Below, piece after piece: positions 1-59,995 of a stretch of 59,995 nucleotides of DNA. Below the pieces are notes generated by a model that had not been told where the DNA came from, searched no databases, and saw nothing but the letters and a program-made list of their open reading frames with translations. This DNA is from Syntrophaceticus sp. (GTDB lineage: Bacteria > Bacillota > DSM-12270 > Thermacetogeniales > Thermacetogeniaceae). How positions within the stretch are numbered: the stretch's first letter is position 1; each line of letters starts with the position of its first letter. Position numbers and translations under genes: made by a program. The stretch lies in the NCBI GenBank assembly GCA_012842275.1, contig DUSK01000095.1, forward strand, positions 1 through 59,995. Direction: 5' to 3'.

Positions 1-141
1 TAGGGGTAAAGTAATACCAATGTTTCGTTGCTTAAATGGCCTACGAAATGGAAATGGTGTTTTCTAAAATCCAAAAGTCTATGATGATCTCGAAAAATAA
101 TATCCTATAAAAAGTTGACACCGTCAATAAACAAAAAAAAT

Positions 142-170
142 TTGACTTGGGACTGCTGTATTGATATAAT
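142..170 (+). promoter_or_regulatory. sigma-A type promoter upstream of veg
   Basis: TTGACT (142-147), exact 17-nt spacer, TATAAT (165-170). An A-tract and a second TTGACA (115-120) lie just upstream. Confidence 0.7.
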
Positions 171-237
171 ATTATGAAATATTTTTGGGAGTAGCTAAAA
201 TGTTAGAGTAGCTAAAATGATTGAGAAGGTGATACTC

Positions 238-513
238 ATGGCTACTAAAGAAGTGCTGGCTGAGATCAAGCAGGATCTGGATACCTTTGTAGGGACGAGA
301 GTCAGGCTCAAATCATTTAAGGGCAGGAACAGGGTTGTTGAGCGAGAGGGAGTCTTGGAACGCACCTATCCCAATATTTTTGTGATCAAGCTAGATGAAA
401 AAAGAACACAGCGGCGAGTTTCGTTTAGTTATACAGATGTGCTCACAGAAAGTATTGAACTGACTGTCTTTCGCGATGATGGAGAGATTAAGATAACAGC
501 AGGCCGCGGGTAA
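238..513 (+). CDS. veg: Veg protein (DUF1021 family)
   Basis: Track ORF 217-513. MATKEVLAEIKQDL..YPNIFVIKLDE..VSFSYTDVLTESIELT matches B. subtilis Veg as I remember it. An AAGGTGA RBS sits 6 nt before ATG 238, so 238 is preferred over 217. Confidence 0.85.
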   Translation: MATKEVLAEIKQDLDTFVGTRVRLKSFKGRNRVVEREGVLERTYPNIFVIKLDEKRTQRRVSFSYTDVLTESIELTVFRDDGEIKITAGRG

Positions 514-540
514 GCGGCGGTAACCGGTGAATCAACTTCC

Positions 541-570
541 CTCCGGATTTATATCCGGAGTTTTTTTTTG
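541..570 (+). terminator. rho-independent terminator after veg
   Basis: CTCCGGAT-TTAT-ATCCGGAG hairpin followed by a T9 run. Confidence 0.85.
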
Positions 571-581
571 CCAGGGTTGGG

Positions 582-611
582 GTAACACTCTTTCAGCAGC
601 AGCCATATACT
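582..611 (+). promoter_or_regulatory. mother-cell (sigma-K/sigma-E-like) promoter candidate
   Basis: GTAACA (AC at 585-586), 17-nt spacer, CATATACT (604-611). The same architecture recurs at five other sites in 0.5-7.8 kb. Confidence 0.4.
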
Positions 612-666
612 GGAATAAAAAACAGCAGAGTAAATCCTGCTGTGGTTAATATTTTAAATTGTCATC

Positions 667-1464
667 ATGAAGGAGGTAAGTGCTTTGAGTAATAAGGAGT
701 GCAGAGAGTGCAATCCCGATCCTGAAGTGCAAGAAGGCGAAGCTTTACATATGCCACCATGCTTTGGGCTTGATCCAAACTGTGCGGAGTGCTGCAAGGT
801 TCTGACTGCTAACAACAGGGCCAGATGGGGGATCACCGGCAAATTTGAACACTTAGACTGTGAGTGTCATATGATCTGTGTCCAGGATGTGCTGTTGATC
901 TGCGCCATGGATAATCAGTATGTGGATATTCCGGTTTGTTTGTGTGATGGAACAGCCTCCTGCCGGGGTTCTGTTGTGGGGCCTTTCGAGCCTGTGAGCT
1001 GTGAGGCCTTTGTGACCTGTGCCAGTGCAGAACTGCAGCCTGATTGTGATGGTGTGGATATCAGGGTTGGCTTCCAGGCTGTTGTCAGGTGTGACACCAC
1101 CTTTGTGGTCTGTCAATCAGAGGTTTTCAGAAAATGTAATTTCTTTGATTTCTTCACTTTCCCCGGTGGTGAAGGTTTCCCCAACACCGCAGCAGGGAAA
1201 AGGGCCTTCAAGGACATTGTAAGGAAAATCGATGGCTCCTGTCTGGATATCGATATTAAGAAGTGCGACATCATTGATACAGCAAACCCAAGAATAAGAA
1301 TAGTATTTAAACTTGTCAACAAGCTGTGGAAGCACGAAAACCTGCTGGTATCAGCTATCAGGCCCTATGGCGGGAGATACTTAAGCGATCGGGATATTGT
1401 GGTGAAAAGGGAATTTGGCTCACCCCAAATGATACCTGAATGCAATAATGAGGTGCCAGTGTAA
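667..1464 (+). CDS. cysteine-rich hypothetical protein (possible spore coat/exosporium component)
   Basis: 265-aa ORF with about 22 Cys, mostly in the first 165 residues (CRECN, CAECC, CECHMIC, CLCDG). AAGGAGG at 670-676 suggests the real start may be TTG 685. No family recognised. Confidence 0.6.
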   Translation: MKEVSALSNKECRECNPDPEVQEGEALHMPPCFGLDPNCAECCKVLTANNRARWGITGKFEHLDCECHMICVQDVLLICAMDNQYVDIPVCLCDGTASCRGSVVGPFEPVSCEAFVTCASAELQPDCDGVDIRVGFQAVVRCDTTFVVCQSEVFRKCNFFDFFTFPGGEGFPNTAAGKRAFKDIVRKIDGSCLDIDIKKCDIIDTANPRIRIVFKLVNKLWKHENLLVSAIRPYGGRYLSDRDIVVKREFGSPQMIPECNNEVPV

Positions 1465-1504
1465 ACAGCTAAAATTTGCAATTTATCGTGTAAGGAATGC
1501 CAGA

Positions 1505-1535
1505 GGGGCAAACCGGATAGGTTGCCCCTTTTTTT
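1505..1535 (+). terminator. rho-independent terminator after the Cys-rich gene
   Basis: GGGGCAA..TTGCCCC stem (1505-1511 / 1522-1528) followed by a T7 run. Confidence 0.8.
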
Positions 1536-1543
1536 GGTCCTTA

Positions 1544-1628
1544 AATTTGGGTTGTTGGGAGAAGACGCCTAGACTTGTTATTGCCCCATGATAGTTTTAT
1601 AGCCCATAAGTTTGGGTTGTTGAGAGAA
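1544..1628. repeat. two ~20-nt direct repeats spaced 65 bp
   Basis: AATTTGGGTTGTTGGGAGAA (1544-1563) and AGTTTGGGTTGTTGAGAGAA (1609-1628), lying between convergent genes. Confidence 0.6.
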
Positions 1629-1645
1629 CTGATCTGCGGAACTAT

Positions 1646-1876
1646 TTATTCTGAAGCGTTTATTTCAGTATCAAAGAGTTTGAATCTGAACAGATCTTCT
1701 ATGCGCTCCAATGTTTTTTCAATGTTCTTGAGGGAGGAACTGATTTCTTTGAGAAGTTGGTTTCTTTCTTTTTCTTTTAAATCCTCTACCGGATTCCATG
1801 TATTCTGTAACCTGAATTTCGTTGGCCCCTGAAGAGGTATGGATCTGTTTTCCACTTCTTTCTTCACTATTAACAC
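1646..1876 (-). CDS. hypothetical small charged protein (76 aa)
   Basis: Minus-strand ORF with a GTG start preceded by GGAAGGGAAG. Lys/Glu-rich helical-looking sequence with no recognisable family. Preferred over the overlapping low-complexity + ORF 1575-1832. Confidence 0.4.
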   Translation of the reverse strand: MLIVKKEVENRSIPLQGPTKFRLQNTWNPVEDLKEKERNQLLKEISSSLKNIEKTLERIEDLFRFKLFDTEINASE

Positions 1877-2055
1877 CTTCCCTTCCGGTAATTGTCATAT
1901 CAATGAAGCTTTATTTTCTAACCGCCCGGGTTTATTCGGCGGGGTTCTGATTTTCTCTCCATCATATTCCTTCTTTAATTCATCTGATACATCAAACAGA
2001 CACCTTTACCCCCTTCCCTTGAATATACTGAATTGACAAAAAAGAGGAGGGGAGG

Positions 2056-3066
2056 ATGGATATGCGGAAGCTGATGCGTTCCCTAGGGATTGCCAAAGAG
2101 CGCTATACAGAACTTCCCAATGTGATCGGTGTGGGGGTCGGCTATAAAAAGCGCGGCAGACAGGACACCGGTGAGCCGGCTATCCTATTTTTTGTTGAGA
2201 AAAAAGTGCCTGTCGAAGCTTTGGCAATTGATGAACGTGTTCCCAAGCGTATCGGACGCAGCTGTACAGATGTAATTGAAGTTGGGGAGATACGCTTTCT
2301 TGGCCGCACAGATAAACTGCGGCCGGCAGTTCCCGGATCCAGTATCGGCCATTACAAAGTTACTGCCGGTACCTTTGGGGCTGTGGTGCGGGACCGGGAA
2401 ACTGGGCAGTTATTGATCCTTTCCAATAACCATGTTTTAGCCAATTCCACTGATGGCATTGATGGGAGATCAATGCCCGGGGATCCCATATACCAGCCAG
2501 GTGTCTATGACGGAGGAACAGAACAGGACCTAATAGGCCACCTGGAAAGATTTATTCCCATTTACCGGTTCAACAGGTCTGCTGACTGTAAAGTTGCTGC
2601 TATGGGAGTTAGGGCTGCCAATGCGGTTCTACATGCCTTTAAGCCCAATTACAGGATGCGGTTGGAAAAGGTGGGGGCCGAAAATCTGGTGGATTGTGCG
2701 GTTGCCCGTCCTGTGGATCCAAAGGAAATCAGTTCTGAAATCCTGGAGTTGGGCACTGTCAAGGGTATTGTGGATGCAGAACCCGGAATGCCGGTTAAAA
2801 AAAGCGGTCGCACTTCAGGGGTTACAAAGGGGAAGGTGACCGCTCTGCATGTAACCTTAAATGTATCTATGGGCACTAGTTCTGATGTGGTGCGTTTCCA
2901 TGACCAGATTATGTGTGAATTAAAGTCAAAGGCGGGAGACAGCGGTTCTCTGGTGTTGGATGAAGAAAACCGGGCAGTAGGGCTGCTTTTTGCCGGTTCT
3001 GAAGAATTTACGGTTATCAACCCCATTAAAACTGTATTAGATAAGTTAGGCGTTGATCTGGTATGA
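2056..3066 (+). CDS. chymotrypsin-fold (S1-like) serine peptidase
   Basis: GAGGAGGGGAGG RBS. Candidate catalytic His in SNNHVLAN and catalytic Ser in KAGDSGSLVL, followed by GLLFAGSE, typical of trypsin-like peptidase domains. No signal peptide seen. Confidence 0.7.
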   Translation: MDMRKLMRSLGIAKERYTELPNVIGVGVGYKKRGRQDTGEPAILFFVEKKVPVEALAIDERVPKRIGRSCTDVIEVGEIRFLGRTDKLRPAVPGSSIGHYKVTAGTFGAVVRDRETGQLLILSNNHVLANSTDGIDGRSMPGDPIYQPGVYDGGTEQDLIGHLERFIPIYRFNRSADCKVAAMGVRAANAVLHAFKPNYRMRLEKVGAENLVDCAVARPVDPKEISSEILELGTVKGIVDAEPGMPVKKSGRTSGVTKGKVTALHVTLNVSMGTSSDVVRFHDQIMCELKSKAGDSGSLVLDEENRAVGLLFAGSEEFTVINPIKTVLDKLGVDLV

Positions 3067-3947
3067 AATATCCGGATTTAGGAATTGCTCTGGGGGGAGG
3101 AGGGCTCTTAGGGGTAGCACACATCGGTGTTTTGGAGGTCCTAGAAGAGAACGGGATTTTACCGGCTATTGTGACCGGTACCAGTGCAGGAAGCCTTGTA
3201 GGCGCTCTCTATGCTGCCGGAGTAGAACCTTCAGCCTTAAGAAAACTGTCAGTGAGCTTGCAAAAAAAGGATCTCTTCTCCTGGAATTTTAACCCTTACT
3301 CCTTTATCAGGTTTTTGTTGGATAACCTTAGGGATATGGCCAATTTTTTAGAGGCGTCCCCAAGAGCCTTGTTCAGTGGGGAAAAGATCAGTGAACTGGT
3401 TGTTAATCTTACCAAGAAAAAACGCTTTAATGAGATCCCGGTGACTTTCGGTGTGGTGGCAGTGGATCTGATCACCGGAAAAAAAGTGGTGTTTTCCAAT
3501 AAAGTGATCAATCTGTCACCGGAAACCCTGTATTTCCCCAATGCTCCCTTAGGCTTGGCTGTCCAGGCCAGTTGTGCCATTCCCGGTGTTTTTGAACCGG
3601 TTCCCTACCGGGGGGCACTGCTCGCAGATGGTGGGCTTGCCGAAATGGTACCTGCTCAACTGGCACGCCATTTGGGCTCCCGTATTGTAGTGGCAGTGAG
3701 TTTAAAAAGAATGGGGAGTGTACAGGAACCGGAAACCCTTATCCGTGTGATCCAGCGGAGTATCGATATTATGACACTGCAGAACACGCAGCTTGATCTG
3801 AAGTTCGCTGATCTTGTTATTGACCCCCTTGCCTTTGATGCCAGCTTAGGGGATTTTGAACGGGTGCCTGAGCTATTAGATCGTGGGCGCCAGGCAGCCG
3901 AGAAGGCGATTCCGGCTTTGAAAAAGCTGTTGGGGATCAATAGCTAG
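3063..3947 (+). CDS. patatin-like phospholipase
   Basis: GIALGGGGLLG oxyanion motif, GTSAG nucleophile elbow (GxSxG), ADGG Asp motif. The start overlaps the upstream stop (ATGA). Confidence 0.85.
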   Translation: MKYPDLGIALGGGGLLGVAHIGVLEVLEENGILPAIVTGTSAGSLVGALYAAGVEPSALRKLSVSLQKKDLFSWNFNPYSFIRFLLDNLRDMANFLEASPRALFSGEKISELVVNLTKKKRFNEIPVTFGVVAVDLITGKKVVFSNKVINLSPETLYFPNAPLGLAVQASCAIPGVFEPVPYRGALLADGGLAEMVPAQLARHLGSRIVVAVSLKRMGSVQEPETLIRVIQRSIDIMTLQNTQLDLKFADLVIDPLAFDASLGDFERVPELLDRGRQAAEKAIPALKKLLGINS

Positions 3948-3977
3948 GAACACTTTCAATAAATGCCCATATTATGG
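3948..3977 (+). promoter_or_regulatory. mother-cell (sigma-K/sigma-E-like) promoter candidate
   Basis: GAACAC (AC 3950-3951), 16-nt spacer, CATATTATGG (3968-3977). Confidence 0.4.
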
Positions 3978-4049
3978 GATGGGACAGAAAGAAAGACTAA
4001 TGGCATTAGCTGGTACAGCAATGACAAAAAGTGAAAGGGGGATTTGGTG

Positions 4050-4412
4050 ATGGGCGGTTTTACCTATGATGAAAAGGCGCTTTCAGTTTTTAAAAGCCTG
4101 CGGCCCTACCTTGGCCCACAGGGAAACGGCTGTCTTATGGCTTTAGAAAGCATACTTGAGTTGCTTAATAGTGAACCAGCTAAAAAAGCGCTGGATTCTT
4201 TAAAAATCCTTAGCCCAGGGGAGGGGTTTAAAACCCTAGAACTGGAGAGTAAACAGCCTAAGTATTTGAGCCCATCTAAGCTTTTTCTACTGCAAGCCTT
4301 GTTATTTTTAGCCGATGCTCCTGTGTCAGCTAATATGGTTGTTGAAAGAGCAGAAAACGAAGAGGTCACAGAAGAAAATCATAACATATTGGATTATGAT
4401 GCTTACGTATAA
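4050..4412 (+). CDS. hypothetical protein, paralog of 5196-5492
   Basis: Track ORF 4044-4412; ATG 4050 has an AAAGGGGGA RBS. The N-terminus MGGFTYDEKALSVFKSLRPYLGPQGN..LESILELLNSE parallels MAVVMYDENAIQVLNSFRPYLGHKGN..LNGILDLLSSE. Hydrophobic LFLLQALLFL segment near the C-terminus. Confidence 0.65.
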   Translation: MGGFTYDEKALSVFKSLRPYLGPQGNGCLMALESILELLNSEPAKKALDSLKILSPGEGFKTLELESKQPKYLSPSKLFLLQALLFLADAPVSANMVVERAENEEVTEENHNILDYDAYV

Positions 4413-4424
4413 AAGGTAAAAATT

Positions 4425-4455
4425 GTAACACTTTGCTTTGAACAACATATTATGG
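4425..4455 (+). promoter_or_regulatory. mother-cell type promoter candidate for tiny peptide 1
   Basis: GTAACA, 16-nt spacer from AC, CATATTATGG (4446-4455). Confidence 0.4.
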
Positions 4456-4525
4456 AGTAAAAAACTAACTGATGTGGGTTGAATTGTAACAGATATGGTG
4501 CCCGCATTCAGACTGGAGGGATAAT

Positions 4526-4627
4526 ATGGAATCTAAGGGATTTGGTTTTGGTGGCGGATTTGGAGTCAATAGTTGGGCTTTTATTCTCTTCCTGATTCTG
4601 GTTTTGCTCTTCTTCGGTGACAATTAA
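4526..4627 (+). CDS. tiny membrane peptide, YjcZ / tiny_TM_bacill-like (33 aa)
   Basis: Hand translation MESKGFGFGGGFGVNSWAFILFLILVLLFFGDN. GGAGGG RBS 6 nt upstream. Too short for the ORF track. A Gly/Phe-rich head plus one hydrophobic helix resembles Bacillus YjcZ-type sporulation peptides. Confidence 0.7.
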   Translation: MESKGFGFGGGFGVNSWAFILFLILVLLFFGDN

Positions 4628-4645
4628 ATTCCTGACTGAAAACTT

Positions 4646-4676
4646 GTAACACCTTTCCTCAAAGAACATATTATGG
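4646..4676 (+). promoter_or_regulatory. mother-cell type promoter candidate for tiny peptide 2
   Basis: GTAACA, 16-nt spacer from AC, CATATTATGG (4667-4676). Confidence 0.4.
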
Positions 4677-4737
4677 TGTTGAAAAAAACAACCAGCTGAG
4701 GAAGGTCCGAAGCTGAGATGATTAGGAGGGATAATGG

Positions 4738-4824
4738 ATGGAGGCAAAGAGTTTTGGTTTCAAAAATAATATTGCGTTTATATTGTTCTTGATTCTGATT
4801 TTGCTCTTTTTCGGTGATAACTAA
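4738..4824 (+). CDS. tiny membrane peptide, YjcZ-like paralog (28 aa)
   Basis: Hand translation MEAKSFGFKNNIAFILFLILILLFFGDN, with AGGAGGG RBS upstream. The antisense track ORF 4508-4747 is rejected. Confidence 0.65.
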   Translation: MEAKSFGFKNNIAFILFLILILLFFGDN

Positions 4825-4831
4825 AATATAT

Positions 4832-4858
4832 AAGGCACCCGCTTAGGACGGGTGCCTT
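4832..4858 (+). terminator. hairpin / weak terminator after tiny peptide 2
   Basis: AAGGCACCCG / CGGGTGCCTT 10-bp stem with a 7-nt loop and only a short T tail. Confidence 0.45.
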
Positions 4859-4892
4859 TAGATTACAGCACAAAGCTTTTAACCCAAGACTT

Positions 4893-4923
4893 GTAACCCC
4901 TTTCCTAAAAAAACATATTATGG
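4893..4923 (+). promoter_or_regulatory. mother-cell type promoter candidate for tiny peptide 3
   Basis: GTAACC, 16-nt spacer from AC, CATATTATGG (4914-4923). Confidence 0.4.
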
Positions 4924-4987
4924 TGTAGAAGCCTGATTAATTTTCGGTCAGGTGGGATTTACCCGAATTTTGAATGGAGGGATGGTA

Positions 4988-5092
4988 ATGGAATCCAAGG
5001 GATTTGGTTTTGGCCGGGGATTTGATGGCAAATTTGCACTGATCTTATTCCTGATTCTGATTCTGCTTTTCTTCGGGGATCACAGATGGTAA
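4988..5092 (+). CDS. tiny membrane peptide, YjcZ-like paralog (34 aa)
   Basis: Hand translation MESKGFGFGRGFDGKFALILFLILILLFFGDHRW, with GGAGGGATGG RBS region upstream. Confidence 0.7.
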   Translation: MESKGFGFGRGFDGKFALILFLILILLFFGDHRW

Positions 5093-5128
5093 ACGGTTTT
5101 ATAGTTTAAACTTTGTACCGGGTTTGCT

Positions 5129-5161
5129 GGGAGGCCACCCGCATTTACGGTGTGGCCTCCC
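5129..5161 (+). terminator. stable hairpin after tiny peptide 3 (no clear U tract)
   Basis: GGGAGGCCAC / GTGGCCTCCC 10-bp GC-rich stem with a 13-nt loop. Confidence 0.35.
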
Positions 5162-5195
5162 CTTATCAAAACGGCAGCAAAAGAAGGGGAGGAAG

Positions 5196-5492
5196 ATGGC
5201 AGTTGTTATGTATGATGAGAATGCGATTCAAGTATTAAATAGTTTTCGTCCTTATCTGGGACATAAAGGCAATCTGATCCTTGATACCCTTAACGGGATA
5301 TTAGATTTACTTTCCAGTGAATCTGTTCAAGAATTCATTTCCCTGGTGCATAATTCCCAGCATAATTCCAGTGATCAGCATGCCCGGCAGTTATTTGAAG
5401 GCCAAGAAAAGAGGGAGGCCAATCCTTTTACCCTTTTCCTGATTCTGATCTTACTCCTTCTTTCTGATTTTAATGAAAGCCCAATATCATGA
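5196..5492 (+). CDS. hypothetical protein, paralog of 4050-4412
   Basis: Track ORF 5124-5492; ATG 5196 follows an AAGGGGAGG RBS. The C-terminal FTLFLILILLLLSDFN closely resembles the helix of the neighbouring tiny peptides. Confidence 0.65.
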   Translation: MAVVMYDENAIQVLNSFRPYLGHKGNLILDTLNGILDLLSSESVQEFISLVHNSQHNSSDQHARQLFEGQEKREANPFTLFLILILLLLSDFNESPIS

Positions 5493-5517
5493 AATAAATG
5501 ACCCGGAGGGATAAATA

Positions 5518-5802
5518 ATGTCTGATTTGGAAGCCTATAGAATTCCTAAAAGTGTGCTGAATTCTATTTTGAAAAAGCTAGAAAAACAGATGAAAGACAA
5601 AGAAATAAGAGGGACCAGTAAGGACAGGGCTGTTATTGTGGTTATAAGCGGCAGTTTCCAGGTGCTCAGTGTTCAAATAAACCAGCGTTTAGTAAAAAAT
5701 CCTGCTCAATTAGAAAATTCGGTTGCTGAAGCTGTTGATGACGCCCTACAGAAAGGGATCGAACTGTTAAAAACAGAGGCACAAAAACTTCTGGGCAACT
5801 GA
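5518..5802 (+). CDS. YbaB/EbfC-like nucleoid-associated protein (divergent)
   Basis: 94 aa with a GGAGGG RBS. The pattern KEIRGTSKDRAVIVVISGSFQVLSVQINQRLV..LENSVAEAVDDALQK mirrors the YbaB core (helix, beta-hairpin with xVxIxG, helix) as I remember it. Confidence 0.55.
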   Translation: MSDLEAYRIPKSVLNSILKKLEKQMKDKEIRGTSKDRAVIVVISGSFQVLSVQINQRLVKNPAQLENSVAEAVDDALQKGIELLKTEAQKLLGN

Positions 5803-5829
5803 GTAGATTCGGTAACCTGCAGTTGTTTT

Positions 5830-6318
5830 GTGAATACAATAAAGGGAATGTTCTATAAAAAGTTCTTTAAGGGAGATGATCTTTTGGTTGGGGAGCAGGA
5901 TTTAGGTGGGCGTGATGTCAGTATTAGGTCGCTGATGGCCAGGACCTTTGAACTGCTGGACAAAAAGCAGCTGGATCTTTCGGAAACGATAACTGTGCTT
6001 TCTTTGTTTACTTTGATGGATATTGTAAATCTGGCCAGGGAAAAGGCTTCTTCTGGTTTAGGGACAGCCGGTGGAAAAGATCTGTTAGCTATGTTGAGCG
6101 GTATGCTGACCTCGGGCCAAAAAATGGGGCCGGAAATGCTGGCAGGCGTGCAACAGAAATCCGGGAAAAGTATCAGCCCTCAGCTGCTGTCCACTCTGCT
6201 GTCCTTGCTAGGAGATAGTGCTAAGGGAGAATCAGCCGGAGAGGAAAGCAGCAAACAAAAAATGGTTTCTTCCGAACGGCGCCCGGGGAGGGAGTTGTCA
6301 CGGTATCCTGAAAAATGA
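5830..6318 (+). CDS. hypothetical protein (162 aa)
   Basis: ORF with a GTG start and an alternative ATG at 5848. Ser/Gly/Leu-rich with no recognisable domain. Confidence 0.45.
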   Translation: MNTIKGMFYKKFFKGDDLLVGEQDLGGRDVSIRSLMARTFELLDKKQLDLSETITVLSLFTLMDIVNLAREKASSGLGTAGGKDLLAMLSGMLTSGQKMGPEMLAGVQQKSGKSISPQLLSTLLSLLGDSAKGESAGEESSKQKMVSSERRPGRELSRYPEK

Positions 6319-6334
6319 TAGCAGTTAGGAGGGG

Positions 6335-6652
6335 ATGAGCATGGGCAAGGCCAAAACTGTAGAAAGAATTTTCCTGTTCGAACATATCTACGGCTGTGGC
6401 TATGATCACGGTTATAAGGACGGCTACAAAGATGGCTTTGCCGCAGGCTATCAACGGGCCAAAACAGAGTGCAGAGATGGTATCTGGAAGGCAGGAAGGG
6501 ATCAGGGCTATTTGGAGGGCCTTGAAGAAGGGTATTTGGCAGGCAAAAAGGATGCTGATGCGATCTTTGACCAGGGCTGGGACCAGGGGTACAGAAGGGG
6601 TTATGAGGATGGGGCTGCTGGTTCCGCGGGCACAGAAAGGCTTAAGCCCTAA
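6335..6652 (+). CDS. hypothetical GY-repeat protein (105 aa)
   Basis: AGGAGGGG RBS. Repeated [DE]-G-Y-x-x-G units (GYDHGYKDGYKDGFAAGY, DQGYLEGLEEGYLAG, DQGWDQGYRRGYEDG) reminiscent of Yae1/FliH-type GxxxG repeats. Confidence 0.55.
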   Translation: MSMGKAKTVERIFLFEHIYGCGYDHGYKDGYKDGFAAGYQRAKTECRDGIWKAGRDQGYLEGLEEGYLAGKKDADAIFDQGWDQGYRRGYEDGAAGSAGTERLKP

Positions 6653-6822
6653 TTTATTAAAATTTTACATAAGGTCCTAATTGTATAAAAAAAAGACAAT
6701 ATCTGCGCATTGGTCACCTGTTTATCTTTGATGAGGGATAGAGGACTAATGGCAACTTCGCCAAATTGATAGGAGTGGCAGTATAATTATGACAAATTTT
6801 CTCGAAAGGAGACGACAAACAG

Positions 6823-7641
6823 GTGATTTCCAAAAAATTGCGCTATTCTATCTCCGCCATTCTTGTCGGTATACTGCTCACAGTGATGCCCTTAACAGCT
6901 TTTGCGGCCACAAGGTATGTCTATTATCAGGGCAGTCTCAGTGATCAGCTGTTGATCAGTATCCTGAAAAGGGTTTTTCCTTGTGATGATTTAAAAATCA
7001 TACGCCCCCAACCGGTTCCACAGCCTGAACCAGAACCACAGCCGGAACCGGAACCGGTGCCTCAGGATCCGCAGCCTGAGCCTCAAGAGCCAGAGCCTGA
7101 GCCTAAGGATCCACAGCCTGAACCTGAGCCTCAGGAGCCGCAAAAACCTGATCCACAGCCACAGCCACAGCCGCAACCGCAACCACAACCTCAGCCACAG
7201 CCACAACCTCAACCACAGCCGCAGCCTGAACCTAAACCTGGCTCTGATGTGATTGCTCTGACCCAGGATGAACAGAAGATGATCAATCTGGTCAACCAGG
7301 AGCGACAGAAACACGGGCTGAAACCTTTAGAGGTAGATTATCAATTGGTGAAACTGGCCAGGATGAAAAGCCAGGATATGGTGGACAAGAATTATTTCAG
7401 TCACCAGTCGCCAACCTATGGCTCTCCCTTTGACATGATGAAAAATGCCGGAGTGCGCTATCGCTGGGCAGGAGAAAACATAGCCGGTGCCGGCACTGTT
7501 GAGAGGGCGCATACCGCTTTGATGAATTCTGAGGGGCACCGCGCCAATATTTTAAATCCGAACTTTACCCATATCGGTGTCGGTATAGTTAAAGGCGGCC
7601 CCTATGGAATGATGTTTACCCAGATGTTTATTGGAAAATAG
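6823..7641 (+). CDS. YkwD-like CAP/SCP domain protein with N-terminal anchor and Pro-rich linker
   Basis: GTG start after AAAGGAGACGA. N-terminal hydrophobic signal/anchor, then a PE/PQ linker. The C-terminal domain reads LVNQERQKHGLKPL..YFSHQSPTYGSPFDM..AGENIA..ALMNSEGHRANILNPNFTHIGVG, typical of YkwD/CAP. Confidence 0.8.
   Translation: MISKKLRYSISAILVGILLTVMPLTAFAATRYVYYQGSLSDQLLISILKRVFPCDDLKIIRPQPVPQPEPEPQPEPEPVPQDPQPEPQEPEPEPKDPQPEPEPQEPQKPDPQPQPQPQPQPQPQPQPQPQPQPQPEPKPGSDVIALTQDEQKMINLVNQERQKHGLKPLEVDYQLVKLARMKSQDMVDKNYFSHQSPTYGSPFDMMKNAGVRYRWAGENIAGAGTVERAHTALMNSEGHRANILNPNFTHIGVGIVKGGPYGMMFTQMFIGK
7003..7242 (+). repeat. in-frame Pro-Glu/Pro-Gln low-complexity coding repeat
   Basis: About 80 codons of PEPEPQ-type units, including 12 consecutive CCN-CAR (PQ) dipeptide units at 7153-7224. 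Confidence 0.9.
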
Positions 7642-7726
7642 GCTAATCCAAAAGACAGAACAAAGGGAAGAAGTCACCCATTAGAGGAAAAAGGAAAGCA
7701 TTGTGCATATAATACAGAATTTACCT

Positions 7727-7762
7727 GAAACCGCTGTTATTTCTTGCAGCGGTTTCTTTATT
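7727..7762 (+). terminator. rho-independent terminator after the ykwD-like gene
   Basis: GAAACCGCTG / CAGCGGTTTC 10-bp stem followed by a T-rich tail. Confidence 0.75.
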
Positions 7763-7772
7763 GGTTAAACAC

Positions 7773-7800
7773 ACCCTCTTGATCCAGCAGACATATTATA
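7773..7800 (+). promoter_or_regulatory. mother-cell (sigma-K/sigma-E-like) promoter candidate for the sipL-like gene
   Basis: AC (7773-7774), 17-nt spacer, CATATTATA (7792-7800), which fits CATAnnnTA. Confidence 0.45.
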
Positions 7801-7838
7801 TTACAGAAAAATGTGTCCTGGAAAAGGAGGGAGAATAA

Positions 7839-9371
7839 ATGAACAACTGTGAAACATTAAAGATCGAACATGTTGTCGGTGAGAGATCAAAACAAGCTGT
7901 TGTACAGGGTGATTTCCAAGTACCCGAACCCAAACCGGGAATAGAAAAAATTATCTCTATCGATAAAACAGTGAAGATAAAAAAGGTGGAAGTGATCAAA
8001 AATAAAGTGATCATTGAGGGGCACCTCAATTTGCAGATCGTTTATGCTGCTGACTGTCCCGACCAGCCGGTTCATCATACCCATGCACGTCTGGAATTTA
8101 CGCAGTTTGTGGATATACCAGGTGCTGAACCGGGAATGAACGCATGGGCAAAGGTGAAGGTCGAGGATGTCCAGGGAAAGGTAAAGGGCCACCACGGGCG
8201 CCTATTTGATGTTACAGCTATTATCTTCATTCAGGTGAAGGTAACAGAATTAGCTGAGATCTCCTTGATGGTAACACCGCCTCCGGGAGTAAACGCCATT
8301 ACCGAACGGCTGCGCATTGAGGAAGTGATCGCTGAAGGCACTACTCAGGCAATGGTTTCCGGCCGGTTCCGGGTACCACCGGAGAAGCCCCCTGTAGAAA
8401 AGGTGCTGGATGTGGATGCCAGTGTAACAATTACAGATAAAAAGATCATTCAGGACAAGGTAATTGTTGAGGGGGATATTAGCCTGCAGATCATCTATGT
8501 GGCTGCCCTAGCCAGCCAACCTGTCCACCATATGCACCAGACACTGCATTTTACCCAGTTCATTGAGGTTTTTGGCGCTGAACCGGGGATGAATGTCACA
8601 GTTGATGAGACCATCACACACACCAGTTTCGATATGATAAACCCGCACACAGTAGGTGTAGAGGTGATCATTGACCTGACCGCCAAGGTAACCGAACCCA
8701 GAGAACTGGATGTTGTGGTGGATCTGTTAGGGGTAGAGACCTCCCGGGAACTGCTTAGGGTGGATAATGTTGTGGGAGAGGACCACACCCAGGTTAATAT
8801 TGCCGAACTTGCGCACATCCCCATCGAAAAGCCTGCTGCTGTCAAAATCTTAGATATCAAAGTGCATAAGGTGGAAGTCCTGCCTGAGGATGTGGCCATT
8901 ATCAAGGATAAGGTGATTGTCAGCGGGAAGATCGAAGCACAGGTGCTCTATGTCAGCGATATGCCTGATCAGTCTGTGCATCATTTTGAGGCCAAGATCA
9001 AGTTCCGCAGCTTTATTCCAATTCCCGGCGCCATGCCTGAAATGTCAGCCCAGGTACAGGCGGCAGTGGAGCATGTGGCAGGGCGTATAGACGGTGCCAC
9101 CAGAAGGCCGACCCTGGAGATAATTCTCAATTTAACGGCCCGGGTTGTGGAAATGGTACAGATCTATGTGGTGGTCTGTGAGGAAATTGGGCCTGTGCCA
9201 CCTCCTACACCAAGCTGTCCTTTTGAACACGTGGTGCAGCCCGGTGATACCATCTACAAATTGTCATTGAGGTACAATGTTTCTGTTGACAGTATCCTTG
9301 CCCTCAATCCAGGGGTTGATCCTTATAACCTCCAGATCGGGTCGGTTTTGATTATCCCCTGTGACCCGTAG
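7839..9371 (+). CDS. SipL/SpoVID-like coat morphogenetic protein: three SPOCS (DUF3794-type) repeats plus a C-terminal LysM
   Basis: Three ~135-aa internal repeats (aa 7-140, 158-290, 306-440), each with VxGE..KPxxEKIL..DKVIVEG..LQIxYxA..QPVHH..FTQF..PGAEPGM. The C-terminal HVVQPGDTIYKLSLRYNVSVDSILALNP..LQIGSVLIIP is a LysM. Confidence 0.8.
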   Translation: MNNCETLKIEHVVGERSKQAVVQGDFQVPEPKPGIEKIISIDKTVKIKKVEVIKNKVIIEGHLNLQIVYAADCPDQPVHHTHARLEFTQFVDIPGAEPGMNAWAKVKVEDVQGKVKGHHGRLFDVTAIIFIQVKVTELAEISLMVTPPPGVNAITERLRIEEVIAEGTTQAMVSGRFRVPPEKPPVEKVLDVDASVTITDKKIIQDKVIVEGDISLQIIYVAALASQPVHHMHQTLHFTQFIEVFGAEPGMNVTVDETITHTSFDMINPHTVGVEVIIDLTAKVTEPRELDVVVDLLGVETSRELLRVDNVVGEDHTQVNIAELAHIPIEKPAAVKILDIKVHKVEVLPEDVAIIKDKVIVSGKIEAQVLYVSDMPDQSVHHFEAKIKFRSFIPIPGAMPEMSAQVQAAVEHVAGRIDGATRRPTLEIILNLTARVVEMVQIYVVVCEEIGPVPPPTPSCPFEHVVQPGDTIYKLSLRYNVSVDSILALNPGVDPYNLQIGSVLIIPCDP

Positions 9372-9387
9372 AACCAATTAACTGTGT

Positions 9388-9429
9388 ACCCTGTCTGTCG
9401 ATTTGACAGCAGGGTTTTTCTTTTTTTTA
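9388..9429 (+). terminator. rho-independent terminator
   Basis: ACCCTG(T)CTGTC..GACAGCAGGGT hairpin followed by TTTTTCTTTTTTTT. Confidence 0.85.
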
Positions 9430-9438
9430 CAGGAAACT

Positions 9439-9467
9439 GTTTAATGCTTCAATATTTGGTAATAATA
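9439..9467 (+). promoter_or_regulatory. forespore sigma-F-like promoter candidate for spoIIR
   Basis: GTTTA, 14 nt, GGTAATAATA resembles the sigma-F -35 GYATA / -10 GGnnAnAnTA pattern. spoIIR is sigma-F dependent in Bacillus. Confidence 0.3.
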
Positions 9468-9502
9468 TGCCCCAAAGACCGCTTTAGGGAGAGAGGGGTT
9501 TA

Positions 9503-10165
9503 ATGATGAAAAAACTGATCTGTGCCTTTTTCCTCAGCCTAGCTTTATATTCCTTACTGGCCTTGCTTCCGGTGGAGGGCCAGCAGGGTCAGCCGGTAGA
9601 GGGGGTTGTGCGCTTTCATGTGATAGCCAACAGCGACAGTTCCGCGGATCAGGAACTGAAACTTGCGGTGCGGGATGAGGTTCTTGCTTACCTGCGTCCG
9701 GAACTGGAAAATGTGCAGGACAAAGAAACAGCTGCACAGATAATTCAGAGCAGATTATCACAGATAGAGGAAGTGGCTGAAGGTGTGCTGTGTTCACAGG
9801 GTTGCAGTGATCAGGTAAAGGCTTATTACGGGGTTTTTGACTTTCCGGCCAGGACTTACGGAGAAAAGACCTTTCCTGAAGGGAAATATGAGGCTCTCAG
9901 AATAGTGCTGGGAGCAGGCGGCGGTAAAAACTGGTGGTGCTGTCTCTTCCCACCCCTGTGTTATGCGGATTTAACCAATACCGCCCGGCAGTTTATGGAA
10001 GGAGAGACTGAAGGCAGTGAGCGGTTAAACAATGAAGCTGAAGGAGATGCTGAAACAAATGAGGGGGAGGGAGAAAAATATTATCTGACCAGCAAGATCG
10101 GTGAGTGGCTGGAAAATTCAAAGGATAACCCCATTCTTTCCTGGCTCTGGCCCTATAATAGTTAA
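9503..10165 (+). CDS. spoIIR: stage II sporulation protein R
   Basis: Signal/anchor, then VRFHVIANSDSSADQELKLAVRDEVL and GGKNWWCCLFPPLCY, the hallmark SpoIIR motifs. Acidic C-terminal extension. Confidence 0.9.
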   Translation: MMKKLICAFFLSLALYSLLALLPVEGQQGQPVEGVVRFHVIANSDSSADQELKLAVRDEVLAYLRPELENVQDKETAAQIIQSRLSQIEEVAEGVLCSQGCSDQVKAYYGVFDFPARTYGEKTFPEGKYEALRIVLGAGGGKNWWCCLFPPLCYADLTNTARQFMEGETEGSERLNNEAEGDAETNEGEGEKYYLTSKIGEWLENSKDNPILSWLWPYNS

Positions 10166-10887
10166 ACAGCGATTATTGTGGCCAGCCAGAGGAGAGCAAA
10201 GCCCAGGATCAGGCCCAGCCAGCACCAGAGCAGGTGCTTGCTCAGGGCTGCAGGGAGAAGTTCATCTTTGACAAGATAGAGCATGGCTCCTGCGGCCAGT
10301 GCCAGGAGAAAAGAGAGGTGGTGCGGGGAAAGGCGGATGATAAAAAGCCCAAAGATGGTCCCTAATGGTGTGAATAAACTGACCAAAATGTTGATCAAAA
10401 GGATCTGTCTGTACCTAAGGCCGCCCATTTTCAAAGGGGCGGCTGTGGCTATTCCTTCCGGTATATTATGGAGAGCGATGGAAAGGGCCAGTAAGGGGCC
10501 GAGTTTTCCGCCGGCTGCATAGGCACCGGCGATGGCCATTCCTTCAGGCAGGTCATGGAGGGCGATCCCTATTGCCATCAGGTAGCCCAGACGCCTCATG
10601 GCGCTGTCTTTGTGAAAGGATAAGCTGATGTTGCGCGTCGTCAGGAAGCGGTCCAGCAGAAAGAGAATACCAGCGCCGGTTATCATGCCTTTAATTGCCT
10701 GCAAAGGGGTGCCGGTTTTTAGTGCTGCCGGGATGAGATCCAGTGTCACTACAGCCAGCATTACCCCGGCAGCCCCTCCTAATATAAGAGCCAGAGTGCG
10801 CTGCCCCGGGTATTTGGCAAAAAGCACTAACAGGCATCCCAGAGCGGTAGCCATTCCGGCAAGTAAACTGGGGATCATGGCGTTCAT
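10162..10887 (-). CDS. ZIP family metal (zinc) transporter
   Basis: Multi-pass membrane protein with HDLPEGMAI and HNIPEGIA motifs typical of ZupT/ZIP. The 3' end overlaps the spoIIR stop by 4 nt. Confidence 0.85.
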   Translation of the reverse strand: MNAMIPSLLAGMATALGCLLVLFAKYPGQRTLALILGGAAGVMLAVVTLDLIPAALKTGTPLQAIKGMITGAGILFLLDRFLTTRNISLSFHKDSAMRRLGYLMAIGIALHDLPEGMAIAGAYAAGGKLGPLLALSIALHNIPEGIATAAPLKMGGLRYRQILLINILVSLFTPLGTIFGLFIIRLSPHHLSFLLALAAGAMLYLVKDELLPAALSKHLLWCWLGLILGFALLWLATIIAV

Positions 10888-10968
10888 GCTGCCACCTGCC
10901 TTCCGCTTACAATATACGCTAATAATTGCAGCTTATTCTTGTTCAACTTTGTGAAGGGGTGTTTTCTA

Positions 10969-11790
10969 GTGTCTAAACAGGGTAAGGGTACACTGGTGGT
11001 CATCGGTGGTGCAGAGGACCGGGAGCATAAATGTTTGATCTTGAAAAAATTCGCATCCTTAGCCGGTGGAAAAGAGGGTAGGGTGGTAGTGGTTACTGCC
11101 GCCTCTGCCGACAACCGGACTACAGGGGATCTGTATCTCTCTCTTTTTCGGGAACTGGGGGTGGGGGATGTTTCGGTTTTGCATGTGGATACCCGCCAGG
11201 ATGCCTGCACACAGGCTGCTGAGGAAACACTGGAGAAAGCCACAGGGGTCTTTTTCACCGGAGGTGACCAGCTCCGTTTGACCAGTACCTTAGGGGGTAC
11301 CCGGGTGGATCAGGCCCTACACAAAGCATTCCGGAGGGGTGCTGTTATCGCCGGTACCAGTGCAGGGGCCTCTGCGATGAGTGAAACCATGATTGTGGAT
11401 GGTGAGGAAACTGAGGCCCCCCGCAAAAATACGGTACAGATGGCACCAGGTTTGGGGCTCTTAAGGGGGGTGGTTGTGGACCAGCACTTTGCCCAAAGGG
11501 GGAGGTTGGGTAGGCTGCTTGCTGCTGTAGCCCAGTACCCTTATGTGCTGGGTGTGGGGATCGATGAGGATACAGCTATCGTCGTATCAACAGAGGGAAT
11601 CTTTGAAGTGGTGGGTTCACAAACAGTAACAGTTATTGACGGCAAGCAGATCAAAGAAACCAATGTTTCTGTTACTGCTCCCCAGGAACCGCTGGCTTTG
11701 ACCAATGTGCTGCTCCATGTCCTCCCTGCCGGTTACAAATTTGATATCAAGAACAGGCATCCCCTGCCTATGAATAATCGGAATCTATAA
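10969..11790 (+). CDS. cphB: cyanophycinase (peptidase S51)
   Basis: Track ORF 10939-11790; GTG 10969 follows a GAAGGGG RBS. Motifs are GTLVVIGGAED, FFTGGDQLRL and GTSAGASAM (Ser nucleophile). No signal peptide, and it sits next to cphA. Confidence 0.85.
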   Translation: MSKQGKGTLVVIGGAEDREHKCLILKKFASLAGGKEGRVVVVTAASADNRTTGDLYLSLFRELGVGDVSVLHVDTRQDACTQAAEETLEKATGVFFTGGDQLRLTSTLGGTRVDQALHKAFRRGAVIAGTSAGASAMSETMIVDGEETEAPRKNTVQMAPGLGLLRGVVVDQHFAQRGRLGRLLAAVAQYPYVLGVGIDEDTAIVVSTEGIFEVVGSQTVTVIDGKQIKETNVSVTAPQEPLALTNVLLHVLPAGYKFDIKNRHPLPMNNRNL

Positions 11791-11842
11791 TTGTAAAAAT
11801 AGGAACGGTCATAACACTGGTTTTTCAAGGAGGTTTCTCATT

Positions 11843-14470
11843 GTGATCATCCTTAAAACCCGGGTCATCGAAGGCCGGAATGTCTGGAGCCATTCTCCGG
11901 TCCTGGTGGCCCGTCTTTACTTGGCCCCGGGGGAGCGGAAAACAACAGATAAAATACCTGGCTTTGCTGATACTGTTCTGAAGCTGTTGCCGGGCCTTGC
12001 TGAACACTCCTGTGGCCGCGGCTACCCCGGTGGGTTTGCTGAGCGGTTGCGGGAAGGGACCATGCTGGGTCATGTTGTGGAACATATCGCTATTGAGCTT
12101 CAGGTTGAGTCAGGCTTTCCTGTAAAATACGGTAAAACTGTCCGGGGGGACAAAGCCGGTATTTGGGAAGTGATCTTTGAGTACGGCACAGCTCAATTGG
12201 GCAAGGCCGCACTGGAAACTGCTGTGGCTTTTGTTTCTGCTGTCTTAAAAGGAGATTCTTTTTGTGTGGCAGAAGCACTGACCAGACTGCGGGAGTTGGG
12301 TGCTGCCACAGGGCCGGGACCAAGTACTGAAAGCATTCTCAAGGCATGTAAAGAGAGGGGTATCCCGGTGCTCTCTTTAGGTGATGACCTCTATCAATTG
12401 GGGTATGGCTGCTGTCAGAAGAGAATTCAGGCCACTATTACCTCTCAAACATCTGCCCTGGCTGTGGATACAGCCCACAATAAGGAAGCCACCAGGAAAC
12501 TATTAAAGGCGGCGGGACTGCCGGTGCCCGCAGGAGGGCCGGTGTCCACTCTGCAGGAGGCTTTAACAGTTGCCCGGGAATTGGGATATCCGGTTGTGAT
12601 CAAACCCTGCCGCGGCAATCATGGGAAGGGTGTTGTGCTGGATATCAAAAATGAGCAGGAACTGGAAACAGCCTTTAAGCTTGCAAAAATCCATGACAAG
12701 GAAGTCCTGGTGGAAAAATATATCAAGGGCAGGCATTACCGCATTCTGGTCATCGATGGAAAGATGGCAGCTGCTGCAGAGCGTTTTCCTGCTTCTGTAA
12801 TGGGGGATGGTGTCCATACCATCAGGGAGTTGGTGGAGATCGCCAACCAGGACCCCAGGAGAGGGAAAGGGCATGATCTGCCCTTAACCAAATTGGAGGT
12901 GGACCCCATCAGCATCCTGGAATTGAAAAGACAGGGCTACCACCCTGACAGCAGACCTGAGCGGGGGGTTGAGGTTTTTTTGCGCAGGAATGCTAATTTG
13001 AGTACAGGGGGCAGTGCTGTTGATGTAACGGACCAGGTGCATCCGCAGAACGCCTGGATGGCGGTTAGAGCAGCCCGGATCCTGGGGCTCGATGTGGCCG
13101 GTGTGGATATTGTAACCCCTGATATTCGAAAACCCATCAGGGGCAATGGAGCCTTGATTGAGGTAAATGCTGCCCCGGGGTTCAGAATGCACCTTTCTCC
13201 GAATAAAGGAACACCACGGGATGTGGGGAAGCAGTTGGTGGACTATCTTTTTCCCCCAGGCAGCCAGCTAAGCATTCCGGTGATCTCTATTACTGGAACC
13301 AATGGAAAAACGACAGTCACCCGCATTCTTGGTCACCTTTTCCAACAGCAGGGGCTCAATGTGGGGATGACCACAACAGGAGGGATCTATATCAACAATA
13401 CTTGCATCCTGGAGGGGGACACCACAGGACCGGAAAGCGCCCGCACCCTTTTGCAGGACCCTACTGTGGAAATGGCCATTCTGGAAACAGCCAGAGGGGG
13501 GATCCTGCGGGCTGGTCTGGGTTATGATCTGGCTGATGTTGCTGTGGTGACCAATATCGCTTCTGATCACCTGGGGCAGGATGGTATTGAAAGCTTAGAG
13601 GATCTTTTCTGGGTGAAGTCATTGGTGGTGGAAGCGGTTAAAGATGATGGTTATGTTGTGCTTAATGCTGATGATCCCTTTGCCCCACGGCTGGCTGCTG
13701 CCTCTCGGGGTCAGGTGATTTTTTTTAGCCTCCATGAAGACAATGTCCTGGTGCGCCGCCAGCTGGCAGCAGGGGGAAGTGCTGTGTTTGTCAGGAATGG
13801 GATTGTTTATTATGGTAGAGGTAAGGAACTGCTGCGTTTGATCAGAGTAAAGTCCATTAAGGCCTCTATGGGCGGCCGCGCCTTGCATAATCTGGAAAAC
13901 GCACTGGCTGCAGCAGCCGCAGCTGTAAGCTGCGGTTTATCTCCGATCGCTATCAGGCGCGGTTTGCGCACCTTTACTGACAACCCAGGGCGCTTGATGA
14001 TCTATCAGATAAGGGATATCACTGTCATTGTTGACTACGGGCACAACGGGCCTGCTTTCCGGAGAGTTGCCGAATTTGCCAGGACACTGAATCCCCGCCG
14101 TTTGACCGGTGTTATCGGAGTTCCAGCTGACCGGAGAGAGGACTTGATCATCCAGGCGGGAGAGGTGGCAGGTGAAAAATTTGATGAGGTCTATATCAGG
14201 GAGGACAAGGAACTACGGGGTCGTGCAGCTGGTGAAACAGCCGAACTCCTTTATACAGGTGTCCGCAGGGCCGGCTTGCCTCCAGGGAAGGTCCATATCA
14301 TCCCTGATGTCATTGATGCCTTAAAGGAATCTCTCCGGGAGGCCAAAGCGGGTGATGTTGTTGTGGTGTTTTATGAGGAACTGGAGCCTGTACTGGAATT
14401 CCTGCGGACAGCAGAGCAGGGGGATAAAAAATATGCGGTAAAAGCCGCCTTAGGTAGAAGCAATGGTTAG
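11843..14470 (+). CDS. cphA: cyanophycin synthetase
   Basis: 875 aa, GTG start after AAGGAGG. N-terminal IILKTRVIEGRNVWS, a central ATP-grasp region (GYPVVIKP..GKGV..) and a C-terminal Mur-ligase-like domain (ITGTNGKTT), which is the characteristic CphA architecture. Confidence 0.9.
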   Translation: MIILKTRVIEGRNVWSHSPVLVARLYLAPGERKTTDKIPGFADTVLKLLPGLAEHSCGRGYPGGFAERLREGTMLGHVVEHIAIELQVESGFPVKYGKTVRGDKAGIWEVIFEYGTAQLGKAALETAVAFVSAVLKGDSFCVAEALTRLRELGAATGPGPSTESILKACKERGIPVLSLGDDLYQLGYGCCQKRIQATITSQTSALAVDTAHNKEATRKLLKAAGLPVPAGGPVSTLQEALTVARELGYPVVIKPCRGNHGKGVVLDIKNEQELETAFKLAKIHDKEVLVEKYIKGRHYRILVIDGKMAAAAERFPASVMGDGVHTIRELVEIANQDPRRGKGHDLPLTKLEVDPISILELKRQGYHPDSRPERGVEVFLRRNANLSTGGSAVDVTDQVHPQNAWMAVRAARILGLDVAGVDIVTPDIRKPIRGNGALIEVNAAPGFRMHLSPNKGTPRDVGKQLVDYLFPPGSQLSIPVISITGTNGKTTVTRILGHLFQQQGLNVGMTTTGGIYINNTCILEGDTTGPESARTLLQDPTVEMAILETARGGILRAGLGYDLADVAVVTNIASDHLGQDGIESLEDLFWVKSLVVEAVKDDGYVVLNADDPFAPRLAAASRGQVIFFSLHEDNVLVRRQLAAGGSAVFVRNGIVYYGRGKELLRLIRVKSIKASMGGRALHNLENALAAAAAAVSCGLSPIAIRRGLRTFTDNPGRLMIYQIRDITVIVDYGHNGPAFRRVAEFARTLNPRRLTGVIGVPADRREDLIIQAGEVAGEKFDEVYIREDKELRGRAAGETAELLYTGVRRAGLPPGKVHIIPDVIDALKESLREAKAGDVVVVFYEELEPVLEFLRTAEQGDKKYAVKAALGRSNG

Positions 14471-14574
14471 AAGTTCTTTGCATATAGTTGTCAGTATTGG
14501 GAGTTGAGCATATTAAGATTTAGCAGTAAAATCATAGTAAAACAAAAAGAGTTTAATTATAGCTTTAAATTTAT

Positions 14575-15447
14575 ATGATTTCAGATAGGAATAAAAAGTG
14601 GGAAATCATCATTACTTCATATGCCAAGGTCAACCTTACCCTGGATGTGGGTGATCTCAGACCAGATGGCTACCATGAGATCGCTTCTGTGATGCAGACC
14701 ATCACCCTTGCTGATACTCTCTGGTTTGCCAGAATCCCCTCCGGTATTGAGGTCATCAGTGATAATTCAGGAGTCCCCTCTGGCTGTGCCAACCTGGCTT
14801 ACAGGGCGCTGGAAGTGATCGCTCACCAGCTCCCCGGTGGTGTCAGAGTGTTGATCGAAAAAAGGATACCCTGGGGTGCGGGTCTGGGTGGAGGAAGCAG
14901 CAATGCTGCGGCAGCTTTAAAAGGGGCTGATCTTCTTTATAACTGCGGCATGAAAGAGGAGGAGTTGCTTGCTGCTGCAGCAGAGGTTGGCTCTGATGTC
15001 CCCTTTTTTATTAAAGGGGGCACGGCCCTGGCTGAAGGAAGGGGTGAAAGACTGACTGAGTTGCCCCGGTTGCCTGTTTTCTGGCTTGTGCTGGTCAAGC
15101 CACCCTTTACAGTCAGCACAGCCGAAATTTACAGCCTTTATCAGGGCAAAGGGGGGAAGCCACGCACACCGGGGCTGATTGAAGCCTTGCAAAAAGGCGA
15201 ACACCATAGGATTCCCGGTTTATTGGGCAATGACCTGGAGGGTGTTACGGTCAGCCTTCATCCGGAAATAGGGGAGATCAAACAGCAGTTGTTGCTGTTG
15301 GGTGCAACCGCAGCATTAATGTCAGGCAGCGGCCCCACAGTTTTTGGTTTGTTTCATGAACAGGGGGCAGCCCGGCAGGCAGCGGAGAGGATAAGAAAAG
15401 ACAGCGGTTTGGAGGTGTTTGTCTGCAGAACCTGCTCTGCAGATTAA
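14575..15447 (+). CDS. ispE: 4-diphosphocytidyl-2-C-methyl-D-erythritol kinase
   Basis: YAKVNLTLDV and the GHMP kinase motif PWGAGLGGGSSNAAAAL. Confidence 0.9.
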   Translation: MISDRNKKWEIIITSYAKVNLTLDVGDLRPDGYHEIASVMQTITLADTLWFARIPSGIEVISDNSGVPSGCANLAYRALEVIAHQLPGGVRVLIEKRIPWGAGLGGGSSNAAAALKGADLLYNCGMKEEELLAAAAEVGSDVPFFIKGGTALAEGRGERLTELPRLPVFWLVLVKPPFTVSTAEIYSLYQGKGGKPRTPGLIEALQKGEHHRIPGLLGNDLEGVTVSLHPEIGEIKQQLLLLGATAALMSGSGPTVFGLFHEQGAARQAAERIRKDSGLEVFVCRTCSAD

Positions 15448-15518
15448 GATTATTGGTTTGTCCCTTATAGAAACTCTTCTTTAGTCGTTAGAGGAGATAG
15501 TTGCGGGTTAGTGAGTAT

Positions 15519-15723
15519 GGTTTATCCCTGTAAGCGCAGCGACCTTACGAAGGTTGTTACTTGCCCTTGACGAAGGAGCAGGTAACGACAGCTGAAGCTC
15601 AACATGGATGTTGAGCTAGGCGACTCTGCGCCATGGATGGCGTCATAGGAGCCGGTCAGCTGTCGTCTGCGACGAGTCTTAGGGCAAGTTCAACCGAGTT
15701 CAGGAGCAAGCGCAGGGATAAAC
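15519..15723 (+). ncRNA. candidate structured RNA of unknown class (strand tentative)
   Basis: Nested long-range complementarity: 15520-15530/15713-15723 (11 bp), 15552-15567/15681-15695 (14 bp with a small loop) and 15585-15595/15656-15666 (11 bp). These enclose two hairpins, 15597-15616 and 15628-15643, with identical CA-UGGA-UG tips. No ORF of 60 aa or more in the 360-nt gap. Confidence 0.45.
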
Positions 15724-15808
15724 AAAAGAATACAAACGAACCCTTGAGGGTAGAAAACCGGGCGGTGGAACCATCCCCTGATCGGTAAGATAGATAAGGA
15801 GGTTATTT

Positions 15809-16528
15809 ATGGCTGAAAATAAAGAGAGGAGATTGGTGCCGGTCAAATTGGACAGCTATAAGCCCCTGCGGGAGGTGGTTTTTGAAACCCTGCGGGAGGC
15901 GATCATTACAGGTGTCCTGCGCCCAGGGGAACGGTTGATGGAATCCCAATTGGCAGAGGAGTTGGGTGTCAGCAGAACTCCGGTGCGTGAGGCTATCCGC
16001 AAGCTGGAATTGGAAGGTTTTGTGGTGATGGTTCCCAGGAAAGGGGCCTATGTGGCAGGGATCTCTTTGAAAGATATCGCTGATGTATTTGAGGTCCGGG
16101 CTGCCCTGGAGTCTCTGGCTACTGAACTGGCAGCTGAGAGGATCACTGAGGATGAGTTGGAAGAACTGGAACGGATCCTGGTCAAAATGTCGGAAATAAT
16201 CGAGAAGGGAGAGATTGAACAGTTAGTTGAGTGTGACAAGAAATTTCATGACACACTCTACAGGGCCAGCAGAAACCGGCGTTTGATGCAGATCTTGAGC
16301 AATCTCCAGGATGAAGTGCAGCGTTTTCGTTCTGTTTCCCTGGCTTACCCGGGACGGATGCGCACAGCTTTAGAAGAGCACCGTAAGGTTGTGGAGGCGC
16401 TGGCTGAAAGGGATCTTGTCCAGGCCAAGGTTCTAGCCTGGGAGCATATTGAGAGTGCGGAAAACAGCCTACTGGAAGCTGTGCGCGAGCATGAGGATAT
16501 AGTTAGTGAAAGGGAAGAGTTGGTATAA
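15809..16528 (+). CDS. GntR family transcriptional regulator (FadR/FCD subfamily)
   Basis: N-terminal wHTH ESQLAEELGVSRTPVREAIRKLELEG plus an all-helical FCD-like C-terminal domain. AAGGAGG RBS. Confidence 0.85.
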   Translation: MAENKERRLVPVKLDSYKPLREVVFETLREAIITGVLRPGERLMESQLAEELGVSRTPVREAIRKLELEGFVVMVPRKGAYVAGISLKDIADVFEVRAALESLATELAAERITEDELEELERILVKMSEIIEKGEIEQLVECDKKFHDTLYRASRNRRLMQILSNLQDEVQRFRSVSLAYPGRMRTALEEHRKVVEALAERDLVQAKVLAWEHIESAENSLLEAVREHEDIVSEREELV

Positions 16529-16596
16529 TTTCGATAGAGGGGCGAAGACCGAAAACATTTAAATCTGTTTTGAAAACTTTTATAAAGAGGTCGGAA

Positions 16597-17346
16597 ATGA
16601 TGATCGATAGAGTAGATGCAGTGATACTTGCCGGTGGCGGGGAGATAGAGCCGGGGACCGGTGTTAAAGGGATGCTTACCATCGGCTCCCGGATGATGGT
16701 GGAGTATGTGATTGAAGCCCTTTACAACAGCAGATATATTGATCAGATTGTTGTGGTCGGCCCTGAGGCAATGAAGGAGAACTGTATAATGCAGGGATTG
16801 CTTTTTGCTCTGCCGGGGGATACAATTCTGGACAGCTTCTCTAACGGCTTGGAAGCTCTCAATGGATCACAGCCCTGGGTACTGGCCTGTACAGGAGATA
16901 TTCCTTTTCTGACCCCAGAGGCGGTAGATGATTTTATCGATAAGTGCAGGGAGAGGGAAGCAGATTTTTATTATCCCATCATCAGGAAGGAAATTGCTGA
17001 AAAGCGCTTCCCCGGTGCTAAGCGCACCTATGCCAGTTTGCAGGATGGCACCTTTACAGGAGGCAACCTCTTTTTATTAAGAAGGGATATTGTTGACCGC
17101 TGTCTCTCTGTGGCTGCGGAATTTGTCAAACACCGGAAAAACCCTGCGGCTTTGGCCAGGCTCGTTGGGTTCGGGATGTTATGGAAATATTTTTTCGGAC
17201 AGCTTTCCATTGCTGAAGCGGAACGCAGAGTATCCCAGTTAGTAGGGGCCAGGGGTTCTGCGGTGATCACTCCTTATGCAGAAATTGGGGTGGATGTGGA
17301 CAAACCATCGGATTTTGAACTTGCTAAGGAGCTAGTTTGCGAATAA
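16597..17346 (+). CDS. MobA-like NTP transferase domain protein
   Basis: Track ORF 16570-17346; ATG 16597 follows AGAGG. VDAVILAGGG is a glycine-rich nucleotide-binding start, and CTGDIPFL is also present. Confidence 0.6.
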   Translation: MMIDRVDAVILAGGGEIEPGTGVKGMLTIGSRMMVEYVIEALYNSRYIDQIVVVGPEAMKENCIMQGLLFALPGDTILDSFSNGLEALNGSQPWVLACTGDIPFLTPEAVDDFIDKCREREADFYYPIIRKEIAEKRFPGAKRTYASLQDGTFTGGNLFLLRRDIVDRCLSVAAEFVKHRKNPAALARLVGFGMLWKYFFGQLSIAEAERRVSQLVGARGSAVITPYAEIGVDVDKPSDFELAKELVCE

Positions 17347-17371
17347 TAACTTTATTTCTTAATTTTTCAGC

Positions 17372-17398
17372 AGGAATCTCAACTATCTTGGCGAATAC
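17372..17398 (+). promoter_or_regulatory. sigma-H-like promoter candidate for spoVG
   Basis: AGGAATC, then GAAT 15 nt after AGGAAT. This is the same spacing as my recollection of the B. subtilis spoVG sigma-H promoter (AGGATTT..GAATTG). Confidence 0.45.
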
Positions 17399-17443
17399 AC
17401 ATGGCAAATGATAACCGCACTAAAAGAGGAGGTCAATAGTTTT

Positions 17444-17701
17444 ATGCAGGTTACAGAGGTGCGTATCCGCAAAGTGAACCAGGATGGGAGCAGAATGAAG
17501 GCAGTCTGTTCGGTGACCTTTGATGATGTTTTTGTGGTGCATGATATCAAGGTTGTCGAGGGCGAAAAGGGGTTGTTTATTGCTATGCCCAGCAAGAGAA
17601 CACCCGCTGGGGAATTTCGTGATATTGCCCATCCCATCACATCTGAAGCCAGACAGGTTATTCAGGATGCGATCTTAAAGAAATACCAGGAGATGGAATA
17701 A
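17444..17701 (+). CDS. spoVG: septation/regulatory protein SpoVG
   Basis: [65 protein letters not shown] is the canonical SpoVG sequence. AGAGGAGG RBS before ATG 17444; the track start at 17408 is rejected. Confidence 0.95.
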
Positions 17702-17731
17702 TATAATTCTTTATTGTTGATGAATATTTGG

Positions 17732-17757
17732 AGGGAATCGGGCATTCCCTTTTTTAT
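17732..17757 (+). terminator. rho-independent terminator after spoVG
   Basis: GGGAAT-CGGGC-ATTCCC hairpin followed by a T6 run. Confidence 0.65.
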
Positions 17758-17810
17758 TGTTCTTCATACTGTAATTGTTGAAATCTGATTCACTCAGGGA
17801 GTGAAAAACT

Positions 17811-19184
17811 ATGGATAAGGTTGCAGCGGTGGTACTTGCAGCAGGTCAGGGTAAAAGAATGCGCTCAGATATACCTAAGGTGTTGCATCGTGTAGCGGGG
17901 GCACCTCTGGTCCGTCATGTTCTGGATGCAATAGAAGAGGCCGGTATCAAAGAGATCATTGTTGTGATCGGACAGGGTGCGGAAATGGTCAGGGAAACCC
18001 TGGGGACAGATTATACTTATGCCCTGCAGGAGAAACAGTTGGGTACAGGGGATGCGGTTTTAAAGGCACTGCCCTACCTTTCCGCTGATTGCCGGGATGT
18101 GCTGGTTGTTTGTGGGGATACCCCTCTTTTGACAGCAGATACTTTGGTGAAAGTGATCAGAGAGCAGCAGAATACCGGTTCCGCCGCGGCGGTCCTCACC
18201 AGTATATTCGATGATCCTAAAGGATATGGCCGGATTATCAGGGATAAGGACGGTTTTGTTGATGCCATTATTGAGGATTGTGATGCCACAGCTGAGCAGA
18301 AGGAAATAAAGGAAATCAATACAGGGACCTATGCCTTTACCAAAAAGGCACTGGAAGACACTATTCATCGATTAAATCCCGATAATAAGCAGGGAGAGTA
18401 TTATCTGACCGATTGTATTCATCTGCTGCGCGAAGACGGGCAGCTGGTCACAGCAGTTATTGCACCTGCCCAGGAAACAAAAGGGATTAATGACCGGGCT
18501 CAGCTGGCAGCCGCAGAAAAGCTTTTGCGGCAGAGGGAGTGCCGGCGTTTAATGGATGCCGGTGTGACCATTTTAGACCCGGCAACAACTTATATCGATA
18601 AAGGTGTCAGGGTTGGCCGGGATACAGTGATTTATCCCTTCACTTTTCTGGAGGGAAAAACCGAAGTGGGCCCAAGGTGCACTCTCGGGCCCGGGTCCCG
18701 GTTGATCGATGCCAGGTTAGGGGAAGGTGTCGCTGTACAGTTCTCTATAGTGGTGGACACCAACATCGGGGACCACTGTCAAATCGGGCCTTATGCCTAT
18801 TTGCGGCCCGGTAACAAATTAGCTGATCATGTCAAAGTAGGGGATTTTGTCGAACTGAAAAAGGCAACAGTTGGTTCAAGGAGTAAAATACCTCATTTAA
18901 GTTATGTTGGGGATACTATAGTGGGAGAGGGTGTCAATATCGGTGCCGGAACAATTACCTGCAACTATGACGGTGTGAAGAAATATCAGACCGTAATTGA
19001 AGACGGGGTATTTGTCGGGAGCAACACCAATCTGGTGGCTCCTGTCCGTGTAGGTAAAGATGCGGTGATCGGCGCTGGGTCAACCATCACTAAGGATGTC
19101 CCTTCAGCGTCTTTGGCTATAGAGCGCAATAAGCAAACGATCATACCTGATTGGAAAGAAAAAAAGAAGAGAAAAGGGGATTAA
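17811..19184 (+). CDS. glmU: bifunctional UDP-N-acetylglucosamine pyrophosphorylase / glucosamine-1-phosphate N-acetyltransferase
   Basis: [12 protein letters not shown]-terminal motif and a left-handed beta-helix hexapeptide-repeat C-terminus, 457 aa. Confidence 0.95.
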
Positions 19185-19228
19185 GGCAAGTGCAAGTGAA
19201 GGAAAGCAGTGGGAAAGAGGGGATCAGT

Positions 19229-20176
19229 TTGTTGCTTTATACCAAAAAGTTAAAGATTTTTACCGGAAACGCCAATCCGGAACTGGCGGAAGAGATCGCA
19301 GCCTACCTGGGTATCGAGTTGGGGAAAGCCAAAGTTTCTTACTTCAGCGATGGAGAAATCAGTGTAGCCATTGATGAGAGTGTCAGAGGGGCTGATGTTT
19401 TTGTTATTCAGCCAACCTGTCCTCCTGCCAACCAGAATGTGATGGAGCTGCTGATCATGATCGATGCTTTGAAGCGCGCCTCAGCGCGCCGCATCTGCGC
19501 GGTGCTTCCTTATTACGGTTACGCCCGCCAGGACCGGAAGTTGAAGGCACGGGACCCGATAACAGCCAAACTGCTGGCTGATTTGATCACCGCTGCGGGG
19601 GCTCACCGGGTTCTCGCCATGGATCTTCACGCCGGGCAGATACAGGGGTTTTTTGATATTCCGGTGGACCACCTCTTGGGTGTGCCCATTCTGGCGGAGT
19701 ATTTCCAAAGCCTGGGCATTAAAGACCCTATTATTGTATCCCCTGATGTCGGTGGGGTTGCCAGGGCCAGAGACCTGGCCAGCCGTCTGGAAACCACCAT
19801 AGCAATTGTTGATAAGCGCAGACCTCACCCCAATGTTGCTGAAGTGCTGCACCTCGTGGGTGATGTCAAGGGGAGAACAGCAATTTTGGTGGATGATATC
19901 ATTGATACAGCCGGTACCATCGTCAAAGCCGCTGAGGCATTGCTGGAGCGGGGTGCGAAGGATGTTTATGCCTGCTGTACCCACCCGGTACTCTCAGGTC
20001 CTGCTAAAGAACGTTTGGAAGCCTCGCCTCTGAAAGAGGTTGTGGTGACCAATACAATACCTGTTCCCCCGGAGAAACGGTTTTCCAGATTGAAGGTGCT
20101 TACAGTGGCCCCTATTTTTGGCGAGTCTATTATCCGCATCCATGAGGATCTTTCTGTGAGCAAACTTTTTGAGTAA
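19229..20176 (+). CDS. prs: ribose-phosphate pyrophosphokinase
   Basis: Strong identity to B. subtilis Prs ([17 protein letters not shown].., [38 protein letters not shown]). Start set at TTG 19229 after a GAGGGGA RBS. The track start 19151 overlaps glmU, and GTG 19190 is also possible. Confidence 0.9.
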
Positions 20177-20179
20177 TTG

Positions 20180-20827
20180 TTATGAATCCGGTTTATCATT
20201 ATTGGGGGGAGGTTGTTCCTGGTCATTTTCCTCCCCCTGCATCTTGGACTGCAGTTTGCGCGCTTTTTCTATAAAACGGTTGGTGGTATTTTTTAAATTT
20301 TTGACCCCTTCTGATAGTTTCCCTTCATTCTGCTGCAGATTTTCCTCTGCTCCCTGACGCACCACAAGGACATCTTTGCCGATGGTGCGCACTTCAGATG
20401 CAGGGAGGTAGGCCTTTCCCTTCCAAAGGCTGGCAGCAGGGCTTGCGGTTACTTCGAAAGCTTCTATTTTGCCGGTTGCCGGGTCCACAAGGTATTCTAC
20501 AACATGGCCCAGTGAAGTGCCTTCTTCAGTGATAATCCGGGAGCCTTTTAGCTGGACATTTTCTTTGACCAGGTTGAGGATCTGGGGCAGGCTGGCAAGC
20601 CGTTCTGCACTGCTGGCCTTTTGGATGGTTAACGCGTTATTGCCTACACTAACTACCCTAGGGTAGGGGATTACCTTTTGTTCGGGAAAGATATGGCCGC
20701 GCTGCACGATCAGTGCTGCTATTTCCCCTGCCTGAGGGTTGATCACCAACCCCCGGATGCGACCGATCTCTTTTCCTTCCTCCAGTGTGACCACAGGTAG
20801 GGAAAGATACTGACGGCTTTTGCGCAC
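20180..20827 (-). CDS. PRC-barrel domain protein (two barrels plus a charged tail)
   Basis: LPVVTLEEGKEIGRIRGLVINPQAGEIAALIV and LKGSRIITEEGTSLGHVVEYLVDPATGKIEAFEV are YlmC/YmxH-like PRC-barrel signatures. Its stop lies 3 nt from the prs stop (convergent). Confidence 0.7.
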   Translation of the reverse strand: MRKSRQYLSLPVVTLEEGKEIGRIRGLVINPQAGEIAALIVQRGHIFPEQKVIPYPRVVSVGNNALTIQKASSAERLASLPQILNLVKENVQLKGSRIITEEGTSLGHVVEYLVDPATGKIEAFEVTASPAASLWKGKAYLPASEVRTIGKDVLVVRQGAEENLQQNEGKLSEGVKNLKNTTNRFIEKARKLQSKMQGEENDQEQPPPNNDKPDS

Positions 20828-21037
20828 AGGATATCGCCTCCTTGGATAAGCAAAATATATGCATCTTGGCAGTAACTCTGTTAAAATATATTGGGCCAGA
20901 TAAAAGGGTATGCCTGGAAAGTCTGAAGAGAGATTATTTGGGTTATCTCTTGATTTTTCTTTATTCTTCAGGCTAAACTATGGTATGATCTTTTGCGTGA
21001 TTCATGGATAAAATTAAGAAAACAGGAGTGTTTGTAG

Positions 21038-21688
21038 ATGGAAACAGTAAAGTTATCTGCTCAGTACAGGGAGCGCGGCTCTAAAGGGGCTGTGCGCGCC
21101 CTGCGCCGCAAAGGGGAAACCCCAGCGGTCCTTTATGGTAAGGGTGTGGGGAACATGCTGGTTAAGGTTCCTACTAAGGAACTGGAGCAAATCCTTAAAA
21201 ACCACGTTATCGGCAGCACCCTGATCGATTTGGATGTGGATACTGGGGAAAAGAGAGAAAGCTATCTGGTGATGTGCCGTGAGGTTCAGCGGGACCCTAT
21301 CCGCCGGGAGTTGCTGCATGCGGATTTTTACCAAATAGATCTCAACCAGGAGATTCAAACTGAGATCCCGGTTGTTCTCGTTGGAGAGTCCCAGGGTGTA
21401 CAGAAGGGCGGAATTTTACAGTACATGCTGCGAGAGGTTACTGTATCCTGTCTGCCCGCCAAACTGCCTGAGCAAATTGAGGTTGATATCAGCGAACTGG
21501 ATATTGGCGAACAGGTTACAGTCGGGGATTTAAAAGCCCCTGAAGGTGTAGAGATCCTGTCTGACCCAGAATCGGTGATCGCATTAGTTGTTGCACCGAC
21601 ACTTGAGGAAGAGGCAGCAGAGGAAGAAGAAGGAGAAGAAGGAGTTGCTGAGGAAGCAGCAGTTGACTCAGAACAAGGAGAGGAATAA
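21038..21688 (+). CDS. ctc: 50S ribosomal protein L25 / general stress protein Ctc
   Basis: R..GSKGAVRALRRKGETPAVLYGKG N-terminus, two-domain Ctc form with an acidic tail. Confidence 0.9.
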   Translation: METVKLSAQYRERGSKGAVRALRRKGETPAVLYGKGVGNMLVKVPTKELEQILKNHVIGSTLIDLDVDTGEKRESYLVMCREVQRDPIRRELLHADFYQIDLNQEIQTEIPVVLVGESQGVQKGGILQYMLREVTVSCLPAKLPEQIEVDISELDIGEQVTVGDLKAPEGVEILSDPESVIALVVAPTLEEEAAEEEEGEEGVAEEAAVDSEQGEE

Positions 21689-22303
21689 ATGTTCAAGCGG
21701 CTGCTGGAGTGGTTGCGCCCGGGCGGCCGCACCGGGTCACCGGAAAAGCTGATCATCGGATTGGGAAACCCCGGCCTCCGCTATGCCCGGACACGTCACA
21801 ATGCAGGATTTGCGGTTGTCGAAAGGATAGCCGGGAAGAGCGGAGAATGGAAGGATCACCGCTTGGCCAGCATCTGCCCTGTGCAGATAGATGGCACAGC
21901 GGTTATGTTAGTACGGCCCCTTACTTATATGAATCTCAGCGGGAAAGCTGTAGAGGTTCTTTTATCCCATTGGAATTTAGACATAGAGGACATGCTGGTG
22001 ATCCATGATGACCTGGACCTGCCTGTGGGAAGCATCAGGCTGCGGCCCGGTGGAGGATCAGGGGGGCATAAAGGGGTGCAGTCAATTATCGACAGCCTCC
22101 AGTGCCAATCATTTGCCCGGCTACGCATCGGCATCGGACGACCCCCTGCCGGTGAGGATGTTGTGGACTATGTTTTAAAACCCTTTTCTCCGGAGGAGCG
22201 CTCGGTATTGGAGGGTGTTTGGGAGCTGGCAGCAGATGCTGCCTGCTGTTGGGTAAAGATGGGGATTGAAACAGCCATGAACCGTTACAACAGAAGAATT
22301 TGA
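21689..22303 (+). CDS. pth: peptidyl-tRNA hydrolase
   Basis: LIIGLGNPG..YARTRHNAGF..MNLSG motifs. The ATG abuts the ctc stop (TAAATG), giving a ~20-aa N-terminal extension compared with typical Pth. Confidence 0.9.
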   Translation: MFKRLLEWLRPGGRTGSPEKLIIGLGNPGLRYARTRHNAGFAVVERIAGKSGEWKDHRLASICPVQIDGTAVMLVRPLTYMNLSGKAVEVLLSHWNLDIEDMLVIHDDLDLPVGSIRLRPGGGSGGHKGVQSIIDSLQCQSFARLRIGIGRPPAGEDVVDYVLKPFSPEERSVLEGVWELAADAACCWVKMGIETAMNRYNRRI

Positions 22304-22423
22304 CTAAAATTTGATCTGCCGGCCGAAAAAATGCATGAAATCTCCTATTCTGGTTAAACTATGGATAATGCTTCCTGCTGCCAAACAGCAAGGGCATAGT
22401 TTGGCCAGGGGGGAGGTGACAGA

Positions 22424-22819
22424 ATGGCAGATGAGGATAAAGGGACCCGCGGTGATACAGGCGCCGGAGTTTCAGGTATGCTTAACCAGGGTTGGTTGGC
22501 TCACATCATAAGATTTATTGTGGCTGCGATCGTTTTAATGGTTGTGAGCTACATTACCCCCGGTTTTACCAGGCTGACTTTCTGGCATGCTTTACTGGCG
22601 GCTGTGCTTATTGCGGTGATCGGGTTCGCGCTGGAAACCCTTTTTGGCCGCAATGTTTCTCCATATGCCCGCGGCGGAGTGGGTTTTGTGGTTTCAGCTG
22701 TGATCTTTTACCTGCTCCAGTTCATTATCCCTGATCTGAGGGTGACCGTACTGGGGGCGCTTATTGCAGCTGCCATTGTCGGCATTATTGATATGTTTGT
22801 GCCAACAGGTGTACGCTGA
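22424..22819 (+). CDS. small integral membrane protein (holin-family-4 / DUF2512-like)
   Basis: 131 aa with about four hydrophobic helices. GGGGGAGGTG RBS. Confidence 0.55.
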   Translation: MADEDKGTRGDTGAGVSGMLNQGWLAHIIRFIVAAIVLMVVSYITPGFTRLTFWHALLAAVLIAVIGFALETLFGRNVSPYARGGVGFVVSAVIFYLLQFIIPDLRVTVLGALIAAAIVGIIDMFVPTGVR

Positions 22820-22843
22820 CCAAAAAGGATCAAAAAGCAGCCC

Positions 22844-22876
22844 AAAACCCCGTCTTTTGCAAGGCGGGGTTTTTTA
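22844..22876 (+). terminator. rho-independent terminator
   Basis: AAAACCCCG..CGGGGTTTT hairpin followed by a T run. Confidence 0.8.
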
Positions 22877-23017
22877 TTGGTCCTCCGTGGGGCAATTGTG
22901 ATGCCTGCCTGATGTATAAAAGCCTTTTTGCGAATGATATAATGAACACTGAGGAAGGTCTAAAGGGGGGCTTGCCTGGCCCTGCCTCATTTTCCATTGG
23001 TCTAAACAGGTGGTTGT

Positions 23018-26000
23018 ATGAACAATATACTAGAAACAATACCGGCTTACCAGGAGGCTTTTGATGCTGTAAAGAAAAGAGAACTGCCCCTCTTGGTTTC
23101 AGGGCTATCAGGTTCTGCTGGGCCGGTCAGTGCAGTATCACTGTTTTTAAAGGGTGGGTTTAAAGGTGCACTCCTGGTCATTGTGCCAGGGCAGGATCAG
23201 GTGAACAGCTGGGCCGCGGACTTAGAGCAGTTGCTGCCTGAGAAAAGGGTTTTGGTTTTTGACCCTGCTGAAGCCCTGCCCTTTGAGGTTGTGGCTGCCA
23301 GCAGGGAACCGGCGGCTAGGCGCTTAGAAACCCTGGCCTCCCTGCGGGCCTGTGAAGAACAGCTGGTGGTTGTCGCTTCTATCGAAGCCCTGCTCCCCAA
23401 ACTGATCCCCCCTCTCTGCTGGGAAAAAGCTGCAATTACACTGCAGGTTGATCAGGAGTGCGATTACAATGAACTTCCCTTGCTGCTGGTCCAGGCCGGT
23501 TACGAAAGGTCGGAAACCGCCGAAGCCCCCGGGCAGTTTGCTGTAAGGGGGGATATTGTAGATATCTATCCCTTTTACGGCTCTCCTGTCCGTATTGAGT
23601 TCTGGGGGGATGAGATCGCATCACTGAAAAGAATGGATCCGGAAAGCCAGCGTTCCGGTGATAGCCTTGATCTGGTAAGGATCTGGCCGGTTCGGGAGTT
23701 TATCTATGATCCGGAAGGGGCAAAAGCAGCTCTGGAGAGGATCGATCAGGCCTATAAAAAGAGGCGCGCACAGCTGAAGGGAAACAAAAACGCTCTTTTA
23801 CGCCTGCAGCAGAAGGCCAACAGGCTCTTGGAGATGGCCAGGACCGGGACCGGAGGCTCTTTAAACCTGGTGCAGCCCTATTTTTACCCTGAGCAGGCAT
23901 CTCTTTTGGATTATTTGCCAGAGGATTCGCTGATTATTCTGGATGATCCCGGGCGCTTGCCGGAACAGATCAAAGGGCGTACTGCACTCCTGGAGTCCGA
24001 TTACAGGCGCCTCTTTCAGGAGGGCGGTTCTTTCACTCCCTGGCAGGAATACTACTTTAGCGGGGAGCAGCTCTTGGCAAAGATAGGGGCCTTTCCTCTG
24101 GTCTGTTTTACCCATCTGCTGACCAGGGTAAGCATGATCGAACCGAAAACCCTGGTCACCGTCACCGTCAAAGAAATGCAGCCTTTTTTAGGGCGTCCTG
24201 ATCTGTTGGCTCAGGAACTGAAGGAGATGCTGAGGAAAAAAACCACCATTCTCCTGCTCACCGGCGCAGAGAGCAGTTTGAAGCAGTTGGAGAGGGAGTT
24301 AAGGGACCGGGAAATCTCTTTTCTCCCTGCAGACAAATGGCAGCAGGACCTGCTTAAAGGGCGCCTGCAGGTAGCAAGCGGTTTATTGAGGCAGGGCTTT
24401 GAAGTGCCCGGGGTGTTAGCAGTAATCACCGCCAGGGAACTGTATGGGCGGGGGAAGACTAAAGCGCGGCACCGCCGGAAAAGTGCAGGCCGCTTGCCGG
24501 ATCTCACTCCTGGGGATTATGTGGTGCATGTTCAGCAGGGGATCGGGCGCTATCTGGGCATCACCAAAAAGGAAACAGACGGAAGCATTAAGGATTATCT
24601 GGAGATCGCCTATGCGGGGGATGCCAGGCTTTTTGTGCCTGTTGATCAGGTTGACCTGGTACAGAAGTATGTGGGGCCTGAAGGGGCAACACCCCGCCTC
24701 TCACGGATGGGAGGGGGTGACTGGACACGGCTCAAACAGCGGGTTAAAAAGCGGGTTAAGGAACTGGCTCAGGATTTGCTGGCTCTCTATGCGGAGCGTG
24801 AGCGGACAAAAGGCTATGCATTCTCTCCTGATACAGTATGGCAGAAGGAGTTTGAGGAGCAATTCCCTTATGAGGAAACCCCGGACCAGTTGGAGGCCAT
24901 CAAACAGGTAAAAGCTGATATGGAAAAGGCCCGCCCTATGGACCGGCTGCTTTGCGGGGATGTTGGTTTTGGCAAAACCGAAGTGGCTATACGGGCTGCT
25001 TTTAAAGCTGTTCAAGATGGGAAGCAGGTAGCGGTACTGGTTCCCACAACAGTGCTCGCCCAGCAGCATTACCTCACCTTTAAAGAGCGTTTTGCCCGCT
25101 ATCCTGTACAGGTGGATATGTTGAGCAGGTTCAGGAGCCCGGCTGAACAGAGGATAACCATCAATAATCTGAAAAAAGGATTGGTGGATATAGTTATTGG
25201 GACACACCGTCTCCTTTCCAAAGATGTGGTTTTTAAAGACCTAGGGCTCTTGGTGGTTGATGAGGAACAGAGATTTGGTGTGGCCCATAAAGAAAAGATC
25301 AAAATGCTGAAAACAAATGTGGATGTACTGACCATGACCGCTACACCTATTCCCCGCACACTGCAGATGTCTCTGGGGGGGGTGCGGGATCTAAGCCTTA
25401 TTGAAACCCCTCCTGAGGACCGCCTTCCAGTGCAGACCTATGTTTTGGAATACAATCCTGAAGTGGTGAGAGAGGCTATTCTCAAAGAGATTCAGCGGGG
25501 CGGCCAGGTGTTTTATGTTCACAACAGGGTGCAGACCATTTTTCGTACTGCTCACTATCTGCAAGGATTGGTGCCTGAGGCAACCTTCAGGGTGGCTCAC
25601 GGGCAGATGAAGGAGGAGGACCTGGAAAAGGTGATGTGGGAATTTCTTAACCAGAAATTCCACTGTTTGGTCTGTACAACCATTATCGAGAGCGGCCTGG
25701 ACTTTCCCAATGCCAACACCCTGATCGTGGAGAATGCCGATTGGTTTGGTTTGGCTCAGCTTTATCAGCTGCGGGGGAGGGTTGGCCGCTCCAACCGTTT
25801 GGCTTATGCCTATTTTACTTTTAACAGGGACAAAGTGCTCACAGAACAGGCGGAAAAAAGGCTGCGGGCACTGCAGGAATTTACTGAATTCGGTTCGGGT
25901 TTCAAACTTGCCCTGCGGGATCTGGAAATAAGGGGTGCGGGAAATATCCTGGGGGCAGAACAGCACGGCCATATGGCTGCTGTTGGCTTTGACCTCTACA

Positions 26001-26509
26001 ACCAGCTGCTACAGGAAGCAGTGAAAGAACTGAAGGGAGAAAAGGTGCCTGAGAAAAAAGCGGCGGCTCCCCTCTTTGATCTGCGGGTTGACTCCTATCT
26101 GCCTGATGATTACATCAGAGATGGCAGGGAGAAGGTGGAGATTTACCGCCGCCTTGCCTTGGCGGAAAGCCTGGAGGAGGTAGAGGAATTGGCTGCGGAG
26201 GTGCGTGACCGTTTTGGCAGGATGCCTGAACAGGTTGTGTATCTTTTTGACCTGGCTTTGATCAGGGTCAGGGCTGCCCAATTGGGCATCAAAGATGTTC
26301 AACATAACAGAAATACCATGGCAATACGTTTTGACGATGGCTCAGCTTTGCATGGTGAGCAGCTTGCTGCCTGGAGCCGCATCTTCGGAAAACGCCTCAT
26401 CTTTTCTACAGTGGCTGGGCTGGAGATCCGTATAGATACCAGAGGGCTGGCACCAAAGGATCTGGTGAAAAGCCTAAAAAAAGTGTTAACCGGCCAGCAA
26501 CAGCTTTAA
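23018..26509 (+). CDS. mfd: transcription-repair coupling factor
   Basis: 1163 aa. Superfamily 2 helicase motifs (GDVGFGKTEVA, DEEQRFG), an RNAP-interacting domain and a TRG motif region. Confidence 0.95.
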   Translation: MNNILETIPAYQEAFDAVKKRELPLLVSGLSGSAGPVSAVSLFLKGGFKGALLVIVPGQDQVNSWAADLEQLLPEKRVLVFDPAEALPFEVVAASREPAARRLETLASLRACEEQLVVVASIEALLPKLIPPLCWEKAAITLQVDQECDYNELPLLLVQAGYERSETAEAPGQFAVRGDIVDIYPFYGSPVRIEFWGDEIASLKRMDPESQRSGDSLDLVRIWPVREFIYDPEGAKAALERIDQAYKKRRAQLKGNKNALLRLQQKANRLLEMARTGTGGSLNLVQPYFYPEQASLLDYLPEDSLIILDDPGRLPEQIKGRTALLESDYRRLFQEGGSFTPWQEYYFSGEQLLAKIGAFPLVCFTHLLTRVSMIEPKTLVTVTVKEMQPFLGRPDLLAQELKEMLRKKTTILLLTGAESSLKQLERELRDREISFLPADKWQQDLLKGRLQVASGLLRQGFEVPGVLAVITARELYGRGKTKARHRRKSAGRLPDLTPGDYVVHVQQGIGRYLGITKKETDGSIKDYLEIAYAGDARLFVPVDQVDLVQKYVGPEGATPRLSRMGGGDWTRLKQRVKKRVKELAQDLLALYAERERTKGYAFSPDTVWQKEFEEQFPYEETPDQLEAIKQVKADMEKARPMDRLLCGDVGFGKTEVAIRAAFKAVQDGKQVAVLVPTTVLAQQHYLTFKERFARYPVQVDMLSRFRSPAEQRITINNLKKGLVDIVIGTHRLLSKDVVFKDLGLLVVDEEQRFGVAHKEKIKMLKTNVDVLTMTATPIPRTLQMSLGGVRDLSLIETPPEDRLPVQTYVLEYNPEVVREAILKEIQRGGQVFYVHNRVQTIFRTAHYLQGLVPEATFRVAHGQMKEEDLEKVMWEFLNQKFHCLVCTTIIESGLDFPNANTLIVENADWFGLAQLYQLRGRVGRSNRLAYAYFTFNRDKVLTEQAEKRLRALQEFTEFGSGFKLALRDLEIRGAGNILGAEQHGHMAAVGFDLYNQLLQEAVKELKGEKVPEKKAAAPLFDLRVDSYLPDDYIRDGREKVEIYRRLALAESLEEVEELAAEVRDRFGRMPEQVVYLFDLALIRVRAAQLGIKDVQHNRNTMAIRFDDGSALHGEQLAAWSRIFGKRLIFSTVAGLEIRIDTRGLAPKDLVKSLKKVLTGQQQL

Positions 26510-26613
26510 AAAAAGCACCCCAGTTCTTTAACATTTTTAGACAGCAGGAGATTTATAGGGAGTGGCGAAGGTCTTTTCAGTTAATTTTTTAAATTTTTTG
26601 AGGAGGAAAGTTA

Positions 26614-27606
26614 TTGGAAAGAGCAGCAAAGACCAAAAGAATTATTTCATATCTGCCGCAGATACTGCTGTTCATTCTCATCGTTACTGTGGGAGGTATT
26701 TGGGGCTGGCGGGTATACAGCGGGGACTGGGTCGTCCAGGTCAATGGCGTAAAAATATCCAGGGCGGAACTGGACAGGGAAACAGCCTTGGCAGAGAAGT
26801 TTTTTGAGTCCTATTACGGTGTTGATTTCCAGGGTGATGAAGGTGAGGCACTGAAAAAGCAGTTGCGGCAGCAGACCCTATACCAGTTGATCGATTATGC
26901 TTTGTTGCACCAAGCAGCGGTCAGCTGCGGCCTCCGGGTCAGTGAAGAAGAGATCGATCATCAGTTATTGCTGGATCAGATGCAGGCGGGAGGAGCTGAG
27001 AGATTCCAGCAGCTGCTGAAAGAAGAGGGTGTGACCGAAGAGCAGTACAGGGAAACACTGAAGAAACTGATGATGATCGATAAACTGCAGGATTACATAA
27101 CAAAGGATGTGACCGTCGGGGAAAAATTGATCCAGGAGGCTTACCAGGAATATAAGGATATGCTGGTTATACCGGAGCGGGTCAAGGTGGGCCATATTTT
27201 AGTGGAAACTGAGGAAGAGGCCAGGGAGGTTATTGCTCAACTTAAACAGGGAAGCGATTTTGAGAAGCTGGCTGAACAGAAATCTATCGACCCCTCAGCC
27301 AAACAAAATAAGGGAATCTTGGGCTATATCGGAAAGAACGACAGCAGCATCGCTGAGGAGTTTAAAAATGCCGCCTTCTCCCTTTCACCTGGTGAGTTCA
27401 GCCAGGAACCGGTGAAAACCGAATTCGGCTATCATGTCATCTGGTGTTTTGACAAAAAAGCTGCAGGTACTGCCACTTATGAGGAGGTCAAGGACAGCCT
27501 TTCCCAGCAACTGATCGCTCAGAAAAAACAGGAGAGGCTCAGTGAATATCTAGAGAAATTGAGAATGAACTGCCGGCTTTTCTGGCACCCTGATTATGAG
27601 CTTTAA
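26614..27606 (+). CDS. parvulin-type peptidyl-prolyl isomerase with SurA-N-like domain (PrsA-like)
   Basis: TTG start after GAGGAGG. N-terminal TM anchor and a PpiC domain (VGHILV..EEEAREVIAQLKQGSDFEKLAEQKS.D..GYHVI). Confidence 0.8.
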   Translation: MERAAKTKRIISYLPQILLFILIVTVGGIWGWRVYSGDWVVQVNGVKISRAELDRETALAEKFFESYYGVDFQGDEGEALKKQLRQQTLYQLIDYALLHQAAVSCGLRVSEEEIDHQLLLDQMQAGGAERFQQLLKEEGVTEEQYRETLKKLMMIDKLQDYITKDVTVGEKLIQEAYQEYKDMLVIPERVKVGHILVETEEEAREVIAQLKQGSDFEKLAEQKSIDPSAKQNKGILGYIGKNDSSIAEEFKNAAFSLSPGEFSQEPVKTEFGYHVIWCFDKKAAGTATYEEVKDSLSQQLIAQKKQERLSEYLEKLRMNCRLFWHPDYEL

Positions 27607-27754
27607 TATTCCGGTGTGTTTACCTTTTGGCTTTATCACCAGTTCAAGGATGGAAAGGTTAAAAATATCAACTTAAGCATGGAAAAAAATGAATAAATCC
27701 CCCAATTTGGTTATATACTATTCCTGAAGATTCTTATAAAAGGGGGGATAGAAC

Positions 27755-28318
27755 TTGAAGGCTACAGGTATTGTTCGACGCATTGATGATCTAGGTCGTG
27801 TTGTAATTCCAAAGGAAATTCGCCGGACCCTACGAATTCGGGAGGGGGATCCCCTCGAAATCTTTGTAGACCGGGAAGGAGAGGTAATTCTTAAGAAATA
27901 CTCACCCATCAATGAACTGGGTGATTTTGCCAAGGAATATGCTGATTCTCTCCATGAGGCAATTGGTCACATTGCCTGTATTGCCGACCGTGATAACATC
28001 ATTGCGGTAGCAGGTGCACCTAAGAAAGAGTTTTTGAATAAACCGATAGGGCCTGCGGTGGAACAGGTGATGGAGGAAAGGAAACCGGTGCTGATCGCCA
28101 AAGCAGGGGAACACGCTGTTTGCAACATCTGTTTGACCAATGATGAAGAGGAAGAATGCAAATACTCCAGTGAAGTAATCGCTCCCATCATTGCTGAAGG
28201 TGACCCGATCGGCGCGGTAATCCTTTGCTCCAAAGAGCCAAATGTGCGCATGGGAGAATTGGAGATGAAGTTGGCTGAAACTGCGGCAGGCTTCTTGGCC
28301 AAACAGATGGAACAGTAG
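27755..28318 (+). CDS. spoVT: stage V sporulation protein T (AbrB-family regulator with GAF-like domain)
   Basis: MKATGIVRRIDDLGRVVIPKEIRRTLRIREGDPLEIF is the canonical SpoVT/AbrB SpoVT-AbrB fold. TTG start after AGGGGGGA. Confidence 0.95.
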   Translation: MKATGIVRRIDDLGRVVIPKEIRRTLRIREGDPLEIFVDREGEVILKKYSPINELGDFAKEYADSLHEAIGHIACIADRDNIIAVAGAPKKEFLNKPIGPAVEQVMEERKPVLIAKAGEHAVCNICLTNDEEEECKYSSEVIAPIIAEGDPIGAVILCSKEPNVRMGELEMKLAETAAGFLAKQMEQ

Positions 28319-28327
28319 CAATTAATA

Positions 28328-28358
28328 GGTGGCGTCAGCCGCCTTAAATTTTTTTTGG
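28328..28358 (+). terminator. weak terminator after spoVT
   Basis: GGTGGC-GTCA-GCCGCC hairpin, then TTAAATTTTTTTT. Confidence 0.5.
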
Positions 28359-28441
28359 CAAAAATATCTTATTCCGGTATATCATCACTCCTTGTTTCGT
28401 AACATCTAATGATAGCAAGCAGGACAAACAGGGGGCTGAAG

Positions 28442-29974
28442 ATGAAACCGGAATCTTTTTTGCGTGGAGCGGCTGTTTTAACTGTTGCGGGCCTTATTGT
28501 TAAACTGTTGGGCGCTTTTTATCGCATTCCCTTTACCCGTTTGGTAGGCAGTGAGGGCATAGGTCTTTATCAGATGGCCTATCCCATTTATACAACTCTC
28601 TTGGCTGTATCTACAGCGGGGATACCTGTTGCTGTCTCCTTTATGGTGGCAGAAAGGAGAGCTATGGGGGACTACCGGGGAGCCTGGGGGGTATTTTCCC
28701 TTTCTTTTGCTTTTCTGTTTTTTACAGGGGCATTGATGTCTCTTGCTCTCTTATTGATTTCCCCCTATCTGGCCCGGGAGGTCTTGGGTGATAGCAGGGC
28801 CTATTATTCCTTGATAGCTGTTGCTCCTGCGGTTTTTGTGATTTCTGTGACATCGGCCTTCCGCGGCTATTTTCAGGGCTGCCGTTTGATGTGGCCTACA
28901 GCCGTTTCCGAAGTGGTGGAGCAGCTGATTCGGGTGGCAACGGTTTTATGTGCCGCCTGGCTTTTAATCCCCAGGGGTGTTGAGTATGCTGCGGCAGGTG
29001 CTGCTTTTGGAACTTTTACAGGAGGCTGTGCAGGCCTATTGTTTCTCCTTTTGGTGCTCATGTTTGTCAAGCGAAGGGAGGCACAGCCGGTAAGAAAGCC
29101 CCTTCAACTGGGGGAAAAAATAAAAATCTTAAAAAAGCTGGTCCTTTATGCCTTTCCCATCTCAGCCGGTTCTCTGGTTCTTCCCTTGGCACAGGTGATC
29201 GATACCGTGATCATCCCCCAGCGCTTACAGGCGTTAGGGCTGACCATGCAGGAGGCCACCTCTCAGTTTGGCCAGCTGTCAGGGATGGCTGGGACTGTTG
29301 TCTTTCTCCCCGCTGTTTTTACAGTGTCTATCGCTATGTCTCTGGTCCCCCATCTGGCATCTTACCGCAACAATCCCACAGAAATTAGCCGAAGAATCAA
29401 TTCCGCCTTGCGGATCACGATCATCATATGCCTTCCTGCGGCAGCAGGTCTGATCATGCTGGCTGCACCGGTTATGGATCTGCTGTTTGATGACCCCGGA
29501 GCGGGCCCGGTCACAGCCTGGCTGGCCCCTGCAGCACTGTTCACCGGACTGCAGCAGACTACAGCTGGGGTTCTCCAGGGCTTGGGGAACACCTGGCTAC
29601 CTGTTGTTAACCTTTTAGCAGGCTGTTTGCTGAAAGGGATCTGCAATTATTATCTGACTGTGATGCCTGGGCTGGGCATCAAAGGAGCCGCTCTGGGGAG
29701 CTCCCTCAGTTTTTTTGTGGTGTTCCTGCTCAATCTGTTATGCATCATTCGGCTGACCAATTACCGCTTTTCACTGGGCTGCTTGCTCCGGCCCCTCCTG
29801 GCTGTTACAATAATGGTGAACATCATCCCTGCAGCCTATAATTTGCTTGTTCCCTGGGGCAGTTTGGCCGCTGCGGGGATGACAATTATTCTTGGTGCCG
29901 CCGTCTATTTTGCCGTACTTTTAGTGACCGGGGAAATAAGGGTTTTGAAGATGCGCTATTTTTTCAGGAAATAG
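28442..29974 (+). CDS. MOP-superfamily flippase (MurJ/SpoVB/YabM-like polysaccharide biosynthesis protein)
   Basis: About 14 TM segments. N-terminal LRGAAVLTVAGLIVKLLGAFYRIPF..GIGLYQMAYPIY is typical of SpoVB/YabM, and it occupies the syntenic position of yabM after spoVT. ATG 28442 follows AGGGGG. Confidence 0.8.
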   Translation: MKPESFLRGAAVLTVAGLIVKLLGAFYRIPFTRLVGSEGIGLYQMAYPIYTTLLAVSTAGIPVAVSFMVAERRAMGDYRGAWGVFSLSFAFLFFTGALMSLALLLISPYLAREVLGDSRAYYSLIAVAPAVFVISVTSAFRGYFQGCRLMWPTAVSEVVEQLIRVATVLCAAWLLIPRGVEYAAAGAAFGTFTGGCAGLLFLLLVLMFVKRREAQPVRKPLQLGEKIKILKKLVLYAFPISAGSLVLPLAQVIDTVIIPQRLQALGLTMQEATSQFGQLSGMAGTVVFLPAVFTVSIAMSLVPHLASYRNNPTEISRRINSALRITIIICLPAAAGLIMLAAPVMDLLFDDPGAGPVTAWLAPAALFTGLQQTTAGVLQGLGNTWLPVVNLLAGCLLKGICNYYLTVMPGLGIKGAALGSSLSFFVVFLLNLLCIIRLTNYRFSLGCLLRPLLAVTIMVNIIPAAYNLLVPWGSLAAAGMTIILGAAVYFAVLLVTGEIRVLKMRYFFRK

Positions 29975-29993
29975 AAAAGGAGCCAGAAAAGTT

Positions 29994-31514
29994 ATGCCAT
30001 CCAATGCGATTTATGTTTTAGGATTGGGACCAGGCGATATTTTGGACCTGCCAGCCAGGAACCTGAGCTTGCTGCGCAGTTATCCTGTTTATCTGCGGAC
30101 AGAGAGGCATCCTGTTGTGGAATACCTGAAAAGGGAAGGGATCTCCCTTCACCCACTGGATCACTTTTATGAGGAGTATGAGACATTTGAAGAGCTTTAT
30201 CAGGCTATGACCCGTTTTCTCATTGACAGGTGCCGGCAGGAGGGGGTTGTGGTTTTTGCAGTTCCCGGCAGCCCTCTGGTAGGGGAAACAGTTGTCCGCC
30301 TGTTGCGGGAAAGTGCGCCCCAGAAAAATATAAAACTGGAAATATTTCCAGCCCCTTCTTTTTTAGAATCCCTTTATCCCCTGCTGGGGATCGATCCTGC
30401 TGAGGGCCTGCTCATCGCTGACAGTTTTTCCTTTTGCGGTGGTTTTGATCAGGGATTGCTGCCTGGGACCGGCTTGATCATTATGCAACTCTACAGCCCC
30501 GCCCTGGCATCAGAGGTTAAATTAACCCTGATGGAGAGCTACCCTGATGACCACCAGGTTGTGTTGGTGCGGGCTGCGGGTGTGCGGGGGAGTGAAAAGG
30601 TGCTGACCATCCCTCTCTATGAACTGGACCGGCAGGAAACAGATCACCTGACAAGTCTTTATGTACCGCCCTTGACAGGGGGAGCTGTCCCAGAGGGTTT
30701 GACTGAGGGTGAGGTCCAAAAGGAGCCTGGACAATTCGCTCAATACCCGCTGGATCCTCTGGTGGAGGTGATGGACAGCCTCCTCGGCCCTGAAGGCTGT
30801 CCCTGGGACCGGAAGCAGACACATCAGAGCTTGAAAAAATACCTGATTGAGGAAAGCTATGAGGTGCTTGATGCCATAGATGAAGGGAATATGCATAAAC
30901 TTTGTGAAGAATTGGGAGACTTATTATTACAAATAATCTTTCATGCAGCACTGGCAGAGCGTTCCGGAAAGTTTACCATATCTGATGTGATCGCGGGGAT
31001 CACTGAAAAAATGATCCGCAGACACCCCCATGTTTTTGGTGATACAAGGGTTAATAGCGCTGCTGAGGTATTAAAGAACTGGGAGTCCATTAAACAGGAG
31101 GAAGGGGAGCCAAAATCCATGTTGGCAGGGGTTCCCCGCTATCTGCCGGCATTACAAAGGGCCCAAAAGGTGCAGGGAAAGGCGGCTTTAGTAGGGTTTG
31201 ACTGGCCGGAAGCAGAGGGTGCAGCATTGAAAGTGGAGGAGGAGTGGAAGGAAGTCAAAGAGGCATGGGAGAAAGGGGATAAACAAGCCCTACAGGGGGA
31301 ATTGGGAGATTTCCTGTTTGCTGCAGTAAACACATGCCGGTTGCTGGGTATCGATGCAGAAGAAACTCTGCGCCAAGCGGTGGATAAATTTTCCCAGAGG
31401 TTCTGCGCTATGGAAAAGAAGGCGGCAGAGCGGGGATTGCGCTTGAAAGACCTGTCACTGGCGGAACTTGATGGGATCTGGGATGAAGTTAAAGCAAGTG
31501 AAGAGAAAATTTAA
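29994..31514 (+). CDS. mazG: YabN-type fusion: tetrapyrrole-methylase-like domain plus MazG NTP pyrophosphohydrolase
   Basis: N-terminal IYVLGLGPGD, and C-terminal MazG repeats (CPWDRKQTHQSLKKYLIEESYEVLDAI, EELGDLLLQI, GELGDFLF). Confidence 0.9.
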   Translation: MPSNAIYVLGLGPGDILDLPARNLSLLRSYPVYLRTERHPVVEYLKREGISLHPLDHFYEEYETFEELYQAMTRFLIDRCRQEGVVVFAVPGSPLVGETVVRLLRESAPQKNIKLEIFPAPSFLESLYPLLGIDPAEGLLIADSFSFCGGFDQGLLPGTGLIIMQLYSPALASEVKLTLMESYPDDHQVVLVRAAGVRGSEKVLTIPLYELDRQETDHLTSLYVPPLTGGAVPEGLTEGEVQKEPGQFAQYPLDPLVEVMDSLLGPEGCPWDRKQTHQSLKKYLIEESYEVLDAIDEGNMHKLCEELGDLLLQIIFHAALAERSGKFTISDVIAGITEKMIRRHPHVFGDTRVNSAAEVLKNWESIKQEEGEPKSMLAGVPRYLPALQRAQKVQGKAALVGFDWPEAEGAALKVEEEWKEVKEAWEKGDKQALQGELGDFLFAAVNTCRLLGIDAEETLRQAVDKFSQRFCAMEKKAAERGLRLKDLSLAELDGIWDEVKASEEKI

Positions 31515-31610
31515 TATTTTTTTTGTAAAATGATCAAGAATAAGCAGGAGTTTCAAGGGTTTCGGCGAATTAGGTAGCCGAACCAGAAATTTCTTTTAGG
31601 AGGGATCTAC

Positions 31611-31883
31611 TTGAACAAAGCAGAACTGATTGGCAGTGTCGCGGAAAAAGCGGGAATGCCCAAAAAGGATGCAGAAAAAGCTGTAAATGCTGTGTTTGCT
31701 TCTATTGAGGAAGCGCTGGCTAAAGGTGACAAGGTGCAGTTGGTAGGCTTTGGTACATTTGAAGTCAGGGAAAGGGCAGCCCGTACAGGTCGCAACCCTC
31801 AGACCGGTGAAGAGATCCAGATCGCTGCCTCACGGGTGCCGGCTTTCCGAGCTGGTAAAGCTCTAAAAGAATCCGTTAGTTAA
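31611..31883 (+). CDS. hup: DNA-binding protein HU
   Basis: [49 protein letters not shown] is canonical HU. TTG start after AGGAGGG. Confidence 0.95.
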
Positions 31884-31929
31884 ATACCCTTCCTCTGTTT
31901 CAAGCAGAAGAAAGGATAACGCATTAAAC

Positions 31930-31975
31930 GCCTGTGGAGCAGTTTCTGCTATGATACAGGCTTGACGTTTTTCTT
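31930..31975 (+). terminator. probable hup terminator
   Basis: GCCTGT..ACAGGC hairpin with an inner GCAG/CTGC stem, followed by a T-rich stretch TTGACGTTTTTCTTT. Confidence 0.45.
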
Positions 31976-32139
31976 TCCGGCTTCTGACATCCATTCCCGC
32001 CAGTTTTGCCTTATTGCTTTATGCCTTTATGCTTTATTTTATTATAGTCAGACCTCCATTTCCGCCAAGCTTGTTTTAGATCAGTAAGCCACCCTTTTAG
32101 TTTTTTATTTTCCGGCATCTGACCCCCATTTTTATTGCC
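31975..32139. repeat. three degenerate direct repeats spaced 66-69 bp
   Basis: TTCCGGCTTCTGACATCCATTCCCGCC (31975-), GTCAGACCTCCATTTCCGCC (32047-) and TTCCGGCATCTGACCCCCATTTTTATTGCC (32110-). Confidence 0.6.
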
Positions 32140-32173
32140 CCGCTCTTTTAAAAGTAGGATCAAGATATGGAAC

Positions 32174-32202
32174 TGATACTATGTACGCAATCATGGTATA
32201 AT
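32174..32202 (+). promoter_or_regulatory. extended -10 sigma-A promoter candidate
   Basis: TGgTATAAT (TG 32194-32195, TATAAT 32197-32202) with a weak -35 TGATAC at 17-nt spacing. It would give a ~205-nt leader for yabO. Confidence 0.5.
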
Positions 32203-32413
32203 TTACTGTGGTCAAAAAGAGATAAAAACCTGCTGTTTTAAGTTTATCGATTGAAACCCAATTAAAATCTTAACAGGTTATTTAAACACTGGGGGAGAGG
32301 TCTGTAACCACCTGATTGCCCTATCTAAAGAGCTATTGCCATTTTTATGGCAAAAGCAACTCGGGCTTGGGTTGAGCTAAGTTTAAAGGGACAAAAATGA
32401 AAGGGGTAACAGT

Positions 32414-32683
32414 GTGCGACTGGATAAATATTTACAGGTGAGCCGTTTGATAAAAAGGCGGACCAGCGCTAAAGAAGCCTGTTTGGCGGGACGGGTCCAG
32501 ATCAATGGCAAAATCGCCAAAGCCGGGAGTGAAGTAAAGGAGGGTGATGAAATTACACTGACCTGGGGAAAAAGGCTGATCAAGGTTAAGGTGGCACAGG
32601 TGCCCCTGCGCAATGTTCCCGCAGCTCAGGCGAAAACCCTTTATCAGCTTTTGGAGGAAAGAACCATCGGAACAGAGGAGTAA
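32414..32683 (+). CDS. yabO: S4-domain RNA-binding protein (YabO/Hsp15-like)
   Basis: MRLDKYLQVSRLIKRRTSAKEACLAGRVQINGK is an S4 domain. GTG start after AAAGGGG. Confidence 0.85.
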   Translation: MRLDKYLQVSRLIKRRTSAKEACLAGRVQINGKIAKAGSEVKEGDEITLTWGKRLIKVKVAQVPLRNVPAAQAKTLYQLLEERTIGTEE

Positions 32684-32756
32684 AGTTATCTACGCATACA
32701 ATAATTCCCCCCTGTTCATACTAGGACCACAATAGAAGAGCAGGGGGAATATTATT

Positions 32757-33698
32757 ATGAAAAGGCGGTTTTTCTATTTTTTACTTATAGCGCTGCTGAT
32801 AACTCTGTTGATTCCCGCTGGGTGCAGGGAACCTGAAAAAAAACCGATTGATGAGTTTCGCTATCAGGAACCGGAAATAACCCTCTATGACCATAATACA
32901 GGAGAGAAAAAGAGGATTAAGATGGAGGAATATATTGCTGGGGTAGTGGCAGCTGAGATGGAGCCATCCTGGCCTGTAGAGGCTCTGGCTGCTCAATCTA
33001 TCCTGGCACGCACCTTTACCCTACACAAGATTAAATATGAAAAAGGTGTTCCTCAGCGTGGAGCAGATGCTTCTACCAGTACAGAGGAGTTCCAGGCTTA
33101 TGACCCCAGCCGCATTACCCCACGTGTTCGAGAAGCGGTAAAGAGAACCAGGGGTGAAGTGATCAAGCACAAGGGCAGATATATCAGGGCTTGGTTTCAT
33201 TCCAATGCAGGAGGAAAAACAGCAACTGCAGAAGAAGGGTTGGCCTTCAAAAAAGAAGCGACTCCCTATATTCAGAGTGTAACCGATCCGGGGCAGAAGG
33301 TGGCTGAGCCCGATGATAAAGAGTGGGAGGCTGTGTTTTCATTGGATGAGGTGCGCTCTGCAGTGATCAAACAGGCCGGCAAAGACCCTGGCCAGATTAG
33401 CAGTGCATCCATTGTTAAAAAAGGGCCCTCAGGACGGGCGATGACCATACGCTTGGGCAATGTGGAGATCAGCGGCCCTGCACTGCGGATGGGCTTAGGG
33501 CCTGAACGCATGCGCTCCACTCTCCTCGATCAGCTGGTTGTAGAGGGAGGCACATTGAAGATGGCTGGTCGCGGTTTTGGTCACGGAGTGGGAATGAGTC
33601 AATGGGGAGCCTATTATATGGCTAAAGAGGGCAAAAGCCATACCGATATCATCCACTATTATTTCAAGGATGTGGAAATTGAGAAGATATGGGAATAA
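32757..33698 (+). CDS. spoIID: stage II sporulation protein D (SpoIID/LytB domain)
   Basis: EEYIAGVVAAEM..EALAAQSILARTF, FHSNAGGKTA and GHGVGMSQWGA motifs, with an N-terminal anchor. Confidence 0.9.
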   Translation: MKRRFFYFLLIALLITLLIPAGCREPEKKPIDEFRYQEPEITLYDHNTGEKKRIKMEEYIAGVVAAEMEPSWPVEALAAQSILARTFTLHKIKYEKGVPQRGADASTSTEEFQAYDPSRITPRVREAVKRTRGEVIKHKGRYIRAWFHSNAGGKTATAEEGLAFKKEATPYIQSVTDPGQKVAEPDDKEWEAVFSLDEVRSAVIKQAGKDPGQISSASIVKKGPSGRAMTIRLGNVEISGPALRMGLGPERMRSTLLDQLVVEGGTLKMAGRGFGHGVGMSQWGAYYMAKEGKSHTDIIHYYFKDVEIEKIWE

Positions 33699-33797
33699 TT
33701 TTTAACCATTAACCACCAACAACTAAATAAGCAGGTATTTGACCTCCTTGTGCAGAAAAGAAAGTCGAATATTTAGGTAAATAGGGAGAGGAGTATT

Positions 33798-34751
33798 TTG
33801 AATTACGGGGATTGGGAAGAGACCAGGGAATGGAAAGCGATCAATGTCCTGCAGCCTGGGCCGGGAACCGGGAGAGTGAAGAGATCCCGCCCCCGGCGTC
33901 CTATTGGCTGTGGGTGTATTGTTTTTATACTGCTTTTCTTGCTGGCTGCAGCGGTGATCACCGCAGGGCTATGGGGGCTGCTCAGGAATGTTCTGACCCC
34001 TGCTGAGGATAACAGGGAAGCGGTAGCTGTCTTGGTGATGGGGATTGATCGGGAGAAGGAGAATGAGCCCGGCAGGTCCGACACGATGATAGTGGCTTTT
34101 CTTAATTCCAGGGACAAAAAAGTCAATTTGCTGTCAATACCCAGGGACACTTATACTGAGGTGCCGGCTCGCGGTGGTAAAGATAAAATCAATTCCGCTT
34201 ATGCTGCAGGGGGGCCGGAGGCAGCCATGGAGGCGGTCAGCCTGTTATTGAACCGGGAGATCAAATACTATCTGGCAACTGACCTGCAGGGTTTTGTAAA
34301 GATTGTTGATACACTGGGTGGTGTTACTGTTGAGGTTGATGAAGCAGCCAGTAAAGGATTAGGGATCCCTCCGGGAACTCACCGTTTACAGGGGGAACAG
34401 GCCCTGCGCTTTGTTCGCTACCGGGGGTATCCTATGGCTGATATTGAGCGGATCAACCACCAGCAGATCTTTTTGCGGGCTCTGGTAGATGAGGCTTTGC
34501 AGTTGCGCCATATAGGGAAAACACCTGCATTGATCAGGGAAAGCCAGAGCGCTGTGGACACCAATTTAAGCACTGTTCAACTGATGGATTTTGCCATGGC
34601 TTTCAAAGGGATGGGCAGTTCTCAGATGGAGTGTAAAACCCTACCTGGCACCCCCAAGTATATAAATGGGATCAGCTATTGGATCCCTTATACCGATCAG
34701 ATTGAGCCATTGGTAGAGGAACTTTCCCGGGTAAACGGCTCTGAAAGCTGA
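33798..34751 (+). CDS. LytR-CpsA-Psr (LCP) family protein
   Basis: TM anchor, then VLVMGIDRE..GRSDTMIVAFLN..NLLSIPRDTY..INSAYA. TTG start after GGAGAGGAG. Confidence 0.85.
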   Translation: MNYGDWEETREWKAINVLQPGPGTGRVKRSRPRRPIGCGCIVFILLFLLAAAVITAGLWGLLRNVLTPAEDNREAVAVLVMGIDREKENEPGRSDTMIVAFLNSRDKKVNLLSIPRDTYTEVPARGGKDKINSAYAAGGPEAAMEAVSLLLNREIKYYLATDLQGFVKIVDTLGGVTVEVDEAASKGLGIPPGTHRLQGEQALRFVRYRGYPMADIERINHQQIFLRALVDEALQLRHIGKTPALIRESQSAVDTNLSTVQLMDFAMAFKGMGSSQMECKTLPGTPKYINGISYWIPYTDQIEPLVEELSRVNGSES

Positions 34752-34771
34752 AGAAAGCCCGGGATAGCGGT

Positions 34772-34800
34772 TTGCATATACACAGTTGCAGGTATAAAAT
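34772..34800 (+). promoter_or_regulatory. sigma-A promoter candidate upstream of scfA
   Basis: TTGCAT (34772-34777), 17 nt, TAAAAT (34795-34800). Confidence 0.4.
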
Positions 34801-34907
34801 ATTAATTCAGGAAATAATGTTCCTTTCCATGGGATGTTTGGATACCGGGTTGTGTTATATTTTATCGGGAAGTCATATTATCTAATAACTTTGGGAGGTT
34901 GGAGAAA

Positions 34908-35057
34908 ATGAAGGGAAAACATATTAAAACTGTGGTGAAAGGGACTTTGAGAAAACCTCACTTAAAGAAGGGTTGTGGGGAATGCCAGGTTTCCTGTCAG
35001 TCTGCCTGTAAAACATCCTGCACTGTGGGGAATCAAGCTTGCAGCCTCAACAAATAA
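34908..35057 (+). CDS. scfA: SCIFF six-cysteine peptide (radical SAM-modified RiPP-like precursor)
   Basis: Hand translation MKGKHIKTVVKGTLRKPHLKKGCGECQVSCQSACKTSCTVGNQACSLNK (49 aa). The GCGECQ.SCQSACKTSCTVGNQ.C core matches the SCIFF family as I remember it. GGGAGG RBS. Absent from the ORF track. Confidence 0.9.
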   Translation: MKGKHIKTVVKGTLRKPHLKKGCGECQVSCQSACKTSCTVGNQACSLNK

Positions 35058-36421
35058 CTGATCTCAACTCTTTAGTTCATCTGATTCAGGCCGATGGCTT
35101 AAATATTGTTTTTGATGTTAACAGCGGTTCTCTCTACACTGTTGATGAAATCGCCTGGCAGTTGTTGCTGAACTACCTGGACTGCGGTGACTGGGAACAG
35201 GCAAAAAAAAGAATGGGCAGGCTTGATCAGGAGGAAGTTGAACAAGCCTTTAATGAACTGCAGGAATTGATCAGTGAAGGGCTGCTCTTTTCCTCAGGTG
35301 AGCTATGGCCAGATTTTGTACCGGGCAAGGAGCTGGGGATTAAAGCCCTCTGTTTGAACATGGCCCATAACTGCAACTTGGCCTGCAGGTACTGTTTTGT
35401 GCCGGAAGATATTCGCTGTGAGGAGCAGATTATGCCCAGGGAAACCATTGTCAGGGCTTTGGATTTTTTGCTGGAGCATACACCTTATGAGTACCTCACA
35501 GTAGATTTTTTCGGGGGGGAGCCCCTGCTTAATTTTGAGGGGATCAAATTTGCGGTTGACTACGCTCTTAACCAGGGTAAGGAGAAAAAGTGGAAGTTTA
35601 CAGTGAGCACCAATACCCTTTTGCTTGGGGAAGAGGAGCTTTCCTTTTTTAAGGAACATAACTTCAGTTTTGTTTTGAGCTGTGATGGCAGGCCGGAAGT
35701 CCACGATTTATACCGGGTCACAGCCGGTGGCCATGGTAGTTCTGCAGTGGTAACCAGGCGGATCAAGGAGTTTCTGGAAAGAGGGGCAGCTGACGAGTAC
35801 TATATCAGGGGAACATTCACCAGAGATAACCTGGACTTTAGCAATGATGTTCTTTACCTGGCGGGCCTTGGCGCAAAGAGCATTTCAATGGAACCGGTTG
35901 TAGCACCGGAGCAGATGCCCTATGCCCTGAAAGAGGAGGATATCCCTGAACTGCAGGAGGAGTACTATAGATTGGCCCGGCTTTTGTGTGAACTGGAACG
36001 GAAGGGTTGTGGTGTAGACTTTTACCATTATAAGCTTGATCTGACAGGTGGCCCCTGTGTTGCCAAGCGTTTGACCGGGTGTGGTGCAGGCTACCACTAT
36101 TTGGCGGTTACTCCTGGGGGGGAGTTTTACCCTTGCCATCAATTGGTAGGTAACAGGGAATACCTGTTGGGTGATGTTGAGCAGGGCATTACCGCAGCTG
36201 AACTGCAGGAAAAATTTCGGGAGTCCCATATTTTCCGCAAAGAGGAGTGCTCCTCCTGTTGGGCACGGTTCTTATGCGGTGGTGGGTGCCATGCCCAGGC
36301 TATAATACAAGGGGGGAGTCTTCAGCAGCCTTCACCATTGGCCTGTGCTGTGATGCAGTCACGCCTTAATGGGGCACTTTATTATCTGGCGCTCAAGGAA
36401 AACACTGGGGAAACTGTTTAG
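35039..36421 (+). CDS. scfB: SCIFF radical SAM maturase (SPASM domain thioether-forming enzyme)
   Basis: CNLACRYCF (CxxxCxxC) radical SAM cluster and C-terminal SPASM Cys clusters (CGAG..YPCH, CSSCWARFLCGGGCHA). The only in-frame start is TTG 35039, which overlaps scfA by 19 nt. Confidence 0.9.
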   Translation: MQPQQITDLNSLVHLIQADGLNIVFDVNSGSLYTVDEIAWQLLLNYLDCGDWEQAKKRMGRLDQEEVEQAFNELQELISEGLLFSSGELWPDFVPGKELGIKALCLNMAHNCNLACRYCFVPEDIRCEEQIMPRETIVRALDFLLEHTPYEYLTVDFFGGEPLLNFEGIKFAVDYALNQGKEKKWKFTVSTNTLLLGEEELSFFKEHNFSFVLSCDGRPEVHDLYRVTAGGHGSSAVVTRRIKEFLERGAADEYYIRGTFTRDNLDFSNDVLYLAGLGAKSISMEPVVAPEQMPYALKEEDIPELQEEYYRLARLLCELERKGCGVDFYHYKLDLTGGPCVAKRLTGCGAGYHYLAVTPGGEFYPCHQLVGNREYLLGDVEQGITAAELQEKFRESHIFRKEECSSCWARFLCGGGCHAQAIIQGGSLQQPSPLACAVMQSRLNGALYYLALKENTGETV

Positions 36422-36443
36422 TTTAATTGTAGAAAAAAATAAA

Positions 36444-36468
36444 AGCAGCCCGATGGGGCTGCTTTTTT
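36444..36468 (+). terminator. rho-independent terminator after scfB
   Basis: AGCAGCCC-GATG-GGGCTGCT hairpin followed by a T6 run. Confidence 0.9.
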
Positions 36469-36617
36469 AGATCCAATTATAACATTTTGATGAAGGAATT
36501 ATATAATGGCTGTAGAACATTATATGTATTTATAAATAAAAAGAGCACGCCTAGAAGCAACATCATAATAGAGAGAGTTGCTCAGGTGTAAAACAGCTCA
36601 CAGCAAGGGGAGAAACC

Positions 36618-38162
36618 GTGGATACTAAAGAAAAGGAGAAAAAAGTATTTATTTCGTCGCGCCAACTTACTGATTGCCGAGAGTTTGTCTGTGCATCGCT
36701 CCACAAGCTAGGGCCATGGTGGATTGAGCGTTTCAACTGGATAAAAAGCGATCTGGGAAAGGGCAAAGATGCTTTCTGCCGTCTGTTGGATAATCTGCGG
36801 GCCGGCCAATGGAAGCCGGGCCGTAATTTTTGGAAAAGCCCATATCTGATTACTGCAGTTATTACCGGAATGGTAGTGGTGGGCAGTAATCTATACCTGC
36901 AAAAAAACCAGCTGGCTTGTGCTGCATACTATAACGGACAGAGGATTGCTGTTCTGGCCTCCCAGCAAGAGGCAGAAAAGGTTCTGGCCTGTTTTGAGCA
37001 GGAATTAGAAGAAACCATCGGCCAGGATGTTTTTTTAAATGAGTCTGTTCAGTTTAAGATGTGTATGGTGCCCAGGAGTGAGGTAAAGTCTGCGGACTAT
37101 TATGAAACCATCCTCAGACAGCTTCCCTGGACTGCTGATGGCGTGGAACTGTGTGTAGATGATCAGCCTATACTGGTATTGGCCTCTCAGGAAATCGGGG
37201 AGGAACTCCTTGAGCGCTATCAAAATGCTGTTATCCCGGATGAAAGCAAAGAAACCATCGAATCTGTCCGCTTTGAGGGGAAAATTACTTTCCGTAACAA
37301 GCAGGTAGCAGTAAAGGAGATAGTACCCCTGAAGGATGCCCTTCAGCTGCTGATGGGAGGGGGACTGAAGGAAAAGACCTATATTGTGCAGGAAGGGGAT
37401 ACCCTCTGGGATATTGCGGCAAAGCACAACCTGCAGGTTGATGAACTGCTTCTGGCCAATGCACACCTCACAGCTGAAAATTTGAAACCGGGACAGGAGA
37501 TAAAGCTAACCGCTGTTGAACCACTGCTCAAAGTGGTGATCACCAGCCATTTGGTTACCAAAGAGCTTCTCCCTTATGAAACCAAAACAAAATATGATTC
37601 CAATCTTGACAGCGGCAAAACCAAGGTTGTTCAAGAAGGTAAAAACGGAGAGGCCAGGGTGGTTTACCGTATTGTGCGGGAGAACAGCAGGATAGTGAAA
37701 AAACTGGAGATTGAGCGCACTGTTGTAAAAGAGCCTGAAGCAAAGGTTGTGGCCAAAGGCACCCGTACTATGCTGGCTAGCAGGGGCACCGGCGGCGGTA
37801 CACTCCGCTGGCCTGTAGGTGGGGTGATCACCTCCCGCTACGGCTACCGGGGAAGAGAGTTTCATTCAGGTCTCGATATCGGAGCAAATTATGGTGCTGC
37901 AGTAGGAGCGGCTGCAGCTGGGCGTGTTACATCAGCCGGATGGCAGGGGAACTACGGCTATATGGTGACCATCGATCATGGTGGGGGGTTGGTTACACGC
38001 TATGCCCATCTTTCTCAGATTAATGTGAGCGTTGGCCAGAGTGTGAGCAGTGGACAGATTATCGGTCGGGTTGGCACAACCGGTAGGGCTACAGGGCCTC
38101 ACCTGCACTTTGAGGTTTTGGCCAATGGTTCCCATAGAAATCCGTTAAACTATCTGCGTTAA
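36618..38162 (+). CDS. LysM + G5 + M23 (LytM) peptidoglycan metalloendopeptidase
   Basis: GTG start. LysM (YIVQEGDTLWDIAAKHNLQVDELLLAN..PGQEIKL), G5-like segment (KTKVVQEGKNGEARVVYRIV) and M23 motifs (FHSGLDI, GPHLHFEV). Confidence 0.85.
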   Translation: MDTKEKEKKVFISSRQLTDCREFVCASLHKLGPWWIERFNWIKSDLGKGKDAFCRLLDNLRAGQWKPGRNFWKSPYLITAVITGMVVVGSNLYLQKNQLACAAYYNGQRIAVLASQQEAEKVLACFEQELEETIGQDVFLNESVQFKMCMVPRSEVKSADYYETILRQLPWTADGVELCVDDQPILVLASQEIGEELLERYQNAVIPDESKETIESVRFEGKITFRNKQVAVKEIVPLKDALQLLMGGGLKEKTYIVQEGDTLWDIAAKHNLQVDELLLANAHLTAENLKPGQEIKLTAVEPLLKVVITSHLVTKELLPYETKTKYDSNLDSGKTKVVQEGKNGEARVVYRIVRENSRIVKKLEIERTVVKEPEAKVVAKGTRTMLASRGTGGGTLRWPVGGVITSRYGYRGREFHSGLDIGANYGAAVGAAAAGRVTSAGWQGNYGYMVTIDHGGGLVTRYAHLSQINVSVGQSVSSGQIIGRVGTTGRATGPHLHFEVLANGSHRNPLNYLR

Positions 38163-38266
38163 CATTTATGCAGGATCGGTGCAGCAGTTGCCGCCCTTAC
38201 CCGGGTTTTTGTGTTATAATGCTTTAGGTGGATATGCTTGTTTGCATTTTAACCTGGGAGGCGATC

Positions 38267-38920
38267 GTGGTGTCAGCACTGCGCAAACAGCGGCCTATTG
38301 TAAAAATAGGGCTTTGGGTCCTGGTAGCGATGATTGTAGTGGGGCTTTTGGGAACAACTGTGGCCTGGTATTTAGATGATGCAAAGAAAATAAAACCATC
38401 TGATAGTTCTACTTCTTCAACAGAAACAGAGAAAGGGGATCTCCTTTCCCTTGAACTGAAAGAACAAGAGGAGTTAAGGAAGCAGTATGAAGGCCTGCGG
38501 GCCAGTAACCCTGATGATCCCGCTGTTCTGACCGGTTCTGCCAGGGTAGAACTGACCCTGGGAGCCCTTTATCTGCAGGATGACAATAAAGAAAAGGGAA
38601 TAGAGGCATTCCAGCGGGCAGTGGGGTTTTACCAGCAGGTTTTGGAACAGCAGGAGGACCCGGAACTGCGCCTGGAGTTGTCCAGTGCTTACCAGTATAT
38701 GGATGATTATGAAAAGGCACAGGCAGAGCTGGAGACGGTTTTGGCCCAGAACCCCGGGAATATAAAGGCTTTGACCCAGTTGGGTATGCTCTTAGAGGCC
38801 AAGGAGGACTGGAAGGGCGCACTGGAGATTTGGGAGAAGGTGGCATCTTTAGATGATATTGAAGAGCTTACCAGGGAATTCGCCAAATCTCGCATTGAAG
38901 AAATAAAAAAGAAGAACTAG
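38267..38920 (+). CDS. membrane-anchored tetratricopeptide repeat protein
   Basis: Track ORF 38228-38920; GTG 38267/38270 follows GGGAGG. One TM helix, then TPR-like helices (LGALYLQDDNKEKGIEAFQRAV, AYQYMDDYEKAQAELETVLAQNP). Confidence 0.7.
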   Translation: MVSALRKQRPIVKIGLWVLVAMIVVGLLGTTVAWYLDDAKKIKPSDSSTSSTETEKGDLLSLELKEQEELRKQYEGLRASNPDDPAVLTGSARVELTLGALYLQDDNKEKGIEAFQRAVGFYQQVLEQQEDPELRLELSSAYQYMDDYEKAQAELETVLAQNPGNIKALTQLGMLLEAKEDWKGALEIWEKVASLDDIEELTREFAKSRIEEIKKKN

Positions 38921-38933
38921 AGAGTGATTAATA

Positions 38934-38967
38934 AAAGCCAGCTATAAATCAGGGCTGGCTTTTTTTG
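38934..38967 (+). terminator. rho-independent terminator
   Basis: AAGCCAGC..GCTGGCTT hairpin followed by a T7 run. Confidence 0.8.
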
Positions 38968-39021
38968 TTTCTTAAAACGCCTCCTCCTTCATGTATAATT
39001 GATGAAAGAGGAGGACTGGAG

Positions 39022-39855
39022 ATGGAGCGTTTAGTTGCGATCCTGATCATTTTCTGTTTATTGCTGTTATTCACAATACCCAACTCTGTTTATATTTTGG
39101 GAACCGGCTTTGTACATGCTGTTCATCAGCTATTATTTGCCTGGGAAACCAGGGCTTGGGATACAGTAGAGAGCGACCATTTTTTGGTTAAATACCGGCA
39201 GGGAGATGAGGAGATCGCTTTGTTGACCTTAAAAGAAGCGGAACGAGTGTACTGTCCTTTAGGCCAGTACTTCGGTTGTTTTCCCGATAAAAAAGTCCCG
39301 ATAGCTATCTATCAAGACAAGGCTTCTTTAAACAGGGTTTTCGGTTGGGGAAGTGATGAAGGGGCTATGGGTGTGTACTGGTCTGGAGTGATCAGGCTTC
39401 TTTCTCCTGATGAATGGCTTGATGAAATGCCCTCAAAAGAGCGGGAGGCTTTATTCCGCCAGCAGGGGCCCATTGCCCATGAGTATATCCACTTCTTGGT
39501 TGATTATCAAACCCGGGGCAACTACCCCCGCTGGCTGACCGAGGGATTAGCTCAGTACGGAGAGAAAAAGCTGGCAGGTGTCCAAACAGAGGAGGGTGTG
39601 GATCTACCCTTGCGGTTCTCCCTTGACGAACTGAACAAGAACTTTGACGATTCCCAATGGCAGGACTATTGTTATGCGGTATCAGAGGACCTGGTGGGAT
39701 TTCTGATCAAAAATTATGGCTCAGATAAAGTTCCTCTCCTGCTCAATGAATTGGGGCGGGGAGCTGATCTTGATAAATCTTTCAATAGGGTCTATTGTAT
39801 GGACACCCGTGGTTTTCTTGAACAATATGAGAGCAGAATTAAACAGAATGTATAA
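39022..39855 (+). CDS. membrane-anchored peptidase MA-like zinc metalloprotease
   Basis: ATG 39022 after GAGGAGGA (the track start 38965 is rejected). TM anchor. HEYIH (HExxH) plus a downstream WLTEGLAQY glutamate, as in the Peptidase_MA_2 type. Confidence 0.65.
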   Translation: MERLVAILIIFCLLLLFTIPNSVYILGTGFVHAVHQLLFAWETRAWDTVESDHFLVKYRQGDEEIALLTLKEAERVYCPLGQYFGCFPDKKVPIAIYQDKASLNRVFGWGSDEGAMGVYWSGVIRLLSPDEWLDEMPSKEREALFRQQGPIAHEYIHFLVDYQTRGNYPRWLTEGLAQYGEKKLAGVQTEEGVDLPLRFSLDELNKNFDDSQWQDYCYAVSEDLVGFLIKNYGSDKVPLLLNELGRGADLDKSFNRVYCMDTRGFLEQYESRIKQNV

Positions 39856-40018
39856 AATATGTAATTAATGCTTTAAAATAGTTTTAAAGGAAAGAGAGGA
39901 ATATTTATCTCTTAATAGAATAAAGTACGAGAAAAGGGTGTGATTTTGCAAGAGTACTGCTGTTGAATCGGAATCTGTTATCATACAAGACTTCACTATA
40001 TATATTGGGGGAAAGATC

Positions 40019-41356
40019 ATGAAATTAGTTGTTCAGGGTGGCACACCGCTTAAGGGTAGGGTCCGGATCAGTGGAGCAAAAAACTCTTCACTGGTACTGA
40101 TCGCTGCTAGTGCTATCAGCAGTGGAGAGGTTATTCTTGATAATGTACCGAGAATTGCTGATGTAAAAACCCAGTTGGAGATTGTGCGTGTACTTGGTGG
40201 TCAGGCTGTTTGGGAAGGGAAAAATACCCTGCGTCTAAAGTGGCCTGGGCGGCTGAACTGCGAAATTCCATACAGCTTGGCCAAAAAAATTAGGGCTTCC
40301 AATCTGTTTCTGGGTGCTCTGGCAGCTAAAAGAGGACGGGTCAAAATACCTCTTCCCGGCGGCTGCAATATCGGGTCCAGGCCAATGGATCTGCATCTCA
40401 AAGGCCTCAGCATGCTTGGCTTTGATGTTAGTTTGGAACATGGTTTTATTGAAGCCATTCCCAAAAATGTTGAGGGTTGCACGATTTACCTGGACTTTCC
40501 CAGTGTAGGGGCAACTGAGAATATTATGATGGCAGCAGCTGGTGCACCGGGCACTACTGTCATCGAAAACGCGGCTAAAGAACCGGAAATAGTTGATCTG
40601 GCCAATTTTTTAAATGCCATGGGAGGAAAGGTGCGCGGGGCTGGTACTGATGTGATCAGAATTGATGGAACGCAAGAGTTTCAAGGAACCAGATTCAGTG
40701 TTATACCGGACCGCATTGAAGCGGGAACCTATATGATCGCGGCCGGGGTGAGCGGCGGAGAAGTGACAGTGGAAAATGTGATTGTTAAGCACCTGCAGCC
40801 TGTGATAGCAAAACTTCAGGATGTGGGGCTTGAAGTAGAGGCTAATGAAGACAAAATAACAGTGAGACGGGTGGGGGAGCTGACCGCAACCGATATTAAA
40901 ACACTCCCTTACCCTGGTTTTCCCACAGACCTGCAGTCTCCTATGATGGTTCTCCTTGCTCTGGCCAAAGGTACAAGTGTGATCGTAGAAAATGTCTTTG
41001 AAAACCGCTTTCAGGTGGCAGATGAACTAAAGCGCATGGGTGCCAAAATACAGGTTAAAGGTCACTCTGCTGTGATAGAAGGTGTTGAACATCTTTCCGG
41101 TGCCCAGGTGAAGGCGTCGGATCTGCGGGCAGGGGCCTCCCTGCTGCTGGCAGGGTTTGCTGCTCAGGGTGAAACAGAAATCTCAGCTGCTGAATTGATC
41201 ACCAGGGGTTATGAAGCGGTAGTGGGCAAATTCAGCAATATGGGTGCTAAGATCAAGGTATTGACTGAGGAAGGTGACGGTCTGGGAATTTGTGCTGGCC
41301 TTACAGGTTTTGAAGAAGACCAAGGCAATGATCAGACCGGATGCGCCAGTTCCTGA
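40019..41356 (+). CDS. murA: UDP-N-acetylglucosamine 1-carboxyvinyltransferase
   Basis: L.G.V.ISGAKNS.L, GGC.IG.RP.DLHLKGL (active-site Cys) and FPTDLQ motifs, with a ~25-aa C-terminal extension. Confidence 0.95.
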   Translation: MKLVVQGGTPLKGRVRISGAKNSSLVLIAASAISSGEVILDNVPRIADVKTQLEIVRVLGGQAVWEGKNTLRLKWPGRLNCEIPYSLAKKIRASNLFLGALAAKRGRVKIPLPGGCNIGSRPMDLHLKGLSMLGFDVSLEHGFIEAIPKNVEGCTIYLDFPSVGATENIMMAAAGAPGTTVIENAAKEPEIVDLANFLNAMGGKVRGAGTDVIRIDGTQEFQGTRFSVIPDRIEAGTYMIAAGVSGGEVTVENVIVKHLQPVIAKLQDVGLEVEANEDKITVRRVGELTATDIKTLPYPGFPTDLQSPMMVLLALAKGTSVIVENVFENRFQVADELKRMGAKIQVKGHSAVIEGVEHLSGAQVKASDLRAGASLLLAGFAAQGETEISAAELITRGYEAVVGKFSNMGAKIKVLTEEGDGLGICAGLTGFEEDQGNDQTGCASS

Positions 41357-41387
41357 TTTTATAATAAAGGGAAGGATGAACTAGGAG

Positions 41388-41912
41388 ATGACCGGAACCG
41401 TTATGTCCATAATTGCGGGACTGGCCAGAAGCCGCTTGTTTTGTCTGGCAGCAGTGACCGGCATACTGTTATGGGGAGGGCTGCGTTTTCTGCCGCTGCT
41501 TTCCAGTGACCGTTTTATCTTATCCAGTTTGCTCAGTGTGGTTTGTACCCAGGGAATGAAACCTTTTACCATCAAAGGGAAGGGGATCTCCTGGCGTAAG
41601 CTGTTTCAGTGCGGTGGAATGCCCAGTTCCCATTCAGCTGTTGCTGCTGCTCTCACCACTGCACTTGGTCTGGAGTATGGCTGGACTTCTTCTCTCTTTC
41701 AGCTCAGTGCAGTACTGGGCGGTATAGTTATTTACGATTCTTTCACTCTGAGGAGAATGGTAGGGGAGCATTCCCGCATCCTCGGTGAATTGCTGCGGGA
41801 AAAATCCAAGCATTTTCCCCTTTTAGGGGAAAAGATGGGTCATACACCTCTTGAGGCCACATGTGGTGCCCTTTGTGGTGTTCTTTGTGCACTGCTTGTG
41901 GTTTATATGTAG
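41388..41912 (+). CDS. divergent PAP2 family membrane protein (YuiD/DUF212-like)
   Basis: GGMPSSHSAVAAAL and the following RR.VGEH region are typical of the acid phosphatase/vanadium-haloperoxidase-related DUF212 family. Confidence 0.7.
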   Translation: MTGTVMSIIAGLARSRLFCLAAVTGILLWGGLRFLPLLSSDRFILSSLLSVVCTQGMKPFTIKGKGISWRKLFQCGGMPSSHSAVAAALTTALGLEYGWTSSLFQLSAVLGGIVIYDSFTLRRMVGEHSRILGELLREKSKHFPLLGEKMGHTPLEATCGALCGVLCALLVVYM

Positions 41913-41969
41913 GGTCCGCTTGCGGGGGCAGTGCTCAGGAATGGGAATGATGTTTTACAGGGGGATTAT

Positions 41970-42608
41970 ATGATAACTACCAGTGAAATAGGCTTCCATT
42001 TGCCGGGCTTAGACCTATCCTTGGAGATCGTCGCCAATGTAGAGGATCTGGTCACGGACCCGGAGGATGATGACCAGATCCCTTATTGGGCAGAACTCTG
42101 GCCTGCCGCCCGGGGGCTCGCCCAGTATATTTGGGAGAGGATCGATTTTCAGGGTGCCACCGTCCTGGAACTGGGAGCCGGCCTGGGGCTGCCTGGTCTG
42201 GTCGCCGCTTTAAAGGGCGGTTTGGTCACTTTTTCTGATTACAAAAGGGAATCGCTGGACATTATCGCCAGGAATGCGCAGCGCAATGGGATCCGGCATG
42301 CTGCTTATCTGCTGGCTGACTGGCGTGATTTCCGGTGTGACAAGAAATTTGATTGGATTATCGGCTCTGATGTGCTGTACAATCCCAGCTTAAACCCCTA
42401 TGTTGCCCGTATTCTGGAGCGCAACTTGGCAAAAGGGGGACAGCTGCTTTTTGCCCATCCCTCCCGTCCGGTTACTATGAGGTTTCTTGACGAGATAAAG
42501 GGATCTTTAGGCCTGAAAGAGGAAAAAACCGTTCAGTTGGTTACTGTAAAGGAAGCAGGTGTGCCTGAATTCAATCAGGGGATAGATATTCATCATTTAA
42601 CAAAATAA
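41970..42608 (+). CDS. class I SAM-dependent methyltransferase
   Basis: ATG 41970 after AGGGGGA. VLELGAGLGLPGL motif I and FSDY motif II. Confidence 0.7.
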   Translation: MITTSEIGFHLPGLDLSLEIVANVEDLVTDPEDDDQIPYWAELWPAARGLAQYIWERIDFQGATVLELGAGLGLPGLVAALKGGLVTFSDYKRESLDIIARNAQRNGIRHAAYLLADWRDFRCDKKFDWIIGSDVLYNPSLNPYVARILERNLAKGGQLLFAHPSRPVTMRFLDEIKGSLGLKEEKTVQLVTVKEAGVPEFNQGIDIHHLTK

Positions 42609-42625
42609 CAGATCCGGTGTTGTAG

Positions 42626-43096
42626 ATGCACTTTTTCATCATTGCTGTGGGGCAGATGAAGGAACCCTTTTATCTTGCTGCCCAGGAGGAATACTGCAAA
42701 AGGCTGAGCAGATATGCTCGGGTCACTATCCAGGAGGTTGCTGATGACCCTGTTCCTCGGGGGGAGAAGGACCGCCTCAATGTTAAAGAACGCCAGGGTG
42801 AAAGGCTGTTGAAAAAGGCACCCGGCTGTTTTTCTGTTGCTGTGGACCCCCGCGGAAAGGCCCTTTCTTCTGAGGAGTTGGCTTCCTGGTTGGGTGAGCA
42901 GTTTAATTCGGGAAGAGGGGATATCGCCTTTTTCCTGGGGGGTACCCTGGGCTTGCCTGATTCTGTTCTGCAGCAAGCTGATTATGTCCTTTCCTTATCC
43001 CGCCTCACTTTCCCCCATCAGCTGGCCCGGATAATTGTATTGGAACAGTTGTACAGGGCCTTGCGCATCCTCAATCATGAACCCTACCATTATTAA
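42626..43096 (+). CDS. rlmH: 23S rRNA (pseudouridine1915-N3)-methyltransferase (SPOUT)
   Basis: 156 aa. MHFFIIAVGQMK..Y.KRL and the C-terminal FFLGG..G..SLS.LTFPHQLARIIL.EQLYRA are canonical RlmH. Confidence 0.9.
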   Translation: MHFFIIAVGQMKEPFYLAAQEEYCKRLSRYARVTIQEVADDPVPRGEKDRLNVKERQGERLLKKAPGCFSVAVDPRGKALSSEELASWLGEQFNSGRGDIAFFLGGTLGLPDSVLQQADYVLSLSRLTFPHQLARIIVLEQLYRALRILNHEPYHY

Positions 43097-43212
43097 TTTC
43101 CCTAAACAGGAACTCTCTCCTTTTGACCCCATAATTATTATAATATGTCTTCACTGGAAGGGTTTTCTGTTCTCTTGTCGAATATGCCAATTTTAGATGA
43201 TCGTGGAAAGGG

Positions 43213-44610
43213 ATGGCTGAATTGGCGAAAATCTGCACAGGGATCAAGGGTTTTGACAGCCTGTTTGATGGTGGGATCCTGGAAGGCAGCACAGTTCTGG
43301 TTGAGGGCATGCCTGGGGCAGGGAAGACCACTTTGGGTATGGAATTCATCTACCGGGGGATCCAGGAATATGGTGACCCCGGGCTGATCATAACCTTTGA
43401 ACAGTTCCCAGAAACGCTCTACCGGGATGCTTTGAGTTTGGGATGGGACCTGCAGGCATTAGAAAAGGAGAACAGACTGAGGGTCATCTGTACATCACCT
43501 GAAGTTATCCTCTTTCCTGAATCCAATTTCTTAGAGCAGGTGGTTAAGGAAACAGCTGCCAAAAGGGTGTTGGTGGATAGTATTTCTCATTTTTATCAGG
43601 TGGTGCATCACTCCCTGAAACTGAGGCAGTCTTTTTACTCTTTCTGTAACTGCCTTCACCGGCTCCGCTTAACCTCCTTTCTGGTCAAAGAGTTGGAACA
43701 GGATAAGGAAAATCTCCATTCATTTGAAGAGTTTTTGGTAGATATCGTAGTGCGCCTCCACTATGATGCCAGGGATGGACTGAAGCGCCAGCGCACAATT
43801 GAGGTAATAAAAAGCCGCGGCCAATCTCACCTTTCCGGTAGGCACGGTTTTCAAATAAAAAAAGGGGGTACCCGAGTTTTCCCCTTTAGTTATCTGCCAG
43901 ACATTAGTGGCGGCAATTCCAAGGAATGTATACCCACAGGGATCAATGGATTAGATTTTTTATTAGGGAAGGGACTGCCTCGGGGAACTACTGTCCTTGT
44001 AGCCGGAGAGACCGGAACCGGAAAATCAGTGCTGGGGCTTGAGTATTTGGTCAAAGGGGCACAACTCTTTCAGGATAAGGGGCTTTATGTTTCCCTGGAG
44101 GAACCGCCGGATAGAATCTTAATGATGGCTGCAGCATTCTCCTATAAGCTGGATGCCCTGATTGAGGAGGGCAGTATACAGCTCATGTTCAGGCCGTTTT
44201 TGAATACCCATCCCGATGAGCTGTGGGTCGAACTGACCGATAAGATTAAGGAATACGGGATCAAACGCCTTGTTCTGGACCCGCTGCCTGCGCTGATCAG
44301 CCGCATTGGAGATCCCTATGTGCTGCGGGAGAGGATCTATTATCTGACAACCTATCTGAATATGCTGGGGTGCACCTCTTTTCTCCTTTATTCGTTAGAC
44401 AATAATGGAAATGACCGTCAGTTCGGTATTGTCCAGTCCGTGGTTCAGGGGAGTGTGATTCTAAAATACTGTTGGTTTCAGAACAGGAGACAGCGGCAAC
44501 TGGAGATCCACAAACTGCGGGGAGGCAGCCATATCACCGGGAATCATTTAATGGAGATCACTAAAAAGGGCATACAGATCTTCCCCAATCCGGGAGGTTT
44601 AAGAACATGA
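43213..44610 (+). CDS. KaiC-like double RecA-domain ATPase
   Basis: Two tandem domains, each with TGIxGxDxL, a Walker A (GMPGAGKTT; GETGTGKSV), a post-P-loop acidic pair (TFEQ; SLEE), a Walker B (RVLVDSIS; RLVLDPLP) and a K.RG..H motif (VIKSRGQSH; IHKLRGGSH). Confidence 0.85.
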   Translation: MAELAKICTGIKGFDSLFDGGILEGSTVLVEGMPGAGKTTLGMEFIYRGIQEYGDPGLIITFEQFPETLYRDALSLGWDLQALEKENRLRVICTSPEVILFPESNFLEQVVKETAAKRVLVDSISHFYQVVHHSLKLRQSFYSFCNCLHRLRLTSFLVKELEQDKENLHSFEEFLVDIVVRLHYDARDGLKRQRTIEVIKSRGQSHLSGRHGFQIKKGGTRVFPFSYLPDISGGNSKECIPTGINGLDFLLGKGLPRGTTVLVAGETGTGKSVLGLEYLVKGAQLFQDKGLYVSLEEPPDRILMMAAAFSYKLDALIEEGSIQLMFRPFLNTHPDELWVELTDKIKEYGIKRLVLDPLPALISRIGDPYVLRERIYYLTTYLNMLGCTSFLLYSLDNNGNDRQFGIVQSVVQGSVILKYCWFQNRRQRQLEIHKLRGGSHITGNHLMEITKKGIQIFPNPGGLRT

Positions 44611-45326
44611 GCGGAAGGTGCTTTTTTGGGGTTAATGGTTTGGACCAGATTATTCCCGAGGGAATGGAATACGGCACTCAAATCTTGGTCAGTGGGGATA
44701 CAGGAATAGGCAAGACCGTCCTCGCAGGGCAATTTCTGCTTGAGGGGCTTCTCTGCGGTGACACCTGTATTTATGTGGCTTGTGATGAATCTCCTTCTGT
44801 TATGCGCCGCCACCTGAGGGATTATAAGGTGGGTGTGCAGGCCTATGAAAATGCAGGGCGATTAATTCTAGTTGATGCTTATGAGGAAGGGGAGAGCAAG
44901 GAGAAGTATTTTATTGCCAATCAGTACAGCCTGGAAAAATACGCGGTTATGGAAAGGCTTCTTTTGCAGCGCTTTCCCGGCAGGAGACTCCGTCTGGTGG
45001 TAGACAGCCTGAGCACTCTGCTGATCCCTTTTACACAGGAGGAGATCCTGGAGTTTCACAGAAACAGACTGAAATATCTGCGAAAAAACGGAGTGCTGAC
45101 CATGGATATCATGGTTGACGGAGTGTTGGATCAAAGGCTGATGACCATTGCCGGGCATTTATACAATGTTACTGTGCGGATGAAGTTCGGTGGCTCTGAG
45201 GGGCGGCCGGACAGGATGATCCAAGTAGGGAAGGTCAAGAGCGGCAAATTTGATGCTGTTCCTCGCCGGTTCGGGATCAGCCCGGTTTTCGGTATTATCA
45301 TTTATGCCGCGGATATGGAGGTATAA
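44607..45326 (+). CDS. KaiC/RadA-like single-domain ATPase
   Basis: GVNGLDQIIPEG.., Walker A GDTGIGKTV, ACDESP, Walker B LRLVVDSLS. The start overlaps the upstream stop (ATGA). Confidence 0.8.
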   Translation: MSGRCFFGVNGLDQIIPEGMEYGTQILVSGDTGIGKTVLAGQFLLEGLLCGDTCIYVACDESPSVMRRHLRDYKVGVQAYENAGRLILVDAYEEGESKEKYFIANQYSLEKYAVMERLLLQRFPGRRLRLVVDSLSTLLIPFTQEEILEFHRNRLKYLRKNGVLTMDIMVDGVLDQRLMTIAGHLYNVTVRMKFGGSEGRPDRMIQVGKVKSGKFDAVPRRFGISPVFGIIIYAADMEV

Positions 45327-45330
45327 AGGG

Positions 45331-46329
45331 ATGAACAATACAGCAGAGCTTTACCAAAGGATTATCAACTCCATCTATTTATCTTTGAGCGAGACCATCG
45401 CAAAAATTCCTTTCGGCGGTAAGTACCTGCTGGAAGAGGTAACCCGGAAGGTCGGGGAACGCATATTAAAAGAAAATGAAAAAAAATATCCACCTGAGAG
45501 TAAAAGACCTGTTGATATCTGTACTGCCTATTTGAAAGCCATCGGTGCTGCTGACCCTCTACAAATTGGTGTTATTGAACTGCGGGAAGAGGGCACCGAT
45601 GTTTTGATCACCATGACCCAGGAAAACTGTATTTACCGCTATTATTGTGAGGGAGCAGTGAAGGATGGGCTCTTGTTCTGCTGTCCGCGCCTGGGAGCCT
45701 TACAGTCTGTATTAACCAATACCCTGGGCATGACTTATTCCACAGAGATGAAATTGTTTGATCAAAAAACAGGGAAATGTCAGGGACGCCTTTTCCCTGT
45801 TAAGCGGCGGTTACGGTCAGAGATGGTGCACAGTTCAGGGGATACACTGACCCTTGCTGGGGAAAGGGCGATCCTGTTTACCAGAGATGTATATATTTCC
45901 CTTTTGGCTGCCATCAGGGATTATGCTCCATTTATTTTAAAAAAGGTGCTTTTTGAAGCCGGATACAGGTCATGTCTCCCTTTGGCAGAAGAGGCCTTGG
46001 TCTTCTATAATACTGCTGAGGAAGCATTAGATGTCTGTTTTGAGGAGTTAAAAAACTGCGGCCAGGGGAGATTAGAGCTTGTATCTTTGGATAAAAAAGC
46101 AGGGCATGCTGTGATTCGCTGCTATCAATCCTTTGAAGTAGATGCTGTTAAGGGGATCAAGCTTTACCGTACCCCTCGGGTGAGTTGTGACCTGCTGCGG
46201 GGGGAGCTTTCCGCTTGTTTAAGTGTAATTCTCGGACGCTCTATGGTCTGTATGGAGATGGAGTGTGCAGCCATGGAAGGGGATTACTGCGAGTTTCATG
46301 CCTATTCTGAGGAGGAAGAAAAGATATAA
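45331..46329 (+). CDS. V4R (4-vinyl reductase-type) domain protein, Cys-rich
   Basis: ATG 45331 after GGAGG (the track start 45250 is rejected). The C-terminus RVSCDLLRGELSACLSVILGRSMVCMEMECAAMEGDYCEFHA fits the V4R pattern C..G..G..E..C...GD..C.F. A second Cys-rich V4R-like half lies in the N-terminal part. Confidence 0.65.
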   Translation: MNNTAELYQRIINSIYLSLSETIAKIPFGGKYLLEEVTRKVGERILKENEKKYPPESKRPVDICTAYLKAIGAADPLQIGVIELREEGTDVLITMTQENCIYRYYCEGAVKDGLLFCCPRLGALQSVLTNTLGMTYSTEMKLFDQKTGKCQGRLFPVKRRLRSEMVHSSGDTLTLAGERAILFTRDVYISLLAAIRDYAPFILKKVLFEAGYRSCLPLAEEALVFYNTAEEALDVCFEELKNCGQGRLELVSLDKKAGHAVIRCYQSFEVDAVKGIKLYRTPRVSCDLLRGELSACLSVILGRSMVCMEMECAAMEGDYCEFHAYSEEEEKI

Positions 46330-46634
46330 TGGCTCATAAAGAGGGGGCACACCTGTCCGAACAGCAAGCTAACCAGGTTCAGGAAAGCATGATCCGCATC
46401 GATCTGCTTGCTTTTTTTCAGGCAAACCCCCATACAGTTGATACTGCAGATGGTTTAGCCAGGCGGCTGCACAGGCTACCAGCTGAGATCAGACCTGCCC
46501 TGGATTTTCTCACCAGGATTGGAGTTTTGCAAAGGGCGAACTATGGTAGCTTAGATCTCTTTTGGTTGAATAAAGGAGAGATGATCAACTCGTTTTTCAA
46601 TGAACAAAGGGGTCCTTCTCTTGAATATAAATAA
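46329..46634 (+). CDS. small putative winged-helix protein (101 aa)
   Basis: ATG shares one nucleotide with the upstream stop (TAATG). IDLLAFFQANPHTVDTADGLARRL..IRPALDFLTRIGVLQR looks like a MarR/ArsR-type wHTH. Confidence 0.55.
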   Translation: MAHKEGAHLSEQQANQVQESMIRIDLLAFFQANPHTVDTADGLARRLHRLPAEIRPALDFLTRIGVLQRANYGSLDLFWLNKGEMINSFFNEQRGPSLEYK

Positions 46635-47667
46635 AGATCCTACGTTAAATAGGGTATTGGAAGCAATCCCTCTTGGGATTGTGGTTTTTAATAGAAGTTG
46701 GAAAATAGTTGTTGTGAACAGTGCTTTTGCTGAGGTTCTAGGCATTGATCCTCAACTTGCAGGGGATCGGGATCTGAAAGAGATTTTACTCAATAAAGGA
46801 GTAAACCATAAACATCCGCTTTTCCAGACACTTGATGGTTATGAATACACCGGACCTGTACCACCTCTTACCGATAGTTATCCCTCCTATATCAGCACAC
46901 ACCTTCTGCAGGGAGAAGCAGGAGAGTGTTTGGGTGGACTTTTTCTTCTCTGGAATGCTGAGCGGCAGCAGGAATTGGAGCAGGCGGTGATCAAAGCCGA
47001 AAAATTGGCTATTATGGGTCAGCTGACCGCGATTACTCTGCATGAGGTACGCAACCCTTTAACAACTTTAAAACTGTCCCTGCAGTTGCTGTATAAAGAA
47101 CTTAAGGAATCAAAGCACGGGAAAAGCATAAAAAGGATGCTGGAATCACTGGACAGAGCAAATAATCTGATCGACAGTTATCTGCGGTTGGCAAAGCCCG
47201 GTATCCCTAAAAGACAGATCTATAAACTAAGGGAATTGATTGAGAGTGTTGCCTCCTTCTATGCAGCGGAGTTTAGCAGCAGGGGGATCCATTTTACTCA
47301 ATCATATTCTCCCTCCCTTCCTTTAATCAGTGTTGATGGGGACCAGTTTAAACAGGTTTTAGCCAATATTTTGATCAATGCCGCAGATGCAACACCCAGC
47401 GGAGGCAGTGTCAGTTTGAGTGCAGAGTATGATCAGGAAACTGAGAGTGTCAGGATCTCTGTTAGGGATACAGGGCCGGGTGTTCTTGAGGATGTGCTTC
47501 CCCATATTTTTGAACCTTTTTATAGCTCCAAGGAAAAGGGGACAGGCCTGGGGCTTTACGTCTGCCGGGAAATAATCCATAACCATGGGGGCGAGATTCA
47601 GGTCGCCAATAATTCTGATAGGGGTTGTACAGTAACCATTATTTTGCCTAAAATAGATATTAGTTAG
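46600..47667 (+). CDS. cytoplasmic PAS-domain sensor histidine kinase (orphan)
   Basis: PAS-like N-terminus (LEAIPLGIVVFN..VVNSAF), H-box LHEVRNPL, N-box LINAADA, G1 DTGPGV, G2 GTGLGL. No TM segments. Overlaps the previous gene by 35 nt; TTG 46621 is an alternative start. Confidence 0.85.
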   Translation: MNKGVLLLNINKDPTLNRVLEAIPLGIVVFNRSWKIVVVNSAFAEVLGIDPQLAGDRDLKEILLNKGVNHKHPLFQTLDGYEYTGPVPPLTDSYPSYISTHLLQGEAGECLGGLFLLWNAERQQELEQAVIKAEKLAIMGQLTAITLHEVRNPLTTLKLSLQLLYKELKESKHGKSIKRMLESLDRANNLIDSYLRLAKPGIPKRQIYKLRELIESVASFYAAEFSSRGIHFTQSYSPSLPLISVDGDQFKQVLANILINAADATPSGGSVSLSAEYDQETESVRISVRDTGPGVLEDVLPHIFEPFYSSKEKGTGLGLYVCREIIHNHGGEIQVANNSDRGCTVTIILPKIDIS

Positions 47668-47737
47668 TGCGAGTGCTTGTGTATAAAAATGGTATTATAC
47701 CTAATAATAGGAGAAGAAGTCAAAAGAGGAGAATGAT

Positions 47738-49405
47738 ATGCTGCTAGAAAATTTAAGAAAGGCCATTTATCAGGATTTAAAGGAAGCAGCTTTAAAGGCT
47801 CGGGAGGAAGGTCTGCTGGAATTCGAGGAGCTTCCGGTGTTTGTTCTGGAAAAGCCCAGGGAAAAGGCGCATGGTGATTTAGCCACCAATTTGGCCATGG
47901 TCTTAGCCCGCCCCGCCAAGAGTGCACCCAGGAAGATCGCCCAAATAATCCTGGATCACTTTCCTGCAGAGAGCAACCGGGTGATGCGCTGTGAGGTGGC
48001 AGGCCCTGGCTTTATCAACCTGTTTCTCGATCCATCCTGGGTTTATGATGTGATCCCTGAAGTTGAGGAAATGGATGAACACTACGGCTGTTCCAACATA
48101 GGTCAAGGGGAAAAGGTGCAGATTGAGTTTGTAAGCGCTAATCCCACCGGCCTTTTGCATATGGGGAATGCCCGGGGAGCAGCTCTGGGTGATACACTGG
48201 CCAATGTAATGGCTGCTGCCGGTTTTGACGTTACCAGGGAGTTTTATATCAATGATGCAGGAAACCAGATCGAGGCCTTCGGCCGCTCTCTGGAGGCCCG
48301 CTACCTGCAGTTGCTGGGCCATAATGTGCCCTTCCCAGAGGACGGTTATCCCGGAGAGGACCTGATCGAATCCATGAGGGGCTTTATCTCACAAGTGGGG
48401 GATAAATACCTGAAGGTAGCTCCCCAATTGCGCCGGGAGATTTTGGTGAAGTACGCCCTGAAAGAGAAACTGGAACAGATGAAAAATGATCTTGCCTCTT
48501 TCGGGGTTTATTATGATGTTTGGTTTTCGGAACAGACCCTACATGATTCCGGTGCTATTGAGGAGGTGTTAAAGGAACTCCAGGAGAGCGGTTATCTTTA
48601 TGAAAAGGATGGTGCCATCTGGTTCAGATCCACTCTCTTTGGTGATGAAAAGGATGAGGTGCTGGTGCGCAGTAATGGCGTACCAACCTATTTTGCGGCA
48701 GATATCGCCTACCATAAGAATAAGTTTCAGCGGGGGTTTGACCGTGTGATCAACATTTGGGGCGCGGATCACCACGGCCATGTGGCACGCCTCAAAGGAG
48801 CCATGGGTGCTTTAGGCTATAACCCTGACCGGCTGCAGGTGATCATCATGCAGCCGGTGCGGCTGTTCAGGGGAGGGGAGCCGGTAAGAATGTCCAAACG
48901 CTCCGGAGAGTATATAACCCTGCGGGATCTGATCGATGATGTGGGAAAAGATGCGGCACGCTACTTTTTTGTGAACCGCAGTTCTGACAGCCATCTGGAT
49001 TTTGACCTGGACCTGGCCCGGGAGCAGTCCAGTGACAACCCGGTTTATTATGTCCAGTATGCCCATGCCCGGATCTGCAGTATTTTGAAACAGGCGGGCG
49101 AGATCCCCAACTCCAAAGAGATCGATCTGACTTTGCTCACAGATCCGACAGAACGTGCCCTGTTGGAGGAGATCGCAGAACTGCCCAGAGAAGTGGGGTA
49201 TGCTGCCCTCCATCTGGAGCCTCACCGCCTGACCCATTATGTGTACAACCTGGCTAACCTTTTTCACGGCTTTTATACAAACTGCCATGTGCTCAATGCA
49301 GAAGCTGGCCTGCGTGAGGCGCGGCTGGCCTTGGTCAATGCCTGCCGCATTACCCTGCGCAACACTTTAAGATTAATTGGAGTTTCAGCTCCGGAAAGGA
49401 TGTGA
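47738..49405 (+). CDS. argS: arginine--tRNA ligase
   Basis: SANPTGLLHMGNARGA (HIGH region), MSKRSG (KMSKS) and a C-terminal DALR anticodon-binding domain. Confidence 0.95.
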   Translation: MLLENLRKAIYQDLKEAALKAREEGLLEFEELPVFVLEKPREKAHGDLATNLAMVLARPAKSAPRKIAQIILDHFPAESNRVMRCEVAGPGFINLFLDPSWVYDVIPEVEEMDEHYGCSNIGQGEKVQIEFVSANPTGLLHMGNARGAALGDTLANVMAAAGFDVTREFYINDAGNQIEAFGRSLEARYLQLLGHNVPFPEDGYPGEDLIESMRGFISQVGDKYLKVAPQLRREILVKYALKEKLEQMKNDLASFGVYYDVWFSEQTLHDSGAIEEVLKELQESGYLYEKDGAIWFRSTLFGDEKDEVLVRSNGVPTYFAADIAYHKNKFQRGFDRVINIWGADHHGHVARLKGAMGALGYNPDRLQVIIMQPVRLFRGGEPVRMSKRSGEYITLRDLIDDVGKDAARYFFVNRSSDSHLDFDLDLAREQSSDNPVYYVQYAHARICSILKQAGEIPNSKEIDLTLLTDPTERALLEEIAELPREVGYAALHLEPHRLTHYVYNLANLFHGFYTNCHVLNAEAGLREARLALVNACRITLRNTLRLIGVSAPERM

Positions 49406-49409
49406 AATA

Positions 49410-50042
49410 ATGATTATTCGCTGGCTGGGACATGCCTGTTTTTACTGTCAGGGGGAGGGCCTGCGGCTGCTCACGGACCCCTTTGAGCAGCGGGTAGGCT
49501 ATCCTCTGCCCGATGTTGAGGCAGATCTGGTCACAGTCAGCCATGATCACTATGATCACAATGCTGTTCATCTGCTGCCAGGGAATCCGGAGGTTATCCG
49601 CGAGCCTGGCGAACACAAGTACAGGTCTTTGCTTGTGAAAGGATATTCAGTATACCATGATGAGCTAAAGGGTGCTAAAAGGGGAAAGAACATTATCTTC
49701 AGCTGGGAGATGGATGGGGTTCACCTCTGCCACCTGGGAGACCTGGGGCACCGGCTTGATGACAAAACCATTGAAGCCATCGGTGGGGTAGATATACTGA
49801 TGGTGCCTGTGGGCGGTGTTTATACTATCGATGCAAATGAGGCCCGGCTGGTGGTCAACCAGCTCAAACCCAAAGTGGTAATTCCTATGCACTACAAGAC
49901 CCCTCATCTTTCTTTTGAACTGGGAGCATTGGACGACTTCACCAGCTATTTTGAGAGGATACGCAGGGAAAAGCTATGGCAGGGCACAAAAGATGACCTT
50001 CCATCAGAACAGGAAGTAGTGGTGCTTGACTATCTGAGTTAG
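49410..50042 (+). CDS. MBL-fold metal-dependent hydrolase (UPF0173-like)
   Basis: MIIRWLGHACF.. and VSHDHYDHN (HxHxDH-type motif). ATG 49410 lies just after the argS stop. Confidence 0.8.
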   Translation: MIIRWLGHACFYCQGEGLRLLTDPFEQRVGYPLPDVEADLVTVSHDHYDHNAVHLLPGNPEVIREPGEHKYRSLLVKGYSVYHDELKGAKRGKNIIFSWEMDGVHLCHLGDLGHRLDDKTIEAIGGVDILMVPVGGVYTIDANEARLVVNQLKPKVVIPMHYKTPHLSFELGALDDFTSYFERIRREKLWQGTKDDLPSEQEVVVLDYLS

Positions 50043-50055
50043 GTGCTTTACCACC

Positions 50056-50085
50056 TTGACAATTTACAGGGACCAAGAGTAGAAT
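50056..50085 (+). promoter_or_regulatory. sigma-A promoter candidate upstream of pyrG
   Basis: TTGACA, about 18 nt, TAGAAT. Confidence 0.45.
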
Positions 50086-50205
50086 TTGCTTTGTGTGATA
50101 GTAATTATTAAATAAAAAAGTATAAAGCACCGCGATTTTATGAAGCCATCAGGCGTATAATATGATGGGCTTGCGGTCACGATCCATTTAAATGTATTAC
50201 ATTAG

Positions 50206-51822
<1,617 letters not shown>

Positions 51823-51935
51823 TATGTAAGTTTTTTATTTTGATTCTTGTATTGTTATTAGAGTCAGAGAAGGGTATAATATAGCATTGAACATTCCAGT
51901 ATTCAACAAAATAGGGAGCGACTGGGGGTAGCATT

Positions 51936-53021
51936 TTGTATAAAGTCCATTTAATAGGCGAAGATAAGAGGGAAATGTACAATCGGTTTGTGCATAGCTC
52001 ACTCCGCCCACACTTCCTGCAGACCTATGAGTGGGGTGAACTGAAAAGCAGCACCGGCTGGCAACCCCTGCGCCTTATGGTAACCAGAGATGATACACCA
52101 ATAGCTGCTATCTCCCTTTTGCAGAGAAAACTTCCGTTGATCGGCGGTTCGATCTTTTATGCACCTAGGGGCCCTGTGATAGGAAAGGACTTTGACAGTA
52201 AAGGTGAGGAATTCTTTTGGCAGGAGGTTAAAAAACTGGGTAGGAAACAGGGGGCTATACTGATTAAGATCGACCCCGATATAACTGTTCAAGAAAGGGA
52301 TGCGAAAGCCCGGCTGGAAGACTTGGGTTTCAGGCCCGCAGTTTCGGTGGGCGGTTTCGGAGGAATACAGCCCCGCTATGTGTTCCGCCTCGATATCAGC
52401 AGAACAGAGGATGAGCTGATGGCCGGGATGGCCAGCAAAACCAGGTATAACCTGCGTTTAGCCATCCGTAAGGGAGTTAAGGTTCGCAGAGGAGAAAACA
52501 AAAATGATCTGCGGGTATTTTATGATATTTTAAAGGAAACAGCGGAGCGTGACCGGTTCCTCATCCGGGACTACAGTTATTTTGAGAAGATATGGGATCT
52601 GTTCATTGCCGCAGATACCGCCCGCTTATTTTTAGCCGAGTACCAGGGCAAGGTAATTGCCGGTACCATCGCTTTTCACTGCGGAAACCGGGTTTGGTAT
52701 CTGTACGGTGCCTCCAGCAATCAGCACCGCAATGTGATGCCTAACTATCTTCTGCAGTGGGAGATGATCCGCTGGGCCAAATCCCTGAACTGCACTGTTT
52801 ATGATATGCGGGGGGTTCCCCCCAGTGCAGACCCGAACAATCCTTTGGCTGGTCTTTACCGTTTTAAAAAAGGGTTTGGAGCGGATTTTACTGAGTTCAT
52901 TGGGGATTATGACCTCCCCTTCTCCACTGTGCGGTATTTCCTCTGGCAGTGGGGTATGGCGGCCTATGAAAAATACTTGAATTATGTAAAACATAAACAG
53001 AAAGGGCAGGAGGAACACTGA
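51936..53021 (+). CDS. FemAB-family peptidoglycan interpeptide-bridge aminoacyltransferase
   Basis: FLQTYEWGELK, FYAPRGPV, KTRYNLRLA and the GLYRFKKGFG motif are typical of FemX/FemAB. TTG start. Confidence 0.8.
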   Translation: MYKVHLIGEDKREMYNRFVHSSLRPHFLQTYEWGELKSSTGWQPLRLMVTRDDTPIAAISLLQRKLPLIGGSIFYAPRGPVIGKDFDSKGEEFFWQEVKKLGRKQGAILIKIDPDITVQERDAKARLEDLGFRPAVSVGGFGGIQPRYVFRLDISRTEDELMAGMASKTRYNLRLAIRKGVKVRRGENKNDLRVFYDILKETAERDRFLIRDYSYFEKIWDLFIAADTARLFLAEYQGKVIAGTIAFHCGNRVWYLYGASSNQHRNVMPNYLLQWEMIRWAKSLNCTVYDMRGVPPSADPNNPLAGLYRFKKGFGADFTEFIGDYDLPFSTVRYFLWQWGMAAYEKYLNYVKHKQKGQEEH

Positions 53022-53049
53022 AGCAAAAAGGAGAGTAGATTAACAGAAA

Positions 53050-54210
53050 GTGGTAATCGAAGAAAAAGCCAAACCAGCATGGATAGAAGTAAATCTAGAT
53101 GCAGTTGCCCGCAATACCAGTCGTGTGAAGAAACTGATAGGTGATGGGGTAAGGCTCCTGGCAGTTGTGAAGGGCGATGCCTATGGCCTGGGCATGGTTC
53201 CTGTGGCTCATACTGTGATCAGCCACGGTGCTGATCTGCTGGGGGTTACCCACCCTGATGAAGGAGTAATTTTAAGGAATGAGGGTATTGATGCACCGAT
53301 TTTTATCTTTCGACCCCTGCTTCCAGGTGAAGAGGATCTTGTGATTAATTATCAGCTGACATCCTCGATCAGCAGCCTGGAGCAGGCGGAACGCCTGAGC
53401 GAAAGAGCCAGGGTCTATGGGATCAAGGTGCCTGTTCACCTGAAGGTGGAAACCGGTTTGGGAAGAACCGGTTTTTTGCCGGTTGCCATTAAAGAGCATG
53501 CTGACAGGCTTTTTTCCCTGCCGGGTTTAAAATGGGAGGGAATCTATACCCATTTTGCGTCTGCCGCAGGGGATCCCCAATTCACCAGGCAGCAGTTCCG
53601 GATTTTTCAGGCTGTTGTTGGTGACCTCAAAAAACGGGGTATACAATTTCCCCTGTGTCACGTCTGCAATAGCGCTGCTGCCCTTCTCTATCCTGAAATG
53701 CGCCTTGATATGGTGCGCATCGGAACTCTTTTATATGGAGAAAACCCCCCTGGTGTTAAAGATGATCTCGGCCTTGAAGAAAGCTGGTCCCTCTGGAGCA
53801 GGGTGATCCATATTCAGAAACTGGAGAAGGGGATGAGGGTAGGTTATGGAAGAACCCACCGGGTCTCTAAGGATACCACAATGGCAGTCATCCCTGTTGG
53901 CTACAGGGATGGTTTTGGAGTGGATGTTACCCCTCATCCTGCGGGGCTGATTGACTTAACCAAAGTTATTGCTAAAATAATTTTGGATTTTCTTGGATTT
54001 CCGGTAGGAAAATTATATGTAGACATCAACGGTACCCCTGCTCCTGTTTTAGGCAGGGTTGGAATGGAATTAACATGTATAGATGTGGGTAAGATACCGG
54101 GTATAGAGCTGGGGACACCGGTGCGATTAATGGCAAGGCGCACAGTGATCAGAGAGTCAATCCCCAAAAGGTATTGTATGCAAGAGACTGCCGGCAACAG
54201 TGATGCCTAA
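53050..54210 (+). CDS. alr: alanine racemase
   Basis: AWIEVNLDAVARN.., PLP lysine in AVVKGDAYGLG, and YGG/VGYG C-terminal barrel motifs. GTG start. Confidence 0.85.
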   Translation: MVIEEKAKPAWIEVNLDAVARNTSRVKKLIGDGVRLLAVVKGDAYGLGMVPVAHTVISHGADLLGVTHPDEGVILRNEGIDAPIFIFRPLLPGEEDLVINYQLTSSISSLEQAERLSERARVYGIKVPVHLKVETGLGRTGFLPVAIKEHADRLFSLPGLKWEGIYTHFASAAGDPQFTRQQFRIFQAVVGDLKKRGIQFPLCHVCNSAAALLYPEMRLDMVRIGTLLYGENPPGVKDDLGLEESWSLWSRVIHIQKLEKGMRVGYGRTHRVSKDTTMAVIPVGYRDGFGVDVTPHPAGLIDLTKVIAKIILDFLGFPVGKLYVDINGTPAPVLGRVGMELTCIDVGKIPGIELGTPVRLMARRTVIRESIPKRYCMQETAGNSDA

Positions 54211-54336
54211 ACCATGTAATAAAAACAGCAGCCAGTGCATTCATTATCAGAAACAATAAAAAAGGATTTAACAGATCAATGGAGAATTAGATAGAGATTG
54301 CAAATAGCTGCGGCAGTGGCGGAGGAGGTATCAGTC

Positions 54337-55002
54337 ATGATCATACAAACCATAAATGTGGTCGCTTTACGCTGCCCTGAATGCGGTAAAATAAAATATC
54401 ACACATTATCTTTTTTTTCTTTTAAAGACAATCAGCCCCTGCGTTTCAGCTGCGATTGTGGGACACAACTCCTTTCTATTGCTACCAAGGATCGCAAGCT
54501 CTACTATCTGCAGTTGGATTGTTTGATGTGTGAAACAAAACACCTCTACCACTATTTTTTCAAGGACCTCTGGTCAGCTGAGGTATTACCTCTTTATTGT
54601 GAGGATACCGGTCTTGAAATAGGTTTTATTGGACCGCTGCAGAAGGTGAGACAGAGCATTGCCCGGCAGGAAAAGTCTCTGCGGGAGATGGCGGAAGACC
54701 TGGGTTTTTCCGATTACTTTGCCAACCCCGAGGTTATGTATGAAATTTTAGATGATCTGCATAAACTAGCAGCAGAAGGGAAACTGTCCTGTCAGTGCGG
54801 AAATATGGATGTGGAAGTAGAGGTTTTTGCGGACCGGGTAGAGCTTCGCTGCCCCAGCTGTGGGGCCTTGGGAATCATAGGAGCGGAAACCAAAGATGAC
54901 CTGAAGGCCATGAAAAATATTTGGGAGATCGTGTTGAAGACAGGTACTCTGCAGTGGCTTTGCCGCGGCAAGGCAAAAAGAAGGAGAAAATCCAAGGAAT
55001 AA
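54337..55002 (+). CDS. hypothetical multi-zinc-ribbon protein
   Basis: ATG 54337 after GGAGGAGG. Cys pairs are CPECG, CDCG, CLMC, CQCG and CPSCG. Basic C-terminal tail KAKRRRKSKE. No family recognised. Confidence 0.6.
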   Translation: MIIQTINVVALRCPECGKIKYHTLSFFSFKDNQPLRFSCDCGTQLLSIATKDRKLYYLQLDCLMCETKHLYHYFFKDLWSAEVLPLYCEDTGLEIGFIGPLQKVRQSIARQEKSLREMAEDLGFSDYFANPEVMYEILDDLHKLAAEGKLSCQCGNMDVEVEVFADRVELRCPSCGALGIIGAETKDDLKAMKNIWEIVLKTGTLQWLCRGKAKRRRKSKE

Positions 55003-55016
55003 AGGGGGCATCACCC

Positions 55017-55871
55017 TTGAGCCTTGTGAGTACTGCTGAGCTTTTGAAAAAGGCAGATGCAGTGGGCTGTGCAGTAGGTGCTTTTAACTGCAACAACTTG
55101 GAGATCTTGCAGGCTATTATCTCCGCTGCTGAGGCTGAACAATCCCCTGTGATCATTCAGGCCAGTCAGGGGGCGATCAGGTACGCAGGTCTTGAATACA
55201 TCACAGCCATGGCACGTGTGGCTGCTTTATCTGCCAGTGTGCCGGTGGCACTCCATTTGGACCACGGGACCGATTTCAAACAAGTGGTTGAGTGCATCAG
55301 AGCAGGTTTTACTTCTGTTATGATCGATGGTTCTCACCTTCCTCTGGAGGAAAATATAAAACTGACCAGGAAGGTGGTAGAAGTGGCACACGCGGTAGGG
55401 GTTTCAGTTGAGGGGGAACTGGGACGCCTGGTAGGCACTGAAGATGAGATCAGTGTTGATGAAAGAGAGGCCTTTTTTACTGACCCCCAGGAGGCTGCCG
55501 TTTTTGTCAGGGAAACAGGGATCGATGCCCTGGCACCCTCCATCGGTACTGCCCACGGCCGCTATCGCGGAAAGCCAAAATTGGATTTTGACAGGTTGAA
55601 GCAGATCAGGGAACTGGTCGGGATTCCTCTTGTGCTGCATGGATCCTCCGGTGTTCCTGCTGAGGACATCAGAAAAGCCATTTCCCTTGGTGTGCGCAAG
55701 GTGAATATTGATACAGATATCAGAGAAGGTTTTGTAAAGGAGATGCGAAGAGTGCTGGCAGCAGAGCCTGATGAAATTGATCCCCGCAAGATATTAGGGC
55801 CGGCACGCTCAAAAGCTGTGGAGGTGATCAGGGAAAAAGTCCGGCTGTTTGGTTCTGTAAAAGTTCTGTAA
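55017..55871 (+). CDS. fba: class II fructose-1,6-bisphosphate aldolase
   Basis: TTG 55017 after AAAGGGGG gives (M)SLVSTAELLKKA.., parallel to B. subtilis FbaA MPLVSMTEML. Motifs GAFNCNNLE, HLDHG, LVLHGSSG. The track start 54921 overlaps the upstream gene. Confidence 0.9.
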   Translation: MSLVSTAELLKKADAVGCAVGAFNCNNLEILQAIISAAEAEQSPVIIQASQGAIRYAGLEYITAMARVAALSASVPVALHLDHGTDFKQVVECIRAGFTSVMIDGSHLPLEENIKLTRKVVEVAHAVGVSVEGELGRLVGTEDEISVDEREAFFTDPQEAAVFVRETGIDALAPSIGTAHGRYRGKPKLDFDRLKQIRELVGIPLVLHGSSGVPAEDIRKAISLGVRKVNIDTDIREGFVKEMRRVLAAEPDEIDPRKILGPARSKAVEVIREKVRLFGSVKVL

Positions 55872-55909
55872 AAGGGACGGGAAGTATTGAGCCAGGGGGT
55901 AAGAATTAG

Positions 55910-56560
55910 ATGGAGATTTATTTGGATACTGCCAATGTTGATGAAATTAGAGAGGCTGTCAATTGGGGTGTGATAACCGGTGTCACTACCAACCCTACTC
56001 TGATTGCCAAAGAGAGCGGGCGTGACTTTCACGAAATAATCAAAGAGATCTGCGGGCTGGTTCAGGGGCCTGTTAGCGCTGAGGCGATCAGCCTGGATGT
56101 AGAGGGTATTATAAAAGAGGCGCGGGAACTGGCAGCTTTAGATCCCCATATTGTTATTAAAATCCCGGTAACAGAGAATGGCTTGGCTGCGGTGAAGGTG
56201 CTGTCCAGTGAAGGGATCCGCACCAATGTAACACTGGTGTTTAGCGCTCTGCAGGCCTTGTTGGCTGCACGGGCCGGTGCTACTTATGTCAGCCCCTTTA
56301 TCGGCCGGATCGATGATACAGGCCAGGATGGGTCAGATGTTTTGAGTGATATTATGGATATTTTCCGTAATTACCGGCTGGAAACCAAGGTGATCGCTGC
56401 TAGCATCCGTCATCCGCGCCATGTCCTGGAGGCAGCGCGGCTGGGGGCAGATATCGCCACTGTGCCCTTCAAGGTGCTGAAAACCATGTTCCGGCATCCC
56501 TTGACAGACCGCGGGATAGAACGTTTTCTTGCTGATTGGGAGAAAGTTATTAAAAGTTGA
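55910..56560 (+). CDS. tal: fructose-6-phosphate aldolase / transaldolase (short TalC/Fsa type)
   Basis: [21 protein letters not shown], plus the Schiff-base Lys region IKIP and the SPFIGR motif. 216 aa. Confidence 0.9.
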
Positions 56561-56568
56561 TATTCTGC

Positions 56569-56597
56569 TTGACTTTGATAATTAGTACTGGTAAAAT
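56569..56597 (+). promoter_or_regulatory. sigma-A promoter candidate for a long rho leader
   Basis: TTGACT (56569-56574), exact 17-nt spacer, TAAAAT (56592-56597), about 300 nt upstream of the rho ATG. Confidence 0.55.
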
Positions 56598-56903
56598 ATA
56601 CAAAATTGGCGAAGTCGGCTTTTTCCCCTATATTTTCTTAAAGCTTTAATAGCTGTAGTTCTTATTTCTTATTACCTTCCTTTGGTAACCCGCAGATTTA
56701 AGGGAAATCAAATTAATTATAAAACTGCTTAATTAGATAACTGCTGTTATTAATAGAGCTACCGTTATTTAAATAACTGCCGTTATTTAAAAATCCTGCC
56801 TGGAGGAATCAATTTCTCTGACATTATCAAGTATACCCAGGAACTATTATGTATGCGATTTTCATATTAAATACATTAAAATACATTAAACAGGAATGGT
56901 GAT

Positions 56904-58166
56904 ATGAACTTGAATATTACAGAGTTAGAGCAAAAGACCATGGCTGAACTCTATAAAATTGCCAAAGAGTTGGAGTTAACAGGATATTCCCGACTGCGAA
57001 AAAAGGAACTGATCTTTGAGATCATGAAGGCCCAAACAGAAAAGGACGGGCTTCTCTTTGCCCAGGGTATTTTGGAAATCCTTCCTGATGGCTATGGTTT
57101 TCTGCGCCCTTTCGCCTATCTGCCCAGTCATGATGATATCTATGTTTCACCTTCCCAGATCAGGCGGTTTGACCTGCGTACTGGGGACAAAGTAGCGGGA
57201 CAGGTGCGTGCTCCCAAAGAAACCGAGCGCTTTTTTGCACTGCTGAGGGTGGAATCGGTCAATGGTTATGACCCGGAAGAAGCCTCCCACAGGCTGCATT
57301 TTGACGCCCTGACCCCTATCTTCCCCAATAGCCGCCTGACCATGGAAAGTGAAGAAGTAACCGATATTTCCTGCCGGATCATTGACCTGGTGGCACCTTT
57401 GGGAAAGGGGCAGAGGGGCCTGATCGTTGCTCCCCCTAAGGCAGGTAAAACATTCCTGCTCAAAAAAATCGCCAATGCCATCACAAAGAATTACCCCGAT
57501 GTTTACTTGATGGTGCTGCTCATTGACGAACGCCCGGAAGAGGTTACAGATATGCAGCGTTCTGTAGAGGGTGAAGTGATCAGTTCCACTTTTGATGAGC
57601 CTCCGGAGAACCATGTCAAGGTATCGGAAATGGTTCTGGAGAGGGCGAAAAGGCTGGTGGAGCACAAGCGTGATGTGGTGATTCTGTTGGACAGCATCAC
57701 CCGTCTGGCCAGGGCTTATAATTTGGTTGTTCCTCCATCAGGCCGCACACTTTCCGGGGGAGTGGATCCCACAGCTTTGCATAAACCGAAGAGATTTTTT
57801 GGAGCCGCCCGCAACATTGAGGAGGGGGGCAGCCTTACTATCCTGGCCACAGCTCTGGTGGAAACCGGCAGCAGGATGGATGATGTGATCTTTGAGGAGT
57901 TCAAGGGTACAGGGAATATGGAGCTGGTATTGGACCGAAAACTGGCGGAAAAACGCATTTTCCCAGCTCTTGATGTTAAACGCTCAGGCACAAGGCGGGA
58001 GGAACTGCTGCTCAGCAAAGAGGAATTGGATTTGGTCTGGAACTTCAGAAGGACCTTTGCCAATTATGGCACAGCTGAGTGTATAGAAATGCTGATAGAT
58101 GCCATGAAAAAGACCAAAGCAAACAGCGACCTGCTGCGGGCACTGCCCCAACTCTTCCAGGAGTAA
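56904..58166 (+). CDS. rho: transcription termination factor Rho
   Basis: Rho N-terminal domain ([10 protein letters not shown]..), cold-shock-like RNA-binding domain (GYGFLR), Walker A PPKAGKT and the Q/R loops. Confidence 0.95.
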
Positions 58167-58301
58167 ACCTGCTTATAAGTCTGCCAGCCTCGAAATTATT
58201 TACTCTCTCCGGATCGCATAGGCTTATCTTACCCTAAAATGTATAAATTCCAGGATGTGGGTAAAAATAGCAGTAGATATGGCTATAGCGAGGTGATAGA
58301 T

Positions 58302-59150
58302 ATGCGAAGCAAAAAGGCCATTATCTGCTGCTTGGCAGTACTGACGGGGCTGCTGATCCCCTTGCAACAGGCTGCTGCTTATTTTGCGGAGGATAGTTTT
58401 ACAGCATATTGGAATAAAGAATCGGTCGCAAAGGTGTCCGGGGGAGCTGTTTCTCCTGTATATACTGTTAAGCCGGGTGATACCCTGTGGAGTATCAGCC
58501 GCGTTTTTGGAGTCAGTTTGAGTGAGCTTAAAAGGTTAAATGGGATCCATGATGGGGATCTGATCAGAGTTGGGCAGGTTCTGCTACTCCCGGAAGTGAA
58601 AACACACCGGGTGTCCCGAGGAGAAACATTGTGGAGCCTGTCGCAACGCTATGGGACCAGTGTTGGTCAGCTGATGGATGTGAATCAGATAACAGATCCG
58701 ACTTCTCTGAAGGCCGGGCAGGAGTTGATCATCGCCGGAAATAGTAAAGGGGCACTGCCGGTTACGGGACAGGTACAAAAGATGATTTTTGCCTGGCCCC
58801 TCAAGGGCAGGATCACCTCCCAATTCGGACCCCGCAATGGGGGGGTTCACCACGGTTTGGATATCGCCGGTGAAATGGGAGAATTGATCAGAGCCGGTGA
58901 AAGTGGTGTTGTGACCACTGTCGGTTATCTCCCCTTTTACGGCAATACAGTGATCATCGACCATGGTGGGGGATATAAAACCCTGTACGGTCATGCTTCA
59001 GAGTATCTGGTCAAAAAGGGTGATATAGTAGAAAAGGGACAGCCCATTGCCAGAGTTGGTTCTACAGGCAGATCCACTGGCCCTCACCTCCATTTCGAAG
59101 TGAGGATCAACAACAAAGCAGTAAACCCCGTCCATTACCTGGAAAGCTAA
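58302..59150 (+). CDS. 2x LysM + M23 (LytM) peptidoglycan metalloendopeptidase
   Basis: ATG 58302 after GAGGTGA. Signal/anchor, two LysM repeats (YTVKPGDTLWSISRVFG.., HRVSRGETLWSLSQRYG..) and M23 motifs HHGLDI and GPHLHFEV. Confidence 0.85.
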   Translation: MRSKKAIICCLAVLTGLLIPLQQAAAYFAEDSFTAYWNKESVAKVSGGAVSPVYTVKPGDTLWSISRVFGVSLSELKRLNGIHDGDLIRVGQVLLLPEVKTHRVSRGETLWSLSQRYGTSVGQLMDVNQITDPTSLKAGQELIIAGNSKGALPVTGQVQKMIFAWPLKGRITSQFGPRNGGVHHGLDIAGEMGELIRAGESGVVTTVGYLPFYGNTVIIDHGGGYKTLYGHASEYLVKKGDIVEKGQPIARVGSTGRSTGPHLHFEVRINNKAVNPVHYLES

Positions 59151-59170
59151 TAGGCATTTGATGGAGCACT

Positions 59171-59200
59171 ACCGCACACCTTGTGGTGTGCGGTTATTAA
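59171..59200 (+). terminator. terminator-like hairpin
   Basis: ACCGCACACC-TTGT-GGTGTGCGGT perfect 10-bp stem followed by TATTAATTT. Confidence 0.65.
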
Positions 59201-59323
59201 TTTCCCCCATTTGTATTTTTGTTGCTTTGTCGTCTTGTTGTTTTATACTTATAAAATAAGCTAACAGTAGCACAGAAAAAAGTATTGCACTGTTAAGCTG
59301 ATAAAGGGTAGAGGGGGAACTGA

Positions 59324-59995
59324 ATGAAGCATATCTTTATTGTTAATCCTGCTGCAGGTCCGAAAAATGCTTTTGATGAGATTAAGAATTCGCTGCGGAA
59401 ATATGATGGAAAGCTGGACTATGAAATTTATACAACAAAAGGAAGAGGGGATGCTGTAAGTTTTGTTAAAAACCGATGTAGCACCCATTGGGGGAAAGTT
59501 AGATTATATGCATGTGGGGGGGATGGAACGCTAAACGAGGTTGTCAATGGGATGGCAGGTTACAAGCAGGCTAGTGTCAGCTGTTATCCTTGTGGAAGCG
59601 GAAACGACTTTGTAAAGTACTATGGTGGGAAGGAAAAGTTCCTTGACATAGACAGGCTTATTCATGCATCAGAGAAAACCATCGATTTGATAAAGGTTTC
59701 TGATAGATATTGTATCAATGTATGTCATTTTGGTTTCGATACTTGTGTTGCCAAAACAGTGGCTAAATTGAAAAGGAAAAAGATCATTGGCGGTAAAAAT
59801 TCATATATTGCTGCCGGGTTTAAAGCCTTTATCAAAGCGATGAGAAATCAGTGTAGAATAACAGTTGACGGAGAATTAATACAGGATGGAGATATGCTTG
59901 CATGCCACATAGCAAATGGCAGCTATGTGGGTGGTTCATTTAAATGTGCTCCTTTTGCGGTAAATGATGATGGACTTTTGGAAGTAAATCTAATA
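59324..59995 (+). CDS. diacylglycerol kinase-family lipid kinase (YegS/BmrU-like), 3' end outside the window
   Basis: Open frame from ATG 59324 (AGAGGGGGA RBS) to the window end. MKHIFIVNPAAG.. and the ACGGDGTLNEVVNG motif. Not in the ORF track because it has no stop. The antisense ORF 59261-59488 is rejected. Confidence 0.8.
   Translation, partial: MKHIFIVNPAAGPKNAFDEIKNSLRKYDGKLDYEIYTTKGRGDAVSFVKNRCSTHWGKVRLYACGGDGTLNEVVNGMAGYKQASVSCYPCGSGNDFVKYYGGKEKFLDIDRLIHASEKTIDLIKVSDRYCINVCHFGFDTCVAKTVAKLKRKKIIGGKNSYIAAGFKAFIKAMRNQCRITVDGELIQDGDMLACHIANGSYVGGSFKCAPFAVNDDGLLEVNLI

Follow-up and report, generated by a model that had tools for sequence, protein, structure and literature searches.

Results

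Three short genes in tandem

The window (the whole stretch of 59,995 nucleotides that was analysed) contains three short open reading frames, pep1, pep2 and pep3, arranged in tandem on the forward strand between the genes of two larger proteins, p120 and p98. The features of the locus, all on the + strand, are as follows.

3947–3975 (to 3977 with CATATTATGG), +: putative sigma-K-type promoter, the fourth of its kind, GGAAC-N16-CATATTAT, ahead of p120; the orthologue in Thermacetogenium sp. (L006) is preceded by the same element
4050–4412, +: p120, 120 aa; YDExAL..S(L/F)RPYLG domain at the N-terminus, plus a degenerate hydrophobic segment, LFLLQALLFLAD; paralogue of p98 (BLASTP E = 1e-12)
4425–4453 (to 4455 with CATATTATGG), +: putative promoter P1, −35 GTAAC (4425–4429), 16-nt spacer, −10 CATATTAT (4446–4453); 85% conserved in four relatives, fits the published sigma-K pattern (PMC3789822)
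4515–4520, +: Shine-Dalgarno sequence (SD) GGAGGG of pep1
4526–4627, +: pep1, 33 aa, MESKGFGFGGGFGVNSWAFILFLILVLLFFGDN; the same peptide in the related locus L004 despite 5 synonymous differences
4624–4634, +: deletion junction, from a four-way alignment of the window with L004, L005 and L039
4646–4674 (to 4676 with CATATTATGG), +: putative promoter P2, GTAAC-N16-CATATTAT, a copy of the cassette, conserved in relatives
4725–4730, +: SD GGAGGG of pep2
4738–4824, +: pep2, 28 aa, MEAKSFGFKNNIAFILFLILILLFFGDN; 8 synonymous and 1 non-synonymous difference from L004
4832–4858, +: terminator-like hairpin after pep2, GGCACCCG...CGGGTGCC, then UUUAGAUU; dG −19.1 kcal/mol, z = −4.85
4893–4921 (to 4923 with CATATTATGG), +: putative promoter P3, GTAAC-N16-CATATTAT, a copy of the cassette, conserved in relatives
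4976–4981, +: SD GGAGGG of pep3, 100% conserved among relatives
4988–5092, +: pep3, 34 aa, MESKGFGFGRGFDGKFALILFLILILLFFGDHRW; 6 synonymous and 5 non-synonymous differences from L004
5129–5161, +: strong conserved hairpin in the predicted fold, GGGAGGCCAC...GTGGCCTCCC, between pep3 and p98
5196–5492, +: p98, 98 aa; RPYLG domain at the N-terminus; its C-terminal helix, NPFTLFLILILLLLSDF, is the transmembrane module of the peptides (DNA 5427–5468)

A sequence-only reading had described the three frames as genes of tiny single-helix membrane peptides, repeated every 210–250 bp and each preceded by a promoter cassette and a ribosome-binding site of its own. This description holds: the translations match exactly at 33, 28 and 34 aa, the start-to-start distances are 212 and 250 bp, and we located three cassettes and three GGAGGG sites, the latter 5–8 nt from the ATG. 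The SD is unpaired in the minimum free energy folds of all three leaders (z-scores −1.35, −1.90 and +0.32). An additional in-frame ATG of pep3, 6 nt upstream (4982), is an unlikely start because it lies too near the SD. The same reading called the genes unannotated, which is true in part; the 33-aa gene has been called by JGI on near-identical metagenome contigs, and the 28-aa gene on one of them, while an exact-sequence look-up of pep3 found no record.

All three peptides are built from a Gly/Phe-rich head followed by an almost invariant core, AFILFLILILLFFGD; pep2 and pep3 are 75–79% identical to pep1, with 19 columns invariant. The hydrophobic core, at only ~14–16 residues, is short for crossing a bilayer.

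The reading frames are under purifying selection

Compared with L004 (83% nucleotide identity), the window has 19 synonymous and 6 non-synonymous changes (pN/pS 0.084), a value partly subject to ascertainment bias, as L004 was found through exact identity to pep1. The unbiased subset of pep2 and pep3 gave 14 synonymous and 6 non-synonymous changes (pN/pS ~0.11), and all the non-synonymous differences in pep3 fall in its variable head. An all-pairs dN/dS of 0.068 for the helix core was set aside as evidence, because the metagenome loci had been selected by amino-acid pattern and are biased in the same manner. Mean segment identity among four relatives was 0.91–0.93 for the coding sequences, 0.90–1.0 for the SDs and 0.85–0.89 for the promoters, against 0.66–0.82 for the leaders and 0.50–0.57 for the spacers. 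The reading frames of pep1–pep3 are thus under purifying selection, and the synonymous bias, together with coding regions better conserved than spacers, bears out the earlier view that these are real genes and not decaying repeats. We are highly confident that all three are genuine membrane-peptide genes.

In the relatives, the stem of the hairpin at 4832–4858 is kept and its loop varies; a consensus scan flagged this hairpin on the minus strand. The segment around the second hairpin (5124–5165) is 95% identical among relatives and is the best conserved part apart from the SD. This hairpin is probably the terminator of pep3, or alternatively it could be a regulatory element of p98. At the deletion junction (4624–4634) the window has lost a full unit that the relatives keep, consisting of a terminator hairpin, a promoter and a gene of 25–26 aa, MGFSNFDNNFAFILFLVLILLFFGKN.

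A small family in anaerobic spore-formers

Searching with a family profile (the query alignment was headed by a 46-aa extended ORF) returned 271 matches at E ≤ 10, ~80 of them at E < 1e-3; the 120 matches listed are 26–62 aa long. An exhaustive search of representatives found only 30 clusters at E ≤ 1e-3. A pattern scan of a genome collection gave more than 599 matches, of which just 2 loci were confirmed by tblastn owing to the shortness of the peptides. The named hosts among the matches listed are Moorella, Thermacetogenium, Thermincola, Desulfofundulus and Syntrophaceticus, all of which are endospore-formers. The family ORFs that we found carry an SD of the GGAGG type in 67/67 cases and start with ATG in 65/67; they usually stand in tandem arrays of 2–5 genes per locus, often among spore genes, and the design of the gene unit is conserved family-wide through several orders of anaerobic endospore-formers. 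In the literature, the motif LILILLFFG was not found in any paper, nor were the four locus tags searched for named members, and a paper on the Moorella spore proteome does not mention such peptides. Judged by their sequences, the peptides form a separate, small and unnamed family of anaerobic spore-formers.

The promoter cassettes resemble those of sigma-K

The sequence-only reading had proposed a conserved cassette upstream of each ORF. GTAAC-N16-CATATTATGG is indeed found at all three, whereas the relatives do not keep a second TTGTAAC within the pep1 leader (4484–4490). The window has four exact copies of CATATTATGG, each of them part of one of the four cassettes listed above. CATATTAT is the canonical mother-cell −10 box and AC the −35 element of sigma-K (PMC3789822), and with AC at −35, a spacer of ~16 nt and CATAnnnT(A) at −10 the cassettes have the appearance of sigma-K-type promoters throughout.

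The pattern extends to the family: AC-N15–17-CATAnnnT was found upstream of 31/45 non-redundant genes, whereas shuffled sequences gave 1.19 on average and never more than 6 (n = 1000). Anchoring on the −10 box only recovered (G)T(A/C)AC as the −35 element; C is at −17 in 28/33 promoters, and also in 10/12 distant lineages with unrelated spacers. The strict motif is absent from 14/45 upstream regions, including the entire Moorella subfamily of 44–45 aa; some of the genes without it may be internal array members that are co-transcribed.

We found no sigma-E-, sigma-F- or sigma-G-type match in the 45 upstream regions. In the window, spoIIR stands behind a clean promoter of the sigma-F type, and promoter classes are therefore separable in this organism. 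The ATA-type −35 of sigma-E occurs in 0/45 upstream regions, yet sipL in this window shows AC-N17-CATATTAT. In C. difficile, sipL is a sigma-E target. The distinction between sigma-E and sigma-K is thus weaker than the assignment to the mother cell itself.

The cassettes might, alternatively, be read by the housekeeping or another sigma factor as GTAACA-17-TATTAT, the peptides then being general small membrane proteins outside sporulation, such as modulators of transporters or enzymes. Cassettes 1 and 2 do reach 9 of 12 in a sigma-70 consensus scan, a weak sigma-A reading, as do 15/45 family upstream regions (6.1 in shuffles), and several members, for instance in Thermincola (L047) and Moorella (L008), lie in contexts without obvious spore genes. 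However, none of the 45 regions reaches 10 of 12 for sigma-A, the −35 element is centred on AC and not on TTGACA, and the CA preceding TAnnAT, which sigma-A does not need, is invariant (28/28). Spore-gene neighbourhoods are, moreover, recurrent, and every named host is generally known as an endospore-former. We consider a role outside sporulation improbable, and regard expression of the peptide genes in the mother cell late in sporulation as likely from their promoters.

The peptides parallel YjcZ but form a family of their own

The peptides had been likened to YjcZ (PF09680, YjcZ_2; TIGR01732, tiny_TM_bacill) of the Bacillales. The likeness stands for architecture, copy number and promoter class, and fails for sequence homology beyond composition. 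Members of both families are 25–60 aa long and consist of a variable Gly-rich (G/Y/F) head and a ~15-residue, almost invariant hydrophobic stretch that runs from F-A to an invariant Gly (FALIVVLFILLIIVG in YjcZ, FAFILFLILILLFFG here); some members of the new family (for example, P0098) even have heads and tails in the GYGG and GGY style. Both have several paralogues per genome in endospore-forming hosts, and yjcZ of B. subtilis is part of the sigma-K regulon (PMC517825), which the predicted sigma-K-type promoters of the present family would match. The families differ in taxon range: the named YjcZ matches among the 120 listed are almost all from Bacillales, those of the present family from the five genera given above. 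The present family ends in Gly-Asp, usually followed by only 1–3 more residues, and has its helix in a larger fusion protein, p98, as well.

The profile search suggested earlier as a check was negative. Neither PF09680 nor TIGR01732 matched the three window peptides or any of the 37 aligned family members at E ≤ 10, although both models detected a synthetic YjcZ-consensus control probe (49.6 bits, 3e-13, and 41.4 bits, 9e-11, respectively). Likewise, a precomputed PF09680 match exists for all 120 YjcZ proteins listed and for none of the 120 matches listed for this family. Aligning the two families with hhalign gave an in-register match with a probability of 66% and a score of 23.0; we rejected this as a sign of homology, as 42/200 core-shuffled controls (15 columns) reached the same score (control mean 19.8 ± 4.1). 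Unfiltered cross-family HMM scores had medians of −4.0 and 0.6 bits, versus −1.3 and −0.3 for shuffled sequences and 47–62 bits for the self-scores. With the models negative and the resemblance only compositional, the peptides are YjcZ-like on paper, yet a separate family.

SpoVM and CmpA are tiny peptides that are expressed in the mother cell and act at the forespore surface in coat or cortex morphogenesis; SpoVM forms an amphipathic helix at the membrane surface, CmpA is no hydrophobic transmembrane peptide either, and both genes are single-copy. The array peptides share with them a tiny size and a predicted place in sporulation, and the array lies near sipL in the window, but they have no sequence resemblance to either.

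The helix of the peptides recurs in p98

The helix (A/S)F-ILFLILILLFFG-D that defines the family is also the predicted C-terminal anchor of the adjacent p98. At the DNA level, the p98 helix joins the peptide repeat family (D1) at 71% identity, which the alignment also supports, and the AF2 model of p98 has a C-terminal helix at residues 77–92, although with low confidence (pLDDT 62.6, pTM 0.37). The p98 family is restricted to Thermacetogeniaceae. Its paralogue p120 has no Pfam or NCBIfam match.

In the window the surroundings include the genes of Veg, a YkwD-family spore protein, SipL and SpoIIR, with the array ~3 kb from sipL. In Desulfofundulus and a metagenome-assembled genome, a triplet of family genes lies among those for SpoVR, spore photoproduct lyase, Ku/LigD, HSP20 and two gerPA-like genes. 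One family member in M. thermoacetica is divergent from sigK; this adjacency was rejected as a family-wide trait, being found only at M. thermoacetica-type loci.

Another neighbour, a gene for a patatin-like phospholipase, adjoins family members in Thermacetogeniaceae (3063–3947 in the window) and in Moorella thermoacetica (L007, from 7888). The peptides could accordingly be late mother-cell membrane disruptors, holin- or detergent-like, that aid spore release, possibly together with this enzyme; the late (sigma-K-type) class of the promoters and the extreme hydrophobicity, short helix and multiple copies of the peptides would suit such a function. Yet no lysin or endolysin partner is present, most other family contexts have no adjoining patatin gene, and the motif upstream of the patatin operon appears to be different and sigma-E-like. 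The helix, furthermore, hardly varies from order to order, and this points to specific packing more than to generic membrane damage. We therefore hold membrane disruption to be quite unlikely.

Small hydrophobic single-helix peptides encoded in tandem under individual promoters are also typical of type I toxins controlled by antisense RNA (Ldr, Ibs, Zor, Fst, BsrG-type), whose genes (ldr, ibs, zor) are amplified in this way. In addition, there is a weak promoter-like site on the minus strand inside pep1 (4623–4595), and the hairpin at 4832–4858 is readable as a minus-strand terminator. But the −10 candidate of that site is no more than conserved Ile-Leu codons read in reverse complement, and promoter, SD and terminator explain every conserved non-coding element, with no conserved antisense element found; leaders and spacers, where an antisense gene would be, are the least conserved parts. 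Free SDs in the predicted leader folds, the sporulation-type promoter and a near-invariant peptide across orders all set the array apart from typical type I systems, to which it very probably does not belong. The last alternative, that the units are functionless non-coding repeats or pseudogene remnants of the p98 C-terminus, could appeal to the repeat that the helix DNA has in common with p98 and to the gain and loss of array units, but is effectively refuted by purifying selection on the frame, by an intact start (ATG), SD and stop in 67/67 copies and by the presence of the family in genera without p98.

Two further candidates were rejected. A precursor of a double-glycine-leader bacteriocin or RiPP would be at odds with a head unlike a leader peptide and with the lack of transporter, protease and modification genes nearby; as for an Agr-type pheromone, the AgrB near the Moorella locus L007 has a 40-aa neighbouring gene of its own.

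Discussion

We favour, on balance, a reading of the array as three independently transcribed genes for late mother-cell membrane peptides in an uncultured, spore-forming Thermacetogeniaceae host. RNA polymerase with sigma-K would switch the genes on late in the mother cell, and the peptides would be translated efficiently and inserted in the manner of tail anchors, with the Lys-containing N-terminal head facing the mother-cell cytoplasm and the acidic C-terminus of 1–3 residues on the far side. Their targets would be the membranes within reach of the mother cell, namely its own and the outer forespore membrane. The peptides may act in bulk, in stoichiometric amounts, at a dosage set by the number of array copies (2–5 among relatives) and altered through unequal crossover, and may associate with themselves and pair with p98 and p120, which carry the same helix, through that invariant, Phe-lined element. 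Such a stoichiometric helix-pairing role is a tentative proposal. By analogy, the array peptides would be the functional counterpart of Bacillales YjcZ in anaerobic spore-formers.

A more specific version of this late mother-cell reading, which we offer as a long shot, would make the free peptides, p98 and p120 a single sigma-K-controlled membrane module built on the shared Phe-lined helix. Within the outer forespore membrane, the helices that lack a head would assemble together with the RPYLG-domain proteins anchored by the same helix. The proportion of free to anchored helices, and with it how large or active the complex is, would depend on array copy number. Coat attachment might be what the complex acts on, or else membrane remodelling by the patatin-like phospholipase encoded next to the array. 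If true, the shared-helix module would represent a new principle, in which a spore-membrane complex is adjusted through the number of genes for free transmembrane helices, as well as the first functional handle on YjcZ-like peptides.

Tiny membrane peptides routinely escape annotation, and the YjcZ class has been known for two decades. The present family is a second, distinct in sequence, that parallels YjcZ in architecture, multi-copy habit and predicted sigma-K-type promoter; such a parallel between two unrelated-looking families argues for a general need in late spore assembly that peptides of this kind meet. The helix fused to p98, the natural copy-number variants and the cultured hosts offer practical handles, and annotators gain the motif (A/S)F-ILFLILILLFFG-D along with a promoter signature.

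The hosts of the family are anaerobic, thermophilic spore-formers and include Moorella, which forms the most heat-resistant spores known from any food-spoilage organism (PMC8745062).

Three tandem genes for tiny membrane peptides

Translation of the window gave three tiny tandem ORFs, positions and products exactly as the sequence-only reading had them, lying between two paralogous proteins:

3947-3977, + strand: promoter-like cassette GGAAC-N16-CATATTATGG, ahead of p120
4050-4412, + strand: p120, 120-aa paralogue of p98, on one side of the array
4526-4627, + strand: pep1, 33 aa
4738-4824, + strand: pep2, 28 aa
4832-4858, + strand: strong hairpin after pep2 (-19.1 kcal/mol, z = -4.85)
4988-5092, + strand: pep3, 34 aa
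5129-5161, + strand: strong hairpin GGGAGGCCAC...GTGGCCTCCC between pep3 and p98
5196-5492, + strand: p98, 98-aa paralogue of p120, on the other side

Each peptide ORF has its own ribosome-binding site (GGAGGG, 5-8 nt ahead of the ATG) and upstream cassette (GTAAC-N16-CATATTATGG, ~70-80 nt before the ORF), as had also been claimed. pep2 and pep3 are 75-79% identical to pep1, and the 19 invariant columns of the three-peptide alignment fall mostly within the block A-x-ILFLIL-x-LLFFGD. On JGI metagenome contigs 99.6-99.9% identical to the window in nucleotides, the 33-aa ORF is called as a gene, and the 28-aa ORF is called on one near-identical JGI contig.

The close relative L004 (~83% DNA identity) has the same array. 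The three orthologous pairs show 19 synonymous and 6 non-synonymous differences (pN/pS 0.084); however, L004 was found through its exact pep1 identity, which biases pep1, and the unbiased figure is that of pep2 and pep3 alone (14 synonymous, 6 non-synonymous, ~0.11). The synonymous bias in relatives that the sequence-only reading expected of real genes is thus present, and its claim that coding parts are more conserved than spacers was borne out in a four-way alignment.

Mean pairwise identity in the four-way alignment of the window with its close relatives L004, L005 and L039
Coding regions: 0.91-0.93
SD-to-ATG segments: 0.90-1.00
Promoter cassettes: 0.85-0.89
Leaders: 0.66-0.82
Spacers: 0.50-0.57

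Across 50 loci, all 67 family ORFs of 25-55 aa have a GGAGG-type Shine-Dalgarno (SD) site and 65 start with ATG; the SD sites of pep1-pep3 are unpaired in predicted leader folds. These comparisons show pep1-pep3 to be translatable genes under selection, each with a mother-cell-type promoter and a strong SD, with probable terminators after pep2 and pep3, and the rival view of them as non-functional repeats is effectively excluded.

The window lacks one entire array unit kept by L004, L005 and L039 (window 4624-4634; L004 323-563; L005 4103-4356), namely the pep1 terminator hairpin, a promoter and a 25-26-aa gene, MGFSNFDNNFAFILFLVLILLFFGKN. The deletion junction lies at repeated gene ends, which points to a probable unequal crossover, and the alignment shows the dosage of these genes changing as repeat units are gained and lost. 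The hairpin at 5129-5161 is 95% conserved in relatives, better than the coding regions, and, because its U-tract is weak, it may do more than end transcription.

Mother-cell-type promoters

The 59,995-bp window contains four exact copies of CATATTATGG, one in each of the cassettes of pep1-pep3 and p120. All four cassettes fit AC-N16-CATATTAT, and CATATTAT has been described as 'a canonical -10 box for mother cell sigma factors' (Saujet et al. 2013, PMC3789822). Of 45 non-redundant upstream regions of the family, 31 carry the pattern AC-N15-17-CATAnnnT no more than 150 nt ahead of the gene (shuffles: mean 1.19, maximum 6, n=1000). The Moorella 44-45-aa subfamily is without the strict motif. Using the -10 box as sole anchor still yielded a -35 element, (G)T(A/C)AC, and a C at -17 in 28/33 promoters, kept in 10/12 distant lineages despite unrelated spacers.

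Sigma-E-, sigma-F- and sigma-G-type patterns were sought in the family upstream regions and none was present. A rival reading takes the products as general membrane peptides driven by sigma-A; a sigma-A-compatible anchor, AC-N17-19-TAnnAT, can be placed, with CA as the preceding dinucleotide in 28/28 cases, and no sigma-A match in these regions was as high as 10/12. As an internal control, spoIIR (9503-10165) in the window has a clean, textbook sigma-F-type promoter, GTTTA-N14-GGTAATAATA (9439-9467, + strand). The mother-cell-type promoter of sipL (7839-9371), AC-N17-CATATTAT (7773-7799, + strand), has a sigma-K-like -35, although in C. difficile the gene is controlled by sigma-E. Because sipL too shows this pattern, we are more confident of a mother-cell promoter than of sigma-K rather than sigma-E.

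A small family of YjcZ-like kind

A profile search gave 271 matches at E <= 10, ~80 of them reaching E < 1e-3; the 120 matches listed were all of 26-62 aa, and none carried a precomputed Pfam domain. Named sources were Moorella/Neomoorella species, Thermacetogenium phaeum, Thermincola, Desulfofundulus luciae and a MAG labelled Thermoanaerobacter. Since an exhaustive search of 1.84 billion representatives returned only 30 clusters at E <= 1e-3, the family is small. Its members share a variable G/F/Y-rich head and the core (A/S)F-ILFLIL(I/V)LLFFG-D, usually followed by 1-3 residues. The genes usually stand in tandem: the window's closest relatives have four copies, Thermacetogenium sp. has three, a Syntrophaceticus-like contig four or five, Desulfofundulus and the Thermoanaerobacter-labelled MAG three each, Thermincola potens two, and M. 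thermoacetica three inside a 4-kb stretch.

The sequence-only reading had likened the peptides to the Bacillus sporulation peptides YjcZ and proposed a search with the YjcZ models. That search was negative: PF09680 and TIGR01732 detected a synthetic YjcZ-consensus probe (2.9e-13 and 8.7e-11) but matched none of 37 aligned family members, pep1-pep3 included, at E <= 10, whereas 120/120 real YjcZ proteins among the matches listed carry PF09680 (almost all Bacillales where named). By hhalign the two families align in register (FA-FA, closing Gly-Gly; probability 66%, score 23.0), but permuting the 15 YjcZ core columns gave 19.8 +/- 4.1, with 42/200 reaching the real score. In reciprocal unfiltered HMM searches cross-family medians (-4.0 and 0.6 bits) equalled shuffled controls, against self medians of 47-62 bits. 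YjcZ membership was therefore rejected, and homology to YjcZ cannot be shown from these profiles.

The likeness holds in architecture and in the presence of several paralogues, and both families are confined to spore-forming hosts, the named ones here being endospore-formers. The promoter class is also common to both: the predicted promoters of the peptide family are of sigma-K type, and B. subtilis yjcZ belongs to the sigma-K regulon (PMC517825). The GYGG head and GGY tail of YjcZ recur in some family members. No curated model covers the family, and a literature search found no paper containing its helix motif. It is a new family, distinct in sequence, within the familiar class of YjcZ-like sporulation micro-peptides. 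One member, P0087 (Desulfofundulus luciae, L048 4001-4111), bears the UniRef name 'Sporulation protein YjcZ'; it matched neither PF09680 nor TIGR01732 at E <= 10. The name has no backing from the curated models and was apparently carried over by annotation transfer.

Flanking proteins and a possible role

p120 and p98 have in common an N-terminal YDExALxVxxSxRPYLG domain. The C-terminal end of p98, NPFTLFLILILLLLSDF, matches the peptide core at 10/14 residues and its coding DNA is 71% identical to that of the core, which makes the tiny peptides free-standing copies of the helix anchoring p98. In a low-confidence AlphaFold model of p98 (pLDDT 62.6), a disordered linker joins a small domain of three helices to a C-terminal helix. 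The p98 family was found in Thermacetogeniaceae only (best match 94% identity, a Thermacetogeniaceae MAG), and this match assigns the window's organism to that family.

We suggest that sigma-K RNA polymerase would transcribe pep1-pep3 late in sporulation and that the peptides would insert, tail-anchor style, into membranes within the mother cell's reach, so that the Lys-bearing head stays cytoplasmic and the Gly-Asp end emerges across the membrane, to act stoichiometrically through the invariant helix. On a computed helical wheel, Phe19, Phe22, Phe29 and Phe30 of pep1 lie within a ~100-degree arc, a plausible candidate surface for self-association and pairing with p98 and p120. Rivals to this role are lysis or permeabilisation and action as type I toxins. 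The finding itself is solid and clearly bounded, and it offers practical starting points for experiments.

Gene neighbourhoods

The block runs NAL1-like protease, patatin, p120, peptides, p98, YbaB-like, p162, p105, YkwD-family protein, SipL, SpoIIR, and is syntenic within Thermacetogeniaceae only. Elsewhere the peptide units lie at other sites, frequently with spore genes around them (SpoVR, spore photoproduct lyase, Ku/LigD, HSP20, gerPA-like genes). In M. thermoacetica (L007) a 44-aa member (4001-4135, + strand) is divergent from sigK (3149-3829, - strand; TIGR02846, 344 bits) across a 171-nt gap; this adjacency recurs in L026 and not in other Moorella-type loci.

Peptide triplets with C-terminal GDG(I/F)FYWG extensions (D. 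luciae, L048 3819-4273; Thermoanaerobacter-labelled MAG, L049 4001-4445) lie inside a spore-gene island with SpoVR, spore photoproduct lyase, Ku, LigD, HSP20 and two gerPA-like genes. A patatin-like phospholipase gene adjoins family peptides in Thermacetogeniaceae (window 3063-3947) and in M. thermoacetica (L007, peptide 7567-7653, patatin-like gene from 7888 onward), which belong to two different orders. In the window, a sigma-E-like element, TCATATT-N12-CATCTGAT (1962-1988, + strand), precedes the 336-aa NAL1/trypsin-like gene and patatin operon; p105 (105 aa, 6335-6652, + strand) is built of repeated GYxxGYxxG motifs, with only weak FliH-like matches; and a 272-aa protein (6823-7641, + strand) carries a spore domain of the YkwD family (TIGR02909, 203 bits). 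The Rfam model of the TwoAYGGAY RNA (RF01731) is matched over its full length at 15545-15702 (+ strand), scoring 54.4 bits where the gathering score is 43.

Follow-up and report, generated by a model that had tools for sequence, protein, structure and literature searches.

The main finding of this analysis was the identification of the folded block between ispE and the adjacent regulator gene gntR as a member of the TwoAYGGAY family. We consider it, with a probability of about 0.72, to be a copy of a 206-bp non-coding and non-autonomous palindromic repeat that spreads within and between genomes and that landed at the ispE-gntR junction. As shown by comparison of copies and of orthologous loci, the element is multicopy with unrelated flanks, is inverted in the closest relative, is missing from orthologous sites in other genomes, and displays neither an orientation bias nor a recurrent neighbour gene. 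The label "mobile" rests on this distribution and not on mechanism, since no target-site duplication, conserved target or autonomous partner was found. The element has no function specific to gntR. The multicopy and mobile behaviour of TwoAYGGAY does not appear in the accessible papers on the family and is new here; the fold and the CsrA-like loops are a rediscovery, the family having been described in 2010 and its loops noted in print in 2015.

In the window (the whole stretch of DNA that was analysed, 59,995 nt), ispE occupies positions 14575-15447 and the GntR/FCD regulator gene positions 15809-16528. Pfam supports both genes and their neighbours, a cyanophycin synthetase upstream and an NTP-transferase, SpoVG and GlmU downstream. 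The gap between the two genes measures 361 nt and its longest ORF (15633-15788) has 51 aa, in agreement with the initial annotation of this DNA, which had described a 360-nt gap devoid of ORFs of 60 aa or more. This 51-aa ORF was rejected as a gene, since it lacks a Pfam match and the inversion of the element in the relative L038, described below, would destroy it. A consensus scan of positions 15300-15900 revealed neither a sigma-70-like promoter nor an intrinsic terminator on either strand, and csrA is absent from the 60-kb window. An element of about 205 nt had been placed at 15519-15723; the discrete folded block was confirmed, and its limits were corrected to 15518-15723 (206 nt) by comparing copies, whose homology stops at these coordinates. 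The unit takes in a TG located 5' of the terminal repeat, and it lies 85 nt upstream of the gntR start in sense orientation, the orientation also found in the related locus L122. Its parts are the following:

15518-15723, plus strand: whole repeat unit, 206 nt, TGGTTTATCCCTG...CAGGGATAAAC, from blastn of the window against the fetched loci
15520-15531, plus strand: left terminal inverted repeat, GTTTATCCCTGT, forming the 12-bp outermost helix with 15712-15723, outside the Rfam model
15534-15595, plus strand: 5' rod arm (P1 region), helices broken by small internal loops, identical in the minimum-free-energy (MFE) and centroid structures
15545-15702, plus strand only: Rfam RF01731 match, E = 3.5e-6 for the whole window and 2.6e-8 in a local scan
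15552-15556/15691-15695 and 15559-15567/15681-15689 (9 bp), plus strand: inner helices of the MFE fold
15578-15581/15667-15670 and 15585-15595/15656-15666 (11 bp), plus strand: inner helices of the MFE fold
15596-15617, plus strand: hairpin 1 of the MFE fold, 9-bp stem AGCUCAACA/UGUUGAGCU (15596-15604/15609-15617), loop UGGA at 15605-15608
15619-15653, plus strand: hairpin 2 domain of the MFE fold, core CAUGGAUG
15629-15642, plus strand: hairpin 2 tip of the MFE fold, CGCCA/UGGCG (15629-15633/15638-15642), loop UGGA at 15634-15637
15656-15711, plus strand: 3' rod arm of the MFE fold
15712-15723, plus strand: right terminal inverted repeat, GCAGGGATAAAC, pairing with 15520-15531

Folding of 15519-15723 reproduced every nested long-range stem listed in the initial annotation. 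The plus strand reached an MFE of -107.2 kcal/mol, compared to -66.1 +/- 4.8 kcal/mol in dinucleotide shuffles (z = -8.57, with 0 of 200 shuffles as stable), and the suspicion that such pairing is unlikely to arise by chance was thereby borne out. The MFE and centroid structures of the element are identical. In them, 15520-15595 pairs with 15656-15723 in a closing P1 stem of about 54 bp in interrupted helices, and the twin CA-UGGA-UG tips that had been noticed earlier fall at 15596-15617 and 15629-15642, both being UGGA tetraloops closed by CA/UG. The motif AUGGAU occurs at 15604-15609 and 15633-15638, in the tetraloop hairpins in both structures. The element contains six GGA triplets, of which two lie in terminal loops, two partly in internal loops and two in paired regions, the same count of loop-presented triplets as given before. 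The description of a discrete element, a rod with a forked tip, is supported by the fold as well as by the comparison of copies. Because the minus strand folds almost as well as the plus strand (-97.9 kcal/mol, z = -9.25), the rod is nearly strand-symmetric and close to a true palindrome.

The element had been regarded as matching no familiar RNA class, a view that did not survive the family scan. When the entire window was compared to the covariance models of Rfam 15 by cmscan, RF01731 (TwoAYGGAY RNA) was the sole gathering-level match, with 54.4 bits against a gathering score of 43 and coverage of model positions 1-168 of 168; both hairpins aligned at high posterior probability. TwoAYGGAY was defined by two terminal loops with AYGGAY, originally from Clostridia, Gammaproteobacteria and human-gut metagenomes, with a P1 stem that is "often very large", and it was considered a likely RNA without a cis-regulatory role (Weinberg et al., 2010; PMC2864571). 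The present element shares with this RNA the full-length model match, the two adjacent AYGGAY hairpins, the long P1 and the occurrence in Clostridia, and it differs in nothing essential, being a member; the RF01731 model leaves out the outermost 25-30 nt of each arm, with the 12-bp terminal repeat among them. [quoted passage not shown] Gardner and Eldai reported that the TwoAYGGAY loops fit a CsrA-binding-site model and proposed a CsrA-sequestering sRNA of Clostridia, its validation being work in progress, at a time when no CsrA-antagonist RNA was known in that class (Gardner and Eldai, 2015; PMC4333381); none reported since 2015 was found in the literature searched. The CsrA-sponge role that the initial annotation had raised at low probability had thus already been published for this family. 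A preprint from 2025 refers to TwoAYGGAY as a "relatively unexplored motif" of unknown function. Neither an experimental test of the CsrA proposal nor CsrA-binding data for any member of the family were found in the searchable literature; in bioRxiv 10.64898/2026.09.22.753630, RF01731 appears nine times, without the term "CsrA".

The family-wide alignment adds evidence for the hairpins, whose stems covary strongly. Compensatory changes among homologues, the check that had been suggested earlier, are present: the stem of hairpin 1 beyond ACA/UGU covaries across 101-115 family members, the search pattern having fixed the loops and closing pairs, so that only outer stem pairs are informative. Its three variable pairs occur as GC, CG, AU and UA with 72-95% pairing, compared to about 24-42% when the partner is slid, and the hairpin stems score 0.345 for covariation, compared to 0.082 in shuffles, with 0 of 500 reaching the observed value.

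Close relatives of the window differ in the presence, position and orientation of the element. The 206-nt unit was recovered by blastn at 99.5% identity in L038/L124, where it is inverted, 96.1% in L122, 95.2% in L116/L126 and about 90% in L120, L121, L123 and L125. L038 ("Clostridia bacterium DTU068") and the matching metagenome contig L124 are syntenic with the window, with flanks 90.6-93% identical. Their copy is reverse-complemented, bears a single mismatch in 206 nt and lies 2-3 nt after the ispE stop, compared to 70 nt in the window. From the flank divergence of about 8%, some 16 mismatches would be expected in the unit, and the Poisson probability of one or fewer is near 1e-6. L122, 90.2% identical to the window over 13.7 kb, carries the element at the same position as well. 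Copies 90-95% identical with unrelated flanks occur at another site of the DTU068 scaffold (L120/L123), in a genome of the Syntrophomonadaceae (L116/L126), and in L121 and L125; among copies at least 90% identical there are six or seven distinct insertion contexts, one of them in the Syntrophomonadaceae genome. In L133-L138, whose GntR is 89% identical, the ispE-gntR spacer has 115 nt and the element is absent, and it is also absent from L139-L142 (GntR 81-82% identical), in which ispE and gntR overlap or abut. The exact pre-insertion sequence was not recovered because the spacers have diverged. These contigs with GntR orthologues fix the direction of the change, and the element is therefore a lineage-specific insertion into a former ispE-gntR operon junction.

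Two contigs of the window species (L130 and L132) end inside the element, and breaks of this kind may be either the usual effect of multicopy repeats on assemblies or a result of inter-copy recombination. In L131 (Ga0211716_1010668), a hybrid element follows spoIIIAB and spoIIIAC and precedes gntR; the left half is similar to the copy of L125 and the right half matches the window copy exactly. This contig is either chimeric through misassembly at the repeat or a genuine recombinant. The whole intergenic region 15401-15800 is 94-98% identical between the window and L122, with coding flanks at about 90%, which suggests recent homologous exchange or non-coding constraint; the former could in part explain the high identity of the element.

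Other repeats were observed around the same junctions. The sequence GGAACCATCCCCTGATCGG at 15767-15785, just upstream of the gntR ribosome-binding site, is part of a second short repeat family (GGGACAGTCCC...GATCGG), whose members recur beside other element copies in related genomes (flanks of L120, L125 and L131), partly as tandem units of about 90 nt, and which the element directly abuts in L120 and L125. The element-less relatives (the ispE-gntR spacer of L133-L138, and L139 at 3263-3643) contain GTTAGTC/GTTGGTC heptads that flank a small GGAATTCGC/GCGAATTCC hairpin as an inverted repeat, and a trace of this heptad repeat, TTAGTCGTTAG, persists in the window at about 15481-15491. The sequence TGGTTTGTCCCT (15454-15465) agrees with the element end in 11 of 12 positions and was considered as a possible trace of an older copy, but 114 of 500 shuffles did as well and this reading was rejected.

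The family at large behaves in the same dispersed manner. A search of a species-representative genome collection with the pattern ACATGGATGT, 10-33 nt, GCCATGGATGGC returned at least 120 loci matching the two loops. Those listed belong mostly to Gammaproteobacteria (Luteimonas, Lysobacter, Pseudomonas, Shewanella, Methylobacter, Photobacterium) and also to Clostridia, Lachnospiraceae, Spirochaetota and Desulfobacteraceae; none of the at least 120 matched loci came from Alphaproteobacteria, Burkholderiales, Bacteroidota, Actinomycetota or Cyanobacteria. Among the matches listed, many genomes hold two to six or more loci (five in one Luteimonas genome, five in another genome, three in each of two Pseudomonas strains), and some contain copies in head-to-head, inverted pairs. 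In Pseudomonas sp. NPDC087358 (L082), four tandem copies lie about 300 nt apart. According to crude gene calls, orientation with respect to tandem neighbours is the same in 24 cases and opposite in 24, and convergent contexts number 22 against 9 divergent ones. An all-against-all blastp of the ORFs within 2.5 kb of about 128 copies recovered no recurrent protein family, only spurious ORFs overlapping the repeat, and no linked transposase was seen within that distance. Neither a target-site duplication nor a shared flanking motif was found at seven junction sets. The 206-nt unit gave no blastn match in plasmid and phage collections, and the two-loop pattern matched one viral contig only. In the Clostridial lineage of the window the entire 206-nt rod is conserved between copies; in Luteimonas, the copies within a genome have just the tip of about 75 nt in common, and their rods differ yet stay complementary. 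As judged from the copies compared, only this twin-hairpin tip of about 75 nt is conserved across phyla.

Some individual settings deserve mention. In the Pseudomonas mendocina group (L006, L020, L054, L064), an imperfect palindrome of about 780 nt, with repeats 90-92% identical, carries two inverted TwoAYGGAY cores and many GGA triplets. In the Methylobacter contig L101 (2259-3364), csrA and a tRNA precede the element by about 500 nt on the same strand, and in Luteimonas L003 (4593-5206) it is about 40 nt from the RNase P RNA gene.

Several classes of bacterial repeats resemble this element. As in MITEs, near-identical copies with unrelated flanks are present together with filled and empty orthologous sites, but target-site duplications are absent at all inspected junction pairs. 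With ERIC/IRU sequences, REPINs and Correia-type elements it shares a length of 100-250 bp, an imperfectly palindromic sequence that forms a long hairpin whichever way it is oriented, numerous intergenic copies in each genome, often between convergent genes, insertion polymorphism between close relatives and a likely co-transcription with flanking genes. In those families conservation concerns the stem or the ends; in the present element it is the tip that is shared across phyla, with the rod free to diverge. A target-site duplication accompanies Correia and typical miniature elements, and REP sequences have a GTAG signature and a linked RAYT; the present element has none of these. An origin from IS200/IS605 or from REP/REPIN was rejected, since no tetranucleotide is common to the 5' flanks of seven copies and a GTAG signature is lacking, and so was an integron attC site (RYYYAAC...GTTRRRY), because the ends GTTTATC...GATAAAC are in the wrong order and fit poorly, with neither an array nor an integrase. 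The initial annotation had named a known repeat or mobile-element terminal sequence as the result that would count against a discrete folded RNA; in substance such a repeat, multicopy and dispersed, is what was found, and the fold and the family membership stand.

The main rival reading, which we consider unlikely, is that the element acts at the DNA level only, its twin hairpins being recognised as folded single-stranded DNA by a transposase or recombinase acting in trans, as for REP/RAYT and IS200/IS605-derived sequences. The resemblance to CsrA sites would then be coincidental and the RNA fold a by-product. A multicopy, dispersed distribution with no orientation bias and no target-site duplication would suit such an element, as would the predominance of convergent over divergent contexts, which is usual for intergenic repeats. 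The strand signals are mixed overall. Besides the nearly equal folding of both strands, G-U pairs number 499 against 444 on the complement, and this near-symmetry shows that there is little selection on the rod specific to one RNA strand, so that it could be maintained as palindromic DNA; templated correction in such a palindrome could also explain, without selection on RNA, why rods vary within one genome and remain complementary. Of 78 elements, 55 fold better on the loop-bearing strand, with a mean advantage of 5.7 kcal/mol, and the sense strand is richer in GAG, GGA and GAA than in their complements (2.1-fold for GAG and 1.39-fold for GGA at unpaired positions). This purine-rich asymmetry is typical of structured RNA and argues against a role restricted to DNA. 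The same is true of the lack of a transposase or any other recurrent gene near the roughly 128 copies, of the lack of both the conserved 5' tetranucleotide that IS200/IS605 needs and a REP signature of the GTAG type, and of a conservation that affects the tip and not the ends. The loops of both hairpins, moreover, fit the CANGGANG core exactly, and the named genera among the matches listed all fall in groups with known CsrA.

Returning to the mobile palindromic repeat as the preferred explanation, the copy at the ispE-gntR junction is probably co-transcribed, in sense orientation, with the ispE-gntR mRNA, because no promoter or terminator is detectable around it and the two genes abut in relatives. 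The operon RNA would fold into the interrupted rod of about 54 bp and present the two CA-UGGA-UG hairpins, and the rod would serve, irrespective of its orientation, as a scaffold for stabilisation or processing.

With regard to the conserved tip, the initial annotation had pointed out that the loop sequence is close to the CsrA SELEX consensus, and this likeness extends further, since both loops match the optimal CsrA-binding hairpin. The SELEX consensus RUACARGGAUGU and the RsmE-hcnA consensus (A/U)CANGGANG(U/A) reportedly come from work by Dubey in 2005 and Schubert in 2007. Hairpin 1, ACAUGGAUGU, is an exact fit to the full RsmE consensus, and hairpin 2, CCAUGGAUGG, is an exact fit to its core. 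The loop GGA triplets of the two hairpins are 29 nt apart, and one CsrA dimer can bridge two sites separated by 10-63 nt. The named genera among the matches listed all belong to groups with known CsrA. Because the hairpins match the optimal CsrA/RsmE site and their spacing suits a single dimer, we tentatively propose CsrA binding or titration as the likeliest molecular activity of the conserved tip, at somewhat less than even odds. Against this proposal, only two of the six GGA triplets are in loops, copies are antisense to their neighbours as often as sense, and the operon transcript of L038 would carry UCCA instead of UGGA loops. Considering this orientation balance and the UCCA loops of L038, CsrA binding through read-through transcription cannot be a general requirement.

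The Csr/Rsm sRNAs (CsrB, CsrC and RsmX/Y/Z; CL00106) are the natural comparison for this activity. They have in common with the element GGA triplets in hairpin loops, the fit to the SELEX and RsmE consensus sequences, a pair of sites at a spacing that a single dimer could span, and taxonomically placed matches within CsrA-carrying groups. The sponges, on the other hand, have about 5-22 loop GGA triplets compared to two here, and the element is a long double-stranded rod and a dispersed multicopy repeat without its own promoter or terminator at this copy, according to the consensus scan. A stand-alone gene for a trans-acting sRNA, a sponge like CsrB or RsmZ with its own promoter and terminator, is a very unlikely description of the element. 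Its placement with the Csr/Rsm sponges in Rfam agrees with that description, and so do the GGA-rich stretch of several hundred nt around the Pseudomonas core and, in one Methylobacter contig, the position shortly after csrA and a tRNA on the same strand; independent sRNA genes would likewise have no orientation bias relative to their neighbours. Nevertheless, no promoter-like or terminator-like site is present in 15300-15900 on either strand, and the flanks of different copies are unrelated. The conserved unit also stops exactly at the base of the rod, so that an internal promoter would yield a transcript without the 5' arm, and just two GGA triplets are presented in loops.

A cis-acting leader or riboswitch-like control of gntR, the NTP-transferase gene and spoVG, which had been offered as an alternative in the initial annotation, is highly improbable, and in the form of a dedicated gntR leader it can be considered effectively refuted by the comparison of loci. 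The location 85 nt upstream of the gntR start, in sense orientation in both the window and L122, would suit a leader, but the element is inverted in L038/L124, and L133-L142 lack it with an unchanged gene order. Other copies adjoin unrelated genes, with no recurrent neighbour and no constant position or orientation before one gene family, and TwoAYGGAY had already been scored as not cis-regulatory (Weinberg et al., 2010; PMC2864571). Hardly credible at all is an inverton, an invertible DNA switch flipped by a site-specific recombinase at the 12-bp terminal repeats: opposite orientations do occur in the same intergenic region of two close relatives and perfect 12-bp inverted repeats bound the unit, but the asymmetric TG outside the terminal repeat travels with the element, the position is shifted, by about 70 nt at one side and by 9 nt at the other, only one orientation occurs among the contigs of any given lineage, and no recombinase gene is nearby.

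Other features of the window were observed in passing. A weak resemblance to the DUF2815 RNA motif across the gntR 5' region (15747-15811), with 19.2 bits (gathering score, 41.2; E = 0.51), was dismissed as chance. Positions 4400-5500 contain three to four direct repeats spaced by 220-460 nt (families D2, D3 and D13), among which are repeated small ORFs encoding a hydrophobic segment similar to LILILLFFGD, and upstream sequences that recur as well; the region looks like a tandem small-gene family. The ORF at 6823-7641 has a signal-peptide-like start, a long Pro-Gln/Pro-Glu repeat, encoded by CCACAGCC-type DNA repeats at 7006-7250, and a C-terminal domain, and its product is probably a secreted or wall-associated protein.

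The reading of TwoAYGGAY as a mobile palindromic repeat, which we prefer, has consequences for the family as a whole. One extension, which we regard as speculative and rather improbable when taken as a whole, is that TwoAYGGAY elements are transposable CsrA-decoy cassettes able to land in any transcribed region. In such a cassette the rod would be cut, for example by RNase III, and would release a stable twin-hairpin mini-RNA that titrates CsrA. If so, the copy number and the insertion sites would tune global post-transcriptional control, and with inverted pairs such as those in Pseudomonas the output would be the same whichever way transcription runs. With or without this extension, functional models of TwoAYGGAY must fit a dispersed, orientation-indifferent and horizontally shared repeat, and individual copies should not be read by annotators as leaders of the adjacent gene.

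Follow-up and report, generated by a model that had tools for sequence, protein, structure and literature searches.

Five genes on the + strand of a Syntrophaceticus sp. contig (DUSK01000095.1), at positions 43213-47667 of the 59,995-nucleotide stretch analysed (the window), probably encode an uncharacterised signalling module acting in a decision on stationary phase or sporulation, rather than a circadian clock. This reading is favoured because the gene order is conserved in spore-forming anaerobic Bacillota, behind a promoter of the sporulation type. The genes encode, in order, a double-domain KaiC-like ATPase (A1), a single-domain KaiC-like ATPase (A2), a Cys-rich sensor (V), a winged helix-turn-helix protein (S) and an orphan histidine kinase (K).

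Organisation and conservation of the five genes

The cluster is flanked by rlmH and argS. A sequence-only reading of this DNA had placed five genes and four junctions there, and the same coordinates are found. A1 and A2 share an ATGA (44607-44610). The TAA of A2 (45324-45326) is separated by 4 nt from the ATG of V (45331), which is preceded by GGAGG. V and S overlap by 1 nt at 46329 (TAATG), and S and K by 35 nt, since the ATG of K is at 46600 and S extends to 46634. An alternative in-frame TTG for K at 46621, with AAGGGG 8 nt upstream, would reduce this overlap to 14 nt, and the two starts look equally good. No terminator-like or promoter-like excess was seen in the cluster interior. The genomic context consists of housekeeping genes, with no mobile-element genes. 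None of the five proteins contains a membrane-like segment (maximum Kyte-Doolittle 19-residue mean of 1.31), and all five are predicted to be cytoplasmic. Profile searches found neither KaiA nor KaiB in the operon or the window, and tblastn with four REC queries detected no receiver domain across the 60 kb of the window, in line with the sequence-only reading.

Neighbourhood conservation, which that reading had put forward as a check, is observed. About 28 distinct loci, set in at least four genomic contexts, share the order A1-A2-V-S-K; they belong to Thermacetogeniaceae, Desulfotomaculia and one more divergent clade. Sequence identity across loci goes down to 27% for V, 28% for S and 25% for K; junction spacings are mostly -50 to +60 nt, with a few gaps of up to about 150 nt. 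Because order and tight spacing recur in so many distinct loci, chance falls far short of explaining the arrangement. Members of the divergent clade carry the operon with gdh on one side and a REC-ANTAR-glnA unit on the other, a setting of nitrogen metabolism.

A1 (43213-44610, + strand) is a 465-residue ATPase of the RecA superfamily with two KaiC domains (PF06745; Pfam, E 6e-102). Its top PDB matches are KaiC (E 3e-66). The Walker A motifs GAGKT (35-39) and GTGKS (268-272) are conserved, together with TFEQ (61-64), SLEE (294-297), the Walker B aspartate and SRGQxH / KLRGxxH. Acidic catalytic residues had been claimed for the whole protein; domain 2 does retain them (E-E, in SLEE), whereas domain 1 has E-Q, in TFEQ. 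When compared with KaiC, each of the two halves scores higher with CI than with CII. Against the circadian-KaiC equivalogs of NCBIfam, A1 scores 236 and 320 bits for cut-offs of 546 and 408, and it lacks the C-terminal A-loop. On account of these features and of the missing KaiA and KaiB, A1 is best described as a member of the KaiC family that is neither a bona fide circadian KaiC nor a KaiC orthologue. The position of KaiC S431 is occupied by Q or E in the A1 family, and A1 itself has Q-S at S431/T432. Most orthologues have a Ser or Thr aligned with KaiC T432. This residue, S409 in A1, is not kept in the divergent clade, so that autophosphorylation is uncertain.

A2 (44607-45326, + strand; 239 residues) contains one KaiC domain (Pfam, E 5e-27) and shows a weak match to MEDS; its NCBIfam matches are thermo_KaiC_1, KaiC_arch_3/4 and ArlH. 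No other protein of the cluster is as well conserved. The motifs GD[TS]G[IV]GK[TS], CDE[PSA]P and RL[VI][VA]DSLST are kept in the orthologue alignment, where KxRGxxH is missing from the C-terminal part, and the invariant residues of a wider alignment include G30, G33, G35, K36, D60, D133, S134, S136 and T137. A2 homologues form 89 clusters. At the loci examined, the A2 gene always has genes for a double-domain KaiC-like protein and a V4R protein beside it. Some lineages (L010 and L019) have kept A2 and V and lost A1 and K; the A2-V pair may therefore act independently of the kinase. Profile searches and PDB matches assign both ATPases to the KaiC family, as had been proposed. A RadA/Sms or DnaB identity was considered and is contradicted by the profile searches.

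V (45331-46329, + strand) has 332 residues, 15 of them cysteines, arranged in two V4R-size modules. Its earlier description as a Cys-rich V4R protein is right for the cysteines and too broad for V4R, which covers the last third only: the Pfam match spans residues 282-324 with 28.6 bits, for a cut-off of 31 bits. The V4R cysteines resemble those of MsvR, a redox-sensing protein (weak NCBIfam match). A PDB profile search aligned residues 208-328 with 6iy8, labelled as a CapR/DmpR-phenol complex (E 1.6e-5), and with MopR. Foldseek revealed DmpR, PoxR and MopR (E 1e-6), and also Bet3, the MJ1460 V4R protein and H-NOX. The spacing of C286, E309, C312 and C320 (23/3/8) is identical to that of the zinc ligands of XylR-family sensors, C149/E172/C175/C183 (bioRxiv 10.1101/2021.01.17.427014). 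By fold and ligand residues, the C-terminal module is a ligand-binding domain of the V4R/XylR-DmpR type with the zinc-site residues kept. The N-terminal module has an invariant four-Cys set of its own (C64, C100, C106, C118). Such a fusion of two modules is rare; only about 7 full-length representatives of V are present among 1.84 billion proteins. Both V and S are essentially confined to this operon.

S (46329-46634, + strand; 101 residues) has no Pfam or NCBIfam match. Its AlphaFold2 model (pLDDT 81) shows an H-H-H-E-E topology, and Foldseek retrieved the MarR/ArsR-type regulators ZitR, MepR, CadC and HlyU (E 7e-4 to 5e-3). The model thus supports the winged helix suspected earlier and predicts a MarR/ArsR-like one. 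S homologues form only 14 clusters. Every complete locus has the gene between those of V and K, and L010 has retained it despite the loss of K. An S-like protein is also found upstream of a KaiC-like gene in one lineage of the other architecture, in which the core genes have different neighbours.

K (46600-47667, + strand; 355 residues) is the soluble PAS-HisKA-HATPase kinase that had been described, and is complete, with three Pfam domains (HATPase_c, E 1.5e-27; HisKA, E 1e-11; PAS_8, E 6e-6), no membrane segment and no adjacent response regulator. Orthologues keep the H box (HEVRNPL, with H148) as well as boxes N, G1, F and G2. The best NCBIfam matches, AtoS, ZraS and KinD, are class-level only and all far below cut-off. 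The class of K is generic, and a non-sporulation partner would fit its sequence equally well.

A sigma-H-type promoter-like site upstream of A1

A consensus match to a sigma-H-type promoter, GAAGGGTTT-(11 nt)-GTCGAATAT, is present at 43157-43185 (+ strand), its -10 element ending 28 nt before the A1 start codon. Relative to the sigma-H consensus RNAGGAWWW / RNNGAATWW (quoted in PMC8510167), it has one mismatch in the -35 element and none in the -10 element. The latter overlaps a perfect Spo0A core box, TGTCGAA (43176-43182; core 0A box as in PMC3485338). The window contains 5 sigma-H-type sites, against 0.86 +/- 0.99 in shuffles. In 16 of 31 distinct loci, the 160 nt preceding A1 contain a sigma-H-type motif (1.3% of background windows). 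An exact TGTCGAA precedes A1 by 37-96 nt in 14 of the 31 (background 1.0%). These frequencies are about 40-fold above background, a figure inflated by kinship among the loci. The exact 0A box is missing upstream of A1 from 17 of the 31 loci and from the whole divergent clade. A TGTCGAATA block is kept in alignment A4. We regard the site as a putative sigma-H promoter with a Spo0A box. Among the named genera that host the five-gene form, every one checked is an endospore former; S. schinkii, for instance, sporulates and has Spo0A (PMC5113046). The conserved promoter-like site and the endospore-forming hosts indirectly support the earlier guess of a sporulation kinase, and suggest that the operon is linked to sporulation.

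Relation to known systems

The sequence-only reading had set the operon-encoded kinase apart from the cyanobacterial arrangement. A kinase in the operon is not a new principle, since KaiC homologues of Pseudomonas are nearly always encoded beside a histidine kinase, whose PAS domain they bind (bioRxiv 10.1101/2022.01.26.477890). One group of these modules has the kinase only, without regulator (Terrettaz et al., same preprint), and their activity tracks culture age and stationary phase rather than a daily rhythm (same preprint). The Pseudomonas modules lack the second, single-domain KaiC-like ATPase, the V4R sensor and the winged-helix protein, all three of which are present here; the Bacillota hosts and the sigma-H/Spo0A-box promoter-like site are further differences. 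The cyanobacterial KaiABC-SasA/CikA-RpaA system also has a double ATPase of the KaiC family whose state is read by histidine kinases. In A1, however, both halves are CI-like, the A-loop is absent, Q-S replaces S431/T432 and the scores are below cut-off. KaiA and KaiB are absent, and K, encoded in the operon, has no KaiB-like domain.

In archaea, KaiC-like proteins reportedly act as signal-transduction hubs, including ArlH, GvpD and MEDS/inactivated KaiC domains (Makarova, Galperin and Koonin, 2017, as cited in PMC5847659). In those hubs too, KaiC-like ATPases occur together with sensors and outputs of several kinds (wHTH, kinases, receivers), and their single-domain members resemble A2, with its weak MEDS match. 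The present system is bacterial, in contrast, and has a fixed five-gene form. XylR, DmpR, MopR and PoxR share with V the C-terminal sensor fold and the Cys/Glu/Cys/Cys zinc site with its spacing, and they couple a V4R-type sensor to a P-loop ATPase, as the present operon probably does. They carry sensor and AAA+ sigma-54 activator in cis, on one polypeptide, whereas V is a separate protein, beside RecA-type ATPases, with an extra Cys-rich module. K resembles Bacillus subtilis KinA and clostridial orphan sporulation kinases, which are soluble, orphan and PAS-HisKA, and has an HE(V/I)RNPL H box that we take to be KinA-like. To our knowledge, no sporulation kinase is co-encoded with KaiC-like ATPases or a V4R protein. 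Transcription of kinA depends on sigma-H. Sigma-H is also documented for spo0F (PMC11599450).

Proposed mechanism and alternatives

The scheme that we propose, and to which we give about an even chance, is that of a cytoplasmic KaiC-like ATPase assembly linking a sensor of small molecules, metal or redox state to an orphan kinase as cells enter stationary phase or sporulation. Transcription would start from the sigma-H-type promoter. Because the -10 element overlaps the Spo0A box, regulators of sporulation initiation would turn the operon on and probably also act on it in feedback. V may bind a ligand through its DmpR-like V4R zinc-site pocket, or sense thiol or metal redox state, also using the four-Cys module. 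We infer the contacts between proteins and the target of K. V would act in trans on A1 and A2, by analogy with the V4R domain that gates an ATPase domain in cis in XylR/DmpR. A1 probably forms a double-ring hexamer like KaiC; A2, a nucleotide-binding partner without KxRGxxH, may cap or modulate it. The nucleotide or autophosphorylation state of this complex could set the activity of K via its N-terminal PAS domain, as proposed by analogy with the KaiC homologues of Pseudomonas and with KaiC-SasA/CikA, where the mode takes another form. K would phosphorylate a regulator encoded elsewhere, most likely Spo0A or a phosphorelay protein. S may tether the complex to DNA or constitute a second, transcriptional output.

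The same sensor-ATPase-kinase module could function outside sporulation, K serving with a distal response regulator in stress, redox or nutrient signalling and the motif being a stationary-phase promoter only. We find this somewhat unlikely. It agrees with the generic matches of K, the MsvR-like cysteines of V, the gdh/glnA context of the divergent clade and the Pseudomonas homologues, which serve in osmotic and oxidative stress (bioRxiv 10.1101/2022.01.26.477890), but less well with the perfect Spo0A core box at a conserved position in 14 of 31 loci, or with a five-gene form seen only in lineages with endospore-forming named members. That S is the main output, its DNA binding or stability being controlled by the ATPases and V as in the haloarchaeal KaiC-like GvpD-GvpE pair, with K as accessory input, seems quite improbable. 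At about 100 residues S lacks the MarR dimerisation helices, and K is kept at nearly all loci; the winged-helix fold, the strict co-inheritance of S with V and the ATPases, its persistence in L010 without K and the S-like protein of the other architecture speak for such a role.

A true KaiC-based timekeeper, hourglass or circadian oscillator, in a non-photosynthetic anaerobe is very doubtful. The double-domain A1 with intact Walker motifs, the Ser/Thr at the T432 position and the SasA-like kinase coupling would suit it; the missing KaiA and KaiB, the CI-like halves, the sub-cut-off scores, the Q/E at S431 and the lack of an A-loop would not. The hosts, moreover, inhabit dark anaerobic digesters and the subsurface. 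Finally, it is hardly credible that the ATPases belong to DNA repair or replication (RadA/Sms or DnaB type) or to an anti-phage island with unrelated neighbours. Weak partial matches to RadA, DnaB, RecA and Rad51, and that to the PADLOC model mad8 (E 5e-10), are confined to P-loop regions, and the KaiC matches are 50-90 orders of magnitude stronger. The zinc finger, Lon and helicase N-domains are all absent, no further defence model was matched, the context is housekeeping, and the five genes are strictly co-conserved.

KaiC-plus-kinase operons were already known in Pseudomonas. What is new in the probable stationary-phase or sporulation module described here is the conserved, putative sigma-H-type promoter/Spo0A box upstream of A1 and the wider occurrence of the core trio in other phyla. 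The double-KaiC, single-KaiC and V4R genes are also found together in Deltaproteobacteria, Chloroflexota and a Sphingomonadaceae MAG, where their neighbours differ from those in Bacillota (a Ser/Thr kinase, MshEN plus ParA, or REC). This variety fits a sensor-ATPase hub with exchangeable outputs.

Organization of the operon and its KaiC-like ATPases

The five-gene cluster (43213-47667, + strand) lies between rlmH (42626-43096), which encodes a SPOUT methyltransferase and is its 5' neighbour, and argS (47738-49405), its 3' neighbour. It encodes, in this order, a double-domain KaiC-like ATPase of 465 aa (A1), a single-domain KaiC-like ATPase of 239 aa (A2), a Cys-rich V4R protein (V), a 101-aa protein (S) and a 355-aa histidine kinase (K). 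Inspection of the DNA bore out the five ORFs, the rlmH-argS setting and the four junctions as described in the sequence-only reading. A1 and A2 overlap by ATGA at 44607. A 4-nt gap separates A2 from V, with GGAGG preceding the V ATG at 45331, and the V/S junction is TAATG at 46329. K starts inside S. The ATG at 46600 gives a 35-nt overlap and the alternative TTG at 46621, located behind AAGGGG, a 14-nt overlap. The base composition of the cluster resembles that of the remainder of the window. No membrane-like segment is present in any of the five proteins. As initially noticed, KaiA and KaiB domains are absent from the operon proteins (domain search) and a receiver (REC) domain is absent from the whole 60-kb window.

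Consensus scans of the window returned sigma-70 promoter-like sites (13 vs 11.5 expected) and intrinsic terminator-like sites (11 vs 10.9 expected) at chance level, and neither type at the gene borders of the cluster. Only 70 nt (47668-47737) separate the K stop from argS. This spacer is free of terminator-like sites. A search for Rfam leaders between K and argS, T-box included, found none here and none in five related loci. Thus, argS may be partly read through from the operon. Elsewhere in the window, a TwoAYGGAY RNA motif (Rfam RF01731) is found at 15545-15702 (+), with 54.4 bits vs a gathering score of 43. Tandem CCACAG-type repeats with periods of 6 to 30 (7018-7238, +) encode a Pro/Gln-rich low-complexity stretch within ORF 6823-7641.

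A1 matches the Pfam KaiC family of the RecA superfamily (PF06745) over two domains with 340 bits (E 6e-102), and A2 over a single domain with 95 bits. Both scores are above the curated cut-off of 26.6 bits. The closest solved structures to A1 are KaiC proteins (E 3e-66). The Walker A/catalytic Glu/Walker B motifs of A1 are GAGKT/TFEQ/VDS and GTGKS/SLEE/LDP, and orthologues keep them. The acidic catalytic residues had been described as retained. The pair is indeed E-E in the second domain, but E-Q in the first, where Gln replaces the second Glu (TFEQ). The (S/K)xRGxxH motif is kept in both A1 halves across orthologues. The A2 motifs, GIGKT/CDES/VVDS, are conserved in orthologues, with GD[TS]G[IV]GK[TS], CDE and DSLST invariant. 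The C-terminal part of A2 has no KxRGxxH motif, and the MEDS match of A2 is weak.

Other identities were considered for these ATPases. RadA/Sms and DnaB match as P-loop fragments only (58.7 vs 403 bits for sms, 23.6 vs 385 for DnaB) and were rejected, so that the assignment to the KaiC family already made from the sequence holds in profile searches. A defence system was also discarded: PADLOC gives mad8 for A1 and A2 at the P-loop level only, and nothing for V, S and K. A1 scores below both NCBIfam equivalog cut-offs for a bona fide circadian KaiC, TIGR02655 (236 vs 546 bits) and NF006799 (320 vs 408 bits). Each A1 half is closer to KaiC-CI than to CII, the second half scoring 116 bits with CI vs 52 with CII. 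The residues aligned to KaiC S431/T432 are Q408-S409. Most orthologues have Ser or Thr at position 409; loci L040, L044 and L045, which represent a divergent clade of the five-gene operon, have Pro, Ser or Ala there. The C-terminal A-loop is absent because A1 stops about 10 residues past its last strand. In view of the low scores, the CI-like halves, the Q408-S409 pair and the missing A-loop, A1 is judged from its sequence not to be a KaiC orthologue. Taken with the absence of KaiA and KaiB partners, these features led us to reject a circadian KaiC identity.

The V4R protein, the winged-helix protein and the kinase

V contains 332 residues, including 15 cysteines. The V4R domain previously assigned to it covers only the C-terminal third of the protein; no family match was obtained over the first 230 residues. 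V itself scores 28.6 bits with Pfam V4R (cut-off 31). Its orthologues carry PF02830 in precomputed annotation, and that of locus L040 reaches 40.8 bits. When a profile of 24 orthologues was compared with the PDB, V residues 208-328 matched entry 6iy8, labelled CapR / DmpR-phenol complex (E 1.6e-5), and the MopR phenol-sensor domains. Foldseek with the AlphaFold2 model of V (pLDDT 72) retrieved DmpR, PoxR and MopR at E 1e-6, then Bet3/TRAPP, MJ1460 V4R and H-NOX. Residues C286, E309, C312 and C320 are invariant. They form a predicted Cys-Glu-Cys-Cys zinc site whose 23/3/8 spacing is identical to that of the zinc ligands of XylR-family sensors, C149/E172/C175/C183 (bioRxiv 10.1101/2021.01.17.427014).

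The N-terminal half of V has its own invariant set, C64, C100, C106 and C118. The two halves show a similar order of helices and strands in this moderate model, and their sequence similarity is not significant (hhalign, E 0.38); an internal duplication is unproven. When 1.84 billion representatives were searched exhaustively with a profile, only about 7 full-length relatives of V emerged; all other matches cover one half, and a few proteins match the N-terminal half alone. Among 5.8 billion proteins, V homologues form 25 clusters only, all from Bacillota.

S has no sequence-family match. Its model (pLDDT 81) has an H-H-H-E-E topology, and the best Foldseek matches are the MarR/ArsR-type proteins ZitR, MepR, CadC and HlyU, with modest E values of 7e-4 to 5e-3. 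S is thus confidently predicted to fold as a winged helix, in agreement with the initial proposal. The possibility that S is a KaiB-like partner was rejected since the predicted fold is not thioredoxin-like.

K has the motifs of a complete PAS-HisKA-HATPase_c kinase: an H box (HEVRNPL, H148), an N box (NILINA), a G1 box (DTGPG), an F box (FEPFYSS) and a G2 box (GTGLGL). Among orthologues, all of these boxes are conserved apart from the F box, which shows more variation. The closest curated families, AtoS, ZraS and KinD, are informative at class level only (154 bits with NCBIfam KinD, cut-off 775). K is an orphan, no response regulator being adjacent in the window or in most flanks of related loci. 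There are two exceptions: L016 has a histidine kinase-response regulator pair, and in the divergent clade a REC-ANTAR gene follows the operon at a distance of 1.3 kb. In L016, from Desulfocucumis palustris, the divergent kinase and receiver pair is located just upstream of the operon (2899-4316, - strand); this was the only flank with a close REC domain among the loci then examined. The pair is probably unrelated to the operon.

Conservation in Bacillota and a wider form in other phyla

Scanning one genome per species yielded 15 loci, hosted by Syntrophaceticus, Thermacetogenium and related MAGs, Desulfofundulus, Pelotomaculum, Desulfocucumis and Desulfotomaculaceae. Further loci came from look-ups and a metagenome scan. 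Altogether, about 28 distinct loci retain the A1-A2-V-S-K order, and most of their junction gaps fall within -50 to +60 nt. The neighbourhood check therefore supports conservation of the gene order in related genomes. Cultivated hosts are Syntrophaceticus schinkii, Pelotomaculum thermopropionicum, Desulfofundulus salinus, Desulfocucumis palustris and Sporotomaculum syntrophicum. The named hosts other than S. schinkii are known as Desulfotomaculum-type spore formers.

The genomic setting varies. The operon adjoins argS in Thermacetogeniaceae, and in D. salinus has tRNA-synthetase/CbiA genes on one side and Dtd/RelA genes on the other; it occupies other sites in Pelotomaculum and metagenome contigs. 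In the divergent clade (L040 5584-13221; L044; L045), whose V, S and K share just 25-33% identity with those of the window, it lies between gdh and prsA / REC-ANTAR / glnA. On the 5' side, glutamate synthase/glutamate dehydrogenase-like ORFs were called from N-terminal sequences. The 3' side shows a PrsA-like ORF, a REC-ANTAR regulator (Pfam) and a glutamine synthetase-like ORF. The setting in this clade is thus one of nitrogen metabolism, with a receiver protein nearby. One metagenome locus (L036 4062-8984) has the kinase upstream of A1 and not after S, as a longer ORF (476 aa as called). Degraded copies were also observed at the rlmH-argS site. A1 is fragmented and K is missing in L010/L027 (5099-8252), A2 and V only remain in L019 (6274-8002), and A1 carries an internal deletion in L002 (6280-7149). 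A2 and V seem to be the last parts lost in decay.

Homologues of A2 with 43-50% identity are found in a Deltaproteobacteria MAG, in Ktedonobacterales/Chloroflexota and in a Sphingomonadaceae MAG. There, the gene order is small protein, 560-aa double KaiC-like protein, small protein, 474-aa double KaiC-like protein, single KaiC-like protein and a short XylR_N+V4R protein of about 185 aa (L020 3037-8343; L021 3216-8284; L023 2840-8261; L037; L049-L058). Neither small protein matches Pfam, and the first is S-like in just one lineage. The downstream genes vary: they encode a Ser/Thr kinase, MshEN plus ParA, or a receiver (REC). Because the double KaiC-like, single KaiC-like and V4R proteins recur in other phyla with varying downstream genes, this trio is the conserved unit, the long V, S and K being the Bacillota elaboration.

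Promoter region, proposed mechanism and significance

Alignment of upstream regions from Thermacetogeniaceae loci revealed a conserved TGTCGAATA block. In the window, a candidate sigma-H-type site, GAAGGGTTT-(11)-GTCGAATAT (43157-43185, +), ends 28 nt before the A1 start. It departs at a single position from the sigma-H consensus given in PMC8510167, RNAGGAWWW / RNNGAATWW. The window contains 5 such sites vs 0.86 expected, and all four on the + strand sit in gaps just upstream of ORF starts. The three others are at 31544-31572, 39895-39923 and 54261-54289; one is about 95 nt upstream of a murA-like gene at 40019 and one directly upstream of ORF 54298. The location of these three further sites suggests that this organism has a genuine class of promoters with this motif.

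Across 31 distinct loci, the motif is found at most 160 nt upstream of A1 in 16, vs 1.3% of background windows, with P values inflated by shared ancestry among the loci. The 16 include unrelated genomic contexts and the divergent clade. The core Spo0A box, TGTCGAA (PMC3485338), occurs exactly inside the -10 element of the window site. Of the 31 loci, 14 carry it in forward orientation at a distance of 37-96 nt upstream of A1, vs 1.0% of background, kinship again inflating P. S. schinkii is an endospore former with Spo0A (PMC5113046). Because shared ancestry inflates these P values and the evidence consists of sequence motifs, we consider sigma-H/Spo0A control of the operon a well-founded inference rather than a result.

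The anatomy, conservation, folds and motifs are observed here, and we infer from there every interaction of the following chain. The operon would be expressed at the transition to stationary phase. V would sense a small hydrophobic ligand and/or a thiol/metal redox state and modulate, in trans, the ATPase complex of A1 and A2, an analogy with DmpR/XylR, in which V4R gates the ATPase domain. On the model of the Pseudomonas KaiC homologues, the state of this complex would control K via its PAS domain. K would then phosphorylate a distal regulator, for which Spo0A or a relay protein is the most plausible candidate, and S may be a DNA-bound tether or a second output.

Parts of this scheme have precedents. 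In Pseudomonas, a KaiC homologue almost invariably shares its operon with a kinase, whose PAS domain it binds (bioRxiv 10.1101/2022.01.26.477890). A KaiC homologue with an operon-encoded kinase and no KaiA/KaiB is already known in Pseudomonas. Such coupling is also known in purple bacteria. In archaea, KaiC-like ATPases were proposed as hubs with varied partners, according to the account of Makarova et al. 2017 given in PMC5847659. We found no description of the operon in the literature on KaiC and V4R, or on KaiC in Pelotomaculum, Syntrophaceticus, Desulfotomaculum and Desulfofundulus. Nor did the literature searched contain the fixed pairing of double and single KaiC-like ATPases with a V4R protein, the two-module Cys-rich V and the S protein, or a sporulation-type promoter for such an operon in Bacillota.

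We tentatively put forward, as a rather unlikely joint reading, that the trio of double KaiC-like, single KaiC-like and V4R proteins is a bacterial counterpart of the archaeal KaiC hub, with outputs exchangeable across phyla. In spore-forming Bacillota, it would be wired to the sporulation decision via the orphan PAS kinase and the sigma-H/Spo0A promoter, the KaiC-like ATPase being a ligand- or redox-gated integrator, or an hourglass, that sets phosphate flux to Spo0A. This would represent a previously unrecognised sporulation-initiation input in anaerobes lacking the Bacillus phosphorelay.

The operon bears on two open questions, the role of many non-cyanobacterial KaiC homologues and the sporulation triggers of Clostridia-type anaerobes. 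In the latter, orphan kinases act on Spo0A and their inputs are mostly unknown. The system has cultivated hosts and offers a defined, purifiable set of five proteins, among them two ATPases, a kinase and a sensor recognisable as ligand-binding. Should the proposed chain fail, a clean, narrowly distributed KaiC-kinase module with an added V4R sensor would still stand. If it holds, Gram-positive bacteria would use a KaiC-like ATPase to integrate sensory input ahead of a two-component kinase, and the KaiC-hub idea would extend from archaea to bacteria.
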